A DNA stretch of 64,000 nucleotides from Nitrospinales bacterium (GTDB taxonomy: Bacteria; Nitrospinota; Nitrospinia; Nitrospinales; VA-1), in assembly GCA_965262115.1 (NCBI GenBank), contig OZ253496.1, forward strand, positions 2,112,001-2,176,000, in the 5' to 3' direction. The position numbers were made by a program, and so were the translations under genes. Shown piece by piece: positions 1 through 64,000 of this stretch. The notes below the pieces were generated by a model, which saw only the letters and a list, made by a program, of their open reading frames with translations, was not told where the DNA came from and did no database searches. The first letter of the stretch is position 1. Each line of letters begins with the position of its first letter.

Positions 1-2
1 TA

Positions 3-1007
3 TCCGGGGAGGAATCGGGTTCCCAGATCAAGCTCCGTGCTGAACGCCTCAACGCTTTGTCTGAGAACCTTCTGGTTTGCTCTGAGATCTGCGTAGAGGA
101 TATTCTTCAATGGGTAGATAAGGTTAAGCCCGATGTGCTGGTGCTGGATTCTGTGCAAACCTTTTACACTTCAGATTTGCAGTCCGCTCCGGGAAGCATA
201 GGCCAGGTACGGGAAGTGGCATTCAAAATTTTCCAATCCATCAAGCAACGTGGTCTGCCAACTCTTTTGATCGGTCACATCAATAAAGATGGGGCGATAG
301 CCGGTCCCAAATCTTTAGAGCATATTGTCGATACGGTGGTTTATTTCGAGGGCGATCAGGGCCATGCTTACCGGGCCTTGAGGGCAACTAAAAACCGGTT
401 TGGCCCCACTCCGGAAATTGGAGTGTTTCAAATGGCGCCGGAAGGATTGGTGCCGGTGGAAAATCCTTCTGAATGGTTTTTGTCTGAGCGACCTGAAGAT
501 TCCCCAGGTTCCGCTATTGCGGCCACCCTTGAGGGAAGCCGCACCTTGCTGGTCGAGGTTCAAGCCTTGGTCAGCACATCTTCTTCCATAGGTATGCCTA
601 GAAGAATGGCCACAGGTTTTGACCATAACCGCATGTCACTGTTGATCGCCATTATCGAAAAGCGAATGGAGTTTCACCTGCAAGGCGAAGACATTTTCGT
701 GAATCTGGCGGGAGGAATAAAAATTACCGAACCGGCTCTGGATCTGGCAGTTGTGGCCGCCATTGCGGGAAGTTTTCGTGACAAGGTCATAGATCCGCAA
801 ACTGTGTTGGTCGGGGAGGTGGGTTTGACAGGAGAGGTGCGCTCTGTCATGCGGTTGGATGCCCGCATCCTGGAAGCGAGAAGGCTCGGTTTTAAACGTT
901 GTGTCATCCCATATTCTGCGAAAAAAGCAAAGAACCTGCCGGATGAAGGTATTGAGTTGTTATTTGTGAAAAATCTTGCTGAAGTTTTTGAACACTTATT
1001 TGAATAG
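3..1007 (+). CDS. radA: DNA repair protein RadA/Sms (5' end outside window)
   Basis: Frame open from the window edge (SGEES); motifs LDSVQT, GHINKDGAIAGPKSLEH, KNRFG and Lon-like C-terminal GEVGLTGEVR. Confidence 0.96.
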   Translation, partial: SGEESGSQIKLRAERLNALSENLLVCSEICVEDILQWVDKVKPDVLVLDSVQTFYTSDLQSAPGSIGQVREVAFKIFQSIKQRGLPTLLIGHINKDGAIAGPKSLEHIVDTVVYFEGDQGHAYRALRATKNRFGPTPEIGVFQMAPEGLVPVENPSEWFLSERPEDSPGSAIAATLEGSRTLLVEVQALVSTSSSIGMPRRMATGFDHNRMSLLIAIIEKRMEFHLQGEDIFVNLAGGIKITEPALDLAVVAAIAGSFRDKVIDPQTVLVGEVGLTGEVRSVMRLDARILEARRLGFKRCVIPYSAKKAKNLPDEGIELLFVKNLAEVFEHLFE

Positions 1008-1013
1008 TCAACT

Positions 1014-1706
1014 ATGAATGTGCGCGCGATCATTCCTGCAGGAGGCCAGGGAACTCGAATGGGGGGAACAGTCCCCAAACAGTTTCAAGTGCTGAGGGGA
1101 AAACCTATCCTGCATTACACTTTGAAAACGCTAGAGGAATCGGGACTCATTGATTCGTTGGTTCTGGTGGTGCCCCAAAACGAACTGGAAAATGCCCGCA
1201 CCGACTGGCTGGAGCACCCCCCGATTGTTGAACAAGTTGTAGTGGGGGGTGAAAAAAGGCAGGACTCTGTTTTTAACGGTTATCAGTCTCTCCCCGAGGA
1301 TACGGATATTGTTCTGGTTCACGATGGGGTGCGTCCCTTTTTGTCGATGGAGATGATTCAGGAAACGATCCAGGTTGCCGAAAAATCTGGCGCGGCGATC
1401 ACGGCCATTCCTGTCAACGACACCCTCAAACAGGTAGATGGTTCCGGCAAGGTTGAGCGTACTGTGGAGCGAGAAGGATTGTGGCGCGTTCAGACTCCGC
1501 AAGCTTTTCGCTATGACCTTCTCGGCGAGGCTTTTCGCAACGCCCGGAAGGATTCCTTTTATAGTACAGACGAGGGTGCCTTGATTGAATATCTGGGGCA
1601 CGAGGTCCGAGTTGTGGACGGCTCCGAATGGAATCTCAAAATCACCCGCCCGAAAGATCTTGTGCTTGGCGAAAGCATTGCGGCGAAATTGTTCCCTGAG
1701 TTTTGA
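1014..1706 (+). CDS. ispD: 2-C-methyl-D-erythritol 4-phosphate cytidylyltransferase
   Basis: PAGGQGTRMG..PKQF, GGEKRQDSV, VHDGVRPF, VQTPQAF; follows radA as usual. Confidence 0.96.
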   Translation: MNVRAIIPAGGQGTRMGGTVPKQFQVLRGKPILHYTLKTLEESGLIDSLVLVVPQNELENARTDWLEHPPIVEQVVVGGEKRQDSVFNGYQSLPEDTDIVLVHDGVRPFLSMEMIQETIQVAEKSGAAITAIPVNDTLKQVDGSGKVERTVEREGLWRVQTPQAFRYDLLGEAFRNARKDSFYSTDEGALIEYLGHEVRVVDGSEWNLKITRPKDLVLGESIAAKLFPEF

Positions 1707-1826
1707 GAGTTTTATCGTCGCAATCCTAAAAAAGTCTGCTCCCTGAAAGCTTTCAGACCATCTAACACCTGCTCAGATAACACCAGTTCAGAAAATAAAA
1801 TTAACCTTATCCAGGGAGAAAGAAAA

Positions 1827-2264
1827 ATGTTACAACCCGGAACCGATGCGCCAGATTTTTCTGTGAAAGATCATAACGGAAACACCGTAAACCTGAAGGA
1901 TTGCAGAGGGAAAAAAGTGGTGCTTTGGTTTTACCCCAAGGCCGATACCCCCGGTTGCACTATGGAGGGCCAGGGGTTCCGCGATGATTACAAAAGTTTC
2001 GAGAAAAAAAATGTCCAGATTTTCGGGGTCAGCCTGGACAATGAAGCGGATAACAAAGCCTTTGCAGAAAAATTCTCTTTCCCCTATCCCCTGCTTTGCG
2101 ATGTGAATCGGGAAATCGCACTGGGCTATCAGGCGGTCAAAAGCGCCGAAGAGCAATACGCGGCCCGCATCACCTATGTGATCGGGGAAGATGGAAAGAT
2201 TCTCGAAAGCATCGAAAGTGTGGACACCAAGACCCACTCGCAAGGTTTATGCTCCCGGCTTTGA
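1827..2264 (+). CDS. bcp: Peroxiredoxin, BCP/PrxQ family
   Basis: FYPKADTPGCT active-site motif; GGAG RBS upstream. Confidence 0.9.
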   Translation: MLQPGTDAPDFSVKDHNGNTVNLKDCRGKKVVLWFYPKADTPGCTMEGQGFRDDYKSFEKKNVQIFGVSLDNEADNKAFAEKFSFPYPLLCDVNREIALGYQAVKSAEEQYAARITYVIGEDGKILESIESVDTKTHSQGLCSRL

Positions 2265-2277
2265 TCCTTTAGCGGGG

Positions 2278-2406
2278 GAGACCTTTGCATAACCCAATAT
2301 TCTTCGTTGCAATAGCTCCTCAGAATGACAAAATAGCCTTTTATTGTCATGCTGAGCTTGTCGAAGCATCTCGCTTTTCTGCTTTATAGACTTACGCAAA
2401 GGTCTC
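2278..2406. mobile_element. MITE copy 1 (129 bp), 15-bp TIRs, 9-bp TSD TTAGCGGGG
   Basis: GAGACCTTTGCATAA...TTACGCAAAGGTCTC; TTAGCGGGG at 2269-2277 and 2407-2415; three more copies in the window. Confidence 0.92.
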
Positions 2407-2498
2407 TTAGCGGGGGGGGGGGCATTAGCAACGACTCTTCAAGCCGAGGTGATCGCTTGTTTGCCAGCAAAAGCTATTACCCCTTGTATGTTGTTCAT

Positions 2499-2706
2499 AA
2501 GGGGAATTTGTAGTAGTTGTACCTGTGAGCCCTGTGGGAAGCCGGTTTTGTGTTTTCCACAAGCTCCCAGGATTTGATTCAGGGCACAATAGATCGTTTA
2601 CCCCTTGGGCTTTTAAGCCCGTCCCGAAGCGCAGATCGTTGTGTCCTATTTTGATTAACCCGAACAGTTGCCTGGGCCACTGAGCCCGCATCGGCAAGGC
2701 TGGGAG
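2499..2706 (+). ncRNA. Predicted bridge RNA (5' stem-loop, target-binding loop, donor-binding loop); ends approximate
   Basis: Hairpin 2522-2571; target loop 2582-2646 with guides TTTACCCCT (2597-2605) and GTCCCGAAG (2621-2629); donor loop with ACAGTTGC (2664-2671) and GCAAG (2694-2698). Confidence 0.88.
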
Positions 2707-2714
2707 ACCAAATT

Positions 2715-3665
2715 ATGAATCAGAAACCCCATTTTATTGGCATCGATATTTCTAAACTCCATCTGGATGTTGCTGACAGCATGACTCAAGAAACCTGGCA
2801 AACCGCTAACAATGAAGAAGGGATTGCTGGTTTGGTCGAGAGTTTATCCGCCTTAAATCCTCCATTGATCGTTTTGGAAGCCACAGGCGGCTTAGAGATC
2901 CCGTTGGCTTCGGCCCTGGTTGCGGGTCGACTGCCAGTAGCCGTGGTCAACCCGCGACAAGTTCGTGATTTTGCCAAAGCCACCGGGAAACTGGCAAAAA
3001 CCGATGTCATTGATTCTCTTGTGCTGGCCCATTTTGCCAAGGCCGTACGTCCTGAGGTCAGGAAAATCAAAGACGAAGAATCTCTTGAACTCTCAGCTCT
3101 GGTGACACGCCGTCGCCAGTTGATCGAGATGCTGACCAAAGAAAAAACCCGTCTAAAACAAGCTCCAAAATGGATATGTAAAGACATTAAGGAGCATATC
3201 GAATCTCTTAAAAAACGCTTGCGAAAAATCGATGGCGACCTTTCCAGAACCATCAAAAACAGTTCTGCCTGGCGTGAGCACGACCAGATTATACAAAGTG
3301 TTCCCGGTGCCGGTCCCGTTCTGGCTGTCAACCTCTTGGCCGGGGTTCCGGAACTTGGAGTTCTTAATCAGAAGCAAATCGCCGCCCTCATCGGTCTCGC
3401 TCCCCTCAATCGGGACAGCGGAAAGTTCCGGGGCCGCCGGTGTATCTGGGGCGGCCGCGCCAATGTGCGTGCCGCTTTATACATGGCCGCCGTCACTGCC
3501 ATGCAGCATAATCCCGTGATTCGTACCTTTTACACACGCCTCATCGAAAAGGGCAAACCCTTTAAAGTTGCCATTACCGCATGCATGAGAAAGTTATTAA
3601 CGATCATCAATACCATGATCAAAACAAAAACACTCTGGAATGAAAATCTCATTACCAGCACTTGA
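2715..3665 (+). CDS. IS110-family DEDD recombinase/transposase
   Basis: GIDISK, LEATG and KTDVID (DEDD tetrad); Tnp-domain catalytic Ser in RDSG; GGRANVRAALYMAA. Confidence 0.97.
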   Translation: MNQKPHFIGIDISKLHLDVADSMTQETWQTANNEEGIAGLVESLSALNPPLIVLEATGGLEIPLASALVAGRLPVAVVNPRQVRDFAKATGKLAKTDVIDSLVLAHFAKAVRPEVRKIKDEESLELSALVTRRRQLIEMLTKEKTRLKQAPKWICKDIKEHIESLKKRLRKIDGDLSRTIKNSSAWREHDQIIQSVPGAGPVLAVNLLAGVPELGVLNQKQIAALIGLAPLNRDSGKFRGRRCIWGGRANVRAALYMAAVTAMQHNPVIRTFYTRLIEKGKPFKVAITACMRKLLTIINTMIKTKTLWNENLITST

Positions 3666-3667
3666 CA
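3662..3667 (+). promoter_or_regulatory. -35 half (TTGACA) of the IS110 circle-junction promoter
   Basis: Perfect TTGACA overlapping the stop codon; after end joining it lies 17 bp from TATGTT (2487-2492); same arrangement at 33960-33965. Confidence 0.85.
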
Positions 3668-3682
3668 TTTAACACAGTTGCT

Positions 3683-3794
3683 TCGGGGCACGAGATACCC
3701 GTGCCGGGCATGAAGGCAAAGGTAAAATATCACATACCCGTGCCGGGCATGAATTTTAAGGAAGAGGACATCACAGCTATGAAAGAATATCACG
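3683..3794 (+). repeat. Nested 39-41 bp TACCC-hairpin mini-elements: right part of the IS-interrupted unit plus units 3696-3734 and 3735-3775
   Basis: TACCCGTGCCGGGCATGAA..ATCACA twice; closely paralleled by 38618-38697. Confidence 0.85.
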
Positions 3795-3906
3795 GCCACC
3801 GGCGGCTCGTCGGCCACGCCTGGTGGGTTGACGGAGCCGGGTTAGGGCGTTATGATTCTTTTTCATTAAATTTCTGGAGCAAAGAATGGGGTACAAAGAA
3901 TCTTAT

Positions 3907-5007
3907 ATGCCTGAACCCTTGGATGAGGGCCAAAAGAAGAAGAAAAAAGAAATTTTAAATACCCGGATTGCTCCGGTCGACTTTGAAAATATTAAGGATG
4001 TGGGTGATCTGGTGGAGTCGTTTCAATCGGCTTCCATTCAGGCCCGAAACCTCGGGCAATGCGCCAAAATATTTGGGGAAATGCTTCAAGATGAGGAAAA
4101 ACCCACTATTATCCTGGGGCTGGCGGGTCCCCTGATTGCGGCGGGACTGAGAAAAGTCCTGCGTGATATGGTGCATTACAATATGGTGGATGTGATCGTT
4201 TCCACCGGGGCGATTTTATATCAGGATTATTACAACGCCCTCGGCGGGGGTCATTATTATGGCAGCCCAAATGCTGATGATACCAAGCTCAGGGAACTCT
4301 TCATCAACCGGATTTATGACACCTATGTTGATGATGAATTATTTGTCGAGGACGACACCCTGGTGGGAAGGTTCGCCGATACTTTAGAACCCGGAAACTA
4401 TTCCAGCAGGGACTTCATCTCCAGACTATCAGAAACCATCGATGATGATGAATCCATTCTGGTCACGGCCCGGAAAAACAATATTCCGATTTTTTGCCCG
4501 GCCATCAACGACTCCAGCTTAGGGATAGGGTTGACAGAGCATTATCACTCGGCTCGCAAAGAGGGGCGCACTCCTATCACCATCGATTCCATTCGCGACA
4601 ATTACGAACTCACTCAGATCGTGGTGAACTCGACACGCACGGCGGCTTTTTATGTTGCGGGCGGAGTGCCTAAAAACTATGTCAACGATTCGGTGGTCAT
4701 GGCCTATATTTTTGGTAAGGATACCGGTGGTCACAAATATGCCCTGCAAGTGACCACGGACTCGCCGCATTGGGGCGGGTTGAGCGGCAGCACGTTAGCC
4801 GAGGCGCAGTCGTGGGGGAAAGTCAATAAAGAGGCGACACATAGCATGGCGTTTGTCGAGCCCAGCGTTTCGCTTCCGTTGATTTATGGTTATGCGTTTC
4901 AAAAAGGTCTTTATAAAGGGCGCCCACGAATGGACTTCAAATGGGAGGGTGATACCCTGAAAAAAATGGCCCGCCGCCAGCGTGACGCTGGACTCAATGA
5001 GCAATAA
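3907..5007 (+). CDS. Deoxyhypusine synthase-like protein (possible homospermidine synthase)
   Basis: VSTGA, FCPAINDSSLG, GGVPKN, GGLSGSTLAEAQSWGK; start may be 3886. Confidence 0.88.
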   Translation: MPEPLDEGQKKKKKEILNTRIAPVDFENIKDVGDLVESFQSASIQARNLGQCAKIFGEMLQDEEKPTIILGLAGPLIAAGLRKVLRDMVHYNMVDVIVSTGAILYQDYYNALGGGHYYGSPNADDTKLRELFINRIYDTYVDDELFVEDDTLVGRFADTLEPGNYSSRDFISRLSETIDDDESILVTARKNNIPIFCPAINDSSLGIGLTEHYHSARKEGRTPITIDSIRDNYELTQIVVNSTRTAAFYVAGGVPKNYVNDSVVMAYIFGKDTGGHKYALQVTTDSPHWGGLSGSTLAEAQSWGKVNKEATHSMAFVEPSVSLPLIYGYAFQKGLYKGRPRMDFKWEGDTLKKMARRQRDAGLNEQ

Positions 5008-5068
5008 CTTTTGCTGGCTAGCAACGAATTATCTCGGCTCAGCAAGCTATTGCTAATTGCCCCTCCGG

Positions 5069-6190
5069 CTAGGAGTTGAGATCGAGAAACACTCGGGCCT
5101 GATCGATCTGAGGAGCGGTCTCAAGTTTGGATTTGATGTTTGTCACCAAAGTGCGTGACTCTTCCAAGTTTTGCTGCGAGTCGATCTTAATAAACACCTC
5201 CAAAATATTCTTTCCCTTGATATGATGCACCCGAATTTCGGGTTGCGAAATACTTCCATCCAATTCTGAAATCAAGGGTAGGGTAATTTCGATCAGCTCT
5301 TTTCTCGTAATGGGGTAGATGGCCTCGACTTCCGTATCGGATTCGCCATCGACATGAACCAGCACATCCTGAATATTGTCAAAGGCCTTGATGAGGTTAC
5401 GTCGTGCGATTTCAGCAACTCGATGTCCTTCGGTGACCGTTATTTCAGGATCGACGAGGATATGCACATCTATGAGGAACTCTCCACCAATGACACGGCT
5501 GCGCAAATCATGAAAATGAAGAACCTCGGGAATTTTCCTCAAAATAGTTTGGGTTTTTTTGGTATTCTCATCGCTCAGGGCCGTGTCCATCAAGTCCCGC
5601 ACCCCTTGCCGGGTTATGTCGATGCCGACTTTCACAATCATGCCACCGACCACTGCTCCCGCCAGAGGGTCCATGAAAGGAAATCCTTGCCCGGCCCCGA
5701 CAATTCCAATCAGAGCGGCTATTGACGAAATGGCATCGGTTCGGTGATGCCAGGCGTTGGCGATTAAAGAAGGGCTTTGCGTCGCCTCGCCCACCCGACG
5801 GGTGTAATGATAGAGTCCTTCATTAATAAGAATAGAAAGTGTTGCGGCGAGGGCCGCCAGAATTACGGGTATTTGCCCGGAGCTTGCATCGATGGCTTGC
5901 CAGGTTTCATGGATAACGCCGATGCCAGTGGCGATGATGAACAGGCCGATGACGGTAGCCCCAATCGTCTCTGCCCGTCCATGCCCATAGGGGTGGTCTT
6001 CGTCCTGCGGCATTTTCCCGATTCGGTGGGTGAACAGGACAATGATGTCTGTCACCAGGTCGGAAAGGGAGTGGATGGCATCCGCCACCAGAGCCACGCT
6101 GTTTCCCAGAATTCCTCCGGCAAACTTAAAAGCGGAAAGCAGCAGATTGGCGATGGCACCAACAATAATGGCTCGGATTCCGGGGGTCAT
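5069..6190 (-). CDS. Cation diffusion facilitator family metal transporter (FieF-like)
   Basis: ADAIHSLSD, HPYGHGRAE, AWHHRTD motifs. Confidence 0.92.
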   Translation of the reverse strand: MTPGIRAIIVGAIANLLLSAFKFAGGILGNSVALVADAIHSLSDLVTDIIVLFTHRIGKMPQDEDHPYGHGRAETIGATVIGLFIIATGIGVIHETWQAIDASSGQIPVILAALAATLSILINEGLYHYTRRVGEATQSPSLIANAWHHRTDAISSIAALIGIVGAGQGFPFMDPLAGAVVGGMIVKVGIDITRQGVRDLMDTALSDENTKKTQTILRKIPEVLHFHDLRSRVIGGEFLIDVHILVDPEITVTEGHRVAEIARRNLIKAFDNIQDVLVHVDGESDTEVEAIYPITRKELIEITLPLISELDGSISQPEIRVHHIKGKNILEVFIKIDSQQNLEESRTLVTNIKSKLETAPQIDQARVFLDLNS

Positions 6191-6215
6191 AGTATTGACC
6201 GAGTAAGTGGAAGAT

Positions 6216-7298
6216 TTAAACTTTGCCGCTAACTAGCTTCTTTATAATTTTAACATTGGCTGCAGGAAAAGGATATGTGTCTAATGTTTCCGCTTTCACC
6301 CAGTTCCATTCTTCGCATTGAGTAGGCGAAATTCGACCTGAGCGGACTCTGCATAGGAAAACATGCAGGGTCACTCGAAAGCGGGTGTAGCTGTGCTTGA
6401 CCGTCATAAGCTTTTCATCTATATGGAGAGACACCCGCAACTCTTCTTTGATTTCACGGTTGAGGCATTGTTCGGCAGATTCACCAGATTCGAATTTTCC
6501 TCCGGGGAACTCCCATAGTCCGCCCATCAGTCCGCCGATTTTTCTTTTTTGAATATAGACTTTGTTGCGTCGCAAGATGACCGCCGCGCTGACTTCAATT
6601 TTTGTGGTTGAGGCCTTTTGTTTGCGCGGTGGGTAAAGATTTTGTTTTCCGGCTTTTTGCACTTTGCAGTTTCGCTTCAGAGGGCAGAGCAGGCAAAGAG
6701 TATTTTTGGGCAGGCAGACCGTGGCGCCCAGTTCCATGAAAGCCTGATTAAAATTCCCGGCTCCTGTTTCAGGCAGAAGGCTTTGCATGGCTTCCCATAA
6801 AACATTTTCTGATTTGCGATTGCCTCCGTTTTCCTTGAGCAGAAAAAGCCGTGACAAAACCCTTTTGACATTGCCATCGAGTACGGAAACTTTTTGGCCG
6901 AAGGCAATGCTGAGAACGGCTCCGGCCGTGTAACGACCGACCCCGGGCAGTTTCAGGATTTCATCCATCGAGTCTGGAACCTTCCCGGAATATTCCTGTT
7001 GGATTTTTTGCGCGGCCTTTTTCAAGTTGCGGGCGCGGGAATAATAGCCCAATCCCTCCCAGTGTTTTAAAACCGCAGATTCCCGGGCCTGTGTCAGTTT
7101 TTGCACGGTGGGGAACGATTTCATCCACCGCTCAAAATAAGGGATGGCGGTCTTCACCTGGGTTTGTTGCAACATGAACTCCGACACAAGAATGCGATAG
7201 GGGTTCCGGTTATTGCGCCAGGGCATCTCCTTTTTTTCTTCTTCGTACCATTTCAGTAATTGCTTTTGCAGAGTTCTGCTGGAGATGCGGGGTTTCAT
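6216..7298 (-). CDS. mutY: A/G-specific adenine glycosylase MutY with NUDIX-like C-terminal domain
   Basis: VSEFMLQQTQV, WEGLGYYSRARNL, LPGVGRYTA, 4Fe-4S Cys cluster, WEFPGGK; ATG at 7298. Confidence 0.95.
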   Translation of the reverse strand: MKPRISSRTLQKQLLKWYEEEKKEMPWRNNRNPYRILVSEFMLQQTQVKTAIPYFERWMKSFPTVQKLTQARESAVLKHWEGLGYYSRARNLKKAAQKIQQEYSGKVPDSMDEILKLPGVGRYTAGAVLSIAFGQKVSVLDGNVKRVLSRLFLLKENGGNRKSENVLWEAMQSLLPETGAGNFNQAFMELGATVCLPKNTLCLLCPLKRNCKVQKAGKQNLYPPRKQKASTTKIEVSAAVILRRNKVYIQKRKIGGLMGGLWEFPGGKFESGESAEQCLNREIKEELRVSLHIDEKLMTVKHSYTRFRVTLHVFLCRVRSGRISPTQCEEWNWVKAETLDTYPFPAANVKIIKKLVSGKV

Positions 7299-7314
7299 TA
7301 GAGGTGGCTGTCGG

Positions 7315-7953
7315 TCACACACCGATAGCGTTTTTGCTCCAGATGACCTTATGAAGCTGGGTTTGCAGGCGCACCGGTAACCGGTCTTCAAGAATCCATT
7401 CGGAGAGATCCTTCAGGTTGAGCTTGTCATAAACCGGGGAAAACAAAACCTGTACGGAGGAGGGCAGGTCGCATTTTTGCAGCAGATCACGGCTCCATTC
7501 ATAGTCGGCACGATCAAGCAGGACAAACTTGACTTCATCATACGGGGCAAGGAATTTCAGGTTTTCAAGATGGTTCTTTTTTTCCTCTCCACTTCCGGGG
7601 CATTTGATGTCGAGAATTTTAATCACTTTTTCAGGAACTTTATCAATCGGCAGCGCCCCGCCTGTTTCCAGCATGACCTTATAGCCTTTTTCCAGCAGCG
7701 CGTCTATAAGTGGATAGACGTCTTCTTGCATCAAGGGTTCTCCGCCTGTGATTTCGACTAAAGGAAGAGAGAAGCTGTCTACCTTCTCCAGAGTTTCATC
7801 TAGGGAAAGGTTTTTCCCTTCATAAAAAGCATAAGCGGTGTCGCACCAGGAACAACGCAGGTTGCACCCTGTTAAACGGACAAAGACACAGGGAAGACCT
7901 GTGTGAGACGATTCCCCCTGGATGCTGGCATAAATTTCATTAATTTTAAGCAT
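7315..7953 (-). CDS. queE: 7-carboxy-7-deazaguanine synthase (radical SAM)
   Basis: SIQGE..G.PCVFVRLTGCNLRCSWCDT, ITGGEP, QLHKVIW. Confidence 0.92.
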   Translation of the reverse strand: MLKINEIYASIQGESSHTGLPCVFVRLTGCNLRCSWCDTAYAFYEGKNLSLDETLEKVDSFSLPLVEITGGEPLMQEDVYPLIDALLEKGYKVMLETGGALPIDKVPEKVIKILDIKCPGSGEEKKNHLENLKFLAPYDEVKFVLLDRADYEWSRDLLQKCDLPSSVQVLFSPVYDKLNLKDLSEWILEDRLPVRLQTQLHKVIWSKNAIGV

Positions 7954-8040
7954 GTTTTTCTTGTATGCCCGCAACCGTTTTTGTTATATTGCCGATCACT
8001 TACCTATTCTAACATGATCAGGATAAGGTGATGAAAAAAT

Positions 8041-10304
8041 ATGGAATACATAGCTCATGCGAAGGAAAATTTATCCGCAGAAAAAGGGTTTGACATACAC
8101 CTGCTGGAAGATCATCTGCGGAAGGTCGCAAAAAAAGCACAAGAGTTTGCGGGAGCATTTGGTGCGGGTGACTGGGCTTATCCGGCAGGACTGTGGCATG
8201 ATTTAGGCAAGTATCGCGCAGCTTTTCAGGCGTACATACAACGCGGCACTGGCATAAACCCGGACGCGCACATAGAGAAAGACAGCGACCCGAGAACCAA
8301 CCATGCGTCTTCCGGTGCTATCTATGCACTTAAAAAATTGGGTGAAGAAGTTGGATTGCCGCTGGCATATATGATTGCCGGGCATCACGCTGGATTACCT
8401 GATTATGAAGGTGGTGGCGAAGCCAGGGGTGTTCCGCTTCGGGAAGTTCTTGAGCGCGATAAATCACTTTTAGAAGAAGCCCTTCGTGAGCAAATTCCAG
8501 AAGATATATTTTCTGGAAACAGACCTGAAACGAATTGCCCCGGCGGTCCCAGCGGGGCGCATCTTTGGATTCGCATGTTGTTTTCCAGTTTGGTGGATGC
8601 AGACTTTCTGGACACAGAGTCTTTTATATCACCGCACCTTTCCAAGCAACGATCTGTAGCCATTCCACTTGATAAATTGCTGGATGCTTTCAATGAAGGA
8701 ATGACGACAAAGGTGCAAAACTATGAGCCGTCACCAGTCAACAAAATTCGAGCGGAATTCTTATCTCAATGTCGGGAAGCCGCAACAAAGGCACCGGGCA
8801 TTTTCACCTTGACTGTTCCCACCGGCGGCGGCAAAACCCTGTCGAGTTTGGCTTTTGCGTTGGAGCATGCTATCCGGCACAAAAAGAGGCGCATCATTTA
8901 CGCTATTCCCTACACCAGCATCATTGAACAAACAGCAAAAGAATTTAAGAAAATTGTTGCGCCATTGGGTGATTCAATCCTGGAGCATCACAGCAATGTC
9001 GAGCCAGATAAAGAATCCCAGGAAAATGCCAAATCTCGACTTGCCACCGAAAACTGGAACGCTCCCATTGTGGTTACTACCACGGTACAATTGTTCTAAT
9101 CATTATTCGCTGCCCGTACAAGCCGTTGTCGAAAACTACACAACATAGCCAATAGCGTTGTCGTTCTTGATGAGGTTCAGTTGTTACCGTTGCAACACCT
9201 TGCTCCCATTCGAAAAATCATGGCACTCTTGGCAAAGCACTACGGGGTAACTTTTATTCTTTCGACAGCAACACCGACTGGATTAAACGCACAAAACAAC
9301 CCGTTTGGGAAAAAATTACTTGAGGGATTAAGCAGCACGGAAATTGTTCGCAATCCCGGAAAATACTACACTCAACTTGAACGGGTTCGCTATAAGCTAC
9401 CAGAAAACTTTCAGACCCCCCGTAGCTGGGTTGAGATAGCTAAAGAGCTAGAGCTATATAAATATGATTCGGTTCTTGTCATCGTCAACAAGCGGCAAGA
9501 TGCAAAGGACCTGTTTGATTTGATGCCCACAGGAACTTACCACCTCTCGGCCCTTATGTGTCCTGCGCATCGCTCTTGCGTGATTAAGGAAATAAAGAGA
9601 GGCTCAAGGACTGTAAGCCAACCAGAGTGATTAGCACACAGTTGGTTGAGGCAGGTGTTGATTTAGATTTTTCGGTTGTTTATCGAGCTATAGCTGGGAT
9701 GGATTCAATTGTTCAGGCTGGCGGTCGATGTAATCGTGAAGGCAAACTTGGTGCCGGAAAGGGGAAGGGAAATGTTGTGGTGTTCGTGCCACCTTCAACC
9801 CCACCCAAAGGCGCAATCGGAACGGCTATCGCGTCCTGCATATCAACGCTTAGTTGTCTTAACGATCGGGAATCTATTGATAGCCCGGAAATATTTGAAT
9901 GTTACTTTAACCATTTGTTCAACCAGGTAGAAGCCGACGCCGCTAACATGTGCGATTTGTTGGAACGCGACGCGGGACGCTTACAGATTCAATTTCGCAC
10001 AGCCGCTCTTAAATTCAGGATGATTGACGATGCTAATACCCATACGATATATGTGAAATACGGGGAAGAGGTTGACGGCTGGTTGCAGGAATTGAGGTTT
10101 CACCCGAACAGGGAGCTATTAAGAAAACCCCAGCGTTACAGCGTGACAGTATATAATCACCAGTTTAATGCGATGCTCGCCAGGGGCTATATCGAAGAGG
10201 TATCATCAGGGTTTTACGCTCAATGTAATAGCGAAATTTACGATGACAAACTCGGCTTGCTGGTGGGTGAAATAGAACTCACACCCGGCAATTCTGTTCT
10301 GTGA
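8041..10304 (+). pseudogene. cas3: Type I-C Cas3 (HD nuclease + helicase), disrupted
   Basis: WHDLGK, GHHAGL, VPTGGGKT, LDEVQ, STQLVEAGVDLDF, QAGGRCNREG; in-frame TAA at 9097-9099 (VQLF*SLF) and a frameshift near 9595-9630. Confidence 0.9.
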
Positions 10305-10316
10305 GGAAACTTTTAT

Positions 10317-11045
10317 ATGCCAAGTAAAGAAACTTTTTGTCTTGAAGTTACGGGTGATTTCGCCTGTTTTACCCGGCCTGAAATGAAAGTCGAGCGAGTG
10401 TCCTACGACGTTATTACCCCATCGGCGGCACGGGCTATATTCGAAGCGATACTCTGGAAGCCAGCCATGTGCTGGCACATTACCAAAATAGAGGTACTCA
10501 AGCCCATTAACTGGGTCAATATACGCCGCAATGAAGTAGCATCCATAATCAGTATTAACAACGTCAAACAGGTAATGAATGGCGATAGCAGGAACTTGCA
10601 TATTCTGGTCGAGAATGATCGCCAGCAAAGAGCGGGGCTTTTCCTTCGTGATGTTGCCTATCGGCTTTATGCACGTTTCTCGCTACAGGATGACAGTAAA
10701 CATATCCACCACTACCCACATTTGCAATGCGCGGACGCAGACCGTTCCGAAAACACCTACATGAAGTTCGCGGATATGTTTAAGAGACGCGCAAAAAAAG
10801 GACAATGTTTTAATCAACCCTATCTCGGCACCCGTGAATTTTCTGCCGATTGGCGACTGATTGAAACATCGCAACAAGAACCCCATGCTTTACAGTTTGA
10901 TCAGGACAAACCATTGGGCTGGATGCTTTATGACATGGACTTTTCCGATCCCAAACAACCCTCTCCGCGATTTTTTAGTGCTGTACTGAAAAAGGACGGC
11001 TCAATTGATGTTCCGGCATGGGACAGCGAGGAGGTGCGAGGATGA
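10317..11045 (+). CDS. cas5: Type I-C Cas5c (Cas5d)
   Basis: GDFACFTRPEMKVERVSYDVITPSAAR, QPYLGTREF. Confidence 0.96.
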   Translation: MPSKETFCLEVTGDFACFTRPEMKVERVSYDVITPSAARAIFEAILWKPAMCWHITKIEVLKPINWVNIRRNEVASIISINNVKQVMNGDSRNLHILVENDRQQRAGLFLRDVAYRLYARFSLQDDSKHIHHYPHLQCADADRSENTYMKFADMFKRRAKKGQCFNQPYLGTREFSADWRLIETSQQEPHALQFDQDKPLGWMLYDMDFSDPKQPSPRFFSAVLKKDGSIDVPAWDSEEVRG

Positions 11046-12747
11046 TTTTGCAGGCGTTAAATCAGTATTACGACAGAAAAATGGCATTCTCCAAAGGTGA
11101 ACTCCCACCATACGGGTTTGAAATAAAAAATATTCCTGTCATCATAGAAATAGATACTGATGGGAATTTCGTTCAGACCATCGTTCGTGATAAAAAAGAT
11201 CCAAATACAAATGAGCAGGTACCATGCTCCGTAAAACGAAGTGTCGGCATTAAAAGCAACTTGCTTTGGGATAACACGGAATATGCTTTGGGTATTGATA
11301 CCAGAGACAAGCCAGAACGTGTTGCCAACCAGCACTAGTCTTTTCGCGATAGAATTTCCTCACTTGGTACAGATGATACCAGCATTCAGGCCATCATGAG
11401 TTTTTTGGACAAAATAGATAGAGAGTTTATTCAAAGAGATGCTACCAAATGGGAGACACTAAAAAAGAATCCCAACATCAGTTTTCGTATTGCTGGTGAA
11501 TCTTACCTGATTTGCCAGAAACCAGAATTGCAAGAAATACTTGCCAATGCCAATCATTCAGACAGCGACACAGCCTATTGCTTGCTGACAGGTGAAAGAC
11601 ATCCAATCGAACGATTACTCCAGCTATTAAAGGCGTATGGGGTGCACAGAGTTCTGGGGGGAATATTGTCTCCTTCAACCTGGATTCATTTAGGTCATAT
11701 AGGAAATCTCAAGGTGATAATGCGCCTGCGGGAGAAGAAGCAAGTTTTGCCTATACCACGGCACTGAATCACTTGCTTAGAAAGGGATCATAACAACGTT
11801 TTCAAGTCGGTGATGCTTCAACGATTTTCTGGGCAGAAAAGACTACATCAATGGAATCTGATTTTGGCGCAATTTTTGGTTCGACACCGACACAAATCAA
11901 AGACGACCCTGATGCCTATACAAGGGCAGTAAAAGCAGTTTTTAATTCAGTTTATAAAGGGTGGTATCAAGGCGAAGACGGGGAAGATCGGTTTTATGTT
12001 CTGGGGTTGTCTCCTAATACGTCGCGTATTTCGATTCGATTTTGGCAGGTAGCGACGGTTGCTGAAATATCGCAACGCACCAAACAACACTTCGACTATT
12101 TGGAGATAATTCATGCTCCAAGTGAAATGCCTTATTTGCCGTTATTTTTGCTTTTGGTCAACGTAGCGTCTCAAGGGAAAAGCGAAAACATACCCCCCAA
12201 TCTTGCGGGTGAATTGATGCGAAGCATTCTTGCCGGACAATCCTATCCTCGCACTTTACTATCCGCGGCCGTTCGTCGTTGCAAAGCAGAGAGGAAAGTA
12301 AATTATCAGAGGACCGCTCTCATAAAAGCCTGTATCAATAGTTGTCAATCTAAGGAGGAACTCACAGTGGCTTTAGATACTGAAAATACGAATCCCGCCT
12401 ACCGTCTGGGCAGGCTCTTTTCTGTGCTGGAAAAAATACAGGAAGAAGCACACCCAAAGATCAATGCTACCATAAGAGACCGCTATTACAGTGCGGCATC
12501 CAGCAATCCTGTCAGCGTATTTCCTACTTTGCTGAAACTCAAAAATCATCATCTGAGCAAATTGGAGTTGGTTGGGCGTAAAATCAATCTTGAAAAACTA
12601 ATAGGTGAAATTATGCGCGAAATACTCCCGGACTTACCCGCAAGCCTGAACCTTCAGGACCAGGGACGCTTTGCCGTAGGTTACTACCACCAGCGTCAAG
12701 ATTTTTTCACCAGTAAGCCAACCAAAGAACCAGGAGAGCAATCATGA
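11042..12747 (+). pseudogene. cas8c: Type I-C Cas8c (Csd1), disrupted
   Basis: MILQAL..YY, AYRLGRLFSVLEKIQEEA, GYYHQ; TAG at 11336-11338, 1-bp frameshift near 11618, TAA at 11791-11793. Confidence 0.9.
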
Positions 12748-13658
12748 GTTTAGAAAACCGTTATGATTTTGTATTGTTATTTGATGTTAAAGATGGCAAC
12801 CCGAATGGAGACCCGGACGCAGGAAATATGCCACGCATTGATGCCGAAACGGGTCGAGGCCTTGTCACCGATGTTTGTTTGAAACGTAAGGTGCGTAACT
12901 ATGTGATAATCAATAAAGAACTGTCTCCTCCCTACAATATATACGTTCAGGAAAATGCCATCTTGAACCAGCTAAATGAGGGGGCATATCAAGCCATTGG
13001 AGAACCAGCGAAAGTAGGCCCGAAGAACGACAAAAGAAGAGGATCGTCTGATCCACTCGTTCCACAAGTCCGTCAGTGGATGTGCGAGCAGTATTACGAT
13101 GTTCGAACTTTTGGTGCTGTCATGTCAACAAACGTCAATTGCGGTCAAGTGCGAGGTCCAATACAATTGACTTTCTCACGCTCTATTGACCCCATAGCAG
13201 CTCATGAACATTCAATTACTCGTATGGCGGCTACCGATGAAAAGGAAGCAAAAAAGGTTGCGGAGGCATCGGAAAAAGAGTCAGGTGACAATCGCACCAT
13301 GGGAAGGAAGCATACTGTTCCCTACGGCTTATACCGATGCCATGGTTTTATATCCGCCCATTTAGCACGACAAACCGGCTTTTCAGAAGAAGATCTGGAG
13401 CTATTTTTCACTGCCCTTGAACAAATGTTTGAGCATGATCGTTCAGCCGCTCGTGGAGAAATGACCACTCGCGGCCTGTATGTGTTCAAGCATGAAAGCC
13501 TGCTTGGCAATGCCCATGCCAACAAACTTTCTGAGCGCATCAAGGTAACACTTGAAAATGAACACAAGCCACCGAGAGATTTCGGAGACTATAGCGTAAC
13601 GGTAAATGAATCAGATATGCCGACAGAGGTCGAGTTGATTCAGCGAATTCATGGATAA
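12744..13658 (+). CDS. cas7: Type I-C Cas7c (Csd2)
   Basis: [36 protein letters not shown]. Confidence 0.97.
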
Positions 13659-13666
13659 GTGCCTAT

Positions 13667-13694
13667 TTGACAATAATGGGGAAGCGCATAGAAT
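13667..13694 (+). promoter_or_regulatory. Candidate sigma70 promoter for cas4-cas1-cas2
   Basis: TTGACA (13667-13672), 16-bp spacer, TAGAAT (13689-13694). Confidence 0.5.
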
Positions 13695-13749
13695 ATAGCC
13701 ACCGCATCAGATAACTAAACCGCTAACTATTGTAAGAGGTCGGTGATTA

Positions 13750-14373
13750 ATGGTGCAAAACGTTTCAATCCCAATTTCCGCTCTCCAACACTATTCATTC
13801 TGCCCGAGGCAGTGTGCGTATATCCATATTGAACAGGTGTGGAGCGACAACTATCTCACGGCCAAGGGTAGCCAGCTGCACGAGCGGGTGCATAGCAGCG
13901 AGACGGAAACACGCGGCAACATCCGCTCCGAGCGCGGGGTACAGGTTTGCTCTGAAAAATTGGGCGTACATGGTCAGCTTGATCTGCTGGAAGTGGATCG
14001 CGGTTCCGGTGCGGTCATGCCTGTTGAATACAAAAGAGGCAAACCCAAGACTGCGGATTGCGACCGTGTTCAGCTTTGCGCCCAGGTCTTGTGTCTGGAG
14101 GAAATGACCGGGCACCGGATAGACAAGGCGGAAATCTGGTATTGGCAGGTTCGGCGGCGCGAATGGATCAATGTTGACGACGCGCTAAGAAAATCAACGC
14201 TGGCGGTTATCAACGCGACAAAAAAATTATTCAGTACAGGGGAATTACCGAAAGCAGTGTATTCCCCTTCGTGCAAAGCCTGCTCGTTTGTTGACCGATG
14301 TTCCCCGCAACAAAAGGATCATAGCGATTCTTATGTAAAAAAAATGTTTCTCAATGAAGAAATTACTCAATAA
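13750..14373 (+). CDS. cas4: CRISPR-associated exonuclease Cas4
   Basis: ISALQHYSFCPRQ, PVEYKRGKPK, QLCAQ, C-terminal Cys cluster. Confidence 0.95.
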   Translation: MVQNVSIPISALQHYSFCPRQCAYIHIEQVWSDNYLTAKGSQLHERVHSSETETRGNIRSERGVQVCSEKLGVHGQLDLLEVDRGSGAVMPVEYKRGKPKTADCDRVQLCAQVLCLEEMTGHRIDKAEIWYWQVRRREWINVDDALRKSTLAVINATKKLFSTGELPKAVYSPSCKACSFVDRCSPQQKDHSDSYVKKMFLNEEITQ

Positions 14374-15373
14374 TCTGTACATCACTACTGATGGTAGTTA
14401 TGTACACAAAGAACGTGAAACTATCGTTATAGAGCAGGAAAAGAAAAAAGTATTTCAACTGCCGTTTCACGCGATTGGCAACCTGTTTTGCTTTGGCAGG
14501 GTCATGGTATCGCCTGCGTTAATGGCAGCATGCGGTGAAAAGGGGATTGGACTTTCGTTCTTTACCGGATTTGGAAAGTTTCAAGGGCGGGTGCAGGGAC
14601 CGCAAAGCGGCAATGTGTTATTGCGCCGTACGCAATACCGGTTGGCCGACCATGGACCCGGAATATTGTCACGGCTTTTTGTAGCCGCAAAACTGACAAA
14701 CAGCAGACAAATACTGATGAAACATCAACGCAACCATGGCAACGATGATTCGGTAAAGCAAGTTGTAACCATGCTGGCCGGGTGCATAAGACGACTGGAG
14801 CACCAGACCGATGTCGATCAAATAAGAGGCATAGAAGGAGAGGCCGCCGCCCACTATTTTTCCGTATTCAACCAGTTGGTGCTGGAAGGCCAGCGGAAGA
14901 ACTTTTCATTTAGAGGCAGAACCAAAAGGCCGCCTCTTGACAAAATCAACGCGTTGCTTTCCTTCAGCTACACCTTGTTGACCCATGAAATCGCCTCTGC
15001 GCTACAAGGGGTGGGGTTAGACCCATACGTTGGCTTTTTGCATACGGATCGCCCTGGACGGGTAAGTCTGGCGCTGGACATGCTGGAAGAATTTAGAGCA
15101 TGGTGGTGTGATCGGTTCGTGTTGACTTTAATCAACCGGAATCAAATTAAATCATCAGATTTTATAAACGAAGCCAGCGGTGCTATTCGCATGAAGGACG
15201 ATGCCAGGAAAATGTTTCTTACACAATGGCAAGAACGAAAGCAGGAGAATCTGCAGCATCCCTATATCGGAGAGAAAATTCAGATTGGTCTGTTGCCACA
15301 TGTGCAAGCCCTGTTGTTGGCAAGATTTTTACGCGATGACTTGGAATGCTATCCGCCGTTTTTGGTTCGTTGA
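14354..15373 (+). CDS. cas1: Type I-C Cas1
   Basis: MKKLLNNLYIT, GNVLLRR, RGIEG, NALLSF.Y, GLDPYVGFLH, SLALDMLEEFR. Confidence 0.97.
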   Translation: MKKLLNNLYITTDGSYVHKERETIVIEQEKKKVFQLPFHAIGNLFCFGRVMVSPALMAACGEKGIGLSFFTGFGKFQGRVQGPQSGNVLLRRTQYRLADHGPGILSRLFVAAKLTNSRQILMKHQRNHGNDDSVKQVVTMLAGCIRRLEHQTDVDQIRGIEGEAAAHYFSVFNQLVLEGQRKNFSFRGRTKRPPLDKINALLSFSYTLLTHEIASALQGVGLDPYVGFLHTDRPGRVSLALDMLEEFRAWWCDRFVLTLINRNQIKSSDFINEASGAIRMKDDARKMFLTQWQERKQENLQHPYIGEKIQIGLLPHVQALLLARFLRDDLECYPPFLVR

Positions 15374-15382
15374 AGAGCCGCC

Positions 15383-15676
15383 ATGTTAGTGTTGATAACC
15401 TATGATGTGAGTGTGGCTGGAGCCAAGGGGAGCAGGCGCTTACGGCATATCAGCAAATTGTGCCAGGATTACGGTATTCGTGCTCAGTATTCGGTTTTCG
15501 AGTGTGAAATAACTCCAGCCCAATGGGTGGATTTAAAATCCGCATTGCTGGGGGCCTATGATGCTGATCTCGACAGTTTACGGTTTTATTATCTTGGATC
15601 TAACTGGAAGCGAAAGGTAGAGCACCATGGAACAAAACAGACGCCGGACGTGCTTCGAGACCCACTGGTTTTATGA
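15383..15676 (+). CDS. cas2: Cas2
   Basis: LITYDV, G.RRLR, QYSVFEC, DSLRFY.LG. Confidence 0.96.
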   Translation: MLVLITYDVSVAGAKGSRRLRHISKLCQDYGIRAQYSVFECEITPAQWVDLKSALLGAYDADLDSLRFYYLGSNWKRKVEHHGTKQTPDVLRDPLVL

Positions 15677-15852
15677 CCGCTAACGGTCAGTTATCATGAA
15701 ATCAACGCAAGGTTAGCGGGGCCGCAAACACTTGATTTTTAAGAATATAGCTTCAGATAGAGTGTTATGCGTTGATCTTTTGCAGTTTGGAATTATCGGT
15801 TAGCGTTATATTGCCTGTTCCTTCAACGATAACAATCGGGTAGGATAGGGCT

Positions 15853-15950
15853 GTCGCCCCCCGTGCGGGGGCGTGGATTGAAACTTAAATTTACAGGCTG
15901 GACCATGGAATCATCCGAGTCGCCCCCCGTGCGGGGGCGTGGATTGAAGT
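15853..15950 (+). CRISPR. Minimal type I-C array: 2 repeats, 1 spacer
   Basis: GTCGCCCCCCGTGCGGGGGCGTGGATTGAAAC at 15853-15884; 34-nt spacer 15885-15918; terminal repeat 15919-15950 ending GAAGT; leader 15677-15852. Confidence 0.92.
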
Positions 15951-16290
15951 GCTACATACCGATGTCCGTGCAGGCTATCGTCAAAGGTTGCGGTGTTTCC
16001 CGTTTCACGCTCGTGGCAGGCGGCGACATAGAGAAACCCGAGTCTCGGGTAATAGCCTTTACCGCCTTTGGCACGGAAGATTCGAGAGAAATGGTTTCGG
16101 GTGGGACGAGGAATAAAATTTTCATGGGATTGAACAACGTTTTCCTTTAGAATCAGACTTCCGAGAATCTCTGAAATTGCTTTTGGCCATGAGCGGCCCT
16201 TATTTTAAGGGCCTGCGAGTTGCCTTAGAGAAAATTACCGAATACACAGAATCCCCTATTACGTTACCACAGAAAATCTGAAAGGACGGT

Positions 16291-17274
16291 ATGATGCCCA
16301 TCGTTACCGTGACCAATATGTTTCCCGAGGCCGCTTTGGAAAAACTGGCGCCGCATTGTGACCTGCGAACCAACCAGACGGAAAGTCCGCCAACCGCCGA
16401 AGTTCTTAAAAAACATGTTTCTGAAAGCGTGGTGATCGTCACTTACTTATCGGACAAAATCGGCCAGGACATTATTGATTGTGGAAAGAATTTGAAGCTC
16501 ATCGCCAATTATGGGGCCGGATTCAACAATATTGACGTGGCGCATGCCGCTAAAAAGGGCATCTGGGTGACGAATACCCCGGGAGTTCTGCATGAGACCA
16601 CTGCCGATTTAACCTGGGCGATGATTCTGGGGGCGGCCCGGTGCATTGTTCCCGCCGAACGCTTCACTCGCGAAAACCGGTTCAAGGGCTGGCAGGCGAA
16701 AATGTATCTGGGAGGCGATGTCTATGGCAAAACTCTGGGCGTTATCGGTTGTGGTGAAATCGGCTCGGCGGTTGCCCGTAGAGCTTCGGGTTTCAATATG
16801 CGGGTTCTCTACCATAACCGCACCCGATTATTGGAAGAAAAAGAACGTGATTGGAACGCAATCTACACTTCGTTGGAGGAGCTGCTCCGGCAATCCGATT
16901 TTGTCACGGTTCACGCGCCTTTGACCAAAGCGACCCAACACATGATCGGCAAAGAACAATTTTTAATGATGAAGCCCACCGCTTATTTCATCCATACCGC
17001 CCGGGGAAAAGTGGTGGACGATGAGGCTCTGGTCGAAGCATTGAAAGCAGGAAGAATCGCCGGAGCGGCGCTGGATGTTTATGAAAACGAGCCAGCGCTC
17101 AGCCAAGGCATGACCGAGTTGGAGAACCTGATGTTGCTCCCGCATATTGGCAGTGCCAGTCATGAGACACGAGATAAAATGGCAGACCTTGTGGCGGATA
17201 ACGTGTTGGATGCTTTGGCAGGTAAAACCCCACGTTGTCTTGTGCCGTCGTGGAAAAAACAGGTTACACGTTGA
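16291..17274 (+). CDS. D-2-hydroxyacid dehydrogenase (glyoxylate reductase / D-glycerate dehydrogenase-like)
   Basis: TNTPGVL.ETTAD, GVIGCGEIG, ARGKVVD, LDVYENEP, PHIGSA. Confidence 0.9.
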   Translation: MMPIVTVTNMFPEAALEKLAPHCDLRTNQTESPPTAEVLKKHVSESVVIVTYLSDKIGQDIIDCGKNLKLIANYGAGFNNIDVAHAAKKGIWVTNTPGVLHETTADLTWAMILGAARCIVPAERFTRENRFKGWQAKMYLGGDVYGKTLGVIGCGEIGSAVARRASGFNMRVLYHNRTRLLEEKERDWNAIYTSLEELLRQSDFVTVHAPLTKATQHMIGKEQFLMMKPTAYFIHTARGKVVDDEALVEALKAGRIAGAALDVYENEPALSQGMTELENLMLLPHIGSASHETRDKMADLVADNVLDALAGKTPRCLVPSWKKQVTR

Positions 17275-18361
17275 AACGAAAATGCATGATGTCGCCGTCC
17301 TGGACGACATAATCCTTGCCCTCGACCCTTAATTTCCCCGCGTCTTTAATAGCGGCCTCCGATTTATGCTGAACCAGGTCTTCCAGGCTATAGACTTCGG
17401 CGCGAATGAATCCTTTTTCGAAGTCGGTATGGATCGCTCCCGCCGCTTGTGGAGCTTTCGAATTTTTCGGGATCGTCCAGGCGCGGTTTTCTTTACCTCC
17501 TGCTGTAAAAAACGTGACCAGTTTGAGCAGTCCATAACCGGCAGAGATCATGCGGTCGAGTCCGGTTTCGGCCAGGCCCATTTCCTCCATAAACATTTGC
17601 TGTTCTTCCAGGTCTTCGATCTCCATAATTTCACCCTCAATTTTTCCTGCCAGAGCCACCACTGATGAGCCGTCCTGTTCAGCAATCTTTTTGACCTTTT
17701 GCACCCGTTCGTTTTCTGTGTCTCCAGGGTCCATGACATTGCAGATATACAGAACGGGTTTGGCGCTCAAAAGAGTCAGGCTTTTTACGAACTGTTTTTG
17801 TTCGTCATTGAGACAGGTAACGGTTTTGGCTGGTTGGTTTTGATCGAGAGCTTCGGACAGCTTGGCGAGTACTTCCACTTGCATGCGTGCTTCCTTGTCG
17901 CCAGATTTAGCCAGTTTCTCAATCCTGGTTTTTCTGCGGTCAAGGGATTCCATATCGGCGATCATCAATTCGGTGTTGATGGTGTCGATATCGGAAGCCG
18001 GGTCGATGACATCGCTGACATGGGGGACATTGCTATCCTCGAAACAGCGCACCACATGGGCGACGGCATCCACCTCGCGGATGTGTCCGAGAAATTTATT
18101 ACCCAGGCCTTCTCCCTTGGATGCCCCTTTGATGAGTCCAGCGATATCGACAAACTCCATGGTTGTGGGAACAACTTTATCGGCCTTGATGTGCCGGGAG
18201 ATGGTATCCAGGCGCTTATCAGGAACGGGAACGATGCCGCTATTGGGTTCGATGGTGGTGAACGCATAATTTCCTGCCTGAGCTTTGGTACGTGTCAAAG
18301 CGCCGAAGAGGGTTGATTTCCCCGCATTTGGGAGGCCGACAAGGCCGCAGGTGAATCCCAT
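17264..18361 (-). CDS. ychF: Ribosome-binding ATPase YchF
   Basis: GLVGLPNAGKST, DIAGLIKGASKGEGLGNKFL, TGS domain ending FRFNV. Confidence 0.97.
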   Translation of the reverse strand: MGFTCGLVGLPNAGKSTLFGALTRTKAQAGNYAFTTIEPNSGIVPVPDKRLDTISRHIKADKVVPTTMEFVDIAGLIKGASKGEGLGNKFLGHIREVDAVAHVVRCFEDSNVPHVSDVIDPASDIDTINTELMIADMESLDRRKTRIEKLAKSGDKEARMQVEVLAKLSEALDQNQPAKTVTCLNDEQKQFVKSLTLLSAKPVLYICNVMDPGDTENERVQKVKKIAEQDGSSVVALAGKIEGEIMEIEDLEEQQMFMEEMGLAETGLDRMISAGYGLLKLVTFFTAGGKENRAWTIPKNSKAPQAAGAIHTDFEKGFIRAEVYSLEDLVQHKSEAAIKDAGKLRVEGKDYVVQDGDIMHFRFNV

Positions 18362-18403
18362 AAAACGTTAATTCCTTTTTTATAAGGTTGGCTCCCCTTA
18401 GCA

Positions 18404-18626
18404 GAGAGCTTTGCATAAGTCGATAAAACAGAAAAGCGAGATTCTTCACGGAGCCTGTGCTGAGCTTGTCGAAGCATTCAGAATGACAGCAACAAGATTC
18501 TTCACTGCGTTCAGAATGACAATACTGGGCCATTTTGTCATTCTGAGGAACAAGGTGACAAAGACATGATATTTTTCTTTAAACTTCGTGCCCCGCAGGG
18601 GTAATCTTGGGTTATGCAAAGCTCTT
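18404..18626. mobile_element. MITE copy 2 (expanded; contains a 39-bp mini-element at 18565-18603 and extra internal palindromes)
   Basis: GAGAGCTTTGCATAA...TTATGCAAAGCTCT; degenerate TSD CCTTAGCA/CCTTAACA. Confidence 0.85.
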
Positions 18627-18699
18627 CCTTAACAGGGGAGGTAGCTAGCAAGAACCTTTTAAGCCGAGATAACTCTTTGCTTACCAGCAAAAGTGATTG

Positions 18700-20112
18700 C
18701 TATCTGCCCCCACGGCGAGTGGGGAAGGGCTTTAAAAAAAACAGGGATAAGAATACCAGAAAAGCGTAGCCAGCGATGACTTTAAAAAACATCTGTGGGG
18801 TCATGAAACTGAACAGGGTGAGAAAGATAACCGCTCCGACACTGCCATAGGCCCCTGCCAGGCCGGCCAGCTTCCCGGTGAGGGGTTTGGATATCTGTGG
18901 AATCACTGCAAAACAGGCGCCGTTACCTGCTTTTAAGAAGATGGATCCCACTACCGCAAGGGTGATGGCACTGGAAAGCTGCCAACTGGAGTCAATCTCT
19001 CCCATTAACCAGTGACTCACCATTCCCCCAAGGACCATGATGAAAAGAGTTCTGCGGCGACCAAACCGGTCAGAAATCCAACCTCCTCCGGGCCGAGCCA
19101 CCAGGTTCATGAAAGCATAACTGGCCCCCAGCATTCCCGCTAATCCCACAGAAAGTGAAAACGTTGTTTCCATAAACTGCGGGAACATCGAAACGACCGC
19201 CAACTCGGAACCGAATGTAAGAGAATAGACCATGCTCAATATAGCGATCTGGCTGAACAAATATTTTTCTTCTTCAGGCACGGGGTGTTGCAGTCGAGGA
19301 ATGTTGACTTTCCAGCATCGCAATACGTTCAGGAAAAAAAGCAATACCATGCCAAGAATCAAAACCAGGGCAAGGGAGTTGGAAATCAAACCAAACGGAT
19401 GCCCGGAAAGCTTCCAGATGAATAAAGACAGGGTTCCATAAATGGGTAAGAGGAGAAGGATTTGCAGGATCAGATCCCGGCGCGAAGTGACTTCAATCAC
19501 GCCATGCAGGTCGACCAGGAAATCCTGACCTTTCCCTGGAGCATCAGGGCAAAATCGATAATAAACCCCCGCCCAGATAAGACAGGAAAGTCCCGAAAGA
19601 CCAGTAGCCACCCGCCACCCGGACTCTTCAGGCAAGAGAAAGGCAATAAGAGGAAGGGAAAACGCCGCGAACGCCGAACCGAAGTTGCCCCAACCTGCGT
19701 AAATACCCTGCGCCGTTCCCATCTTTTCCGGCGGGAACCACTCAGCGACCATTTTTATACCCACCACGAATCCGCCACCGACGATCCCCATCAACAAGCG
19801 GGTGACCAGCAATGTTTTGAAGTCCTGCGACATGGCGAATGCAAAACATACCAGTGCGGAAAAGATCAATAGTCCGCTGAACACTTTTTGCGGGCCGTGT
19901 TTATCAACCCAGAAACCGATAACGATTCTGGCGGGAATGGTCAAAACCACATTGCAGACCATCAAGATACTGATCTCGGCGGAAGACAGGTTCAAAGCGC
20001 GCATGATCGTGGTGTTGAAGGGCGCCATGTTAAACCAGGCCACAAAGGTCAGAAAAAACGCGATCCAGGTCAGGTGCAGGGTGTTCCATTGGATTTTGCT
20101 GAAACCTAACAT
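18700..20112 (-). CDS. narK: NarK/NasA-family nitrate/nitrite MFS transporter
   Basis: Nitrate signature GIYAGWGNFG, FGSELAVVSM, ARPGGGWISDRFG, GNGACFA. Confidence 0.88.
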   Translation of the reverse strand: MLGFSKIQWNTLHLTWIAFFLTFVAWFNMAPFNTTIMRALNLSSAEISILMVCNVVLTIPARIVIGFWVDKHGPQKVFSGLLIFSALVCFAFAMSQDFKTLLVTRLLMGIVGGGFVVGIKMVAEWFPPEKMGTAQGIYAGWGNFGSAFAAFSLPLIAFLLPEESGWRVATGLSGLSCLIWAGVYYRFCPDAPGKGQDFLVDLHGVIEVTSRRDLILQILLLLPIYGTLSLFIWKLSGHPFGLISNSLALVLILGMVLLFFLNVLRCWKVNIPRLQHPVPEEEKYLFSQIAILSMVYSLTFGSELAVVSMFPQFMETTFSLSVGLAGMLGASYAFMNLVARPGGGWISDRFGRRRTLFIMVLGGMVSHWLMGEIDSSWQLSSAITLAVVGSIFLKAGNGACFAVIPQISKPLTGKLAGLAGAYGSVGAVIFLTLFSFMTPQMFFKVIAGYAFLVFLSLFFLKPFPTRRGGR

Positions 20113-20121
20113 TCGGTTGCC

Positions 20122-20301
20122 TCTTTCGGGATTTCCTTGAGGGCAATGATAGAGTTAAAAACAGTCATGGGCGGAAGATAACGGCGAGGAAAGAGACGAT
20201 TTCTGTGACCTGTTTTCGAGATTTGCTTGAGGGCAATGGTGAAGTTAAAAACAGTCATGGGCGGAAGATAACGGCGAGGAAAGAGATGGTTCTATGATCC
20301 G
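20122..20301. repeat. Two tandem ~90-bp direct repeats upstream of narK
   Basis: CTTGAGGGCAATG..AGTTAAAAACAGTCATGGGCGGAAGATAACGGCGAGGAAAGAGA at 20136 and 20226 (period 90). Confidence 0.9.
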
Positions 20302-20316
20302 TTTATTGTCACCGGT

Positions 20317-20628
20317 TTATGGCTGGTTGGTCATCATTTGATGGGACTTCACCACACCGTGCTGGTCAAAAACGATGATCATATCTTTGGTGATATCGCT
20401 GCCTAGGGAGTTGTAATAATTATATTCATAAGTCCAGATCCGGCTCCCATTCTGGACGCCCTTTTTAAAAGGCGGTCCAAACATGGACTGAACTTCCTTA
20501 TGGGTTGTTGTTCCTGCAACAATATTTTTATAAAGTGACTCATCGAAGTTTTTTCCGGCAGTGCCACAACCGTATGCGAAAAGCAAACCGATCAGGAGAA
20601 GAATATTCACGACGAAATTTGTTTTCAT
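20317..20628 (-). CDS. SmpA/BamE-like small lipoprotein
   Basis: Signal peptide with lipobox AYGC; GTTT..EV..MFG.P...W.Y pattern. Confidence 0.65.
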   Translation of the reverse strand: MKTNFVVNILLLIGLLFAYGCGTAGKNFDESLYKNIVAGTTTHKEVQSMFGPPFKKGVQNGSRIWTYEYNYYNSLGSDITKDMIIVFDQHGVVKSHQMMTNQP

Positions 20629-20642
20629 TTTGCAGTTCCTCA

Positions 20643-22169
20643 TTATGATGCCACAATATTATATTTTTCCCGATGCAGTTTCGGGTTCACCTGAAAGGTG
20701 ATTTCGATATTGTTTTGTTTTTCCATTTCTTCAAGAAAACTGCTCTCTTCTTCGAATAGCATGTCATAAATCGTTGGATGCACTTCGATGTCGATTTTCT
20801 TTTTAGTGATATTGTCGGTTCCCCGCCGCTGAATTTCACGGATGATTTCGTAACAGACCGTCGAAGTGCTCTTGATATATCCTTTGCCCTCACAGTAATC
20901 GCAGGGATCGCAAAGGGTTTGTGCCAGGCTTTCGCGCACGCGCTTGCGGGTCATTTCCACCAGCCCCAATTCGGAAATTTTAAGGATGCGGGTTCGTGAG
21001 CGGTCTGATTTCAGTGCCTGCTTGAGTGCGTTGGACACCATCTCCTTGCTTTCTTCTTTAGCCATGTCGATGAAATCGACGATGATGATACCGCCGATGT
21101 TCCGGAGCCGAAGCTGATACACGGTTTCTTTAGCTGCCTCCAGATTGGTTTTCAGGATGGTGTCTTCCGGATCGTTGTGGCCGACATATTTTCCGGTGTT
21201 GACATCAATGGCAACCAGGGCTTCGGTCTGGTCGATGATGATATAGCCGCCGGATTTGAGCCAGATGGTTCGGCCCAGAGCGCGACTGATATCCATCTCA
21301 ATGCCATAGTGATCGAAGATCGGCATCGGGTCTTTATACTGCTCAATTTTATCCGATAAATGTGGGAGATAGGTGGAGCAGAACTCCAAGCATTTGGTGA
21401 AATCCGACTTCGAGTCGATCACCAGCCGTTCAGTATCTTTGGTGAAAAGATCACGGATAGACCGAAAGATCAGGTTCAGATCCTCGTAAACCAGATGCGG
21501 GGCGCTTAAGTTTTCAGATTGGTTTTTCAGGTTTTCCCAAAGGCGGTGAAGAAACTTGAGATCCGAGTCAAAATCTGCGCGCGTGGCATCCTGCCCGGCG
21601 GTTCGGACAATATAGCCTCCACCGGGGTTGCCGATTTCGCTGAGAAGTTTTTTCAGCCGTTCTTTTTCGTCTTCATCTTCAATACGACGGGAAACACTGA
21701 TGTGGTTAACTGTGGGCATATAGACCAGATAGCGTCCGGGCAGGGTGATGTAATTGGTGATGCGTGCGCCTTTAGTTCCCAGCCGATTCTTGGCAACCTG
21801 CACCAGAATCTCCTGACCTTCCTGTAAAATATCTTGAATACGGATGTCATGATTGGGCCGACCAGGTTTTCCGGCAAAGGGGTTTTCTTTTTCATCAGTC
21901 AGAGGAGGAGGGTTCAGTTCGTCTTCGAGTCCGAGCATATCGACGACATCGATATCTCCGACGTATAGAAAGCCAGCTTTTTCCAGCCCGATATCGACAA
22001 AGGCCACCTGCATTCCGGGAAGAATCTTGGTGACTTTGCCCTGATAAATATTCCCAACAATGCCCTTGTTGGTTTTATGTTCGATAAACAATTCCGAGAC
22101 CTGATTGTTTTCCATCAGGGCAACACGAATTTCGCGCTGGTTGGAATTTATCAGTACTTCAGAAGACAT
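20643..22169 (-). CDS. rng: Ribonuclease G / RNase E catalytic domain
   Basis: GNIYQGKV..ILPGMQVAFVDIG, AIDVNTG, LRNIGGIIIVDFIDM, CxxC. Confidence 0.93.
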   Translation of the reverse strand: MSSEVLINSNQREIRVALMENNQVSELFIEHKTNKGIVGNIYQGKVTKILPGMQVAFVDIGLEKAGFLYVGDIDVVDMLGLEDELNPPPLTDEKENPFAGKPGRPNHDIRIQDILQEGQEILVQVAKNRLGTKGARITNYITLPGRYLVYMPTVNHISVSRRIEDEDEKERLKKLLSEIGNPGGGYIVRTAGQDATRADFDSDLKFLHRLWENLKNQSENLSAPHLVYEDLNLIFRSIRDLFTKDTERLVIDSKSDFTKCLEFCSTYLPHLSDKIEQYKDPMPIFDHYGIEMDISRALGRTIWLKSGGYIIIDQTEALVAIDVNTGKYVGHNDPEDTILKTNLEAAKETVYQLRLRNIGGIIIVDFIDMAKEESKEMVSNALKQALKSDRSRTRILKISELGLVEMTRKRVRESLAQTLCDPCDYCEGKGYIKSTSTVCYEIIREIQRRGTDNITKKKIDIEVHPTIYDMLFEEESSFLEEMEKQNNIEITFQVNPKLHREKYNIVAS

Positions 22170-22256
22170 GGGTTTCCTGTGTCAGATTGGGTGAATGAAA
22201 AATTATAACATGGGGGCGGGTCAAACCTTGAGAAAAAACCAGACGGGGCGTTTTTG

Positions 22257-23357
22257 CTAATGCATTGACCTTCGCATTTCAACGTTGAGAAGCAGTCCTA
22301 CCGCGAAAAAATGGGTAATGAGCGAAGAGCCACCATAACTCAGGAAAGGAAGAGGAATACCGGTGATGGGAAACAGGCCGATGGTCATGCCAACATTGAA
22401 GATGACGTAAAATGCGATGGAGCTGATGAGCCCGAGAGAAAGAAAAAAACCAAACCGGTCCGCGGCCCTGAATGCGATGTTTAAACCTTTCAGGATGATA
22501 AAAAGGAATAAAGATAAAAGAACGATCACACCAAAAAAACCGGTTTCCTCGGCGAAGACTGAAAAAATAAAGTCGGTATGTTTTTCCGGCAGGAAGTTGA
22601 GTCGGCTTTGGGTTCCCGCAAGCAGACCTTTTCCCCAGAACCCGCCCGACCCGATAGCGATTTTGGACTGGATAGAATGGTAGCCTGCTCCGAGCGGATC
22701 CAATTCCGGGTTGAACAAGGTTAGAAGCCGGGTTTTCTGATAGTCCTTGAGGAAGAGCCAGAGTGCCGGAGCCAGCATGAGCCCACCGGTGAAAAGTTTT
22801 ATCACGGTCATTCTTTCCATTTCGATGGTGGCTATGAAAACCAGGAAAATGAAGAAAACCATCATGGTGGTGCCGAGGTCGGGCTGGACAACGATGAGCC
22901 CTCCAAGAGCCGCCGTCATCAATGTCGGGATGATCAGATCCTTCAACGTATATTGGTTCGGCATCTTTACCGATTCGAAGTATTTAGCCAGGACAATGAT
23001 GAGCGACACTTTGGCGAACTCGGAAACCTGAATACTGATGGAGCCCATATGAATCCAGCGGCGCGAACCCGACACGATCACTCCATGGAGCAGTACATAA
23101 GCGAGAGCCAGCAGGGTAAAAAAATAGATGAGGTAGGCATAACGACTGAACAGGCGGTAATCCAGCGCCAGAGCGATGAGCATGGCCACCATCCCACAGC
23201 CGATCCAGTAAATTTGTTTGATATAAAGGCTGCGGAAAAAAGCTTCCGGCCGAGCGTGGTTGGCACTGTAAATGGTCACCACGCCGAGAATAGCTATTCC
23301 CAGGCAGGTCAGGAAAAACAACCAGTTGAAATTGGAAACCAGGTGCCGACCAATCAT
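22257..23357 (-). CDS. rodA: Rod shape-determining SEDS protein RodA
   Basis: GSRRWI, QPDLGT, GYHSIQSKIAIGSGG, FLPEKHTDFIF, SYGGSS. Confidence 0.95.
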   Translation of the reverse strand: MIGRHLVSNFNWLFFLTCLGIAILGVVTIYSANHARPEAFFRSLYIKQIYWIGCGMVAMLIALALDYRLFSRYAYLIYFFTLLALAYVLLHGVIVSGSRRWIHMGSISIQVSEFAKVSLIIVLAKYFESVKMPNQYTLKDLIIPTLMTAALGGLIVVQPDLGTTMMVFFIFLVFIATIEMERMTVIKLFTGGLMLAPALWLFLKDYQKTRLLTLFNPELDPLGAGYHSIQSKIAIGSGGFWGKGLLAGTQSRLNFLPEKHTDFIFSVFAEETGFFGVIVLLSLFLFIILKGLNIAFRAADRFGFFLSLGLISSIAFYVIFNVGMTIGLFPITGIPLPFLSYGGSSLITHFFAVGLLLNVEMRRSMH

Positions 23358-23660
23358 AGGATAATTTTATCATAGCGCATTGCAAATTATGGATGTTTTC
23401 ACTCCCTCCATGAATTCTGCAACCTCATTGGGTAGCTGGCATGGCTAGGGTTGACGGCCATGGTCGTTATCTCGATTCCAGCCGAACAGGTTCTCCGTAT
23501 TATCAGACCTTACAACAGCATGCTGCCTGTACCTGGATCAAGATATGCGTAGGCATTACCTGGGAAACAGAGAATTGATAGAGTTGAATTATTTTTGGGT
23601 GTTGCACCCGGATTGCGTATGCTATTAAAGAATGAGAATGATTGATTGAGTTGGAGGACG

Positions 23661-23813
23661 ATGATGAACAATCCGGACAAGGATCCTAAGCAAGAGAAGC
23701 CTCCTGGAAAGAAGGAGGAAAAAGATAGCCCCGGCAGTGAAAACAAACCTTCGCGCCTTGCGGAACGTAAAGGCCAGTGCCCGGAATTTCCCTTCAGGAG
23801 AAAACCGGTTTAG
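23661..23813 (+). CDS. Small (50 aa) charged Pro/Lys-rich hypothetical protein, not in the ORF track
   Basis: GGAGG RBS at 23653-23657; [23 protein letters not shown]...[11 protein letters not shown]. Confidence 0.45.
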
Positions 23814-23947
23814 CGGGTGCTTCGTTTTTTTGTTACCCGGGTCTTGCCTGGGCCTGTTTTCCCGGAAGCCTCTTCTTGAATCGGAACGTTTTCAGGCATT
23901 GCTTGAGGAAAAATGAACTTTTAACCAGAAAGACCGGATTCTCCAAA

Positions 23948-24463
23948 ATGAAAGATTGCCCCTGCGGTTCGAATTTTCCTTTCACCGATTGTTGTGCTCC
24001 GTTGATTCGGGGCACCGGTTTTCCGGATACGGCGGAGGATTTGATGCGGTCGCGTTATACCGCCTTCACCCAGAAAAACTGGGAATATCTGGTGATCACC
24101 AGTCATCCGGAAGAAAAAAAAGAAATGGCTAAACTGGAGGAAGACCTGATCCGGGATGGGGTGGTTTGGAAAAGACTGGAGATTATGGATACCCGGACTG
24201 GAGGTCAGGACGATTCTGAAGGGCAGGTGGATTTTGTCGCACATTATACCAGGGAAGGCGTCGAACAAACCCTGCGAGAATCCTCCCGTTTTTATAAAAT
24301 CAATGGCCGTTGGGTCTATAGCCGTAAAGATTCCACTCTGCCCCCTGTCCCGTCTTCACCCCGGAAGAAACCCAAAACCTTTGTTCGTGACGAAGTTAAA
24401 ATAGGTAGAAACGATCCTTGCCCTTGTGGAAGTGGGAAAAAGTATAAAAAATGTTGTGGCTAG
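23948..24463 (+). CDS. ychJ: YchJ/UPF0225 protein with SEC-C motifs
   Basis: [38 protein letters not shown]. Confidence 0.9.
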
Positions 24464-24497
24464 CCTACAGATTGGGTTGAGGCTAGACTATAAAACA

Positions 24498-24665
24498 GAG
24501 ACCTTTGCATAACCCCGAGATTCTTCGTCACGTTGTTCCTCAGAATGACAAAACAGCCCTTTATTGTCATGCTGAGCTAGTGATACTCGACCTTTGCCTT
24601 CTTGCCCCGGAGGGGTATGTCGAAGCATCTCGCTTTTCTGCTTTATCGACTTACGCAAAGCTCTC
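24498..24665. mobile_element. MITE copy 3 (129 bp plus a 39-bp insert at 24579-24617), 9-bp TSD TATAAAACA
   Basis: TIRs GAGACCTTTGCATAA / TTACGCAAAGCTCTC; TATAAAACA at 24489-24497 and 24666-24674. Confidence 0.92.
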
Positions 24666-24860
24666 TATAAAACAGGGGCTCTTTCGGAAAAAAGCCTGGA
24701 AAATCCTTCTCTTGAAAATGTCTTTAGATGCACCCTCTCCCTGTGACAGAAAAACTTCAAGATGGTGTTAAAAATCAAGAGGTTTTTCAGGTTGCATACT
24801 TTCTAATCGGGAACCCCAAAGGCCTTTAATTACCCCGTATTAGAAAATGATTACCCAGTG

Positions 24861-25432
24861 TTTCCCACAGGTTTTACACAAATAGTGTGGAAAAGATGTT
24901 TTTCTAGCGAGGGTCCCATTGAAACCCTTTGCAGACAAGGAAATGAGGGGTCGTGGAGAAGAAGCCCCCCGTCTCATAAGGTGTGCTCGATCATGTTTTC
25001 TTTATACGCCTAATACATTGGCTTAGGAGGGGGAAGCAAAGACTTGATTTTGGTTAGTCCAAACATATTAGGAGCAGAACAGGTGTCAAAATTCCGCTAT
25101 CGTGTTCCCCCTACATTTGGCTTTCCAGAGGGGCAAGTCACGGTGTCGATGATGTAATGTTTTTTGACAGCCTGATTATCAGGGGAAAAGCATGACGGGA
25201 CTTTGATACCCTTCTCTCGCTTTTATTCTAGAGATCCTCTCAAAAACTCTTTCCGTTTTAAAATTTGTGGAAAACTCGCAAAGACTTCCTTCAACGTCAA
25301 TGGTTTTTCGACATTGCAGAGGGCTCGCATTAACTTATTGAAAATAAAGGTCAATTTTTTTACCATGTAAAAAAATCTATTAATCTGAGAAATTAAAATA
25401 TCGAATTTCTGATACCTGAAAAACTTTCCACA
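24861..25432. promoter_or_regulatory. DnaA-box cluster with an IHF consensus site (oriC/datA-like candidate)
   Basis: TTWTNCACA matches at 24872-24880, 24886-24894(-), 25266-25274(-); 1-mismatch boxes at 24861 and 25424; WATCAANNNNTTR at 25037-25049(-); AT-rich 25330-25440. Confidence 0.45.
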
Positions 25433-25520
25433 AATAACTCACAAGTAGAGGTCGTGAGAGAACTTGAAACATTACGCTTTAGTCTGAGGCGTGAATGAAT
25501 ATTTTTATTCCTGAAGCACG

Positions 25521-26450
25521 TCAATTATTTCGTGGGGGCTCATACCCGTGTGTTTGTAAAAAAGTTTCCATATCCTGTGGGAGCGGCGCGCGAAATGACA
25601 GGTTCGAACCTTTGATCGGATGTTTCAGTTCCAGTTTATGGGCGTGCAGAGCCTGCCTGGGCATCTTTAGGTCTGTGGATTTCCCACCATAGAGTTGGTC
25701 TCCGATTATAGGATGATGGATCGAAGCCAAATGCACCCGAATTTGATGGGTTCTACCGGTTTTGGGCCAGAGCTTGAGGTAGGACCAAATTTTACAACGG
25801 TGTACGACTTGGTATTCCGTAGAGGCTTCCCGACCGTTTGAGGCTTTGGTGTCCATTTTTTTGCGATGTATTTTATGACGGCCGATGGCGGCATGAATCG
25901 AACCTGCGTCCTTTTTAACATTGCCTTTTACGATCGCCAGATATTCTTTGCGAATCTCGCGTTTCTTGAATTGTGCCGCCAGGTTTTTGTGGGCGGCTTC
26001 GGTTTTGGCCACCAATACCAGTCCCGAAGTATCCTTATCCAGCCGGTGAACAATGCCGGGCCGCTCGACCCCACCGATCCCCGGCAGGTCTTTGCAATGA
26101 TGTAGTAAGGCGTTGACCAGCGTCCCGGCAGAATGTCCCGGTGCCGGGTGAACCACAATGTCCGCCGGTTTATCCAAGGCAATTAAAAACTCGTCTTCAA
26201 AAATAATATTCAGCGGAATGTCTTCCGCGACAGTATCAAGAGGAACCGGGGCGGGTACCTGAACCGTGACCTGGTCTCCCTCCCGGACTTTATACCCGAC
26301 AGATCGAACTTCACCGTTGACTGTCACCCGGCCTTCAACAATTAGTTTTTTCAATCGCGACCGGCTGATCTCTGTCTGTCGGGCGGACAGAAAAACATCG
26401 AGCCGTTCCCGACTGGAAACTGAATCTACTTTAAATTTGTATTGTTCCAT
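25521..26450 (-). CDS. rluD: 23S rRNA pseudouridine synthase RluD
   Basis: S4 domain; RPGIVHRLDKDTSG; TGRTHQIRVH. Confidence 0.92.
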   Translation of the reverse strand: MEQYKFKVDSVSSRERLDVFLSARQTEISRSRLKKLIVEGRVTVNGEVRSVGYKVREGDQVTVQVPAPVPLDTVAEDIPLNIIFEDEFLIALDKPADIVVHPAPGHSAGTLVNALLHHCKDLPGIGGVERPGIVHRLDKDTSGLVLVAKTEAAHKNLAAQFKKREIRKEYLAIVKGNVKKDAGSIHAAIGRHKIHRKKMDTKASNGREASTEYQVVHRCKIWSYLKLWPKTGRTHQIRVHLASIHHPIIGDQLYGGKSTDLKMPRQALHAHKLELKHPIKGSNLSFRAPLPQDMETFLQTHGYEPPRNN

Positions 26451-26452
26451 TG

Positions 26453-27160
26453 CTAAAGGGATGCGCCGCCATCGACGAAAAGGGTTTCTCCGTTCACAAA
26501 TGTGTTTTCCATCAGGTAGTCCAGGGCTTTGAGCAGGTCCTCCATACTGCCGTGGGTACCGGTCGGAACTTTTTTGGCGGCTTTTTCCAGATAATCAGGC
26601 GGCCCACCCTGAGGGGGGAGGATGAGTCCCGGAGCGATGCCGTTGACCCTTACCGACTTCCCCCATTCCACTGCCGCCAGTTCCGTTAAATGTTTCAAAC
26701 CCACTTTGCTGACTGAATAAGCCGCGAAGGTGGGGACGGTTTTTGTCACACGTTCATCAAGAATGTTGACGATCAAACCTTTGTTCACCTTGCGCTTGTA
26801 CTCGCGCATCAACAAATAAGGAGCCATGAGATTGAGGTTGAGGGTGTCGACTAAAGTTTTTAGGCTGGTCTCCTCTACATTTTCCTGAATGAAATTGGCG
26901 GCGGAATTGACCAGAAGTTCGACATCATCGAAGTTCTTGAGGACTTTGCCGATGAACGATTCGGCTTCCTCCGGGCTTCTCAAGTCTCCCGCATAGCCCT
27001 GGCACCGAACCCCTTGTGCTCGTGCCTCCTCGATCGTTGTTTCACTGTCCGTTCCGGAGCTATGGTAAAGCAGGGCGATATCAAATCCCTTGCCAGCCAG
27101 ATGCAGGGCCATCGCTCGGCCAATGCGGATCGCTCCCCCTGTCACAATGGCTGTTGGCAC
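26453..27160 (-). CDS. SDR oxidoreductase, pteridine reductase/FolM-like
   Basis: TGGAIRIG, LVNSAA, YSVSK, VNGIAPG. Confidence 0.85.
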   Translation of the reverse strand: MPTAIVTGGAIRIGRAMALHLAGKGFDIALLYHSSGTDSETTIEEARAQGVRCQGYAGDLRSPEEAESFIGKVLKNFDDVELLVNSAANFIQENVEETSLKTLVDTLNLNLMAPYLLMREYKRKVNKGLIVNILDERVTKTVPTFAAYSVSKVGLKHLTELAAVEWGKSVRVNGIAPGLILPPQGGPPDYLEKAAKKVPTGTHGSMEDLLKALDYLMENTFVNGETLFVDGGASL

Positions 27161-27293
27161 TTTTGCTCCTCACAAATGGCTTATGTTATACTCACAGGCT
27201 AATCATCAATTTACCATAAACCGGCATTATAGAAACCGTTTTGAATCCTTTACAGACCCAAAACATTTTAAGGAAACAGGAGTGACCAAAAAA

Positions 27294-27806
27294 ATGAGTG
27301 AGAAAAAAATCGTGAACATTGCCGTGTTGACAGTTTCCGACACCCGGACGGAAGCGGACGATAAATCCGGCCAGATTCTGGTTGATCGGATTCAGGGAGC
27401 CGGGCACCATCTGGTTGAAAAGAAAATCATTAAAGATGAAAAAGACTTGCTTCAGGAGCAATTGAAAAAATGGATCGCCAGTCCCGATGTCGATGCGGTG
27501 ATCGCAACAGGCGGGACAGGTGTAACAGGACGCGACATCACTCCCGAAGCGTTCGAGGAACTGTATGAAAAGTCCATCCCCGGGTTCGGCGAATTGTTCC
27601 GCATGTTGAGTTATGAAAGCATCCGAACATCCAGTTTGCAGTCGCGCTGTACGGCAGGAGTTGCCAACGGCACCTTCCTGTTTGCGTTACCGGGCTCGAC
27701 CGGGGCCTGCAAGGACGGGTGGGACCAGATTCTTGTCCATCAGTTGAACAGCACCCACAAACCGTGCAATTTGGTCGAACTGATGCCGCGCCTTCTCGAA
27801 AAATAA
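27294..27806 (+). CDS. moaB: Molybdenum cofactor biosynthesis protein B
   Basis: [31 protein letters not shown]. Confidence 0.92.
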
Positions 27807-28057
27807 CCACTAGGCGTGGGGCCGACTGCAATAGCATTCATGAGCGGACAACAGGTTTGCTCGGCTTAACGAGGTTTTGCCCCCCTCTTTCTCAAAGAGG
27901 GCTGGGGTGATTTACAAACAAGGGTTCAGTTTATCATGCTGAGCAGAGTCGAAGCATATACTTCGCTGGCCGGATTTTTGGCTTTCATTGACTCATTTAT
28001 TATTGTTATTCTTACATAAACAGGTTTCATCCCCGACATAAATTCCAGGAGATCAAA

Positions 28058-28399
28058 ATGAAAAAGATGTTTTTTGCGATTCTATTGCTAGTGATGGGAA
28101 TTTTATTTTCTTCCACGGCTTTTGCCCACGATGGTGAAGCCCACGCTAAGGAAGTTTACGAAGAAGGCAGTGGCGGCTCCTCAATGGATATGGGCCACAA
28201 AGCCGGTGCAACGGCTCATGAATATAAAGGCGAGCATGCCGGTGGAGCGGAGCACTCCAAAGAATATTATGAAAAGAAATACGGCAAATACGAGCATGAA
28301 AAACAGGGGTTACAGGAGGAAGGTAGCGGTATGAAAGAAGAAGCCATGAAGATGAAAGAAATGGAGCATCAACGCATGGAAGAAGGCAGCAGAATGTAG
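28058..28399 (+). CDS. Secreted His/Met/Glu-rich small protein with three EEGS motifs
   Basis: GGAG RBS; signal peptide ending AFA; mature N-terminus HDGEAH. Confidence 0.75.
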   Translation: MKKMFFAILLLVMGILFSSTAFAHDGEAHAKEVYEEGSGGSSMDMGHKAGATAHEYKGEHAGGAEHSKEYYEKKYGKYEHEKQGLQEEGSGMKEEAMKMKEMEHQRMEEGSRM

Positions 28400-28496
28400 C
28401 CGCGTCCACTCGGCGTGGGGCTAGTGTAATAAGCCCGATGCTTGTCTCAATAATTCCTCTCCCCTTGAGGGAGAGGATGAAGGTGAGGGGGAATAA

Positions 28497-28856
28497 AAAA
28501 TCTCTTCCAAATTTTCTGCAAGAAAACTCCGAAACAACTCCACCGATGCAGAAATAAAGCTATGGTCTGCACTTAGGTCTGCACTTAAAAACCGCCAACT
28601 GGCTGATTTCAAGTTTCGCCGTCAAGCACCCGTAGGAAAATACATTGTAGATTTCTTGTGCCATGAAAAATGTTTGATCGTTGAAGTCGATGGTGGCCAG
28701 CATATGGAAGCATCGATAGCCGATGATCAGCGTACCGCTTGGTTGCAGTCACAAGGATATCAAGTTATTCGATTTTGGAATGATCAAGTCTTGAAAGAAA
28801 CTGATGCGGTTCTTGAAGAGATACTGAGGTGCCTGAGCCAGGAAAGCCAGCGGTGA
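28497..28856 (+). pseudogene. DUF559 (Vsr-like) endonuclease lacking a start codon
   Basis: ARKLRNNSTDAE.KLW..FRRQAPVGKYIVDF.C..LIVEVDGGQH; in-frame TAA at 28494 and no ATG; 12-bp duplication 28564-28587. Confidence 0.8.
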
Positions 28857-29092
28857 AAATATTTGAATCCCCCTCATCCCAGCCTTCTCCCTCTAGGGGA
28901 GAAGGAGAAGAATCCACAAAGGAAATTGATTCAAAATTAATAATTCCTCTCTCCTTGAGGGAGAGGATAAAGGTGAGGGGGGCTAAGAAATATTCCTTAT
29001 TTTCCAATGGGTTGTATCGAAATGTGGGCGACATAAAAGTCCCGGCTGACAACTCTTCTTTTGTAAGAATTGAATCGCTCGGAGGGAGCATT

Positions 29093-29404
29093 ATGTCTGA
29101 TAATTTAGGAATCAACGAATTGAGGGTGCTATCCACTTTGATGGGAAAAGAAAAATATGGTCTCGAAATCATCCAGTTCGTTAAAGATGAAACCGGTAAG
29201 GAACTCTCCTTGGGCGGACTCTATACAACATTGCATCGGTTGGAAAAGAAAGGTTATGTCAAGGGCCGTCATGGAGAAGCCACTGCTGAACGTGGCGGCA
29301 ACCGTCGGAAATATTACAAGCTCACCGGCACCGGGCAAAAGGTTCTCGCCGATGCCCGCCAATCACTTTCACCTTTATGGGAGTTGGGGGTGCAGGGTGC
29401 TTGA
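29093..29404 (+). CDS. PadR-family transcriptional regulator
   Basis: YGLEI, SLGGLYTTLHRLEKKG, RGGNRRKYYKLT..G; GGAGG upstream. Confidence 0.9.
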   Translation: MSDNLGINELRVLSTLMGKEKYGLEIIQFVKDETGKELSLGGLYTTLHRLEKKGYVKGRHGEATAERGGNRRKYYKLTGTGQKVLADARQSLSPLWELGVQGA

Positions 29405-29542
29405 TAAAAAAAATTTGGTGATTAAACTTGAACCCGCTATCGATACAATTCTGGAATAATGTCCGCTTGGCTTATGTTTCATATCGTGATGAATTGATAA
29501 GAGCTGGATTATAACAACGATTAACAAAAAAGAGATCGAAAA

Positions 29543-30166
29543 ATGAAATCGCTAAAAGAAATGCTGCACAAAAAACCATATTTGGCAGTTGATGCAATGA
29601 TTCGGGGGCTGGATAACCCGCCGGAAAACTTTGTGGTTAATATGGATTCGTTCGGTGGGGTAATAACTGGAGTGTGTGAGGGTGGCGCAGCAACTCTGGC
29701 ACTGCAGAAACTCAGCAATCATGAGTTCACACCAGAGGAAATTTATGATACTAGAGTAAGGTCGGAGGCTCTGGGTTTCGATTACTCTGAAGTATTTAAA
29801 TTTGAAACTGCAATGGATTCATTAAGGATGGGAGACATAGGAAACCTCGCTGATTTTTGCAATATTAGAAGGACAGATATGCCAGCCCCATATCCTGATT
29901 TAGATGTTTTAGATACCAAGAAAAACTTTTTAAAAAAAATATCTGCCGAAAAAATAATTACGTTTTGCGGTTACTTTTTTCCCAAGAAATTCAGGGAAGA
30001 GGCAAAGGGCGATATCTTTGAAACTCGCCATGAAATGATTGAAAATGATTGCTCGAAAATAGCAATCTTTTGTGTGACAGCATTTAAAATCTTTTCTTTG
30101 ATCTTGGGTTCGTTGCGTATTCGCCTGAGCGATCTGGTTAAAACAGAAAATGAGATGAATAAGTAG
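29543..30166 (+). CDS. Hypothetical protein; C-terminus resembles the PadR-partner REE..GD..E segment plus a hydrophobic helix
   Basis: 207-aa low-GC ORF downstream of PadR. Confidence 0.55.
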   Translation: MKSLKEMLHKKPYLAVDAMIRGLDNPPENFVVNMDSFGGVITGVCEGGAATLALQKLSNHEFTPEEIYDTRVRSEALGFDYSEVFKFETAMDSLRMGDIGNLADFCNIRRTDMPAPYPDLDVLDTKKNFLKKISAEKIITFCGYFFPKKFREEAKGDIFETRHEMIENDCSKIAIFCVTAFKIFSLILGSLRIRLSDLVKTENEMNK

Positions 30167-30355
30167 GGGATTTCAGTTAAATCACCCTCACCCCAGCCCT
30201 CTCCCCTCAAGGGCGAGGGGGAACCCCACATATAGTAAAATCCCTTCTCCCCTGGAGGGAGAAGGTTAGGATGAGGGGGGTATATAAAGACTTTGCTCAC
30301 TGGCCCCACGCCAAGTGGACTGTGGTTAAGTTTGGGACTTTGGTATATAATTCCC

Positions 30356-31039
30356 TTAAGTTTTATAAGCAACCGGGTCTTTCATTCCAGCTTCCTGAAA
30401 GCCTTTGAGGCGCAGTTGGCAACTGTCGCACACGCCGCAGGACAATCCTCCCTCTGCCGGGTCATAACAACTGTGGGTCATGGCATAATCCACCCCCAAC
30501 TCTAAACCCTTCTTTATGATTTCTGCTTTCGTGAGTTTTATCAGTGGAGTATGAATCTTAATAGATTCTTTCCCTTCCACCCCGGCTTTGGTGGCGAGGT
30601 TGGCGAGAGTTTCAAATGCGGCGATGAACTCGGGTCGGCAATCGGGGTAGCCGCTATAGTCGACAGCGTTGACCCCGATAAAAATATCATTGGCCTCTTT
30701 CACTTCCGCATAAGCCAGACAGAACGAAAGGAAGATGGTGTTGCGCGCCGGAACATAGGTGACGGGAATGCTCGATGTCGTTGTTTCCTGATCCCGGCCG
30801 GTTGGAACGTCGATGGAATCGGTCAGGGCCGAGCCGCCGAATTGGCGAAGATCGATTTTGACGATTTGATGATCGACGGTGCCGAAATGTTGGGCGATGT
30901 CCCGGGCCCGGTCGAGTTCAACTCTATGTCGCTGGCCGTAGTCGAAGGTGAGGCAGAAGAGGTCAAACCCTTCTTTCCGGGCTAAGGCCAGGGTGGTGGT
31001 GGAGTCCAATCCCCCGCTCAATAAAACAACTGATTTCAT
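30356..31039 (-). CDS. queC: 7-cyano-7-deazaguanine synthase
   Basis: [38 protein letters not shown]. Confidence 0.97.
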
Positions 31040-31187
31040 AAGGGTTTACCTGATTGTCGGCAATTAAATGGTGTTTTATTTGCTGTGATCTTATCGCCTT
31101 GCGCATTCCGGGTTGTTATTATATACTAATCCGCTTAAAATAAACCGGATAGTCCCCTTAAAATTAAAGGGTTTAGCCCCCGTTTAG

Positions 31188-32543
31188 ATGTTCGATAATT
31201 TATCCGATCGCCTTGAAGCGATCTACAAAAAATTAAAGGGCCGCGGTGTCCTCAAAGAACCCGATGTCGATGAGGCCTTGCGTGAAATTCGGGTTGCATT
31301 GATCGAGGCGGATGTCAGTCTGCCGGTCATCAAAGATTTTATTGCCGAAGTCCGAGTGCAAGCCGTCGGTCAGGAAGTTTTGAAAAGCCTGACTCCGGGA
31401 CATCAGATGGTCAAGATCGTCAACGATCACTTGACTCATTTGCTGGGCGAAGAGTTTGTTGATATTCAGATTGCTTCGAAGCCGCCGACTGTTATTTTGA
31501 TGGCGGGACTTCAGGGGTCAGGGAAAACCACCACGGTTGGTAAACTGGCCAAGCGGTTTAAGGAAAAAGGAAAAAACTGTCTTCTCGTTCCGGCGGATGT
31601 TTACCGCCCGGCGGCGATTGAGCAGTTGCATGTTTTAGGACGGGAACTCGGCGTAGCGGTGTATGACGCTGGGGAAGAAAAAGATCCGGTAGCGATCTGT
31701 AAAAAATCGCTGGATGAAGCCGTCAACAAAATGAGTCAGGTAGTGATCATTGATACTGCGGGTCGTCAGCAGGCCGATGATGCCTTGATGGAAGAATTAA
31801 AGCAGATCAAGGAAACGGTTCAGCCGCACGAAGTATTGTTTGTCGCGGATGCGATGATGGGCCAGCAGTCTGCCGATATCGCCAAAACGTTTAATGATGC
31901 TGTTGGTATTGATGGCGTGATCTTGACCAAGATGGACGGTGATGCGCGCGGTGGTGCGGCATTTTCCATCAAGAGGGTGACCGGCAAACCCATTCGCTTT
32001 ATAGGAATGGGGGAAAAGCTCGATGCGTTGGAGCCGTTTCATCCTGATCGGATTGTTTCCCGCATTCTTGGCATGGGCGATGTCATGTCCCTGGTCGAAA
32101 AGGCGGAAGAAAATTTCGAGCAGGAAGAGCAGGAAGAGCAGGAAAAGTTACAGAAAAAAATCAGGGCTAACGCTTTTACTCTGGAAGATTTTCGCGGCCA
32201 GTTGAAACAGGTTCAGAAAATGGGGTCGATGGAGCAGTTGCTGAGCATGATCCCCGGTGCAGGAAAACTGGCGAAGGGTTTGAAAATCGATGACCGCGCT
32301 TTTGTGCAGGTGGAGGCGATCATCAGTTCGATGACGCAGAGAGAACGCGAGAAGCACAACATCATCAATGCCAGCAGAAAGCGCAGGATCGCTCAGGGCA
32401 GTGGTACCCGGGTGAACGATGTTAATAAATTGTTAAAGCAGTTTGCGCAAATGCAAAAGATGATGAAAAAGGCTGCCCGTGGCGGCGGCATGAACTTCGG
32501 CAGTCTGATGGGCGGACGGGGTATGCCGGGCCGGTTCTTTTAA
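31188..32543 (+). CDS. ffh: Signal recognition particle protein Ffh
   Basis: GLQGSGKTTT, DTAGR, DGDARGG, M-domain RIAQGSG. Confidence 0.97.
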   Translation: MFDNLSDRLEAIYKKLKGRGVLKEPDVDEALREIRVALIEADVSLPVIKDFIAEVRVQAVGQEVLKSLTPGHQMVKIVNDHLTHLLGEEFVDIQIASKPPTVILMAGLQGSGKTTTVGKLAKRFKEKGKNCLLVPADVYRPAAIEQLHVLGRELGVAVYDAGEEKDPVAICKKSLDEAVNKMSQVVIIDTAGRQQADDALMEELKQIKETVQPHEVLFVADAMMGQQSADIAKTFNDAVGIDGVILTKMDGDARGGAAFSIKRVTGKPIRFIGMGEKLDALEPFHPDRIVSRILGMGDVMSLVEKAEENFEQEEQEEQEKLQKKIRANAFTLEDFRGQLKQVQKMGSMEQLLSMIPGAGKLAKGLKIDDRAFVQVEAIISSMTQREREKHNIINASRKRRIAQGSGTRVNDVNKLLKQFAQMQKMMKKAARGGGMNFGSLMGGRGMPGRFF

Positions 32544-32632
32544 ACGAGTTTTTATTGGATGCATTAATGCGGTTTATTGAGCCGCAAACATTTCGGGCCA
32601 GACCCGAACAGTACCCCTTGTATGTTGTTCAT

Positions 32633-33004
32633 AAGGGGAATTTGTAGTAGTTGTACCTGTGAGCCCTGTGGGAAGCCGGTTTTGTGTTTTCCACAAGCTC
32701 CCAGGATTTGATTCAGGGCACAATAGATCGTTTACCCCTTAGGCTTTTAAGCCCGTCCCGAAGCGCAGATCGTTGTGTCCTTGTATGTTGTTCATAAGGG
32801 GAATTTGTAGTAGTTGTACCTGTGAGCCCTGTGGGAAGCCGGTTTTGTGTTTTCCACAAGGCTCACAGGGTTTGATTCAGGGCACAATAGATCGTTTACC
32901 CCTTGGGCTTTTAAGCCCGTCCCGAAGCGCAGATCGTTGTGTCCTATTTTGATTAACCCGAACAGTTGCCTGGGCCACTGAGCCCGCATCGGCAAGGCTG
33001 GGAG
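32633..33004 (+). ncRNA. Predicted bridge RNA region with two 5' hairpins, two target-binding loops (32716-32780, 32880-32944) and one donor-binding loop
   Basis: Same guides as copy 1; donor guides at 32962-32969 and 32992-32996. Confidence 0.82.
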
Positions 33005-33012
33005 ACCAAATT

Positions 33013-33963
33013 ATGAATCAGAAACCCCATTTTATTGGCATCGATATTTCTAAACTCCATCTGGATGTTGCTGACAGCATGACTCAAGAAACCTGGCAAA
33101 CCGCTAACAATGAGGAAGGGATTGCTGGTTTGGTCGAGAGTTTATCCGCCTTAAATCCTCCATTGATCGTTTTGGAAGCCACAGGCGGCTTAGAGATCCC
33201 GTTGGCTTCGGCCCTGGTTGCGGGTCGACTGCCAGTAGCCGTGGTCAACCCGCGACAAGTTCGTGATTTTGCCAAAGCCACCGGGAAACTGGCAAAAACC
33301 GATGTCATTGATTCTCTTGTGCTGGCCCATTTTGCCAAGGCCGTACGTCCTGAGGTCAGGAAAATCAAAGACGAAGAATCTCTTGAACTCTCAGCTCTGG
33401 TGACACGCCGTCGCCAGTTGATCGAGATGCTGACCAAAGAAAAAACCCGTCTAAAACAAGCTCCAAAATGGATATGTAAAGACATTAAGGAGCATATCGA
33501 ATCTCTTAAAAAACGCTTGCGAAAAATCGATGGCGACCTTTCCAGAACCATCAAAAACAGTTCTGCCTGGCGTGAGCACGACCAGATTATACAAAGTGTT
33601 CCCGGTGCCGGTCCCGTTCTGGCTGTCAACCTCTTGGCCGGGGTTCCGGAACTTGGAGTTCTTAATCAGAAGCAAATCGCCGCCCTCATCGGTCTCGCTC
33701 CCCTCAATCGGGACAGCGGAAAGTTCCGGGGCCGCCGGTGTATCTGGGGCGGCCGCGCCAATGTGCGTGCCGCTTTATACATGGCCGCCGTCACTGCCAT
33801 GCAGCATAATCCCGTGATTCGTACCTTTTACACACGCCTCATCGAAAAGGGCAAACCCTTTAAAGTTGCCATTACCGCATGCATGAGAAAGTTATTAACG
33901 ATCATCAATACCATGATCAAAACAAAAACACTCTGGAATGAAAATCTCATTACCAGCACTTGA
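33013..33963 (+). CDS. IS110-family DEDD recombinase/transposase (protein identical to 2715-3665)
   Basis: Identical translation; at least one synonymous difference (GAG vs GAA near 33112). Confidence 0.97.
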   Translation: MNQKPHFIGIDISKLHLDVADSMTQETWQTANNEEGIAGLVESLSALNPPLIVLEATGGLEIPLASALVAGRLPVAVVNPRQVRDFAKATGKLAKTDVIDSLVLAHFAKAVRPEVRKIKDEESLELSALVTRRRQLIEMLTKEKTRLKQAPKWICKDIKEHIESLKKRLRKIDGDLSRTIKNSSAWREHDQIIQSVPGAGPVLAVNLLAGVPELGVLNQKQIAALIGLAPLNRDSGKFRGRRCIWGGRANVRAALYMAAVTAMQHNPVIRTFYTRLIEKGKPFKVAITACMRKLLTIINTMIKTKTLWNENLITST

Positions 33964-34116
33964 CATTTAACACAGTTGCTTCGGGGCATGAAGACAAATG
34001 AAGGGATGTTACACGTGACGCTGGACTATAAGTAATAGTTTTGCTTGCGCATTATTTATTGGCGGGTGTTAACGCCATATATACCGGGATAAGCCCGTAA
34101 CCTAGGAGAAAGTACA

Positions 34117-34362
34117 TTGGCAGTTGTAATTCGATTAACTCGGCGAGGAGCAAAAAAGAAACCCTTTTACCGGATTGTGGCGGCGGATTCCAGGATGCCA
34201 AGAGATGGTAGATTTCTTGAAATTCTGGGAACCTACGATCCTCTGAATGATAAAGAGGGTTGTAAGGTTGACGCGGATAAAGCCATGGCTTGGATCAAGA
34301 AAGGCGCCAAGCCCAGCAAAACCGTGGGGTCCCTCTTCAAAAAAGCCGGGGTTGGTGTTTAA
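34117..34362 (+). CDS. rpsP: 30S ribosomal protein S16
   Basis: [28 protein letters not shown]. Confidence 0.97.
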
Positions 34363-34467
34363 ACCCATTCATTTCGCAAAACCGCGATTCTTACAATTGA
34401 GCGAACTGGAATCATAAGTTGCTCTTCCTCATATGGGGGTTCGTTTCCTGTGGACTAGGAGGGAATT

Positions 34468-34698
34468 ATGAGAGATCTCATACTGATGATTGCGAAGTCG
34501 CTAGTGGACAAGCCTGATGAAGTGGAATTACTGGAAGTGGAAGGCGAAAAAACAACGGTGCTGGAATTGAGAGTTGCGAAAGAAGATTTGGGAAAGGTCA
34601 TTGGCAAGCAGGGAAAAACCGCCAGGGCCATGCGAACCATTCTGAACGCAACGGCAACCAAATTAAAAAAACGGGCTGTGCTGGAAATTATCGAGTGA
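34468..34698 (+). CDS. khpA: KH-domain RNA-binding protein (UPF0109)
   Basis: [13 protein letters not shown]; lies between rpsP and rimM. Confidence 0.9.
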
Positions 34699-34699
34699 T

Positions 34700-35203
34700 A
34701 TGGATTGGATTTCGATTGGCAAGCTTGCCCGGACCCACGGCCTGAAAGGGGAGTTGAAGTTTTATCCGCATGACCCGGAAGGGATCGAGTTTTTGAGCGG
34801 ACAGACCGTGCGGCTGGAAAAAACAGAATTAAAGGTTCAATCAATTCGCGGGGCCAACGTTCCCTTCATCATCAAGCTGGAGGGAATTGACGGCATTGAT
34901 GCGGCAAAACTCTTCACGGGAAAAGAACTGCTAGCCAACCGTGAGGATTTTAAGCCTCTGCCGGAAGGCGAATATTACCGCTTTGAGATTGAAGGACTTG
35001 AAATCTTCGATGAAGAAGGTCGACCTCATGGGGTCATCGAAGACATTATCCCGACAGGCAGTAACGATGTCTATGTGGTGCGAAACGGGGACCGGGAATG
35101 GATGCTCCCCATGATTGATTCGGTGGTCAAGTCCATCGACCTGAAACAAGGGAAACTGATTTTTCATCGTATTGAGGGTTTGTTTGAGGACACTCCGGTT
35201 TGA
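34700..35203 (+). CDS. rimM: 16S rRNA processing protein RimM
   Basis: HGLKGELK, EGEYY, TGSNDVYVV. Confidence 0.94.
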   Translation: MDWISIGKLARTHGLKGELKFYPHDPEGIEFLSGQTVRLEKTELKVQSIRGANVPFIIKLEGIDGIDAAKLFTGKELLANREDFKPLPEGEYYRFEIEGLEIFDEEGRPHGVIEDIIPTGSNDVYVVRNGDREWMLPMIDSVVKSIDLKQGKLIFHRIEGLFEDTPV

Positions 35204-35882
35204 CATTGTCAGCATTTTTCCGGGGATGTTTGAGTCTCCTTTTGGGGACAGTATTATTCAGCGGGCCCGCGAAGAAGGATTGCTGGATATTCGCGTTCAT
35301 GATTTGCGCGACTACAGTCTGAATAAACACAATAAGGTGGATGACACTCCCTTCGGAGGCGGAGTGGGCATGGTCATGAATGTCGAGCCCATTGCCCGCG
35401 CCATTGCAGCAGTTAAAAAGGAAGTTCCCGAAACCCGGACGATATTATTATCACCGGGTGGGCGGCCCTTTGATCAGGAAAAAGCCCGGGAGCTTTCCGG
35501 CTTATCAAGCCTGACGCTGATCTGCGGTCGTTATGAAGGCATCGACGAACGGGTGGGACTGCATTATGTCGATGAGGAAATTTCCATCGGCGATTATGTT
35601 TTGACCGGCGGAGAACTTCCCGCCATGGTTCTCGTTGAGGCTATATCAAGGTTGGTGCCGGGGGTGCTGGGCGATCCGGAATCGGTGGTGGAAGAATCTT
35701 TCTCCAACGATTTGTTGGAATACCCGCAATACACCCGACCTCGAGATTATGAAGGATTCAAGGTTCCGGAGATTCTGGTCTCCGGCGACGCGAAAAAAAT
35801 ACGCGACTGGCAAAAAGCGGAAGCGTCAAAAAAAACCGCGCAGGTTCGGCCCGACCTGCTCGAAAAAAATAATCGGGCCTGA
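35184..35882 (+). CDS. trmD: tRNA (guanine-N1)-methyltransferase
   Basis: VDDTPFGGG.GM, CGRYEGIDER, SIGDYVLTGGE, EYPQYTRP; exact start uncertain. Confidence 0.96.
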   Translation: MRTLRFDIVSIFPGMFESPFGDSIIQRAREEGLLDIRVHDLRDYSLNKHNKVDDTPFGGGVGMVMNVEPIARAIAAVKKEVPETRTILLSPGGRPFDQEKARELSGLSSLTLICGRYEGIDERVGLHYVDEEISIGDYVLTGGELPAMVLVEAISRLVPGVLGDPESVVEESFSNDLLEYPQYTRPRDYEGFKVPEILVSGDAKKIRDWQKAEASKKTAQVRPDLLEKNNRA

Positions 35883-35894
35883 TGCAGGTCGGCT

Positions 35895-36458
35895 TTGGAT
35901 AAGGCAAATATTCATCTGGCGCTGGTCCATTTTCCCGTCTATAACAAAGTCGGGGAAGTGGTGGTATCATCCATCACCACCTTGGACGTGCATGATATTT
36001 CGCGCGTCTGCCGGACGTTTGGGATCGGTACTTTTTATGTGGTCACGCCCTTGAAGACTCAGCAGGAGCTGGTCGAGAGGTTGGTCGGTCACTGGCTGAC
36101 AGGGCATGGGGCGGAATACAACCCGACCCGAAAGGAAGCGCTGCTCAAAACCCGGGTCATAAAAAGCCTGGATGATGCGATTGCCGAGCTGGCCGAACAG
36201 AGCGGGGAAAAACCCTGTGTGGTGGCCACCGGGGCCAAGCAGGTGCCGAACAGCATCGGGTTTGAAACGTTAAGGGAACAGTTAAATGAAGATGGGCCCG
36301 TGCTTCTGGTTTTTGGTACCGGCTGGGGGCTGGAAAAAAACCTGATCGGTAATGCCGACCATGTGCTCGAACCCATAGAAGGCAATAACGGGTTCAATCA
36401 CCTGCCGGTACGAGGAGCGATAGCAATTATATTAGACCGCCTGTTAGGCAGGTTTTGA
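35895..36458 (+). CDS. TrmD-associated SPOUT RNA methyltransferase (DUF2168-like)
   Basis: ALVHFPV, LDVHDISR, FGTGWGL, NHLPVR..AIILDRL. Confidence 0.85.
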   Translation: MDKANIHLALVHFPVYNKVGEVVVSSITTLDVHDISRVCRTFGIGTFYVVTPLKTQQELVERLVGHWLTGHGAEYNPTRKEALLKTRVIKSLDDAIAELAEQSGEKPCVVATGAKQVPNSIGFETLREQLNEDGPVLLVFGTGWGLEKNLIGNADHVLEPIEGNNGFNHLPVRGAIAIILDRLLGRF

Positions 36459-36529
36459 TAAAGAATTTTTTAACCGAAATTGAAAATCATTAATTAGTTA
36501 ATTATATATACACCCAAGGAGAGAGGTTC

Positions 36530-36955
36530 ATGAATTTAGTAGACCAGATTGAAGCAAAAGAAATGAAGAAAGATGTTACCGATGTTCATATCGGCGACAC
36601 CGTCAAGGTGCATATGCGCATTGTTGAAGGAGAGAAAGAGCGTATTAAGGTCATCGAAGGAGTGGTCATCAAAATGCGTGGCAGTGGGGTTCGCAAGACC
36701 CTGACGGTCCGTAAAATCTCCTTTGGTATCGGAGTGGAGCGTATATTCCCGTTTCATTCCCCCCGAGTCGAAAAAATTGAGATCATTCGACGGGCCAAGG
36801 TGCGCCAGGCCAAGCTGTATTATCTGCGCGAGCTGCGTGGCAAAGCTGCTCGCCTGAAAGAGCTCAAGGCACCGCGACCCACGACCAAGGCAAAAAAGAC
36901 CAAGACCCGGGGCAAAAAAGCCAAAGCTGCAAAGGCCGCCGCTAAAAGTTCCTGA
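36530..36955 (+). CDS. rplS: 50S ribosomal protein L19 with a Lys/Ala-rich tail
   Basis: GDTVKV..EG.KER, GVERIFP, KLYYLR. Confidence 0.97.
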
Positions 36956-37054
36956 CTCTCTTCCGAGAGAGGGAAATTAGCAAAAGCTCATCAAGCCGGG
37001 ATAACTCTTTGCTTGCCAAATAAAGAGATGGCACGCTGGCCCCACGCCGAGTGG

Positions 37055-37921
37055 TTAGTTGAAAGTTTCGACGGAAACGCCGGGGACGGGTTTCGGTTTT
37101 TCCGGTTCGTCATTCTCCGGCGGTAAGTTGAATGTTTCGCCCAGTCCGTGTTTCAGTTTGATATCCTGATATTTATATTTAGCGCGGGAGAGGTAGGTCT
37201 TCAATCCTTGAACGCGGGTCTTGTCGGCAGGGTGGGTGGAAGCCCACTCGGGAGGATCTTTATCCCCTTTGGCCTGACTGAACCGCTGCCAGAACCGGAT
37301 CGCTTCCTCAGGATCGTATCCCGCTTTAGCCATATAGACCAGCCCGATCTGGTCGGCCTCCCCTTCATCGCCCCGGCTGAAAGGCAGGGTGATGCCATAC
37401 AAAACCCCCAGTCCCAAAGCACTCATGATAATGTCCCGTTGGGTATTGTTTCTAAGGCTAATGTTGGCACCTATCATGGCTGCAGTCAGAAGCATTTGCT
37501 GTGACATTCTCTGGGCCCCATGCCGGGCAATGACATGGGCAATTTCGTGACTCAACACAGTGGCCAGTCCGGCTTCGTTTTGACAGATGCGTAGCATGCC
37601 GGTATAGACCGCGACCTTGCCGCCCGGTAGGGCGAAAGCGTTTTCATCTTTTGACTCGATCAACCGGAACTCCCAGTTGAGCTTGGGCATGTCGCTCACC
37701 TCGGCGATACGCCGACCGACACGCCGAAGCACCCGGTTCAAATGTGCGTTGTCCGAATCTTTCTGGTCTTTAAGAGCCTGCTTGTAAGCCTGCTTGCCGA
37801 ACTGGATTTCCTGTGCCTGGGAAATGAGAATCAGGGCCTGCCGGTTGGAAACCGGTGTGGTGGCACAGGCGGCAAAAACAAATACGATCGCCACAAGAAT
37901 AGCTTTCAATGGGTTAGGCAT
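37055..37921 (-). CDS. M48 family metallopeptidase lipoprotein
   Basis: Lipobox AAC, NAFALPGG, HEIAH, EADQIG, STHP. Confidence 0.92.
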   Translation of the reverse strand: MPNPLKAILVAIVFVFAACATTPVSNRQALILISQAQEIQFGKQAYKQALKDQKDSDNAHLNRVLRRVGRRIAEVSDMPKLNWEFRLIESKDENAFALPGGKVAVYTGMLRICQNEAGLATVLSHEIAHVIARHGAQRMSQQMLLTAAMIGANISLRNNTQRDIIMSALGLGVLYGITLPFSRGDEGEADQIGLVYMAKAGYDPEEAIRFWQRFSQAKGDKDPPEWASTHPADKTRVQGLKTYLSRAKYKYQDIKLKHGLGETFNLPPENDEPEKPKPVPGVSVETFN

Positions 37922-37991
37922 AGACCAATTATAGAAGGCTCTGGCATGGTTTTCAATAGCGCTCTGGTTGGGAATGTCTTATGCTTTGCCC

Positions 37992-38597
37992 ATGGAGCAG
38001 GATTTGTGGGACTATGAAATCAAGGCGCGTGACAAGGGCTACCGGTTTGTGGTCGGAGTGGATGAGGCCGGACGCGGTCCGTTAGCGGGGCCGGTGGTTG
38101 CCGCCGCTGTGATCTTGTCCCTCGATGCGGTTCTTGAGGGACTAGATGATTCCAAAAAACTTTCGCCAGCAAAACGTGAGGAGTTGTTTCCAAAAATACA
38201 GGAGATGGCTCATGGCGTGGCCGTGGTCAACCCGGAAGTGATTGATGAAATCAATATTCTTCAGGCGGCACGGTTGGCGATGAAACAGGCGGTGGAGAAA
38301 TTGCCGTCGGACCCTGACCTTCTGCTTATTGATGGCAACCAGAAAATAGATTCATCCATAGATCAGTGGGCGATTGTGAAGGGGGATGCTAAAAGTTTTT
38401 CCATAGCTGCCGCTTCGATTCTGGCCAAAGTGACCCGCGATCGCATCATGGAAGACTATCACCACCTGTATCCACAATATGAATTTACCCGGCACAAAGG
38501 GTATGGCACCCAACTGCATCGGGACTTGATTGCCGAGCACGGTCCTTGCCCGATCCATCGCCGAACTTTCAAGGGAGTGGCGGAATATCTCCGCTAG
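37992..38597 (+). CDS. rnhB: Ribonuclease HII
   Basis: GVDEAGRGPLAGPVV, DSKKL, IAAASILAKV.RD; start may be slightly upstream. Confidence 0.96.
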   Translation: MEQDLWDYEIKARDKGYRFVVGVDEAGRGPLAGPVVAAAVILSLDAVLEGLDDSKKLSPAKREELFPKIQEMAHGVAVVNPEVIDEINILQAARLAMKQAVEKLPSDPDLLLIDGNQKIDSSIDQWAIVKGDAKSFSIAAASILAKVTRDRIMEDYHHLYPQYEFTRHKGYGTQLHRDLIAEHGPCPIHRRTFKGVAEYLR

Positions 38598-38617
38598 TGA
38601 CTGGCAATGGCTTTTTT

Positions 38618-38789
38618 TACCCCTGCGGGGCACGAAGTACCCGTGCCGGGCATGAAGTTTAAGGAAGAGGACATCACAGCTACGGAAGAATATTACGACA
38701 GCTAGCAAAGATATTTTCGACTCAACGAGTTATTGCCCTTTGGCAGCATGTTATGATCCCTCATCAGTCTTCATGCCCCGAAAGAGGTA
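38618..38789. repeat. Three TACCC-hairpin mini-elements: 38618-38697 containing nested 38638-38678, and 38749-38789 (-)
   Basis: IS-free paralogs of the IS110 target hairpin, embedded in other repeats. Confidence 0.85.
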
Positions 38790-38822
38790 CGCCGAGTGGC
38801 GGAATACCTCAATCGTTAAGTT

Positions 38823-40565
38823 ATGCTTTCTTTATCAAATAAAAAGTGGTGTCTGGCCGAACCATCTGCAGAAACGGTGTCTCTTTTGGAACGTGGGCTT
38901 CAACTTCCCACGGCGGTTGCCGTGCTTCTTGTCAACCGCGGGGTGACGTCGGAAGAGTCTGCTAAGGATTTGATGGAAGCGGATTTCACCCGCCTGCACG
39001 ATCCGTTTTTGATGACCGGCATGCAACAAGCCGTTGAAAGGGTGATTCGGGCCTTGCAGCAAAAAGAGGCCATCACCGTTTTTTGCGATTACGATGTTGA
39101 TGGGGTGACCTCCGCCGCGTTTCTCACACATTTTTTTCGCGACCTGAATTGTTCGGTCGAGGCTTATTTGCCCGAACGGCAGTCGGAGGGCTATGGGCTT
39201 AATTGCGACGCGGTTCGTAAAATACGCGAGGGCGGCGCGGGACTGATGATCACCGCCGATTGCGGCATCACCGGTGTGAAAGAGGTGGCGCTGGCGAATG
39301 AAATCGGATTGGATGTTATTGTCACCGACCACCATCAGGTGGGGGAGGAAGGCTTGCCTCCGGCTATCGCGGTGCTCAATCCGCATCGTGCTGACTGCGA
39401 TTATCCTTACCGCTTTTTAAGTGGTGTGGGTTTGGCCTTCAAACTGGCCATTGCGGTGAGAAACGGATTGTATTCGGTGGGCTGGTCCAAGGAAAGCCTA
39501 CCCAATTTAAAACGACATTTGGATCTATTTGCTTTGGGCACCATTGCCGATGTTGCGCCGTTGACCGGAGAGAACCATATTCTTACCTTGCATGGACTCG
39601 AAATGTTGTCCACCACTGCAAAGCCAGGGCTGGTCGCCTTAAAAGAAACCGCAGGCATTGTGGGGAATGTCGATGCGCGTTCGGTCGGGTTCGGTCTTGG
39701 TCCGCGGCTCAACGCCGCCGGTCGACTGGGCCGGGCTGATAGGGGCCTGCACTTGCTGACATCCACAGATCTAAAAGAAGCCAAAGTTCTGGCGCGGGAA
39801 CTGGAACGTACCAACACAGAGCGGAAAGAAATTCAGGAAGAAACCGTAGCAGAAGCAGAATCGCTTTTCCGTAGCGAAATCGATATTCAAAAGGATCGGG
39901 TGATTGTGCTGGCATCAGAAATTTTTCATCCGGGGGTGATCGGCATTGTTGCTTCCCGCCTGGTCGACAAATATCACCGGCCCACGGTTCTCATTGCTTT
40001 GGAAGCTGGGCAGGGAAAAGGGTCCGGACGCAGTATCCCCCGCTTTAACCTGTTCAAGGCTTTTACCGATTGCACCGAGCACCTTGTTCAATTTGGTGGT
40101 CATGCCTACGCCGCCGGACTCACCATTCAAGAGGAACAAATCGAAGCGTTCCGCAATGCCATTAATGAGGTGGGGCAGCAATATTTAAGCGAAGAAGACC
40201 TGATTCCTGAAGTGCGGGTGGATGCGGTGCTGGACTTGGAAGAAATCAACCACTCGCTTTACAGTCGGATGGCTTTGCTCGAACCGTTCGGCGCTGAAAA
40301 CCCGGTTCCCTGTTTTTTGTCACGGGCCGTGAAACTTCAGGAAGTGAAATTGATCGGTAAGGAAAAAAATCATGTCCGGTTTCGCGCCAGTCAAGGCAGA
40401 GGTCGGATAGAAGGCGTGGGTTTCGGGTTTGCCGAGGTGTTTGAATCGGTCGATGTCGCCACGGAACTTTTTGATATTGTCTACGAACTCAATCTCAACA
40501 CCTGGAACGGCAGGGAAAAACTGGAGATAAAACTGGTCGACATTCGATTATCCGCCGATTTGTGA
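38823..40565 (+). CDS. recJ: ssDNA-specific exonuclease RecJ
   Basis: DYDVDG, DHH, GTIADV, PRLNAAGR, GGHAYAAG. Confidence 0.96.
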   Translation: MLSLSNKKWCLAEPSAETVSLLERGLQLPTAVAVLLVNRGVTSEESAKDLMEADFTRLHDPFLMTGMQQAVERVIRALQQKEAITVFCDYDVDGVTSAAFLTHFFRDLNCSVEAYLPERQSEGYGLNCDAVRKIREGGAGLMITADCGITGVKEVALANEIGLDVIVTDHHQVGEEGLPPAIAVLNPHRADCDYPYRFLSGVGLAFKLAIAVRNGLYSVGWSKESLPNLKRHLDLFALGTIADVAPLTGENHILTLHGLEMLSTTAKPGLVALKETAGIVGNVDARSVGFGLGPRLNAAGRLGRADRGLHLLTSTDLKEAKVLARELERTNTERKEIQEETVAEAESLFRSEIDIQKDRVIVLASEIFHPGVIGIVASRLVDKYHRPTVLIALEAGQGKGSGRSIPRFNLFKAFTDCTEHLVQFGGHAYAAGLTIQEEQIEAFRNAINEVGQQYLSEEDLIPEVRVDAVLDLEEINHSLYSRMALLEPFGAENPVPCFLSRAVKLQEVKLIGKEKNHVRFRASQGRGRIEGVGFGFAEVFESVDVATELFDIVYELNLNTWNGREKLEIKLVDIRLSADL

Positions 40566-40620
40566 TATTTAAGCTTTGGAGGAATATTATAGCCCCACGT
40601 CTTTGGCGGTCGCGAGTGCG

Positions 40621-40660
40621 TGTTATGTTCCTACCCCAGACTTCATGCCCCGCAGGGGTA
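40621..40660 (-). repeat. TACCC-hairpin mini-element (40 bp)
   Basis: Minus strand TACCCCTGCGGGGCATGAAG...AACATAACA. Confidence 0.8.
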
Positions 40661-40752
40661 TCACCGCCCCATTTCCATCGGCGGTTCGCCGGGCGCTGGC
40701 CCCGCGCCTAGCGGTTGATCTGGACATGGGTTTCAGGTATGTTGCCAGGTCT

Positions 40753-41349
40753 ATGACCAGGAACAAACTTATTCTGGCGTCGCAATCTCCCCGCCGGTTG
40801 GAACTGTTAAAGCAGATTACCGACCAATTTGAAGTCGTCCCCAGTTCGATAGAGGAGAAACTCGATTATGGGCTGCGTCCGGAAGAGAACGCTCGAATAC
40901 TGGCCCGTGCCAAGGCCGAAAGTGTCGCTAAAAATTATCCCGACTGCTGGGTGATCGGCGCCGACACCCTCGTAACGCTACATCAGGAAATTTTGGGGAA
41001 GCCTGTAGATGTCCCCGACGCCGAAAGAATGCTCCGCCGGTTGAGCGGCAAGGAACATCGCGTTGCCACCGGTATCTGTGTTGTCAGTCCGGGGAAAACC
41101 CTCGGTAAAGCCATAACCTCAAAGGTGCGCTTTAAACCTCTAACCGATGAAGAAATATCAAACTATATCCAAACCGGCGAACCGATGGATAAAGCCGGAG
41201 CCTATGCCATTCAGGGTAAGGGCAGTTTTATGATCCGCGAATTTTCCGGCTCAGAAACCAATATCATCGGGCTCCCCATCGACGAACTGAAAACCCTCCT
41301 TGAAAAAACCGGATTCCTTCCACAACCCCGGCAGGCGAAAGAACCTTGA
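40753..41349 (+). CDS. maf: Maf-family nucleoside triphosphate pyrophosphatase
   Basis: LASQSPRR, GADT, DKAGAYAIQG, NIIGLP. Confidence 0.93.
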   Translation: MTRNKLILASQSPRRLELLKQITDQFEVVPSSIEEKLDYGLRPEENARILARAKAESVAKNYPDCWVIGADTLVTLHQEILGKPVDVPDAERMLRRLSGKEHRVATGICVVSPGKTLGKAITSKVRFKPLTDEEISNYIQTGEPMDKAGAYAIQGKGSFMIREFSGSETNIIGLPIDELKTLLEKTGFLPQPRQAKEP

Positions 41350-41467
41350 CATTTCAACCAGGTTGAGCGTTTTAAACTGAATGGTTTTTTAGAAATTGCT
41401 TGCGAACCAAGGCATTTGTAATTTAATTTAGAGGTATAGTCTGCTTATCAATGACTGGGAAAGAGGA

Positions 41468-41698
41468 ATGTTTAAATCAAAAAATAATCTGGAGATCCAC
41501 GGTCACTGCCAAAAATGTCAAGGGCCAATTTTTCTGAACAGTACTGTGGACTGGTATGGCAATACCGTGCTGAGCCTCAATTGCTGGAATGGCCATTACC
41601 AGTGGATCAATATAGAAAATATTGAGGAGGCCAAAAACCTCGCACCAGAAACCAAGCGGTCCCTCGTCACCCATATCAGCTTTTTTGATTTGTCATGA
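41468..41698 (+). CDS. Small hypothetical protein, possible zinc ribbon
   Basis: CxxC...CxxxH; GAGG RBS; overlaps the next start. Confidence 0.65.
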   Translation: MFKSKNNLEIHGHCQKCQGPIFLNSTVDWYGNTVLSLNCWNGHYQWINIENIEEAKNLAPETKRSLVTHISFFDLS

Positions 41699-42486
41699 CC
41701 TCCAGGCGCCCCCGTCCTTATCGCCTAATTTCATTCCTTTTATTTTATTCGGTCATTTTTCTTTATTCTCCCGCCAAGGCCCAGCCTGAACCGCCTCTCG
41801 GAATGATCTATATCCCCCAGGGATATTTTCAAATGGGCACCACTTCAGGTAAGGAGGATGAAACGCCCGTGCATTTCGTTTTCACTCCCGGATATTTCAT
41901 CGACAAGTATGAAGTGAGCAACAAGGACTACTCAGCCTTCATGCAAGCCACCGGACACCCTGCCCCGAAGCTCTGGAAAGATTCCCGGTTCAACGAACCC
42001 GATCAGCCCGTAGTCGGTGTGAACTGGCACGATGCCATGGCGTACGCCAAGTGGAAAGGACGAAGACTGCCTACGGAAGCAGAATGGGAAAAGGCCGCAC
42101 GGGGAAATGATGGCCGACTGTGGCCATGGGGAAGAAAATTCGACAAGGGTTTCAACTTTTTCTTCCTCAATATTTTTGGGGAAAACGACAACTACCCTTT
42201 CACCGCGCCGGTCAACTATTACCACTCCGGCGTCAGCCCTTTCGGGTTATACAATACGGCGGGAAACGTCTGGGAGTGGTGTCTGGATTGGTATGACGAA
42301 AACTATTATCGCATCAGCCCCGAAATCAATCCGGAAGGCCCACAGGGTCCGCTGAAAATGAAAGTGCTCAGAGGGGGTTCCTGGGTCAACAACATTGACG
42401 GGGTAAAAGTTGTCAACCGCGCCCGCAACCTTCCCCATATTAAAAACGAAACTTACGGATTCCGCACCGCGCAATCCCTCCAGTGA
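41695..42486 (+). CDS. SUMF1/formylglycine-generating enzyme family protein (exported)
   Basis: RLPTEAEWEKAARG, GNVWEW, RGGSW, GFR. Confidence 0.9.
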   Translation: MTSRRPRPYRLISFLLFYSVIFLYSPAKAQPEPPLGMIYIPQGYFQMGTTSGKEDETPVHFVFTPGYFIDKYEVSNKDYSAFMQATGHPAPKLWKDSRFNEPDQPVVGVNWHDAMAYAKWKGRRLPTEAEWEKAARGNDGRLWPWGRKFDKGFNFFFLNIFGENDNYPFTAPVNYYHSGVSPFGLYNTAGNVWEWCLDWYDENYYRISPEINPEGPQGPLKMKVLRGGSWVNNIDGVKVVNRARNLPHIKNETYGFRTAQSLQ

Positions 42487-43703
42487 ACCAGATATCTAAC
42501 AGACTAGCCATCTTCTCCTGGTCTCTCTACGATTTTGCCAACACCATTTTTTCCATGAACGTGATCTCTCTGTATTTCGCGTTGTGGGTTACGGTGGATC
42601 ATGACGGTCAGGACATTTTATACAGCACTGCCCTTTCACTTTCCATGCTGGCGGTGGCCTTGAGCGTCCCTGTTTTTGGAGCGCTTTCAGACACGACCGG
42701 CAAGCGCAGGACCCCGCTGATCGCACTCACCCTGCTTTGCGTTTTCTGCACCGGACTGATCGGCACCACCGACCATCTTTGGACCGGCCTGATTTTGTTC
42801 ATGGTGGCCAATTACGGTTACCAATCGGCGTTGGTTTTTTATAATGGCATGCTCCCCTCCATTTCACGAGGCAGCCATGTCGGCCTCGTTTCCGGGTACG
42901 GAGTGTCCCTCGGTTATCTCGGTTCCATCCTTGGCATGTTAATGGTGCAACGCTTTGTGGAATCTGACGGGCGTTCTGCGGCCTTTCTTCCCACTGCCGG
43001 ATTGCTGTTACTTTTCTCTCTACCCTGTTTTCTGTTTGTTAAAGATCCCGAAACCGGGCGATCCGCCCCGCCTGTCCGCATTAAAGAAGCCTTCAACACA
43101 CTCAAACAAACTTTTCTTCGCGTCAGACAATACCGTTCCCTGTTCCGGTTTATCCTGATTCATTTTCTGGTTCTCGATGCGGTGAACACCATTATTGCGT
43201 TCATGGCGGTTTATGCCAGCAAAGTGATCGGATTCAGCGGTGGTCAGATCACAAAATTTTTAATCTCCTCAACAGTCTGCGCGATGATCGGATCATGGGT
43301 CATCGGCATTCTCGTCAAACATAAAGGCATCATCTGGTCTTACTGGCTGGTTTTGGCGCTCTGGATCGCCTCCCTCTCACTGGCCGCTACAAGCCAGAGC
43401 GAGGCCTTGTTCTGGTTGGTGGGTCCTTTAGCCGGGGTGGGCATGGGCGGGGTTTGGGTGGTCAGCCGGGCTTTCATAACCGAACTTTCCCCTCCTGAAA
43501 AAGTCGGGGAATTTTTCGGATTGTACGGGATGGCGGGCAAGGCGGCATCCATCATAGGCCCACTGCTATGGGGAGGAGTGGTCTGGACTCTGGACACGAC
43601 TGGGACGCTCAAATATCGAGTCGCGGTAACAGTACTGCTGGCCACCGTAGTTGTAGCGGCTTTTCTTTTCCGTGGCCTGGCCCGACAATTACGACATCAA
43701 TAA
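42483..43703 (+). CDS. MFS transporter, UMF1/Atg22-like
   Basis: W.LYDFAN, FYNGML, GEFFGLY. Confidence 0.85.
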   Translation: MNQISNRLAIFSWSLYDFANTIFSMNVISLYFALWVTVDHDGQDILYSTALSLSMLAVALSVPVFGALSDTTGKRRTPLIALTLLCVFCTGLIGTTDHLWTGLILFMVANYGYQSALVFYNGMLPSISRGSHVGLVSGYGVSLGYLGSILGMLMVQRFVESDGRSAAFLPTAGLLLLFSLPCFLFVKDPETGRSAPPVRIKEAFNTLKQTFLRVRQYRSLFRFILIHFLVLDAVNTIIAFMAVYASKVIGFSGGQITKFLISSTVCAMIGSWVIGILVKHKGIIWSYWLVLALWIASLSLAATSQSEALFWLVGPLAGVGMGGVWVVSRAFITELSPPEKVGEFFGLYGMAGKAASIIGPLLWGGVVWTLDTTGTLKYRVAVTVLLATVVVAAFLFRGLARQLRHQ

Positions 43704-43797
43704 ATCGGTTGACATTGATAGGTCGAATGATTAGTTTTAGTACATCTGTCAAATTTTAAACCGCCTGCATATTTTCTGAAAGCATCGTAGAGAAAGG

Positions 43798-44811
43798 GTG
43801 ACCCCGATGGCACGATTCGTTTCCTTGAGTTTATATTTTATCCTGTTTGGCGCAGGACTCTTAATTTTCGCCCACCCTACAAAAGCCTGGGCTCATTCCG
43901 GCCATAAACACGATGAACTAAAAATAAAACTTCCAAAAGTGGTGGCTCAGGTTAACGGACACGATATCAGCGGCGATGCTATTTCCCGCGAATTGAAAAA
44001 AGCCACACAGAAATATAAAAAACGCGGCATGCCCCTCAATGCCGATCAGGAAAAATCTGCCGCCAAAAAATTGATCAACGACGAAATCGGACGCACCCTG
44101 CTCGTCTTGAAGGCGAAAGAATCGGGAATCAATATTACAAAAGAAATGATGGAAGAACGGATTAATAAAGTGAAAGCCGGATTCCGTTCAGATGCCATTT
44201 TCGAACATAAACTTGCCAACCGAGGCATGACCCTGGACCAATATAAAGCAGAACTTGAAACCGATTTATATATGGACCAGATCATAAAAAAAGAAATCGA
44301 ACCTAAAATTCAGGTTCCTGAAAACGAAATCCGTGATTACTACGAAAAAAATAAGTTCACCAGCCAGGAAAAAGTCCGGGCCAGTATCATCATTTTGAAA
44401 TTTAATCCCTCAGCAGGAAAAGCTGGAGAACAGAAAGTCCTTAAGAAATTCGAGTCCATCCTCGACCAGCTCCGTAATGGAGCCGATTTTGCCGCGATGG
44501 CCAGGAAGTTTTCTCAGGACAGTTTGGCTTCTAAAGGAGGCGATTTGGGATTCTTCACCCGAAAACAAATGCTTCCGGCTTTCAGCAACAGAGCTTATAA
44601 AATGAAGGCTGGCGAAGTCAGCGATATTTTCCGCACCGGACATGGATTCCACGTGCTGAAAGTCACCGACAAAAAACCGGCGGGGACCAGTCCTTTTGAG
44701 GCAGAAAAAGAAAAAATCAAAACCTTTCTCAGCCAGAAGAAAAGCTCAAAAGCCACTCAAGACTATATCGAAGCCCTTAAAAAACAGGCAAAAATAAAAA
44801 CCTACTTCTAA
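43798..44811 (+). CDS. SurA/PrsA-like parvulin peptidyl-prolyl isomerase
   Basis: VAQVNG, FAAMARKFSQD..A..GGDLG, GFHVLKV. Confidence 0.88.
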   Translation: MTPMARFVSLSLYFILFGAGLLIFAHPTKAWAHSGHKHDELKIKLPKVVAQVNGHDISGDAISRELKKATQKYKKRGMPLNADQEKSAAKKLINDEIGRTLLVLKAKESGINITKEMMEERINKVKAGFRSDAIFEHKLANRGMTLDQYKAELETDLYMDQIIKKEIEPKIQVPENEIRDYYEKNKFTSQEKVRASIIILKFNPSAGKAGEQKVLKKFESILDQLRNGADFAAMARKFSQDSLASKGGDLGFFTRKQMLPAFSNRAYKMKAGEVSDIFRTGHGFHVLKVTDKKPAGTSPFEAEKEKIKTFLSQKKSSKATQDYIEALKKQAKIKTYF

Positions 44812-44868
44812 GAACATCTAATTTTGAAAATGCGTTTTAAGGCAAAAAATCAACTTGCGGATATAAAT

Positions 44869-45217
44869 ATGAAAAAGATTCTGGTTCTTGGGTGCTTTTT
44901 TATTACAGGTGTCTTCATGGTAGCAGTTTTATCCGGTTGTGACTTCCGCAGCACAAAAAGCATGGGAAAGCCGTAGTACCGAGGACCAGGTTACCGACTC
45001 AAAAATTCATACTGGAATTCTGAACAAATTAAAGAATAAAGGCAAAGGTCTGCTTCTGGATGTGAGTGTTGATGTCTGGGAACAAAGGGTGCTTCTTACA
45101 GGAACCCTGGATGATTCGGGGTTGCGCTCTGAAATAGAAAGCCTCGCCAAACAGGACTCGCGTATTAAAATTCTTCACAACTATATTCAGGCAGTGACAA
45201 CGACTTTATTCCGTTAA
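44869..45217 (+). pseudogene. BON-domain lipoprotein, frameshifted after the lipobox and truncated
   Basis: MKKILVLG..LSGC in one frame; RSTEDQVTD..VLLTG in another from about 44940. Confidence 0.65.
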
Positions 45218-45340
45218 AACACCTCTACCAATCAACTGACAATAGAACGTCATCGCGAGCCACAAAGTGGCGTGGCGATCCAGCTTCTGGATTGGATTGC
45301 TTCGCTCTGCTCGCAATGACAAAACCCCGAGTGAGGGAAA

Positions 45341-45514
45341 TTACTTTTTTTTGGATTTGCTACCATCGATCTGGCTGAGTTTGCGCTTAACGGTTTTTTG
45401 TTTGTCCTTGTCGAAATCGACTTTCAGATAAACCGTTTTATCAAATAGTTTTTGAACCGTACCTTCTTTTTTCTTACCGGCAAAATCGAATTTGATCTTG
45501 TCTCCCACTTTCAT
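45341..45514 (-). CDS. Small basic KOW/SH3-like protein (57 aa), not in the ORF track
   Basis: MKVGDKIKFDFAGKKKEGTVQKLFDKTVYLKVDF...; GGGAG RBS upstream. Confidence 0.7.
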   Translation of the reverse strand: MKVGDKIKFDFAGKKKEGTVQKLFDKTVYLKVDFDKDKQKTVKRKLSQIDGSKSKKK

Positions 45515-45692
45515 AGCTTCATCTCTCCCTGAAAATCAAAAATCTGCCCACGACAATATTTGAGCAATTATAACAACCACTGCGCTTTGAAAAAATTGAG
45601 ATTAGAGCAAAACAGGCAATGAGTCAAGAACTCGTTACCCTCCACGCCCACTGGGTGGTACAATCATAGAAATTTTTAAGACCCTGCCCGAA

Positions 45693-47984
45693 ATGAATAC
45701 CCAGACTCAGATAGAAATTAAATCTTTTGAAGCGAACCCCTCCCCTGCGCAGTTTGCCGAAGTGGTGTTCAACCTTCCTCTTAAGGAGGCGTTCACCTAC
45801 ACCATTCCGCCTGAATTACTCGGCAAGGTTCGAATCGGCATGCGGGTTCTGGTACCTTTTGGTAGAAGAAAGATTACCGGCTATGTCGTCCACTTTGCGA
45901 ATAAATGGGACAAGCCCATCGCCCTTAAATCCATCTCCGACCTGCCCGACACCGGACCTGTGGTGAACGAAGAGGTATTGGCTCTCACCAAGTGGTTGGC
46001 GGGTTACTACCAGTCTTCCTGGGGCGAAGCCATCCGCTGCGCCCTGCCAGCCGGACTCGACAACAAAAGCCGGGATATCGGCTACCAGCTCATCAAGTCG
46101 GTACGCCTCGCCAGCCCTTTACCCGACGAGAAAGAAATAGAACGCCTGCTCAAACGCAGTCCCAAACAAAAACTGGTGTTCGACCTAATCAGGCAAAAAG
46201 AAATCAACCTGCCGGAACTGCAAACCCGAATCCCAAAAAGCCAGGCCGCATTACGCAGACTTAAAGAAAAACGACTGGTAGAAGTTTTTACCAAGAAAAA
46301 AGTGCGCGAGGCTTTCGTTCCCGAAGATGCAATGACCCGGCCTTTCGGCGAATCTTTGACATTCACTCCAGAGCAACAAAAAATATTCAAACAACTCAAT
46401 CTCGCTATTGAAGCCGGTAAATACGAATCGTTTTTATTGCACGGCGTAACAGGAAGCGGCAAGACTGAAATCTACATCCGTTGTATTCAGCGCGTTCTTG
46501 AAATGGGCAAAACCGCCATCATGATGGTTCCCGAAATCTCCCTCACCCCGCAGACTGTAGAACGGTTTCGTCAAAGGTTCGGAGACCGGGTGGCTATTCT
46601 GCATAGCGGCCTATCGCAAACCGAACGTTATCTGGAATGGAAAAAGATCCATGATGGAAAAGTTTCGATCGCGGTCGGAGCCCGCTCGGCCGTTTTCGCA
46701 CCCTTCAAGAAGCTGGGCATTGTGGTGATTGATGAAGAACACGATGGCTCTTATAAACAGGATTCCAATCCCCGCTACCACGCCCGCGATACTGCCGTCA
46801 TGCGGGCTCGGTCGTTGAATGCCATCGTCATTATGGGCTCGGCGACCCCTTCCCTGGAATCGACACAAAACACGCGGCTGGGAAAATATCAATACCTGTC
46901 CCTGGAAAGCCGGGTCGGCGAACGCATGCTGCCGCTCGTCAGCCTCGTGGATATGAAAAAGGAGCGCAAGAAATTTAAAAATTTTGCCATGCTTTCCGGA
47001 ACCCTGCGCAGCGCGATTAGCGACAGGCTTTCCCGCAAGGAACAAGTTTTTCTGTTTCTCAATCGCCGCGGAACAGCCCGATTTGTTTTTTGCCCTGACT
47101 GTGGATACGTATTAGAATGTGCCCATTGCAGTGTCACCCTCACCTTTCACGGCAAGGATGACCGCCTGCTCTGTCATTATTGCAATTTCAGGGCACGCAT
47201 GCCCGGCCACTGCGTCGAATGCCACGGAGAAGTGATTCGCTTCAGCGGATTCGGCACTCAGAAACTGGAAGAAGAAGTTAAAAAACTTTTCCCGGATGCC
47301 CGTGTAACCCGGCTGGATCGGGACACCACCCGTGGCCGCGACTCTTTCGCCACCATGCACCGGAATATGAACGCCGGGAACATCGACATCCTCATCGGCA
47401 CACAAATGATCACTAAAGGACATGATTTCCCCAACGTCACGCTGGTCGGGGTGGTGCATGCTGATCTGTCCCTGAGTATACCGGATTTCAGATCGTGCGA
47501 GCGGTCGTTCCAGTTGTTGACCCAGGTTGCGGGCCGGGCAGGACGAGGGCAGGTACCCGGAAAGGTGATCATTCAGACTAACAATCCCGACCATTATATG
47601 TTTGCGTTTGTCCGGGAACACGATGTGAACGCTTTCCACGAGAAGGAATTGAAGCTGCGACAGCAACTCAACTATCCTCCATTCACCCGGCTTGTTGCCA
47701 TCGAAGTTATCAGCGAGAATGAATCTTTAGGGCAGAGCACCGCCCAAAAACTGGGGCGGGCTCTCAACCAGCAGGCAATCTCAGGAGTAGAAATATTAGG
47801 TCCGTCCAAAGCAGCCCTGTATCAGATTCAAAATAAATTCCGTTGGCATTTAATATTGCGCAGTCAGAACATGCAGGCCCTGCAAGGCCTTCTGGTAAGT
47901 TGCCGTGAACTCAATGACCTTAAATCTGCCTCCGGCGGAAAAATAAAAATTGCCATCGATGTAGACCCCTTCAACCTGCTATAA
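45693..47984 (+). CDS. priA: Primosomal protein N' (replication restart helicase)
   Basis: GVTGSGKTE, DEEH, SATPS, four CxxC, QVAGRAGR. Confidence 0.97.
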   Translation: MNTQTQIEIKSFEANPSPAQFAEVVFNLPLKEAFTYTIPPELLGKVRIGMRVLVPFGRRKITGYVVHFANKWDKPIALKSISDLPDTGPVVNEEVLALTKWLAGYYQSSWGEAIRCALPAGLDNKSRDIGYQLIKSVRLASPLPDEKEIERLLKRSPKQKLVFDLIRQKEINLPELQTRIPKSQAALRRLKEKRLVEVFTKKKVREAFVPEDAMTRPFGESLTFTPEQQKIFKQLNLAIEAGKYESFLLHGVTGSGKTEIYIRCIQRVLEMGKTAIMMVPEISLTPQTVERFRQRFGDRVAILHSGLSQTERYLEWKKIHDGKVSIAVGARSAVFAPFKKLGIVVIDEEHDGSYKQDSNPRYHARDTAVMRARSLNAIVIMGSATPSLESTQNTRLGKYQYLSLESRVGERMLPLVSLVDMKKERKKFKNFAMLSGTLRSAISDRLSRKEQVFLFLNRRGTARFVFCPDCGYVLECAHCSVTLTFHGKDDRLLCHYCNFRARMPGHCVECHGEVIRFSGFGTQKLEEEVKKLFPDARVTRLDRDTTRGRDSFATMHRNMNAGNIDILIGTQMITKGHDFPNVTLVGVVHADLSLSIPDFRSCERSFQLLTQVAGRAGRGQVPGKVIIQTNNPDHYMFAFVREHDVNAFHEKELKLRQQLNYPPFTRLVAIEVISENESLGQSTAQKLGRALNQQAISGVEILGPSKAALYQIQNKFRWHLILRSQNMQALQGLLVSCRELNDLKSASGGKIKIAIDVDPFNLL

Positions 47985-48030
47985 ACCTGATTAGACAAAC
48001 CACCATCAACCCTAATTTGAAATCTCATTC

Positions 48031-48618
48031 ATGAAATTTATTCGCTCCATGTACGATTGGGTCCTACATTGGGCCGCCACCCCTTACGCGCTTCCGGCGT
48101 TATTTTTTATTTCGTTCGTCGAATCATCATTTTTCCCGATCCCGCCGGATATTTTATTGATCGCTATGACGGTCGCGGTACCAGCATTGTGGATCCGATT
48201 TTCCCTCTTCTGCTCTGTGGCATCTGTTCTGGGAGGAATGTTTGGTTATTTCATCGGCTACCAGTTCATGGACCTGATCGGCAATGGTATCGTGGAGTTC
48301 TATCATTTGCAGGCCAAATTTGAGAAAATAGGTGCTCTCTATGACGAGCATCAGGCGTGGGCTGTTGCTGCAGTGGGCTTCACCCCTTTGCCTTATAAAA
48401 TTTTCACTTTGGCGGCAGGGGCATTTAAAATTAATTTCCCAACTTTTGTTCTGGCATCGGCCATCAGTCGTTCAGCCCGGTTCTTTCTGGTCGCATTTAT
48501 AATTCATAAATTCGGACCACCCATTAAGATGTGGATCGAAAAATATTTCAACCTTTTCAGCATCGTGTTTTTAATTCTGCTTTTTTTAGGTTTTTATCTA
48601 TTAAAATTTGCGCTTTGA
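48031..48618 (+). CDS. YqaA/DedA-family membrane protein
   Basis: ESSFFPIPPD, GFTPLPYK. Confidence 0.85.
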   Translation: MKFIRSMYDWVLHWAATPYALPALFFISFVESSFFPIPPDILLIAMTVAVPALWIRFSLFCSVASVLGGMFGYFIGYQFMDLIGNGIVEFYHLQAKFEKIGALYDEHQAWAVAAVGFTPLPYKIFTLAAGAFKINFPTFVLASAISRSARFFLVAFIIHKFGPPIKMWIEKYFNLFSIVFLILLFLGFYLLKFAL

Positions 48619-48630
48619 CGGAGTCTTGCC

Positions 48631-48957
48631 ATGAGTGAACATTGCGTACTATTCATCACCGCTGGGTCCAAAGAGGAAGCGGACAAAATAAGCCAAGGAC
48701 TGGTCAACGACAAACTGGCATTCTGCGTCAGCGTCATTCCAAAAATTCAGTCGACCTATTACTGGGAAGACAAAATCCATGTGGACGAAGAGTTTCTCTT
48801 AATCGTCAAAACCCGGAAAGACCGTTATGACGCCCTGGAAACATGGGTCAAAATAAACCACAGCTATGAGGTTCCGGAGATCATCGCCCTGCCTATCGAG
48901 CAGGGTCTTCCCGCATACCTGTCGGGAATTGATGACTGGGTCATAAAAAAAGACTGA
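48631..48957 (+). CDS. cutA: Divalent cation tolerance protein CutA
   Basis: S.YYWE, HSYEVPEIIALP. Confidence 0.92.
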   Translation: MSEHCVLFITAGSKEEADKISQGLVNDKLAFCVSVIPKIQSTYYWEDKIHVDEEFLLIVKTRKDRYDALETWVKINHSYEVPEIIALPIEQGLPAYLSGIDDWVIKKD

Positions 48958-48963
48958 CAAACC

Positions 48964-49932
48964 ATGCCCCATATCCACATAAAAAAGGAATGGGAAATTT
49001 CAGACAATTTGGCCACGCCGGAGTCAACCTACCTTCGCCGGCGGGAATTTCTCAAAGGCACGGCTCTGACCACTGCCGCCACTATTGGAGTGCTTTATGG
49101 TTGTGGTCCTTCTTCTCCACCCAATGTTCTTCCTGAAGTGAAATGGAATGAACTAGAAAAATCCATTTATCCCGCTAAAAGAAATCCGAAGTACGAGTTG
49201 GACCGTCCCATAACTGTGGAAAAAATCGCCGCCACCTACAATAATTTTTATGAGTTCGGAAGCGGAAAAATCGACCCGGTGCATTACGCACAAAAACTCA
49301 ACATCCGCCCCTGGACTATTCAGGTTGGCGGACTGGTCAACAAGCCCACGACGTTCAACATAAATGACTTGTTAAAAACCATGCCCATTGAAGAACGTGT
49401 ATTGCGACTGCGATGCGTCGAAGCTTGGGCCATGGCCGTGCCCTGGACCGGATTCCCGTTTTCGCAACTTCTTAAAAAGATCGAACCCAAAGCGAAAGCC
49501 ACTCATGTGAGGCTGGAAACTTTTTACCAGCCGTTCACCGCCCAGGGCCAGCTGGCATTCTGGGAGCCGTGGCCCTATGTCGAAGGATTGACGATTAAAG
49601 AAGCAATGAACGAACTGGCGTTTTTAGCCACCGGCATTTATGGACACCCGCTTCCCAAACAACATGGCGCACCAATCCGTCTGGTTGTGCCCTGGAAATA
49701 CGGGTTCAAGAGTATTAAGTCCATCGTCAAGATTGAGCTGGTCGACTACCGTCCCGCCACTTTCTGGAACACCCTGCAAGGACTGGAATACGATTTCACC
49801 GCCAATGTCGATCCGAGAATCCCGCACCCGCGCTGGCCACAGACGCGTGAAAAAATGATCGATACCGGAGACATCCGCCCCACTCTTCCCTATAATGGTT
49901 ATGGAGATTTTGTCGCCAAAATGTACACATAG
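48964..49932 (+). CDS. msrP: Protein-methionine-sulfoxide reductase catalytic subunit
   Basis: Tat-like RRREFLK, YNNFYEF, RCVEAW, GAPIRLVVPWKYGFKSIK. Confidence 0.93.
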   Translation: MPHIHIKKEWEISDNLATPESTYLRRREFLKGTALTTAATIGVLYGCGPSSPPNVLPEVKWNELEKSIYPAKRNPKYELDRPITVEKIAATYNNFYEFGSGKIDPVHYAQKLNIRPWTIQVGGLVNKPTTFNINDLLKTMPIEERVLRLRCVEAWAMAVPWTGFPFSQLLKKIEPKAKATHVRLETFYQPFTAQGQLAFWEPWPYVEGLTIKEAMNELAFLATGIYGHPLPKQHGAPIRLVVPWKYGFKSIKSIVKIELVDYRPATFWNTLQGLEYDFTANVDPRIPHPRWPQTREKMIDTGDIRPTLPYNGYGDFVAKMYT

Positions 49933-50102
49933 AGCATTATTTAAAAATCAAACGCCTATCTGATTCATAGAGCCTTCGTTTACAGTGATTTGTTTATAAA
50001 CCTAGCATCTAAGTCTTAAAGCACTATTGACACCATTAAACTTTTAATGAAGAATGCCTCAAAGTTAGACGCGAAAGGAACAGTGCAAATACAATTGGAA
50101 TT

Positions 50103-51149
50103 ATGAATAATTTTAATAAACAAGCTCCCCTTTTTAATAAACAGGAAACTGAAATCAACCCTTTTTTCCAAACTAAGTTGGGGAAAATTTATTTGGCCGA
50201 TTCGTTAAACTTAATGCGGTCTTTCAAAAAAAAGTCTATCAATCTTGTCTTGACTTCCCCTCCTTTTGGATTAGTTCGGAAAAAAGATTACGGAAATGTA
50301 GATGCGGATAAATACTTAGACTGGTTTCGGCCTTTCGCTAAAGAGTTTCATCGAATATTAAAGGACAATGGCTCATTTGTAATTGATATTGGTGGTTCAT
50401 GGATTCCCGGCCAACCCACTCGCTCCCTCTACCACTATGAATTATTGCTAATGTTTTGCAAAGAATTCGGTTTTCACTTGGCTCAAGAATTTTTTTGGTG
50501 GAACCCTTCTAAATTGCCAACACCTGCCGAGTGGGTAAATATTCGTCGAATTAGAGTCAAAGATGCCGTCAATTGTATTTGGTGGCTCTCCCCTACACCA
50601 TGGCCTAAAGCCTCAAACAAGAGAGTTTTGGTTCCTTATAGCAATTCCATGCAAGGCCTACTAAAAAATGGGTATAAAGCTAAGCTACGGCCTAGCGGGC
50701 ATGATATAAGTGAAAAGTTTTCAATTGATAATGGTGCTGCTATCCCTCCTAATTTAATAGCCATTGCGAACACTGAAAGCAACTCCAGTTACTTACGCCA
50801 ATGCAAACAAAATAACGTTAAGCCTCACCCGGCACGCTTTCCTGCAGAATTGCCTGAATATTTTATTCGAATGCTGACTGACAAAGGAAATCGGGTTTTT
50901 GATCCTTTTGCGGGTTCCTGTGTGACAGGCGAGGTAGCAGAGAGACTTGGAAGAAAGTGGATTTGCTCAGAAGTTAAAGAACAATATCTGGATGGGGCTT
51001 TATACCGCTTTCCAATTCAACCGCAGAATCTTCAAAAAAAATTTCCATCTTACAGCCTGTCCCATCCCGCAGCACTTTGGAATGGAACTTCCCAAGGCAC
51101 CCTATCAAAAGAAGGGGGACAAAACAGACCAAAAAAGAATAAGCGATAA
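50103..51149 (+). CDS. Beta-class DNA methyltransferase, probably N4-cytosine (M.PvuII-like)
   Basis: TSPPF catalytic motif precedes HPARFP and DPFAGS; lower GC than the flanks. Confidence 0.9.
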   Translation: MNNFNKQAPLFNKQETEINPFFQTKLGKIYLADSLNLMRSFKKKSINLVLTSPPFGLVRKKDYGNVDADKYLDWFRPFAKEFHRILKDNGSFVIDIGGSWIPGQPTRSLYHYELLLMFCKEFGFHLAQEFFWWNPSKLPTPAEWVNIRRIRVKDAVNCIWWLSPTPWPKASNKRVLVPYSNSMQGLLKNGYKAKLRPSGHDISEKFSIDNGAAIPPNLIAIANTESNSSYLRQCKQNNVKPHPARFPAELPEYFIRMLTDKGNRVFDPFAGSCVTGEVAERLGRKWICSEVKEQYLDGALYRFPIQPQNLQKKFPSYSLSHPAALWNGTSQGTLSKEGGQNRPKKNKR

Positions 51150-51155
51150 CCTATA

Positions 51156-52319
51156 ATGCCTGCCCTTTCTCCATCTGTTCTCGTGAATTCAATTTTTGAT
51201 GCTATACAGCAATCAGGAGGTTCCTGCATTTACACCTCCACCTCAATCAGAACCCATCCTCGTCAATTTTTTGTTACCCAACTGGATAGATCATTTTCCC
51301 TATGGGTTTATATATGGACTGTTACTCATGGAGGGCGAAAAACATTACCAAACGAATATCGCATCCAAATGACCTCTGTCAGTTCCCCACTGCCCATCAA
51401 TCCAGATGGCCCTACTGTTCTTCTTGGGTATTATCAAGATTTAGGAGTTTTCGCAGGTTTTGATCTTAAGCAACACAAAAACTTCACGGTAGGCTCTCCT
51501 TCAGTACAAATCAGCATTGACACAATCAACGATGCCTTACAACAAGGGCTTGCTTTCTCTGTTAAGGAGAATAATGAAATTGCTGTTGGTATTAGGCCAG
51601 ACCAATTACTTAATTACGTACATAGCTCAGAACAAGTTCATCAATATGGAATTAACAAGCCAACATTAAAACTACTCATTAAAGCTTCTCAAAATAAGCC
51701 GGTTTCGACAACTGAGATCCACGCCCTCTCCAAAAACAGAAGAAAAATTATTTCAACAGTAAGCCGATACTCCAGAGATGGAAACTTTCGCCAACAGGTT
51801 TTGAGTGCTTATAATTGCCGTTGTGCCGTTACCAGGGCTCAATTGCAACTGGTGGATGCTGCTCATATCCTTCCTGTTGAAGTTAAAAAAAGTATTGACC
51901 ACGTGTCCAACGGCATTTCTTTGTCTCCTACAATTCACAGGGCCTTTGACAACCGTTTGATATATTTAGATGAAAGGTGTTATATGAGACCAAACCATGA
52001 AAAAATAGCCGCCTTTCTTTTTTGCCTTCTGCTCCTTTGCTCCCTCAACACCTGGGCCAATGACAATCCAACAAAAACCTCGACTGAAAGGCATATCTAT
52101 ACTGTCATTGAATTCGAATCCGCTTTCATGAACCGGAAAAAAGAAAAGGTGATAAAAATTCTCGGCGAACCGGACTTTCGGTGGGAACATAGAGGGAAAG
52201 AGGTGTGGACATACCATAAGATCATTAAAGATCAGGAAAAGCTTTGGAACCAGAACATCATGTTCGATTTCGGCCGCGTCAACTATATGTGGGGCTCGGA
52301 CAGCGTCCAAGGGCAATGA
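51156..52319 (+). CDS. HNH endonuclease fused to an unrelated exported-protein-like C-terminus
   Basis: FRQQVL.AY..RCAVT..DAAHI..NG..L...H..FD, then signal-peptide-like KIAAFLFCLLLLCS. Confidence 0.75.
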   Translation: MPALSPSVLVNSIFDAIQQSGGSCIYTSTSIRTHPRQFFVTQLDRSFSLWVYIWTVTHGGRKTLPNEYRIQMTSVSSPLPINPDGPTVLLGYYQDLGVFAGFDLKQHKNFTVGSPSVQISIDTINDALQQGLAFSVKENNEIAVGIRPDQLLNYVHSSEQVHQYGINKPTLKLLIKASQNKPVSTTEIHALSKNRRKIISTVSRYSRDGNFRQQVLSAYNCRCAVTRAQLQLVDAAHILPVEVKKSIDHVSNGISLSPTIHRAFDNRLIYLDERCYMRPNHEKIAAFLFCLLLLCSLNTWANDNPTKTSTERHIYTVIEFESAFMNRKKEKVIKILGEPDFRWEHRGKEVWTYHKIIKDQEKLWNQNIMFDFGRVNYMWGSDSVQGQ

Positions 52320-52570
52320 GCAATAGCCATTTCTTGCGGATAAAATTTATCTCGGCTTTATGGGCTATTACTCTTTGAGTCCAGCGTCACGCTGGCCACT
52401 AACCGTGGGGGCAATGGGCAAAACCTCTTCAAGCCGAGACAACTCTTTGCTTGCCAAAAAAAGCTATTGCTCATTGGGTCCAGCGTCACGCTGGCCACTA
52501 CGTGGAGGCAACGAGCAAGGGCTCTATTGAGCCGAGAGCACGGTTGCTAGCAGTGATAAGCCATTGCCCA
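52320..52570. repeat. Cluster of short palindromic intergenic repeat families
   Basis: CCAGCGTCACGCTGGCCACT twice (52381, 52480); AGCCGAG-type units three times. Confidence 0.75.
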
Positions 52571-52611
52571 TTACCAGCGAAAGTTTTTCGCCCTTACCTG
52601 GAGGATCCATC

Positions 52612-53397
52612 ATGAACCGCGTTACCGCCCATCCCTTATCCCTGACAAGATTATTCAGTGCCATTCAGGGCAACCTCGAACAACGTGCCTACAGTCCGCA
52701 AACCATCAAGGCCTACCTTGGGCAGTTGCGGCATTTTGTGCGGGACAAAGACTTGACCAATCCGCAAAATGTTTCGGGAGACGATATCAGGAGTTATCTG
52801 GAAGGTCTCGTTATTGATGGGAAGTCAAGATCAACGGTGGACCAGGCTTATAACGCTCTCAGTTATTTTTACAAGGCAGTCTATAATCATGGCCTCATTC
52901 TGGATGGGTTCAAGCGGCCGCGAAAGAAAAAACTAAAACCCGTAATGCTGACAGTCAGTGAAGTGCGAAAAATAGCGATCTCGGCAGAGAACCTGAAACA
53001 CAGGTTGATGATAGAGCTAGCCTATACGGCAGGCTTGCGAGTTTCTGAACTGGTAGTGGTCAAGGTTCAGCATGTGAACCTCGATAAATTAATGCTGTTT
53101 GTGCCGGGAATCGGCAAGTTGGGCGCGCGCACGACTATATTTTCCGTCAGCCTTAAAGATGCCCTGCAAAGACAGATCGGTAATAAAAATCCGGGCGACT
53201 ATTTATTCCCCAGCGAACAGGGAGGGAATCTGACCACTCGCAGTGTCACCAAATTTTTTAAAGCCGCGTTGACCAGCTCTGGAGTGGAAAAGCAGGTCAC
53301 ACCGCATTCACTTCGCCAGTCGTTCACAGCGTTCATGCTCGCCAAAGGAACCGACCGCTTTGCAGTACAAACCCTACTGGGCCGCAGAGCCCTCTAA
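52612..53397 (+). pseudogene. Tyrosine recombinase (integron-integrase-like N-terminus) ending before the catalytic Tyr
   Basis: YS.QT..AY, GLRVSE, PHSLRQSF, VQTLLG then RRAL-stop. Confidence 0.7.
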
Positions 53398-53465
53398 CCC
53401 CAGTGTGCCGCTGGACCCAACGAGCCATCCTAATTCTGGCGAGCAAATGTTATGGACAGCTCAAT

Positions 53466-54566
53466 CTAGCTCTTGCTAATTCCCTCCCCTGCCAAGGGGG
53501 GCAGATAATCGTATCTCATATTGCGGCGCTGGGGGATGAAACCGCTGTCGCTGATCAAGCGCTTGATTTCCTCTTCGTCCATACAGTAGACGGTTCCTGC
53601 TGCGGCGACCACGTTTTCTTCCATCATGGTACTTCCCATATCGTTGGCTCCGTAGTAAAGCGACACTTGTCCGATTTTCGGACCCTGGGTCACCCATGAC
53701 GATTGCAGGTTATTGAAGTTGTCGAGGAATATGCGGCTGATGGCAAGGGTTTTTAAGTATTCGAATCCGGTCACGGCGGTTTTTATTCCGCTGTCCCCTT
53801 GCAGTTGGGTGTTTCCCGGCTGAAAGCCCCAGGCGATGAATGCGGTGAAGCCTTGGGTTTTGTCCTGCAATTTTCTCAGCCGTTCAAGATGCTCGATACG
53901 TTCTGCAAGCGTTTCGACATGGCCGAACATCATGGTCGCGGTGGTGGGGATTCCCATGTCATGGGCGTGTTCCATGACCTCCAGCCATTCATCTGCCGTG
54001 CATTTTTTTGGACTGATGATTTGGCGTACGCGGTCAACGAGAATCTCCGCGCCGCCGCCGGGTATGGAATCCAATCCCGCCTGTTTGAGCCGGGTGAGAG
54101 TTTCATCCAGTGAGAGTTTCGATATCCGACTGGTATGAATGATTTCCGATGGAGACAGAGCATGGAGATGGATGCCAAACTGTTGTTTGATTTTTTGAAA
54201 CAGGTCTTCAAAATAATCGATCTTTAAATTCTGGTGATGTCCGCCTTGCAGGAGAATCTGGTTGCCACCGGCCGCTACGGTTTCCTCAATTTTTTGCGCG
54301 ATAGTTTCAAAGGGCAGGACATAGGAGTCCGTGTCCGACTCCTTACGGTAAAACGCGCAGAAGGAACAATCGGTAACACAGACATTGGTGTAGTTGATAT
54401 TTCGGTCGACGATGTAGGTGATGGTTTTGTCTGTCCGTTTTTTTCGTGCCAATCTGGAGGCGACGTTTCCCAGAAGCAGGATATCTGTTGTAGAACACAG
54501 TTCCAGTGCCTCATCAGGTTGGATTCGTTGGTCGGCAAGGGCTTTTTCGAGGATGGGTTCAATCAT
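53466..54566 (-). CDS. mqnC: Cyclic dehypoxanthinyl futalosine synthase (radical SAM)
   Basis: RNINYTNVC...CSFCAF, PGGGAEIL, ATMMFGH, GSTMMEENVV. Confidence 0.9.
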   Translation of the reverse strand: MIEPILEKALADQRIQPDEALELCSTTDILLLGNVASRLARKKRTDKTITYIVDRNINYTNVCVTDCSFCAFYRKESDTDSYVLPFETIAQKIEETVAAGGNQILLQGGHHQNLKIDYFEDLFQKIKQQFGIHLHALSPSEIIHTSRISKLSLDETLTRLKQAGLDSIPGGGAEILVDRVRQIISPKKCTADEWLEVMEHAHDMGIPTTATMMFGHVETLAERIEHLERLRKLQDKTQGFTAFIAWGFQPGNTQLQGDSGIKTAVTGFEYLKTLAISRIFLDNFNNLQSSWVTQGPKIGQVSLYYGANDMGSTMMEENVVAAAGTVYCMDEEEIKRLISDSGFIPQRRNMRYDYLPPLAGEGISKS

Positions 54567-54961
54567 GATGAACTGGGATTATCGCAATGAATTTCAAGAT
54601 GGTTGTCATCGGGATCGTTAAAATAAAGAGACTTGCCATCTCCACGTTTTACGGGACCGCTATCGATTTTCACGTTTTTTGTTTGGAGTTCTTTTACGAT
54701 ATTATCAAAGTCAGCGGCACTGGCTTCAAAGGCAAGATGCAAGTACCCGTCTTCACTGAGAAGGTTCATCGCTTCTTTGACTTCCAGATCCGGGGCCTCA
54801 AAAAGGGCGATGGCGGCGTTGCCTGTTTCCAGCATGATATGCCTCAAACCTTTGGAAAACCGGTGGCTGACGTTGAATCCGAGCACTTCCGTATAAAAAC
54901 GTTCGGCGCGATCCAGGTCGCTGACATTGAGGGCAATGTGGTGGATGCCTTTGAGTTGCAT
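54563..54961 (-). CDS. VOC/glyoxalase family protein
   Basis: IHHIALNVSD, HLAF, YFNDPD.N.LE. Confidence 0.88.
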   Translation of the reverse strand: MQLKGIHHIALNVSDLDRAERFYTEVLGFNVSHRFSKGLRHIMLETGNAAIALFEAPDLEVKEAMNLLSEDGYLHLAFEASAADFDNIVKELQTKNVKIDSGPVKRGDGKSLYFNDPDDNHLEIHCDNPSSS

Positions 54962-54970
54962 GTTGGAAAG

Positions 54971-55345
54971 TTAAAGGGTGCCGGGGCCCGAGGCCATCGA
55001 TGATTCCAGGCCGTCAATACCCAGGTCTTTCATTTCCTCTTCTTTGGTTATGAGAAAAATATGGTAACCAAACTTGCTTTTGATCGGGCCTTGCACTTCG
55101 CCGACCGGAGCCGCCATAGCAGCATTTTCCAATTCGGGAGCCGCGGTATTATGCTCGAGAAACCCGAGATCCCCGCCCTTATTGCGGGTTCCGCAGGCGC
55201 TGTATTTTTTAGCCATTTTGGCAAACATTTTAAACAGTATCTCGCGGTCTTTATACTCATCCTCCTTGAGGTGGTCAAGAAGCACGTTGGCAAGCTCTTC
55301 GGTACTTAAAACAATGTGGCTGACTTGAATAGATCGTATCGGCAT
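54971..55345 (-). CDS. Parvulin-type peptidyl-prolyl isomerase (PpiC-like)
   Basis: SHI, AKKYS.C...GGDLG, FGYHI. Confidence 0.85.
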   Translation of the reverse strand: MPIRSIQVSHIVLSTEELANVLLDHLKEDEYKDREILFKMFAKMAKKYSACGTRNKGGDLGFLEHNTAAPELENAAMAAPVGEVQGPIKSKFGYHIFLITKEEEMKDLGIDGLESSMASGPGTL

Positions 55346-55484
55346 ATCGGCATCCCTGTCCGTAATGGACGTTGGTAAATGGGTTTATGTAATATGGGGC
55401 TATTATACTCGCCACCAGCCGCAGAGGCAACCGCCACTAGGCGTGGGGCCAGTGAGCAAAGAGTTTTCTGGGTTGAAAAAGCTA

Positions 55485-57026
55485 TTATTCACTGCCCCCG
55501 GGCGTGGCCCGGAATGCTTCGATGGCGTCAAGGAGAGCGGGTACGGTGTATTGTTCCGGCACGATTTCCACGTTTAATCCCGCATCTTTTGCGGTTTTTG
55601 CGGTGACCGGGCCGATACAGGCGATCTTTGTTTTTTTGATTGCGGGGAGGAGTTTTTCACCGGTCAGTGCTAAAAAGTTTTTGACGGTGGAGGAGGAGGT
55701 GAAGGTAATGACATCAATGCTCCCTGCTTCGAGTCTCTTTGCCAATGCTTCCACTGGTGTGTCAGGCAGAATGGTCTGGTAAGCCGGGGCAATATCGACA
55801 ATGGCCCCCATTTCCCGCAGTTGTTCGGGCAGGGTTTCGCGGGCGACGGTGGCGCGGGGTAAAAGAAACCGTTTGCCTTCTATGTTTTCCTTACCGATGC
55901 TTTCAATCAGGGATTCGGCGACAAAATTTTCAGGCACCACGTCCACGCGGATTCCCAAGTCGCGAACGGCATCGGCGGTTTTGGGTCCGATGGTGAAGAC
56001 CCGCAGCCCTTTCAATTCACGGATGTCTTGATCGACAGCCTTGAGTCGTTCCACAAAAAATCGCACGCCATTGACGCTGGTGAATATCAGTCCCTGATAT
56101 TGAGAGAGGTTGTTCAGCGCATTATCCAGGGGGGACCAGTCATCCGGGGCGGTGGTCTCGATCACCGGGAAAAAGAAAGGCTCAGCACCCAGCTCCTGCA
56201 GTCGGTCGATCATGGCTTCGGCCTGGTCGCCTTTTCGCGTGACGACAACGGTTTTGCCGAACAGCGGCAGGTGCTCATACCATTCGATGACGGGTTTCAG
56301 GTTCACCACTTCTCCGATGATGGTCAGAGCCGGGGGCAAGATTTTATCCTTCGCCGAAATTTCCACGATGGTGCCAAGAGTGCCGGTCCAGGTTTTCTGC
56401 CGGGCTGTCGTGCCCCATTGCACAACGGCGATAGGGGTATCCGGACTTTTCCCGAAACTCATGAGTTTTTCGACAATCAAAGGCAGTTTGCGTGCGCCCA
56501 TGAGAAAAACTAAAGTCCCGGACCGGGCAGCTATCTTTTCCCAATCGATATGAATGTCCCCCTGCTTTTTTTCGTTGCTCCCGGTAATGATAGAAAGGGT
56601 GGAAGAAAGATTGCGGTGCGTGAGCGGGATACCGGCATAGGCCGCAACGCCGGTTACCGAGGTCACGCCGGGAACAATGATGAATGCAATGCCTGCTGTC
56701 CGGACGGCCTGAATCTCTTCTCCTCCGCGCCCAAAGATAAAAGGGTCCCCGCCTTTTAAGCGGATAACGGTTTTTCCTTCACGGGCTTTGCTGACGAACA
56801 GTTGATTGATCTCTTCCTGTTCCATGGAGGCAATGCCCTCTTTTTTTCCGACATAAATTATTTCCGCTGATTTTTGCGTGAAGCGAATCATATCTGGATT
56901 GACCAGGTGGTCATATAAGATGACATCGGCTTTTTGGAGCCACTTTTTTCCGTTCAAGGTCAACAGGCCGATATCGCCTGGCCCGGCGCCTACTAGCACC
57001 ACTTTTCCTTTATTTGAGTTGGTCAT
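55485..57026 (-). CDS. cobA: Uroporphyrinogen-III C-methyltransferase / uroporphyrinogen-III synthase fusion (CobA-HemD)
   Basis: VGAGPGD, RLKGGDPFIFGRG, then FTSVNGV, FTSSSTV, CIGPVT. Confidence 0.92.
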   Translation of the reverse strand: MTNSNKGKVVLVGAGPGDIGLLTLNGKKWLQKADVILYDHLVNPDMIRFTQKSAEIIYVGKKEGIASMEQEEINQLFVSKAREGKTVIRLKGGDPFIFGRGGEEIQAVRTAGIAFIIVPGVTSVTGVAAYAGIPLTHRNLSSTLSIITGSNEKKQGDIHIDWEKIAARSGTLVFLMGARKLPLIVEKLMSFGKSPDTPIAVVQWGTTARQKTWTGTLGTIVEISAKDKILPPALTIIGEVVNLKPVIEWYEHLPLFGKTVVVTRKGDQAEAMIDRLQELGAEPFFFPVIETTAPDDWSPLDNALNNLSQYQGLIFTSVNGVRFFVERLKAVDQDIRELKGLRVFTIGPKTADAVRDLGIRVDVVPENFVAESLIESIGKENIEGKRFLLPRATVARETLPEQLREMGAIVDIAPAYQTILPDTPVEALAKRLEAGSIDVITFTSSSTVKNFLALTGEKLLPAIKKTKIACIGPVTAKTAKDAGLNVEIVPEQYTVPALLDAIEAFRATPGGSE

Positions 57027-57082
57027 AATTTGATAGTTTGTGGTTTTTGGGGCCGGTAAATTCCGGATGGTGGCTCACCTTT

Positions 57083-57871
57083 TCAGGCGGCGGTGAGAGC
57101 ATGAACATGGTTGGAAATATCTGCGAAATCTTCGAGCGAGAGGGTTTCGCCTCTCCGGTTAAGATCAATACCGGCCAATCGGACTTGCCCGTTTTCCTGG
57201 TTAAAAAGATGTTCCCAGTCTTTTAAATTATTTTTCAGCATTTTCCGTTTATGAAAAAATGCGGAGTTCACCAGTTTAAAAAACAGTTTTGGGTTTTCAA
57301 CCTGCACATTGGGTTGGGACCGGGGCGTTAGACCGATGAGCGAAGAATCAATTTTTGGTTTCGGCGAAAACGCAGTGTTGGGAATTTCAAGCAATCGTTG
57401 AACCTCGCAATGATACTGCACAAAGACGGTGAGCGAGCCGTATTCCCGCTGACCAGGTTTGGCCGTTAATCGGTCTACCACTTCTTTTTGTAACATCAAT
57501 GTCATGGAGCAGATTTGATTCCGGTAATGGATCAATTTTTTCATAATATGGGTGGCGGCGTAATAAGGAAGATTGGAAACGACTTTAAGTCCTTTTCCCA
57601 GAGAAGCGTAATCGAACTTTGCGGCATCGCCTTCAATCAGTTTAAAAGACGGGATATCGCCAAAACGGTTTCGCAGGTCATTTGAAAGCCGGGGATCCAG
57701 TTCAATAGCGGTCAGCGAATCGGTCTGGTGGATCAGTAGTTGGGTGAGGACACCCTTTCCGGGTCCGATTTCAACCACCGGTTCGCCGGGCTGGACATGG
57801 GCCAATTGGATGATGTTCTGAGCGATGTTGAGGTCGATCAGGAAATTTTGTCCGAGTGGCCTCTTCTTCAT
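57083..57871 (-). CDS. rsmA: 16S rRNA adenine dimethyltransferase
   Basis: LGQNFL, EIGPGKG, NLPY. Confidence 0.94.
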   Translation of the reverse strand: MKKRPLGQNFLIDLNIAQNIIQLAHVQPGEPVVEIGPGKGVLTQLLIHQTDSLTAIELDPRLSNDLRNRFGDIPSFKLIEGDAAKFDYASLGKGLKVVSNLPYYAATHIMKKLIHYRNQICSMTLMLQKEVVDRLTAKPGQREYGSLTVFVQYHCEVQRLLEIPNTAFSPKPKIDSSLIGLTPRSQPNVQVENPKLFFKLVNSAFFHKRKMLKNNLKDWEHLFNQENGQVRLAGIDLNRRGETLSLEDFADISNHVHALTAA

Positions 57872-58872
57872 TTCATGAAGAGTGTGGATTGCGACAACCG
57901 GCTCGCCGTCCTCAAAGCCATTTTAAGATTTTCGGGGCAGGCTCTGTCTCTTCCCGCAATGTCGAATGCGGTGCCATGATCTACGGAGGTTCTCAATATG
58001 GGCAGGCCCAAGGTGATGTTCACTCCCTGTCCGGAGGAGTCCATCTTCACCGGGATCATTCCTTGATCGTGATACATGCAGACCACCGCGTCATACTTCT
58101 CGGAACCCGGCCTGCCGAACAGGGCATCGGCGGAGAAGGGGCCGCTGGCCTGGATGCCTTCCGTCTGCACGGTTTTCAATGCGGGTAAAATGAAATCGGT
58201 TTCTTCCTGCCCGAAAATTCCTCCATCGCCACAATGCGGGTTGAGTCCTGTTACGGCAATATTGGGAACATCGGTCACATGCCGGGTTAGCCATTCATGA
58301 GTCAGACGAATGGTTTTGAGTACCCTTTCTTCGGTAATGAGAGGCTGGACCTGGCCCAAGGGAACATGAGTGGTGACAAGTACAACCCTTAGGTTCTTGC
58401 CTGCCATCATAAGCGCGGCTTGTTTGGAATTTGTGAGATGGGCCAGCAGTTCGGTATGTCCGGGAAACGGATAGCCCGCAAGATGCAGGCTTTTTTTATT
58501 AATGGGTGCCGTTGTGATGGCTGAGACTTCGTCGCAGAGTGCCAGATCTACAGCGGCTTTGATGGCCTCATAACTGGCCCGGCCTGCTTCGGCGCTGGAT
58601 TTGCCTACAGGAATACTTTCGGGCACGTTCTTGAGATCGATGACATCAATGGTGCAGGTCTGGTACCAGCCCTCTTCGGGTCGGTCAATAGGGTGCACCA
58701 GAATTTCCGGGGCATACTTTTTTGCGGTTTCCTGGAGCAGGCGCGCATCACCTATGACCACCGCTCGGGACTGCAGCGGTAAGGTGTCATCCTGAAAAGC
58801 TTTGACAATAACTTCGGGCCCGATCCCTGCCGGGTCTCCCATTGTTAAGGCGATGATAGGTGTTGAATCCAT
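57868..58872 (-). CDS. pdxA: 4-hydroxythreonine-4-phosphate dehydrogenase
   Basis: GDPAGIGPE, GHTE, MYHDQG, RTSVDHGTAFDIAG. Confidence 0.96.
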   Translation of the reverse strand: MDSTPIIALTMGDPAGIGPEVIVKAFQDDTLPLQSRAVVIGDARLLQETAKKYAPEILVHPIDRPEEGWYQTCTIDVIDLKNVPESIPVGKSSAEAGRASYEAIKAAVDLALCDEVSAITTAPINKKSLHLAGYPFPGHTELLAHLTNSKQAALMMAGKNLRVVLVTTHVPLGQVQPLITEERVLKTIRLTHEWLTRHVTDVPNIAVTGLNPHCGDGGIFGQEETDFILPALKTVQTEGIQASGPFSADALFGRPGSEKYDAVVCMYHDQGMIPVKMDSSGQGVNITLGLPILRTSVDHGTAFDIAGRDRACPENLKMALRTASRLSQSTLFMK

Positions 58873-58920
58873 ATTTATGTCCCTATTTCAGGAACGAAAA
58901 TACCACGGATTGAAGGAAAA

Positions 58921-60576
58921 TCACTTCCTCAATTTATGGATTTTCCCCTTGGGTTTTTTTGACGACCCGGACGGCCTTGGACTGGCATCCAGGATTTTTT
59001 TATCCACGTTGTCTTCGTATTCTTTGAAATTTTCTATAAATTGGTTTGCAAGTTCCTGGGCTTTTTCGTCGTAGGCTTCCGGATTTTTCCAGGTGTTTCT
59101 AGGCTGAAGGATTTCATCCGGGACCGATTTAACCTTAAGCGGGATATGCAGGCCGAAAACCGGATCTTCCTGAGTTTTCACCTTATCCAACTGGCCTTCG
59201 AGAATAGCCTTGATCATGGCCCGGGTATATTTGATTTCTACCCGGTGTCCGACCCCATAAGGCCCACCCGTCCATCCGGTATTCACCAACCAACAGGACA
59301 CGCCATGTTTGGCAATCCTTTCACCCAGCATATCTGCATAAACGGAAGGGTGCAGGGACATGAATGGAGCGCCAAAACAGGTGCTGAAAATTGCTGTAGG
59401 TTCACGGCTCATGCCTTTTTCGGTGCCTGCCACTTTTGCGGTATAGCCTGAGATAAAATGATACATGGCCTGTTCCGGGGTGAGCTTGGAAACCGGAGGC
59501 ATGACCCCATAAGCGTCGCAGGTCAGCATGATCACGTTATTAGGGTGATCGCCCATACCACTGAGCACGGCATTATTAATATGGGTGATGGGGTAACTGG
59601 CGCGAGTATTTTCGGTGAGACTGGCATCATCAAGATTGAGTCGGCGCGTATCATGATCCAAAACCACATTTTCAAGCAGGGTGCCAAACCGGCGCGTGCA
59701 GTCATAAATTTCGGGTTCAGATTTCCTGGATAGGCGAATCACCTTGGCGTAACAGCCGCCCTCAAAATTAAAAACGCCCCGGTCACTCCAGCCATGTTCG
59801 TCATCTCCGATTAGCTTGCGCAAAGGATCGGCAGATAAGGTGGTTTTCCCGGTTCCTGAAAGCCCGAAAAATATGGCGGAATCGCCACTTTTGCTGATAT
59901 TTGCAGAACAATGCATGGATAACACGGACTGTTTTTGCGGCAGCAGGTAATTTAAAATAGAGAAAACGGATTTTTTAATTTCCCCGGCATAACTCGTTCC
60001 ACCGATCAAAACCAATTGTTTGCCAAAATCAACAATAACAAAAACTTCTGAATGGGTGCCATCAATGGCGGGCACAGCTTTAAAACCGGGAACCTGAATG
60101 ACGGTGAACGCCGGCTCATGAGTTTCCAGTTTGGCCATATCCCGGATCTGGATAAACATGTTTCTCGCAAACAGGCTGTGCCATGCTTGTTCGGTGATGA
60201 CGCGAATATGGGTCTGGTGCTTGGGATCGGAACCAGCGCAACAATCCTGCACATAAACTTCTTTTCCCTGAAGATAAGCCAGTACTCTGGAGTACAGGGC
60301 TTCAAACTGTTCCACCGTGAAAGGCCGGTTGACTTTCCCCCACCAGATGTTCTCCTGGCTGGAAGGCTCCTGAACAATAAACTTATCTTTGGGAGCACGC
60401 CCGGTATGTTCCCCTGTGCTTACGCACACAGGCCCTAAATGGGAAAGATGTCCTTCTCCGTTATTGATGATGTGCTCGTAGAGCTGAGGAGTGGATAAAT
60501 TCCAGTGAATTTTTTCCAGATTTTTTAAGCCATGCGTTTCCAACCCAACTTTATGTTTTAAAACTTTTTGCGGCAT
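58921..60576 (-). CDS. pckA: Phosphoenolpyruvate carboxykinase (ATP)
   Basis: YAGEIKKS, FFGLSGTGKTTLS, IGDDEHGW, NFEGGCYAK. Confidence 0.97.
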   Translation of the reverse strand: MPQKVLKHKVGLETHGLKNLEKIHWNLSTPQLYEHIINNGEGHLSHLGPVCVSTGEHTGRAPKDKFIVQEPSSQENIWWGKVNRPFTVEQFEALYSRVLAYLQGKEVYVQDCCAGSDPKHQTHIRVITEQAWHSLFARNMFIQIRDMAKLETHEPAFTVIQVPGFKAVPAIDGTHSEVFVIVDFGKQLVLIGGTSYAGEIKKSVFSILNYLLPQKQSVLSMHCSANISKSGDSAIFFGLSGTGKTTLSADPLRKLIGDDEHGWSDRGVFNFEGGCYAKVIRLSRKSEPEIYDCTRRFGTLLENVVLDHDTRRLNLDDASLTENTRASYPITHINNAVLSGMGDHPNNVIMLTCDAYGVMPPVSKLTPEQAMYHFISGYTAKVAGTEKGMSREPTAIFSTCFGAPFMSLHPSVYADMLGERIAKHGVSCWLVNTGWTGGPYGVGHRVEIKYTRAMIKAILEGQLDKVKTQEDPVFGLHIPLKVKSVPDEILQPRNTWKNPEAYDEKAQELANQFIENFKEYEDNVDKKILDASPRPSGSSKKPKGKIHKLRK

Positions 60577-60769
60577 GGACGATATTCCTTTATGATATGA
60601 GGGACATGGTTATAACCCTTTGAAAGGGTATGGGTTCCCTTGGTTATTAGCCTGGATGCGTTGAATAACTCGCTAATGATATATAAAAGTTTATCATATT
60701 CACGAAAAATGAAAACCGCTTTTTGCTGTAGATCTTGGTCTTTAAGGATAAATTTTTTAGAATTTTAGA

Positions 60770-61687
60770 ATGTTTCGATTATTTGGCGAAAAAAAGGAAG
60801 AACCTCAGGTGAAGGTTCTGGCGCGAGAAAAAACTCGATATAACGATATTTATGTCATCCAGAATGGGGAGCACCGCGAGCTTTGGTTTAAGGGCTAGGG
60901 TGAATATTTCCTGCAAAGCCGGGTGGACACCCAGGGGCAAAATCCTCTTGCTCTGGTGTACTCGCGCATGATGATGGTTTCCCTGTTATTTTCACCGTAG
61001 CCCGAAAGAATGCTCATGGTGGGTTTAGGCGGGGCTGCAGTCAGCAATTGTCTTGCCCAATGGTTCCCTAAATTAAAAATAGATATTGTGGAGGTGGATG
61101 GGAAGGTTATTGATGTGTCCAAAAAATATTTTTCCCTGCATGAGTCGAGCTGCTGCCGTGTGTTTGAAGAAGACGGGAGGGTGTTCATCCAGAAGCGAAG
61201 GGGCCAGGAACCTTATGACTGGATCATTCTGGACGCGTTTAAAAGCGGGTCGATCCCCTATCATTTGAAGACTTGCGAGTTTTATAAAGAAATTAGCGCG
61301 GTGTTGAAGCCCGGCGGGGTGGTGGGCTCAAATCTTTATGGCAAGGGCAACAGCCTGAAACCCAGGGATATTCAAACTTTTCTTTCGGTATTTCCTCAGA
61401 TCTATTGCTTTGAAGATGATGACCAGATCGCGACGGTACTCATCGCGACGGATGGCGAACGCTGGAGCGAAGAAAAAATCCTGGACCGGGCCTTAACACA
61501 CCGAAAACTGCCGCAACCTTTTTCCATGGAAGATATTGCGAAAGCATACCGGCCCGGGAAATTCCTGGAAGATTCGGTCTCAACATTCAAAGACCATTTC
61601 TCAGGAAACGGATTCCTGCACGATGTGGAGCGGGAAAATCTGCAAAGTTCCAAAGACCGCCGCTATCCCATCATTAACGTTTATTAA
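60770..61687 (+). pseudogene. Spermidine synthase-like SAM-binding protein with two in-frame TAG stops
   Basis: ATG at 60770 in frame with 61010; TAG at 60896-60898 and 60998-61000; VGLGGA, VEVD, EDGR.F, ILDAF. Confidence 0.75.
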
Positions 61688-61699
61688 AAGCGGGTGGAT

Positions 61700-62811
61700 T
61701 CAACTAGTAAGTGCAACAGTTAGTAAAGTTTGTTTTTTGAAGAATAGTTCACAGGGTGTTTTAAAGTCGAGTGTTTTTCTGGGTCGATGATTGAGTTGAT
61801 CCATGATGGTGCCCAGTTTCTTGTGGGTGATGTTATTCAGGGGCGGTGATTTTGGTAAATATTGTCGAATGAGTCCATGGGTGTTTTCGTTCAGGCCCCG
61901 TTCCCAAGGAGACCTTTGCATAACCCGAGATTCTTCGTCACCTTGTTTCTCAGAATGACAAAATGGCCCAGTATTGTCATGCTGAGCTTGTCGAAGCATC
62001 TAGATTCTTCGATTTTTCGACTTATGCAAAGGTCTCGTTCCCAAGAAGCATAAGGATGGGCAAAGTAGATATTAGCCGACAGGGATTGCGCCATTTTCTG
62101 GTGTTCGGCAAACTCCAGCCCGTTGTCACAGGTGATTGTGTGAACCCTGTTTCTATGAGGCCTAAGTCCTTGTTCGAGGGTTTGGCGTACCGACCGGGCT
62201 TGTTGGGTGTTCGATTTGGCCAGAACCGTATATTTGGTTTTGCGTTCTACAAGGGTGGCGATGACCCCCCGGTGTCCGTTGCCAATGATGAGATCGCCTT
62301 CCCAGTCACCGATCCTGGACTTGTTGTTAACGATAGCCGGGCGTTTATCAATGCTGATGCGGTTGGGAATGCGTCCCCGGCGATCTTGTTTACCATAACG
62401 TTTGCGGCGTTTTTTCTGGCAACGCAGGTGATTATGAAGATCACCGCCTTGTTGTTTGTTCTGGTAAATATAGAGGTAAATGCGTTCGTGACTGATCGAA
62501 ATGCCTTGTTCTTTGAACAAACGGCCTGAGATCTGTTCCGGGCTCCAGTCTTGTTTGATCAGGGAGTCCACCATGGTCCAGGTAGAAAAACCGATGCGCG
62601 GTACGGATTTGATTAAACGGCGCATCACAGCCCTCTCCTGGGCTTGTTTTGGCCGGTAACCACGGCGACCTCGATTACGTCTGATCTCACGGCTGATCGT
62701 TGATTTATGGACGGTAAGTACTTTGGCTATCATTGTTTGGTTATGACCCGTTTTTAAGAGTGCTTCAATCTGGTATCGTTGTCCTTGGGTAAGTTGGGCA
62801 TAAACTCTCAT
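61700..62811 (-). pseudogene. IS30 DDE transposase split by a MITE (324 aa when restored)
   Basis: HKSTISREI.RN, WSPEQI, GDWEGD, DNGLEF, SWERG|LNEN; removing 137 bp restores a 975-nt ORF. Confidence 0.9.
61909..62036. mobile_element. MITE copy 4 (128 bp), perfect 15-bp TIRs, 9-bp TSD GTTCCCAAG
   Basis: GAGACCTTTGCATAA / TTATGCAAAGGTCTC; TSD at 61900-61908 and 62037-62045. Confidence 0.95.
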
Positions 62812-62939
62812 CCGCGCTCCTTTGATTTGGCGATTTGAGAAACGCTGTGGAGTTTATCCCAGCTTGCCTCTTAATCAACCATAAAAGTTGTACTTACAAC
62901 TTGAACTCAAGACCATTTAAATCACGAAAAATATTTTTT

Positions 62940-63959
62940 ATGAATTACGATCTGGTAGGGATAGGAAACGCGTTGGTTGATATTGAAGTTCAGGTTGATG
63001 ATGCTTTTATAGAAGAAATATCGGTGACCAAAGGGGGTATGACCCTTTCTTCTGCGAGCGATCAGGAAAAAGTTTTAAATGCCCTACAGTCAAAGCCACG
63101 CAAACTTTCTTCCGGAGGGTCCGCCGCCAACACCATTCATGGCGCCAGTGTTCTGGGGGCCAAATCCTATTACCTGGGCCGTGTGGCCAACGATGATAAT
63201 GGGAAACATTACACAGAAGACATGCGCTCCTGCGAGGTTGGGTTCAGCGGGCCCGGATCCGATGATGAAGGTACCGGCACCTGCGTGATCCTCATCACTC
63301 CTGATGCCGAGCGCACGATGCTGACGAACCTCGGTGTCTCTTCAATGCTTCATCCCGACAACGTCGATGAAACCATCATCCGGGATGCCAAGGCGGTTTA
63401 TGTGGAAGGCTATTTGTGGACCGGGGACGAAACCCGCGAAGCCGGACTCCATATGGCAAAGCTCGCTAAACAACAGAACATTCCGGTCGCCTTCACTTTG
63501 AGTGATGCGTTTGTGGTCAATACTTTCAAAGACAGTCTGCGGGACTTCATCCAATGGAACGTTGATATTCTATTTTGTAATGAGGTGGAAGCTCAGGCCA
63601 TGACGGGTGAAACCGATTCGAGAAGGGCGTTCGACAAACTACTGGCATGGGTGGACACCCTGTTTTTGACCTTGGGCTCCAAGGGATCGCTGGCCGGGAA
63701 AAGTGGTCATGAGCCGGTGCAGGTCGGCACCTTTCCCGTCGAAGCGGTGGATACCACCGGGGCCGGAGATCTTTTTGCCGCCGGAGCACTTTATGGTTTG
63801 ATCAATGATCGGTCATTGAAGGACTCGGCCATCCTCGGCTCCTATTGTGCGGCGCAGGTAGTTTCCCATATGGGAGGACGGTTGCCGACCCATTCCTACA
63901 CGCGGATAGAAAGTATTCTCACTGAATACCGCAAACATCATCCTTACAGTCCTGCCTGA
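62940..63959 (+). CDS. PfkB-family (adenosine kinase-like) sugar kinase
   Basis: GIGNALVD, GGSAANT, DTTGAGD. Confidence 0.9.
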   Translation: MNYDLVGIGNALVDIEVQVDDAFIEEISVTKGGMTLSSASDQEKVLNALQSKPRKLSSGGSAANTIHGASVLGAKSYYLGRVANDDNGKHYTEDMRSCEVGFSGPGSDDEGTGTCVILITPDAERTMLTNLGVSSMLHPDNVDETIIRDAKAVYVEGYLWTGDETREAGLHMAKLAKQQNIPVAFTLSDAFVVNTFKDSLRDFIQWNVDILFCNEVEAQAMTGETDSRRAFDKLLAWVDTLFLTLGSKGSLAGKSGHEPVQVGTFPVEAVDTTGAGDLFAAGALYGLINDRSLKDSAILGSYCAAQVVSHMGGRLPTHSYTRIESILTEYRKHHPYSPA

Positions 63960-64000
63960 TGCTGTGTCCTGATCTGCGTTTTGGTTTTCTCGGCAGTTAT

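Follow-up and report, generated by a model that had tools for sequence, protein, structure and literature searches.

What carries a small insertion sequence to one and the same hairpin repeat throughout the small, 2.68-Mb genome of a marine Nitrospina-type host, where 24 near-full copies reside? Two of these copies lie in the window, the whole stretch of 64,000 nucleotides analysed here. The element is a 1.2-kb member of the IS110 group in which a bridge RNA, predicted to arise from the element's own 230-nt left end, very probably steers the recombinase. Members of the IS110 family have already been surveyed by the thousand. The mechanism was described in 2024, and the element is a fresh example of it; the mechanism itself is not new. 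The limits of the first copy and its immediate surroundings are as follows.

2478-2482, plus strand: left target half TACCC, belonging to a dispersed hairpin repeat
2483-2484, plus strand: left core dinucleotide CT; an occupied site has the element and one CT more than an empty one
2485-3680, plus strand: insertion sequence body, copy 1, 1196 nt (1198 nt with one core)
3681-3682, plus strand: right core dinucleotide CT, from the comparison of occupied and empty sites
3683-3687, plus strand: right target half TCGGG; the repeat runs on to 3690 and further

These boundaries are exactly fixed because several empty TACCCCTTCGGGGCA sites, of which 28 exact instances occur elsewhere in the genome, share the flanks of occupied sites. 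An empty site reads TACCC-CT-TCGGGGCA and an occupied one TACCC-CT-element-CT-TCGGGGCA, with identical outer flanks; the CT core is thus found once when the site is empty and twice around the element, as in scar-free site-specific insertion. In copy 1, TCGGGGCA adjoins the right core at 3683-3690, and the flanks that had been claimed for both copies of the window are present, at 2478-3690 and 32612-33988. The two ends of the element are strongly unequal. Its non-coding left end measures 230 nt (2485-2714) and its right end 15 nt (3666-3680), which leaves no room there for long terminal or sub-terminal inverted repeats. Identity to the window copy is 98-100% among the 22 main-family copies, and the full open reading frame is kept in 15 of the 24 copies, a pattern that fits and suggests recent activity.

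The protein encoded between these ends is the first line of evidence for the class of the element.

2715-3665, plus strand: recombinase gene, 316 aa, with a DEDD RuvC-like domain and a Tnp domain carrying the catalytic Ser

The product matches PF01548 (N-terminal DEDD RuvC-like, E 1.1e-24) and PF02371 (C-terminal Tnp, E 1.9e-20), both beyond the curated cut-offs. It aligns end to end with solved bridge recombinases, namely ISCro4 (9T56; E 6.8e-33, residues 1-304) and IS621 (8WT6; E 4e-30). The catalytic columns hold D11, E55, D97, D100 and S235, where IS621 has D11, E60, D102, D105 and S241. The original prediction had assigned the element to the known IS110 bridge-RNA architecture with a CT core and a DEDD plus Ser recombinase; the domains and alignments support this assignment, as do the covariation and the guides of the left end.

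The predicted bridge RNA comprises three structural modules upstream of the gene, and every left-end feature listed in the original prediction is present in the sequence.

2522-2571, plus strand: 5' stem-loop, found in both the minimum-energy and the centroid fold
2582-2646, plus strand: target-binding loop module, 65 nt, with 96% of cells paired
2658-2705, plus strand: donor-binding loop module, 48 nt, based on pair counts and on the sequence match to the joined ends

The outer stem of the target loop, GGGCACAAT/GTTGTGTCC, pairs 2582-2590 with 2638-2646; a second stem pairs 2592-2595 with 2634-2637, and an inner hairpin occupies 2607-2620. The donor loop has an outer stem at 2659-2661/2702-2704 and a hairpin at 2673-2688. 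Across 37 relatives, 94.5% of 957 pair cells are paired. Compensatory changes are found at 19 of the 26 pairs, including 12 of the 13 target-loop stem pairs. None of 500 shuffles reached the observed values, and slid controls were 32-46% paired. Conservation of the two-loop RNA structure is supported by these counts. An Rfam scan of the plus strand matched no family. On the minus strand sX15 was the sole notable match, under its gathering score. The outer stem of the 5' stem-loop is perfect over 10 bp in one subfamily, and a Shine-Dalgarno-like GGGAG (2702-2706) forms part of the donor-loop stem.

The following segments are the candidates for recognition of target and donor.

2599-2605, plus strand: left target guide, of which TACCC and the core CT are effective, in the same sense as the left target (the 9-mer of the original prediction starts at 2597)
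2623-2629, plus strand: right target guide CCCGAAG, complementary to CT plus TCGGG
2630-2631, plus strand: target-loop handshake guide CG, of which C2630 can pair with donor position 7 (G)
3674-3680, plus strand: left donor half ACAGTTG, the same letters as the left donor guide at 2664-2670
2485-2492, plus strand: right donor half TGTATG.., containing a -10-like TATGTT at 2487-2492

Guides matching the element's own target and donor had been proposed from the window; they also covary with them, across the clade and within the genome. Guide and flank were compared by a column-anchored test, which replaced an unanchored search for the best 9-mer in each element's own left end that was too noisy (left flank, own 6.95 vs other 6.0; right flank, 6.97 vs 6.10). 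Anchored in this way, the left guide scores 4.54 of 7 against its own left flank and 2.38 against non-cognate flanks (35 loci), and the right guide 4.61 of 7 against its own right flank and 1.72 against others (28 loci). For both guides, 0 of 10,000 permutations equalled the observed match. Per position, with five loci dropped beforehand, three of them solely for low scores, cognate identity at the five positions of the left guide is 0.69-0.86 vs ~0.3 for non-cognate pairs (0.61 at the core-adjacent position), and cognate complementarity of the right guide is 0.96-1.00 vs 0.25-0.36.

The per-position analysis also redraws the guides. The left target guide is contained in TTTACCCCT (2597-2605). 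The right guide had been drawn as nine nucleotides, GTCCCGAAG (2621-2629), of which only the 3' seven bases behave as a guide in the clade: G2621 is invariant, and 2622 has no match to cognate targets. It is accordingly corrected to 2623-2629, and the G-U wobble that had been placed within it falls outside, since 2621 and 2622 do not track targets. An extension of the left guide by one base beyond the core (T2606 to G in the copies of 88% identity matches their target) was rejected: the column is untracked in 23 relatives (0.30 vs 0.25), and L032 likewise fails to follow its target.

The donor loop had been predicted to match the joined ends, and it does: ACAGTTGC (2664-2671), within a left donor guide at 2664-2672, and a discontinuous right donor guide CAU..GCAAG (2689-2698, with GCAAG at 2694-2698) fit ACAGTTG-CT-TGTATG. 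The left donor guide has CC opposite the CT core, a mismatch, yet this is the rule across the clade. The left-end start CTTGTAT is conserved among relatives. The IS621 rule is that each handshake base pairs at position 7 of the non-cognate DNA (PMC11208158). Here the target-loop base and donor position 7 form C-G in 32 of 35 relatives. The donor-loop handshake guide lies at 2699-2700, and its base faces target position 7 as G-C at 25 loci, T-A at six, G-T at three and T-C at one; the IS621 rule fits 34 of these 35.

The landing sites bear on the same recognition. A 40-41-nt repeat is dispersed through the genome, and the element interrupts its hairpin between two CT cores. This hairpin, CCCC-TNC-GGGG, is stable and serves as the target; the core C is its last stem base and the core T its first loop base. 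Insertion sites across the genome match the predicted target, with TACCC at 22 of 25 left junctions and, among 26 right junctions, TCGGG at 23, GCGGG at two and CGGGG at one. At empty sites, TACCCCTNCGGG (n=139), the base N is A in 42, G in 39, C in 30 and T in 28. The base next after the core is T in the window target and is read by A2627. The main family, which carries A2627, sits only at CT-TCGGG sites (23 right junctions have T), and two copies of 88% identity, in which A2627 is replaced by C, occupy CT-GCGGG sites. Guide base 2627 thereby sorts copies to the CT-T and CT-G versions of the repeat, although the four versions have roughly the same frequency, which amounts to a natural specificity experiment. 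The two 88% copies may represent a single event, since their right flanks agree over 219 nt and their open reading frame is broken in the same way. The relative G016 has G at the equivalent guide base and sites with C, T, T, T and G, of which four of five are pairable when G-T wobble is counted. A copy in G013 has the guide CCUGGAG at a CT-TCGGG site, a fit that needs two wobble pairs.

Copy 2 had been taken as a plain second copy. Its flanks are as claimed, with TACCC at 32612-32616 and CT at 32617-32618 on the left side, and CT at 33979-33980 and TCGGGGCA at 33981-33988 on the far side. The single intact structure does not hold, and the copy is a composite with an additional partial left end.

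32619-32779, plus strand: extra partial left end, 161 nt, with the 5' hairpin and a complete target loop, without the donor loop
32782-33978, plus strand: copy 2 body, a full copy whose recombinase is identical to that of copy 1

The extra left end is bounded by CT at 32617-32618 and CT at 32780-32781, and it differs by one G-to-A change within the inner hairpin. The duplicated module spans exactly CT to CT at the foot of the target-loop stem. One reading takes copy 2 (32619-33978) for a bridge-RNA element that has just arisen and has two target loops, its 5' hairpin and target-loop module having been duplicated in tandem; we regard this as unlikely. If true, it would show the origin of multi-loop bridge RNAs and a recombinase able to cut CT within its own RNA gene; excision that used the outer left end would yield a circle with one donor loop and two loops for reading targets. 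An 11-nt string that copy 2 has in its left flank and that recurs in the donor loop, ACCCGAACAGT, was discarded: it is unique outside the copies, and by our own estimate it is close to chance given 48 flanks.

The uniformity of the flanks could also have another source. Instead of transposing, repeat-flanked copies might have been multiplied by segmental duplication or homologous recombination, and their flanks would then all go back to one insertion. Ten copies have 40 nt of left flank in common, several right flanks recur beside differing left flanks, and the two 88% copies have their 219 nt of right flank. The ten share a left flank because the repeat they occupy belongs to another insertion sequence, itself present in several copies, and for the same reason the insertions are not all independent. 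However, this common flank is the end of a multi-copy element that is also found unoccupied, empty versions of the same sites are present, homology stops exactly at the CT cores, and at least 13 distinct left-flank contexts can be distinguished by our own reading. As a general account of the copies, duplication of a single insertion is highly improbable, and some of the copies may nonetheless have spread or been rearranged via homologous recombination. The hairpin repeat is the landing pad, and one copy of it within another insertion sequence drew ten insertions; 24 copies in 2.68 Mb and the shuffled flank pairs suggest that the element helped to rearrange the genome.

Recognition could instead reside in the protein, with protein-DNA contacts or DNA shape sufficing for the recombinase to find the hairpin repeat and the left-end RNA being only a 5' leader or regulatory RNA for its gene. 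The target is indeed a stable hairpin in a repeat, a target stem-loop is reported in a preprint to add specificity for ISPpu10 (10.64898/2026.03.19.712850), and the fold could control translation because the Shine-Dalgarno-like GGGAG lies in the donor-loop stem. Against this, guides vary with flanks in relatives that have unrelated targets while the stems stay paired, one guide change tracks one target change within the genome, and G016 copies at non-repeat sites keep only the short guide match; there is scarcely any likelihood left for recognition by protein alone. It is also very unlikely that the recombinase moves the 40-41-nt hairpin repeat itself, a candidate rejected as A, G, C and T follow the core in even proportions where the guide reads only T, and as the repeat copy in the other insertion sequence has no bounding CT cores. 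Exact 15-mers of the repeat number 337 in G013, which has one decayed element copy, and 85 in G007, which has one partial domain match; the repeat is rare (5 and 6 exact 15-mers) in two genomes without the element family.

RNA-guided insertion thus remains the preferred account, and its steps can be modelled on IS621. The element would be excised as a circle, whose junction may create a promoter from the two ends.

3662-3667, plus strand: -35-like TTGACA at the right end, overlapping the stop codon

Joining the ends would bring TTGACA 17 nt from TATGTT, with an RNA start near 2499; the spacing is present in the sequence of the joined ends, and a scan of the linear form shows no plus-strand promoter in the left end. 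A promoter across the joined ends is likewise described for IS621 (PMC11208160), and by this analogy we infer the transcript, its ends and the junction promoter. A tetramer of RNA-bound recombinase would then engage a TACCC-CT-TCGGG site through base pairing with its target loop, and the circle junction through pairing with its donor loop. The cut, made by Ser235, would fall after CT; strand exchange would be aided by handshake bases C2630 and G2699, and insertion would leave no scar save for the shared CT. No circle junction was found among the contigs of four sequencing runs, which cannot reveal rare forms. In these contigs the cover of the element is many times the flank depth and carries no start, end or strand information. 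Of the sequencing runs that contain the stretch, none is on record as RNA. A run guessed to be RNA covers only 3283-3500, part of the open reading frame, at a depth of 3-5, and is neutral on expression.

Among known systems, the IS1111 group has a recombinase of the same family and the same RNA-guided logic, with its seekRNA or bridge RNA in the right end. In its members the right end and the sub-terminal inverted repeats are long, and the RNA lies downstream of the gene (PMC11208160). The present element differs from the long guide-RNA-bearing right end and 7-17 bp sub-terminal repeats of that group in its 15-nt right end and an RNA upstream of the gene. ISPpu10 of Pseudomonas putida is another IS110 element that resides in many identical intergenic repeats bearing a stem-loop; there the stem-loop extends the paired target on its 5' side and is GC-rich (10.64898/2026.03.19.712850), whereas the present hairpin contains the core CT.

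The closest model is IS621 of Escherichia coli, with its 177-nt bridge RNA (Durrant et al. 2024, PMC11208160; Hiraizumi et al. 2024, PMC11208158; PDB 8WT6). In both, a two-domain recombinase of the DEDD plus Ser type has its catalytic residues in aligned positions, and both have a CT core, a long left and a short right end. The joined-end promoter of IS621 has a candidate counterpart here, by sequence. The 5' hairpin, target loop and donor loop are likewise common to both, the RNA being predicted here, as are a discontinuous right donor guide, handshake bases and a target in a repeated extragenic hairpin. The target-loop module of 65 nt (2582-2646) corresponds to nucleotides 34-98 of the IS621 RNA (PMC11208158). 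The two are nevertheless distant in sequence and match at profile level only; here the donor loop forms a smaller module (48 nt), CC stands at the core in the left donor guide, and the ribosome-binding site lies inside the donor-loop stem. ISCro4/IS622 (PDB 9T56; 10.1101/2025.05.14.653916), the best-matching solved structure, differs from the present element as IS621 does. Finally, the target is 5+2+5 (TACCC-CT-TCGGG) here and 7+2+2 (ATCAGGC-CT-AC) in IS621 (PMC11208160), which makes for a longer right and a shorter left guide. As a compact orthologue of 316 aa whose target is 5+2+5 and whose right guide is longer by nature, this recombinase enlarges the pool of candidate programmable recombinases.

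The element at the start of the window is, judging by its sequence, a new member of the known IS110-group bridge-recombinase family. Its first copy (copy 1) consists of a 230-nt non-coding left end, a single open reading frame (ORF) at 2715-3665 (316 aa) and a right end of 15 nt.

2485-3680, plus strand: insertion sequence, copy 1 (1196 nt)
2483-2484 and 3681-3682: core CT on each side of copy 1

The recombinase carries both IS110 domains in a Pfam search (DEDD_Tnp_IS110, E 1.1e-24; Transposase_20, E 1.9e-20), and its residues 1-304 align with the solved structures of ISCro4 (9T56, E 6.8e-33) and IS621 (8WT6, E 4.3e-30). The catalytic set of IS621 comprises D11, E60, D102, D105 and S241 (PMC11208158), for which the alignment gives D11, E55, D97, D100 and S235 as counterparts. 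The closest relatives by recombinase protein are found in Nitrospinaceae and Nitrospina assemblies (65-73% identity). A literature search on Nitrospina and IS110 turned up one unrelated paper.

The genome is one contig of 2.68 Mb (C1), in which BLAST with the element gives 29 matches, of which 24 are near-full copies and 5 are fragments. Identity to the window copy is 98-100% in 22 of the near-full copies, the main family, and 88% in the other two. A Pfam search of the whole genome gives 24 DEDD_Tnp_IS110 matches and no further IS110-family element. A regular expression picks out 25 left junctions, in which the core follows TACCC (22 junctions), ACCCC (two) or GTGTC (one); one further copy has TACCC-CT and then an extra T. 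Right junctions read TCGGG after the core in 23/26, GCGGG in 2/26 and CGGGG in 1/26. The genome also contains 28 exact empty sites, TACCCCTTCGGGGCA (161 allowing one mismatch). The chance expectation for a specific 12-mer is 0.32 occurrences. The outer flanks of some empty sites are exactly those of occupied sites, and comparing the two directly fixes both the element boundaries and the shared single CT. The IS110 element between CT cores proposed in the original prediction is thus borne out by this comparison, by the Pfam domains and by the ISCro4 and IS621 alignments. The 316-aa ORF is intact in 15 of the 24 copies, including both in the window, whose proteins are identical; it stops at 264 aa in seven copies and at 172 aa in the two 88% copies. 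Related DNA occurs in three of 18 same-genus genomes searched, two of which hold many contig-end fragments, as expected of a multi-copy element. None was found in the other 15, several of which are incomplete.

The left end is predicted to encode a bridge RNA whose two internal loops read the landing site and the joined element ends, respectively.

2522-2571: 5' hairpin of the left end (predicted fold)
2582-2646: first stem-loop with large internal loop, the target loop (predicted fold)
2597-2605: left target guide side, target loop 5', TTTACCCCT, same sense as left target plus core
2621-2629: right target guide side, target loop 3', GTCCCGAAG, antisense of CT-TCGGG
2658-2705: second stem-loop with large internal loop, the donor loop (predicted fold)
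2664-2672: left donor guide, donor loop 5', ACAGTTGCC, matching the right-end terminus ACAGTTG plus first core base
2689-2698: right donor guide, donor loop 3', CAU-CG-GCAAG

The folding energy of the left end is unremarkable by itself (z = -1.7), and the structure was therefore put to a comparative test. Eighty related loci were fetched, and an alignment of 37 rows was built from 150-nt stretches of 34 of them plus the window, one of the 88% copies and a Nitrospina relative. Left out were loci from an assembly already represented, duplicate stretches, stretches containing N, loci in which no anchor could be recognised, and four loci with large insertions or running past the stretch. The 26 pairs tested were written down from the window sequence. 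They are standard in 94.5% of 957 cells, 19 of them show both-sided changes, and 0/500 shuffles reached any of five measures; when the 3' partners were shifted by 1-3 columns, pairing fell to 32-46%. Three cyanobacterial relatives (L047, L049 and L057) have an extra GC-rich hairpin (AACAGTGCCTTCGGCTCACG...) that interrupts the region of the left donor guide, because of which the donor-loop anchor failed on them.

Guides follow the flanks of their own loci. In column-anchored comparisons, which include loci whose ends were probably mis-called by the script, the left guide and its own left flank agree at 4.54 of 7 non-core positions, as against 2.38 for the flanks of other loci (35 loci), and the right guide scores 4.61 of 7 in pairing with its own right flank and 1.72 with others (28 loci); 0/10,000 permutations reached either observed value. 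By position, the left guide tracks the target at the five bases beside the core (cognate 0.69-0.86), the non-cognate level being about 0.3 but 0.61 at the base adjoining the core. The right guide tracks it at exactly five bases past the core (0.96-1.00 cognate vs 0.25-0.36), fractions that are upper bounds since five of the 28 loci were dropped, two for a wrong right-end call and three for low score only. Further out the right guide gives no signal (0.13 vs 0.10 and 0.22 vs 0.22), which leaves TACCC-CT-TCGGG as the working target. The right target guide had been proposed as antisense to CT-TCGGG, which stands, with two extra 5' bases including a supposed G-U wobble; the per-position signal is absent there, and these bases are conserved scaffold, not guide. 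The broader proposal of a bridge RNA with guides for its own target and donor holds, given the pair covariation and the cognate-flank matching over relatives. The right donor guide pairs discontinuously with CT-TGT-ATG where the left end begins, one of the pairs being G-T, and that of IS621 shows discontinuous pairing of the same kind (PMC11208160).

A natural test of specificity is provided by guide base 2627. Empty 12-mers of the form TACCCCTNCGGG number 139 in the genome, with N being A in 42, G in 39, C in 30 and T in 28. The right junctions with main-family sequence have T in 23/23, opposite A2627, whereas C replaces A in the two 88% copies, both of which occupy G sites. Main-family insertions often share flanks, ten lying inside a second multi-copy insertion sequence that bears the hairpin repeat described below; independent events are fewer than 23, yet the flanks as we read them still show 13 or more distinct left contexts. 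Between the two 88% copies, 4/1193 positions differ; they have 219 nt of right flank in common and the same broken ORF, and may count as one event. In one relative (G016) the guide base is G and five assembled right junctions are G, C, T, T and T, of which 4/5 are pairable if G-T counts. Another (G013) has a single truncated copy at a CT-TCGGG site; its guide, CCUGGAG, can be fitted to this target only by allowing two wobble pairs. Such a within-genome guide/target switch is neat, and unsurprising to a specialist.

The target coincides with the hairpin end (CCCC-TNC-GGGG) of a dispersed 40-41-nt repeat, whose unit is seen among the empty sites; specialists will find this link between element and repeat neat rather than surprising. 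Ten copies have the common left flank GATCCCGTATAAACCG...CCCTTCGAG (e.g. C1:657563, 1417996 and 1775105; cf. C1:2518200-2519400). It has the look of one end of a different multi-copy insertion sequence whose long ORF lies on the opposite strand; this sequence appears itself to have acquired one unit of the repeat. Unoccupied versions of that end lie at C1:696148, 1392067, 1667675 and 2683861. Downstream of copy 1, window 3691-3760 holds two more hairpin-repeat variants, ATACCCGTGCCGGGCATGAA, with a different loop, one of which a terminator scan detects on the minus strand. The 15-mer TACCCCTNCGGGGCA occurs 337 times in G013 and 85 times in G007, a further relative, where it often forms regularly spaced runs (spacings about 77-123 nt). 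Two further genomes of the genus contain it only 5-6 times, and an exact count found none in one genome of another family.

Several copies have unusual structures. The second window copy lies between cores, as originally claimed, but its composite structure had been missed: a partial left end of 161 nt (32619-32779) lies in front of it, stops exactly at the last base of the target-loop stem and joins the full copy via a CT equivalent to 2646-2647 of the intact copy. The module of 5' hairpin and target loop therefore occurs twice. A circle could have inserted at the internal CT, followed by homologous deletion, or a plain tandem duplication could have arisen via the 3-nt microhomology CCT; the flanks of the internal CT resemble neither guide pair and so do not tell these routes apart. 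A truncated copy at C1:2034345 begins exactly at left-guide DNA and is preceded by the typical left flank of the hairpin repeat. This is compatible with a deletion running from the left junction to the guide-encoding TACCCCTTG, which could reflect the recombinase acting on a built-in half-site or slippage between 9-nt direct repeats. Half-match recombination has been reported for IS621 in a preprint. Other remnants are an inverted (snap-back) duplicate of the left end's first 63-94 nt at C1:2519305-2519443 and a right-end fragment at C1:2282889-2283131 whose junction is short of one T. Genome-wide, the same left flank occurs with different right flanks and vice versa; the right flank of copy 1, for instance, recurs with one base changed at C1:1417996 behind another left flank. 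This shuffling suggests rearrangements between copies.

Rfam gives a single notable match, to RF02234 (sX15 of Xanthomonas), which lies antisense to the predicted bridge RNA and scores 36.1 bits vs a gathering score of 55.

2568-2724, minus strand: sX15-related positions in the window
779-937 of related locus L110: sX15-related positions

Read as its reverse complement, the original sX15 locus on pXCV183 contains the donor-loop motifs CCCGAACAGTTGCC and AAGGCTGGG, and 28 nt past them a 24-codon ORF starting MNGIGIDVCKAKL resembles an IS110 recombinase start. Both a complementary RNA (asX7) and 10 Stenotrophomonas homologues are described in the 2011 sX15 paper. Taken together, these features suggest that sX15 may model the antisense of a bridge RNA from a decayed IS110 element.

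As described in PMC11208158, each right-hand guide is followed on its 3' side by two handshake bases, which pair with the other DNA once the strands have been exchanged. In this element the candidate pairs are C2630 with G at donor position 7 and G2699 with C at target position 7. Among 35 loci, the combinations of donor-loop base and target position 7 are G-C in 25, T-A in 6, G-T in 3 and T-C in 1, and the target-loop handshake base is C opposite G in 32/35. GGGAG (2702-2706), a candidate ribosome-binding site, lies in the donor-loop stem, so folding of the predicted RNA may compete with recombinase translation. Joining the element ends places TTGACA (3662-3667) 17 nt upstream of TATGTT (2487-2492); a promoter scan of the linear form found no plus-strand promoter in the left end. 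The predicted junction promoter would put the RNA start near 2499. It would match the promoter that has been described as rebuilt across the joined ends of IS621 (PMC11208160).
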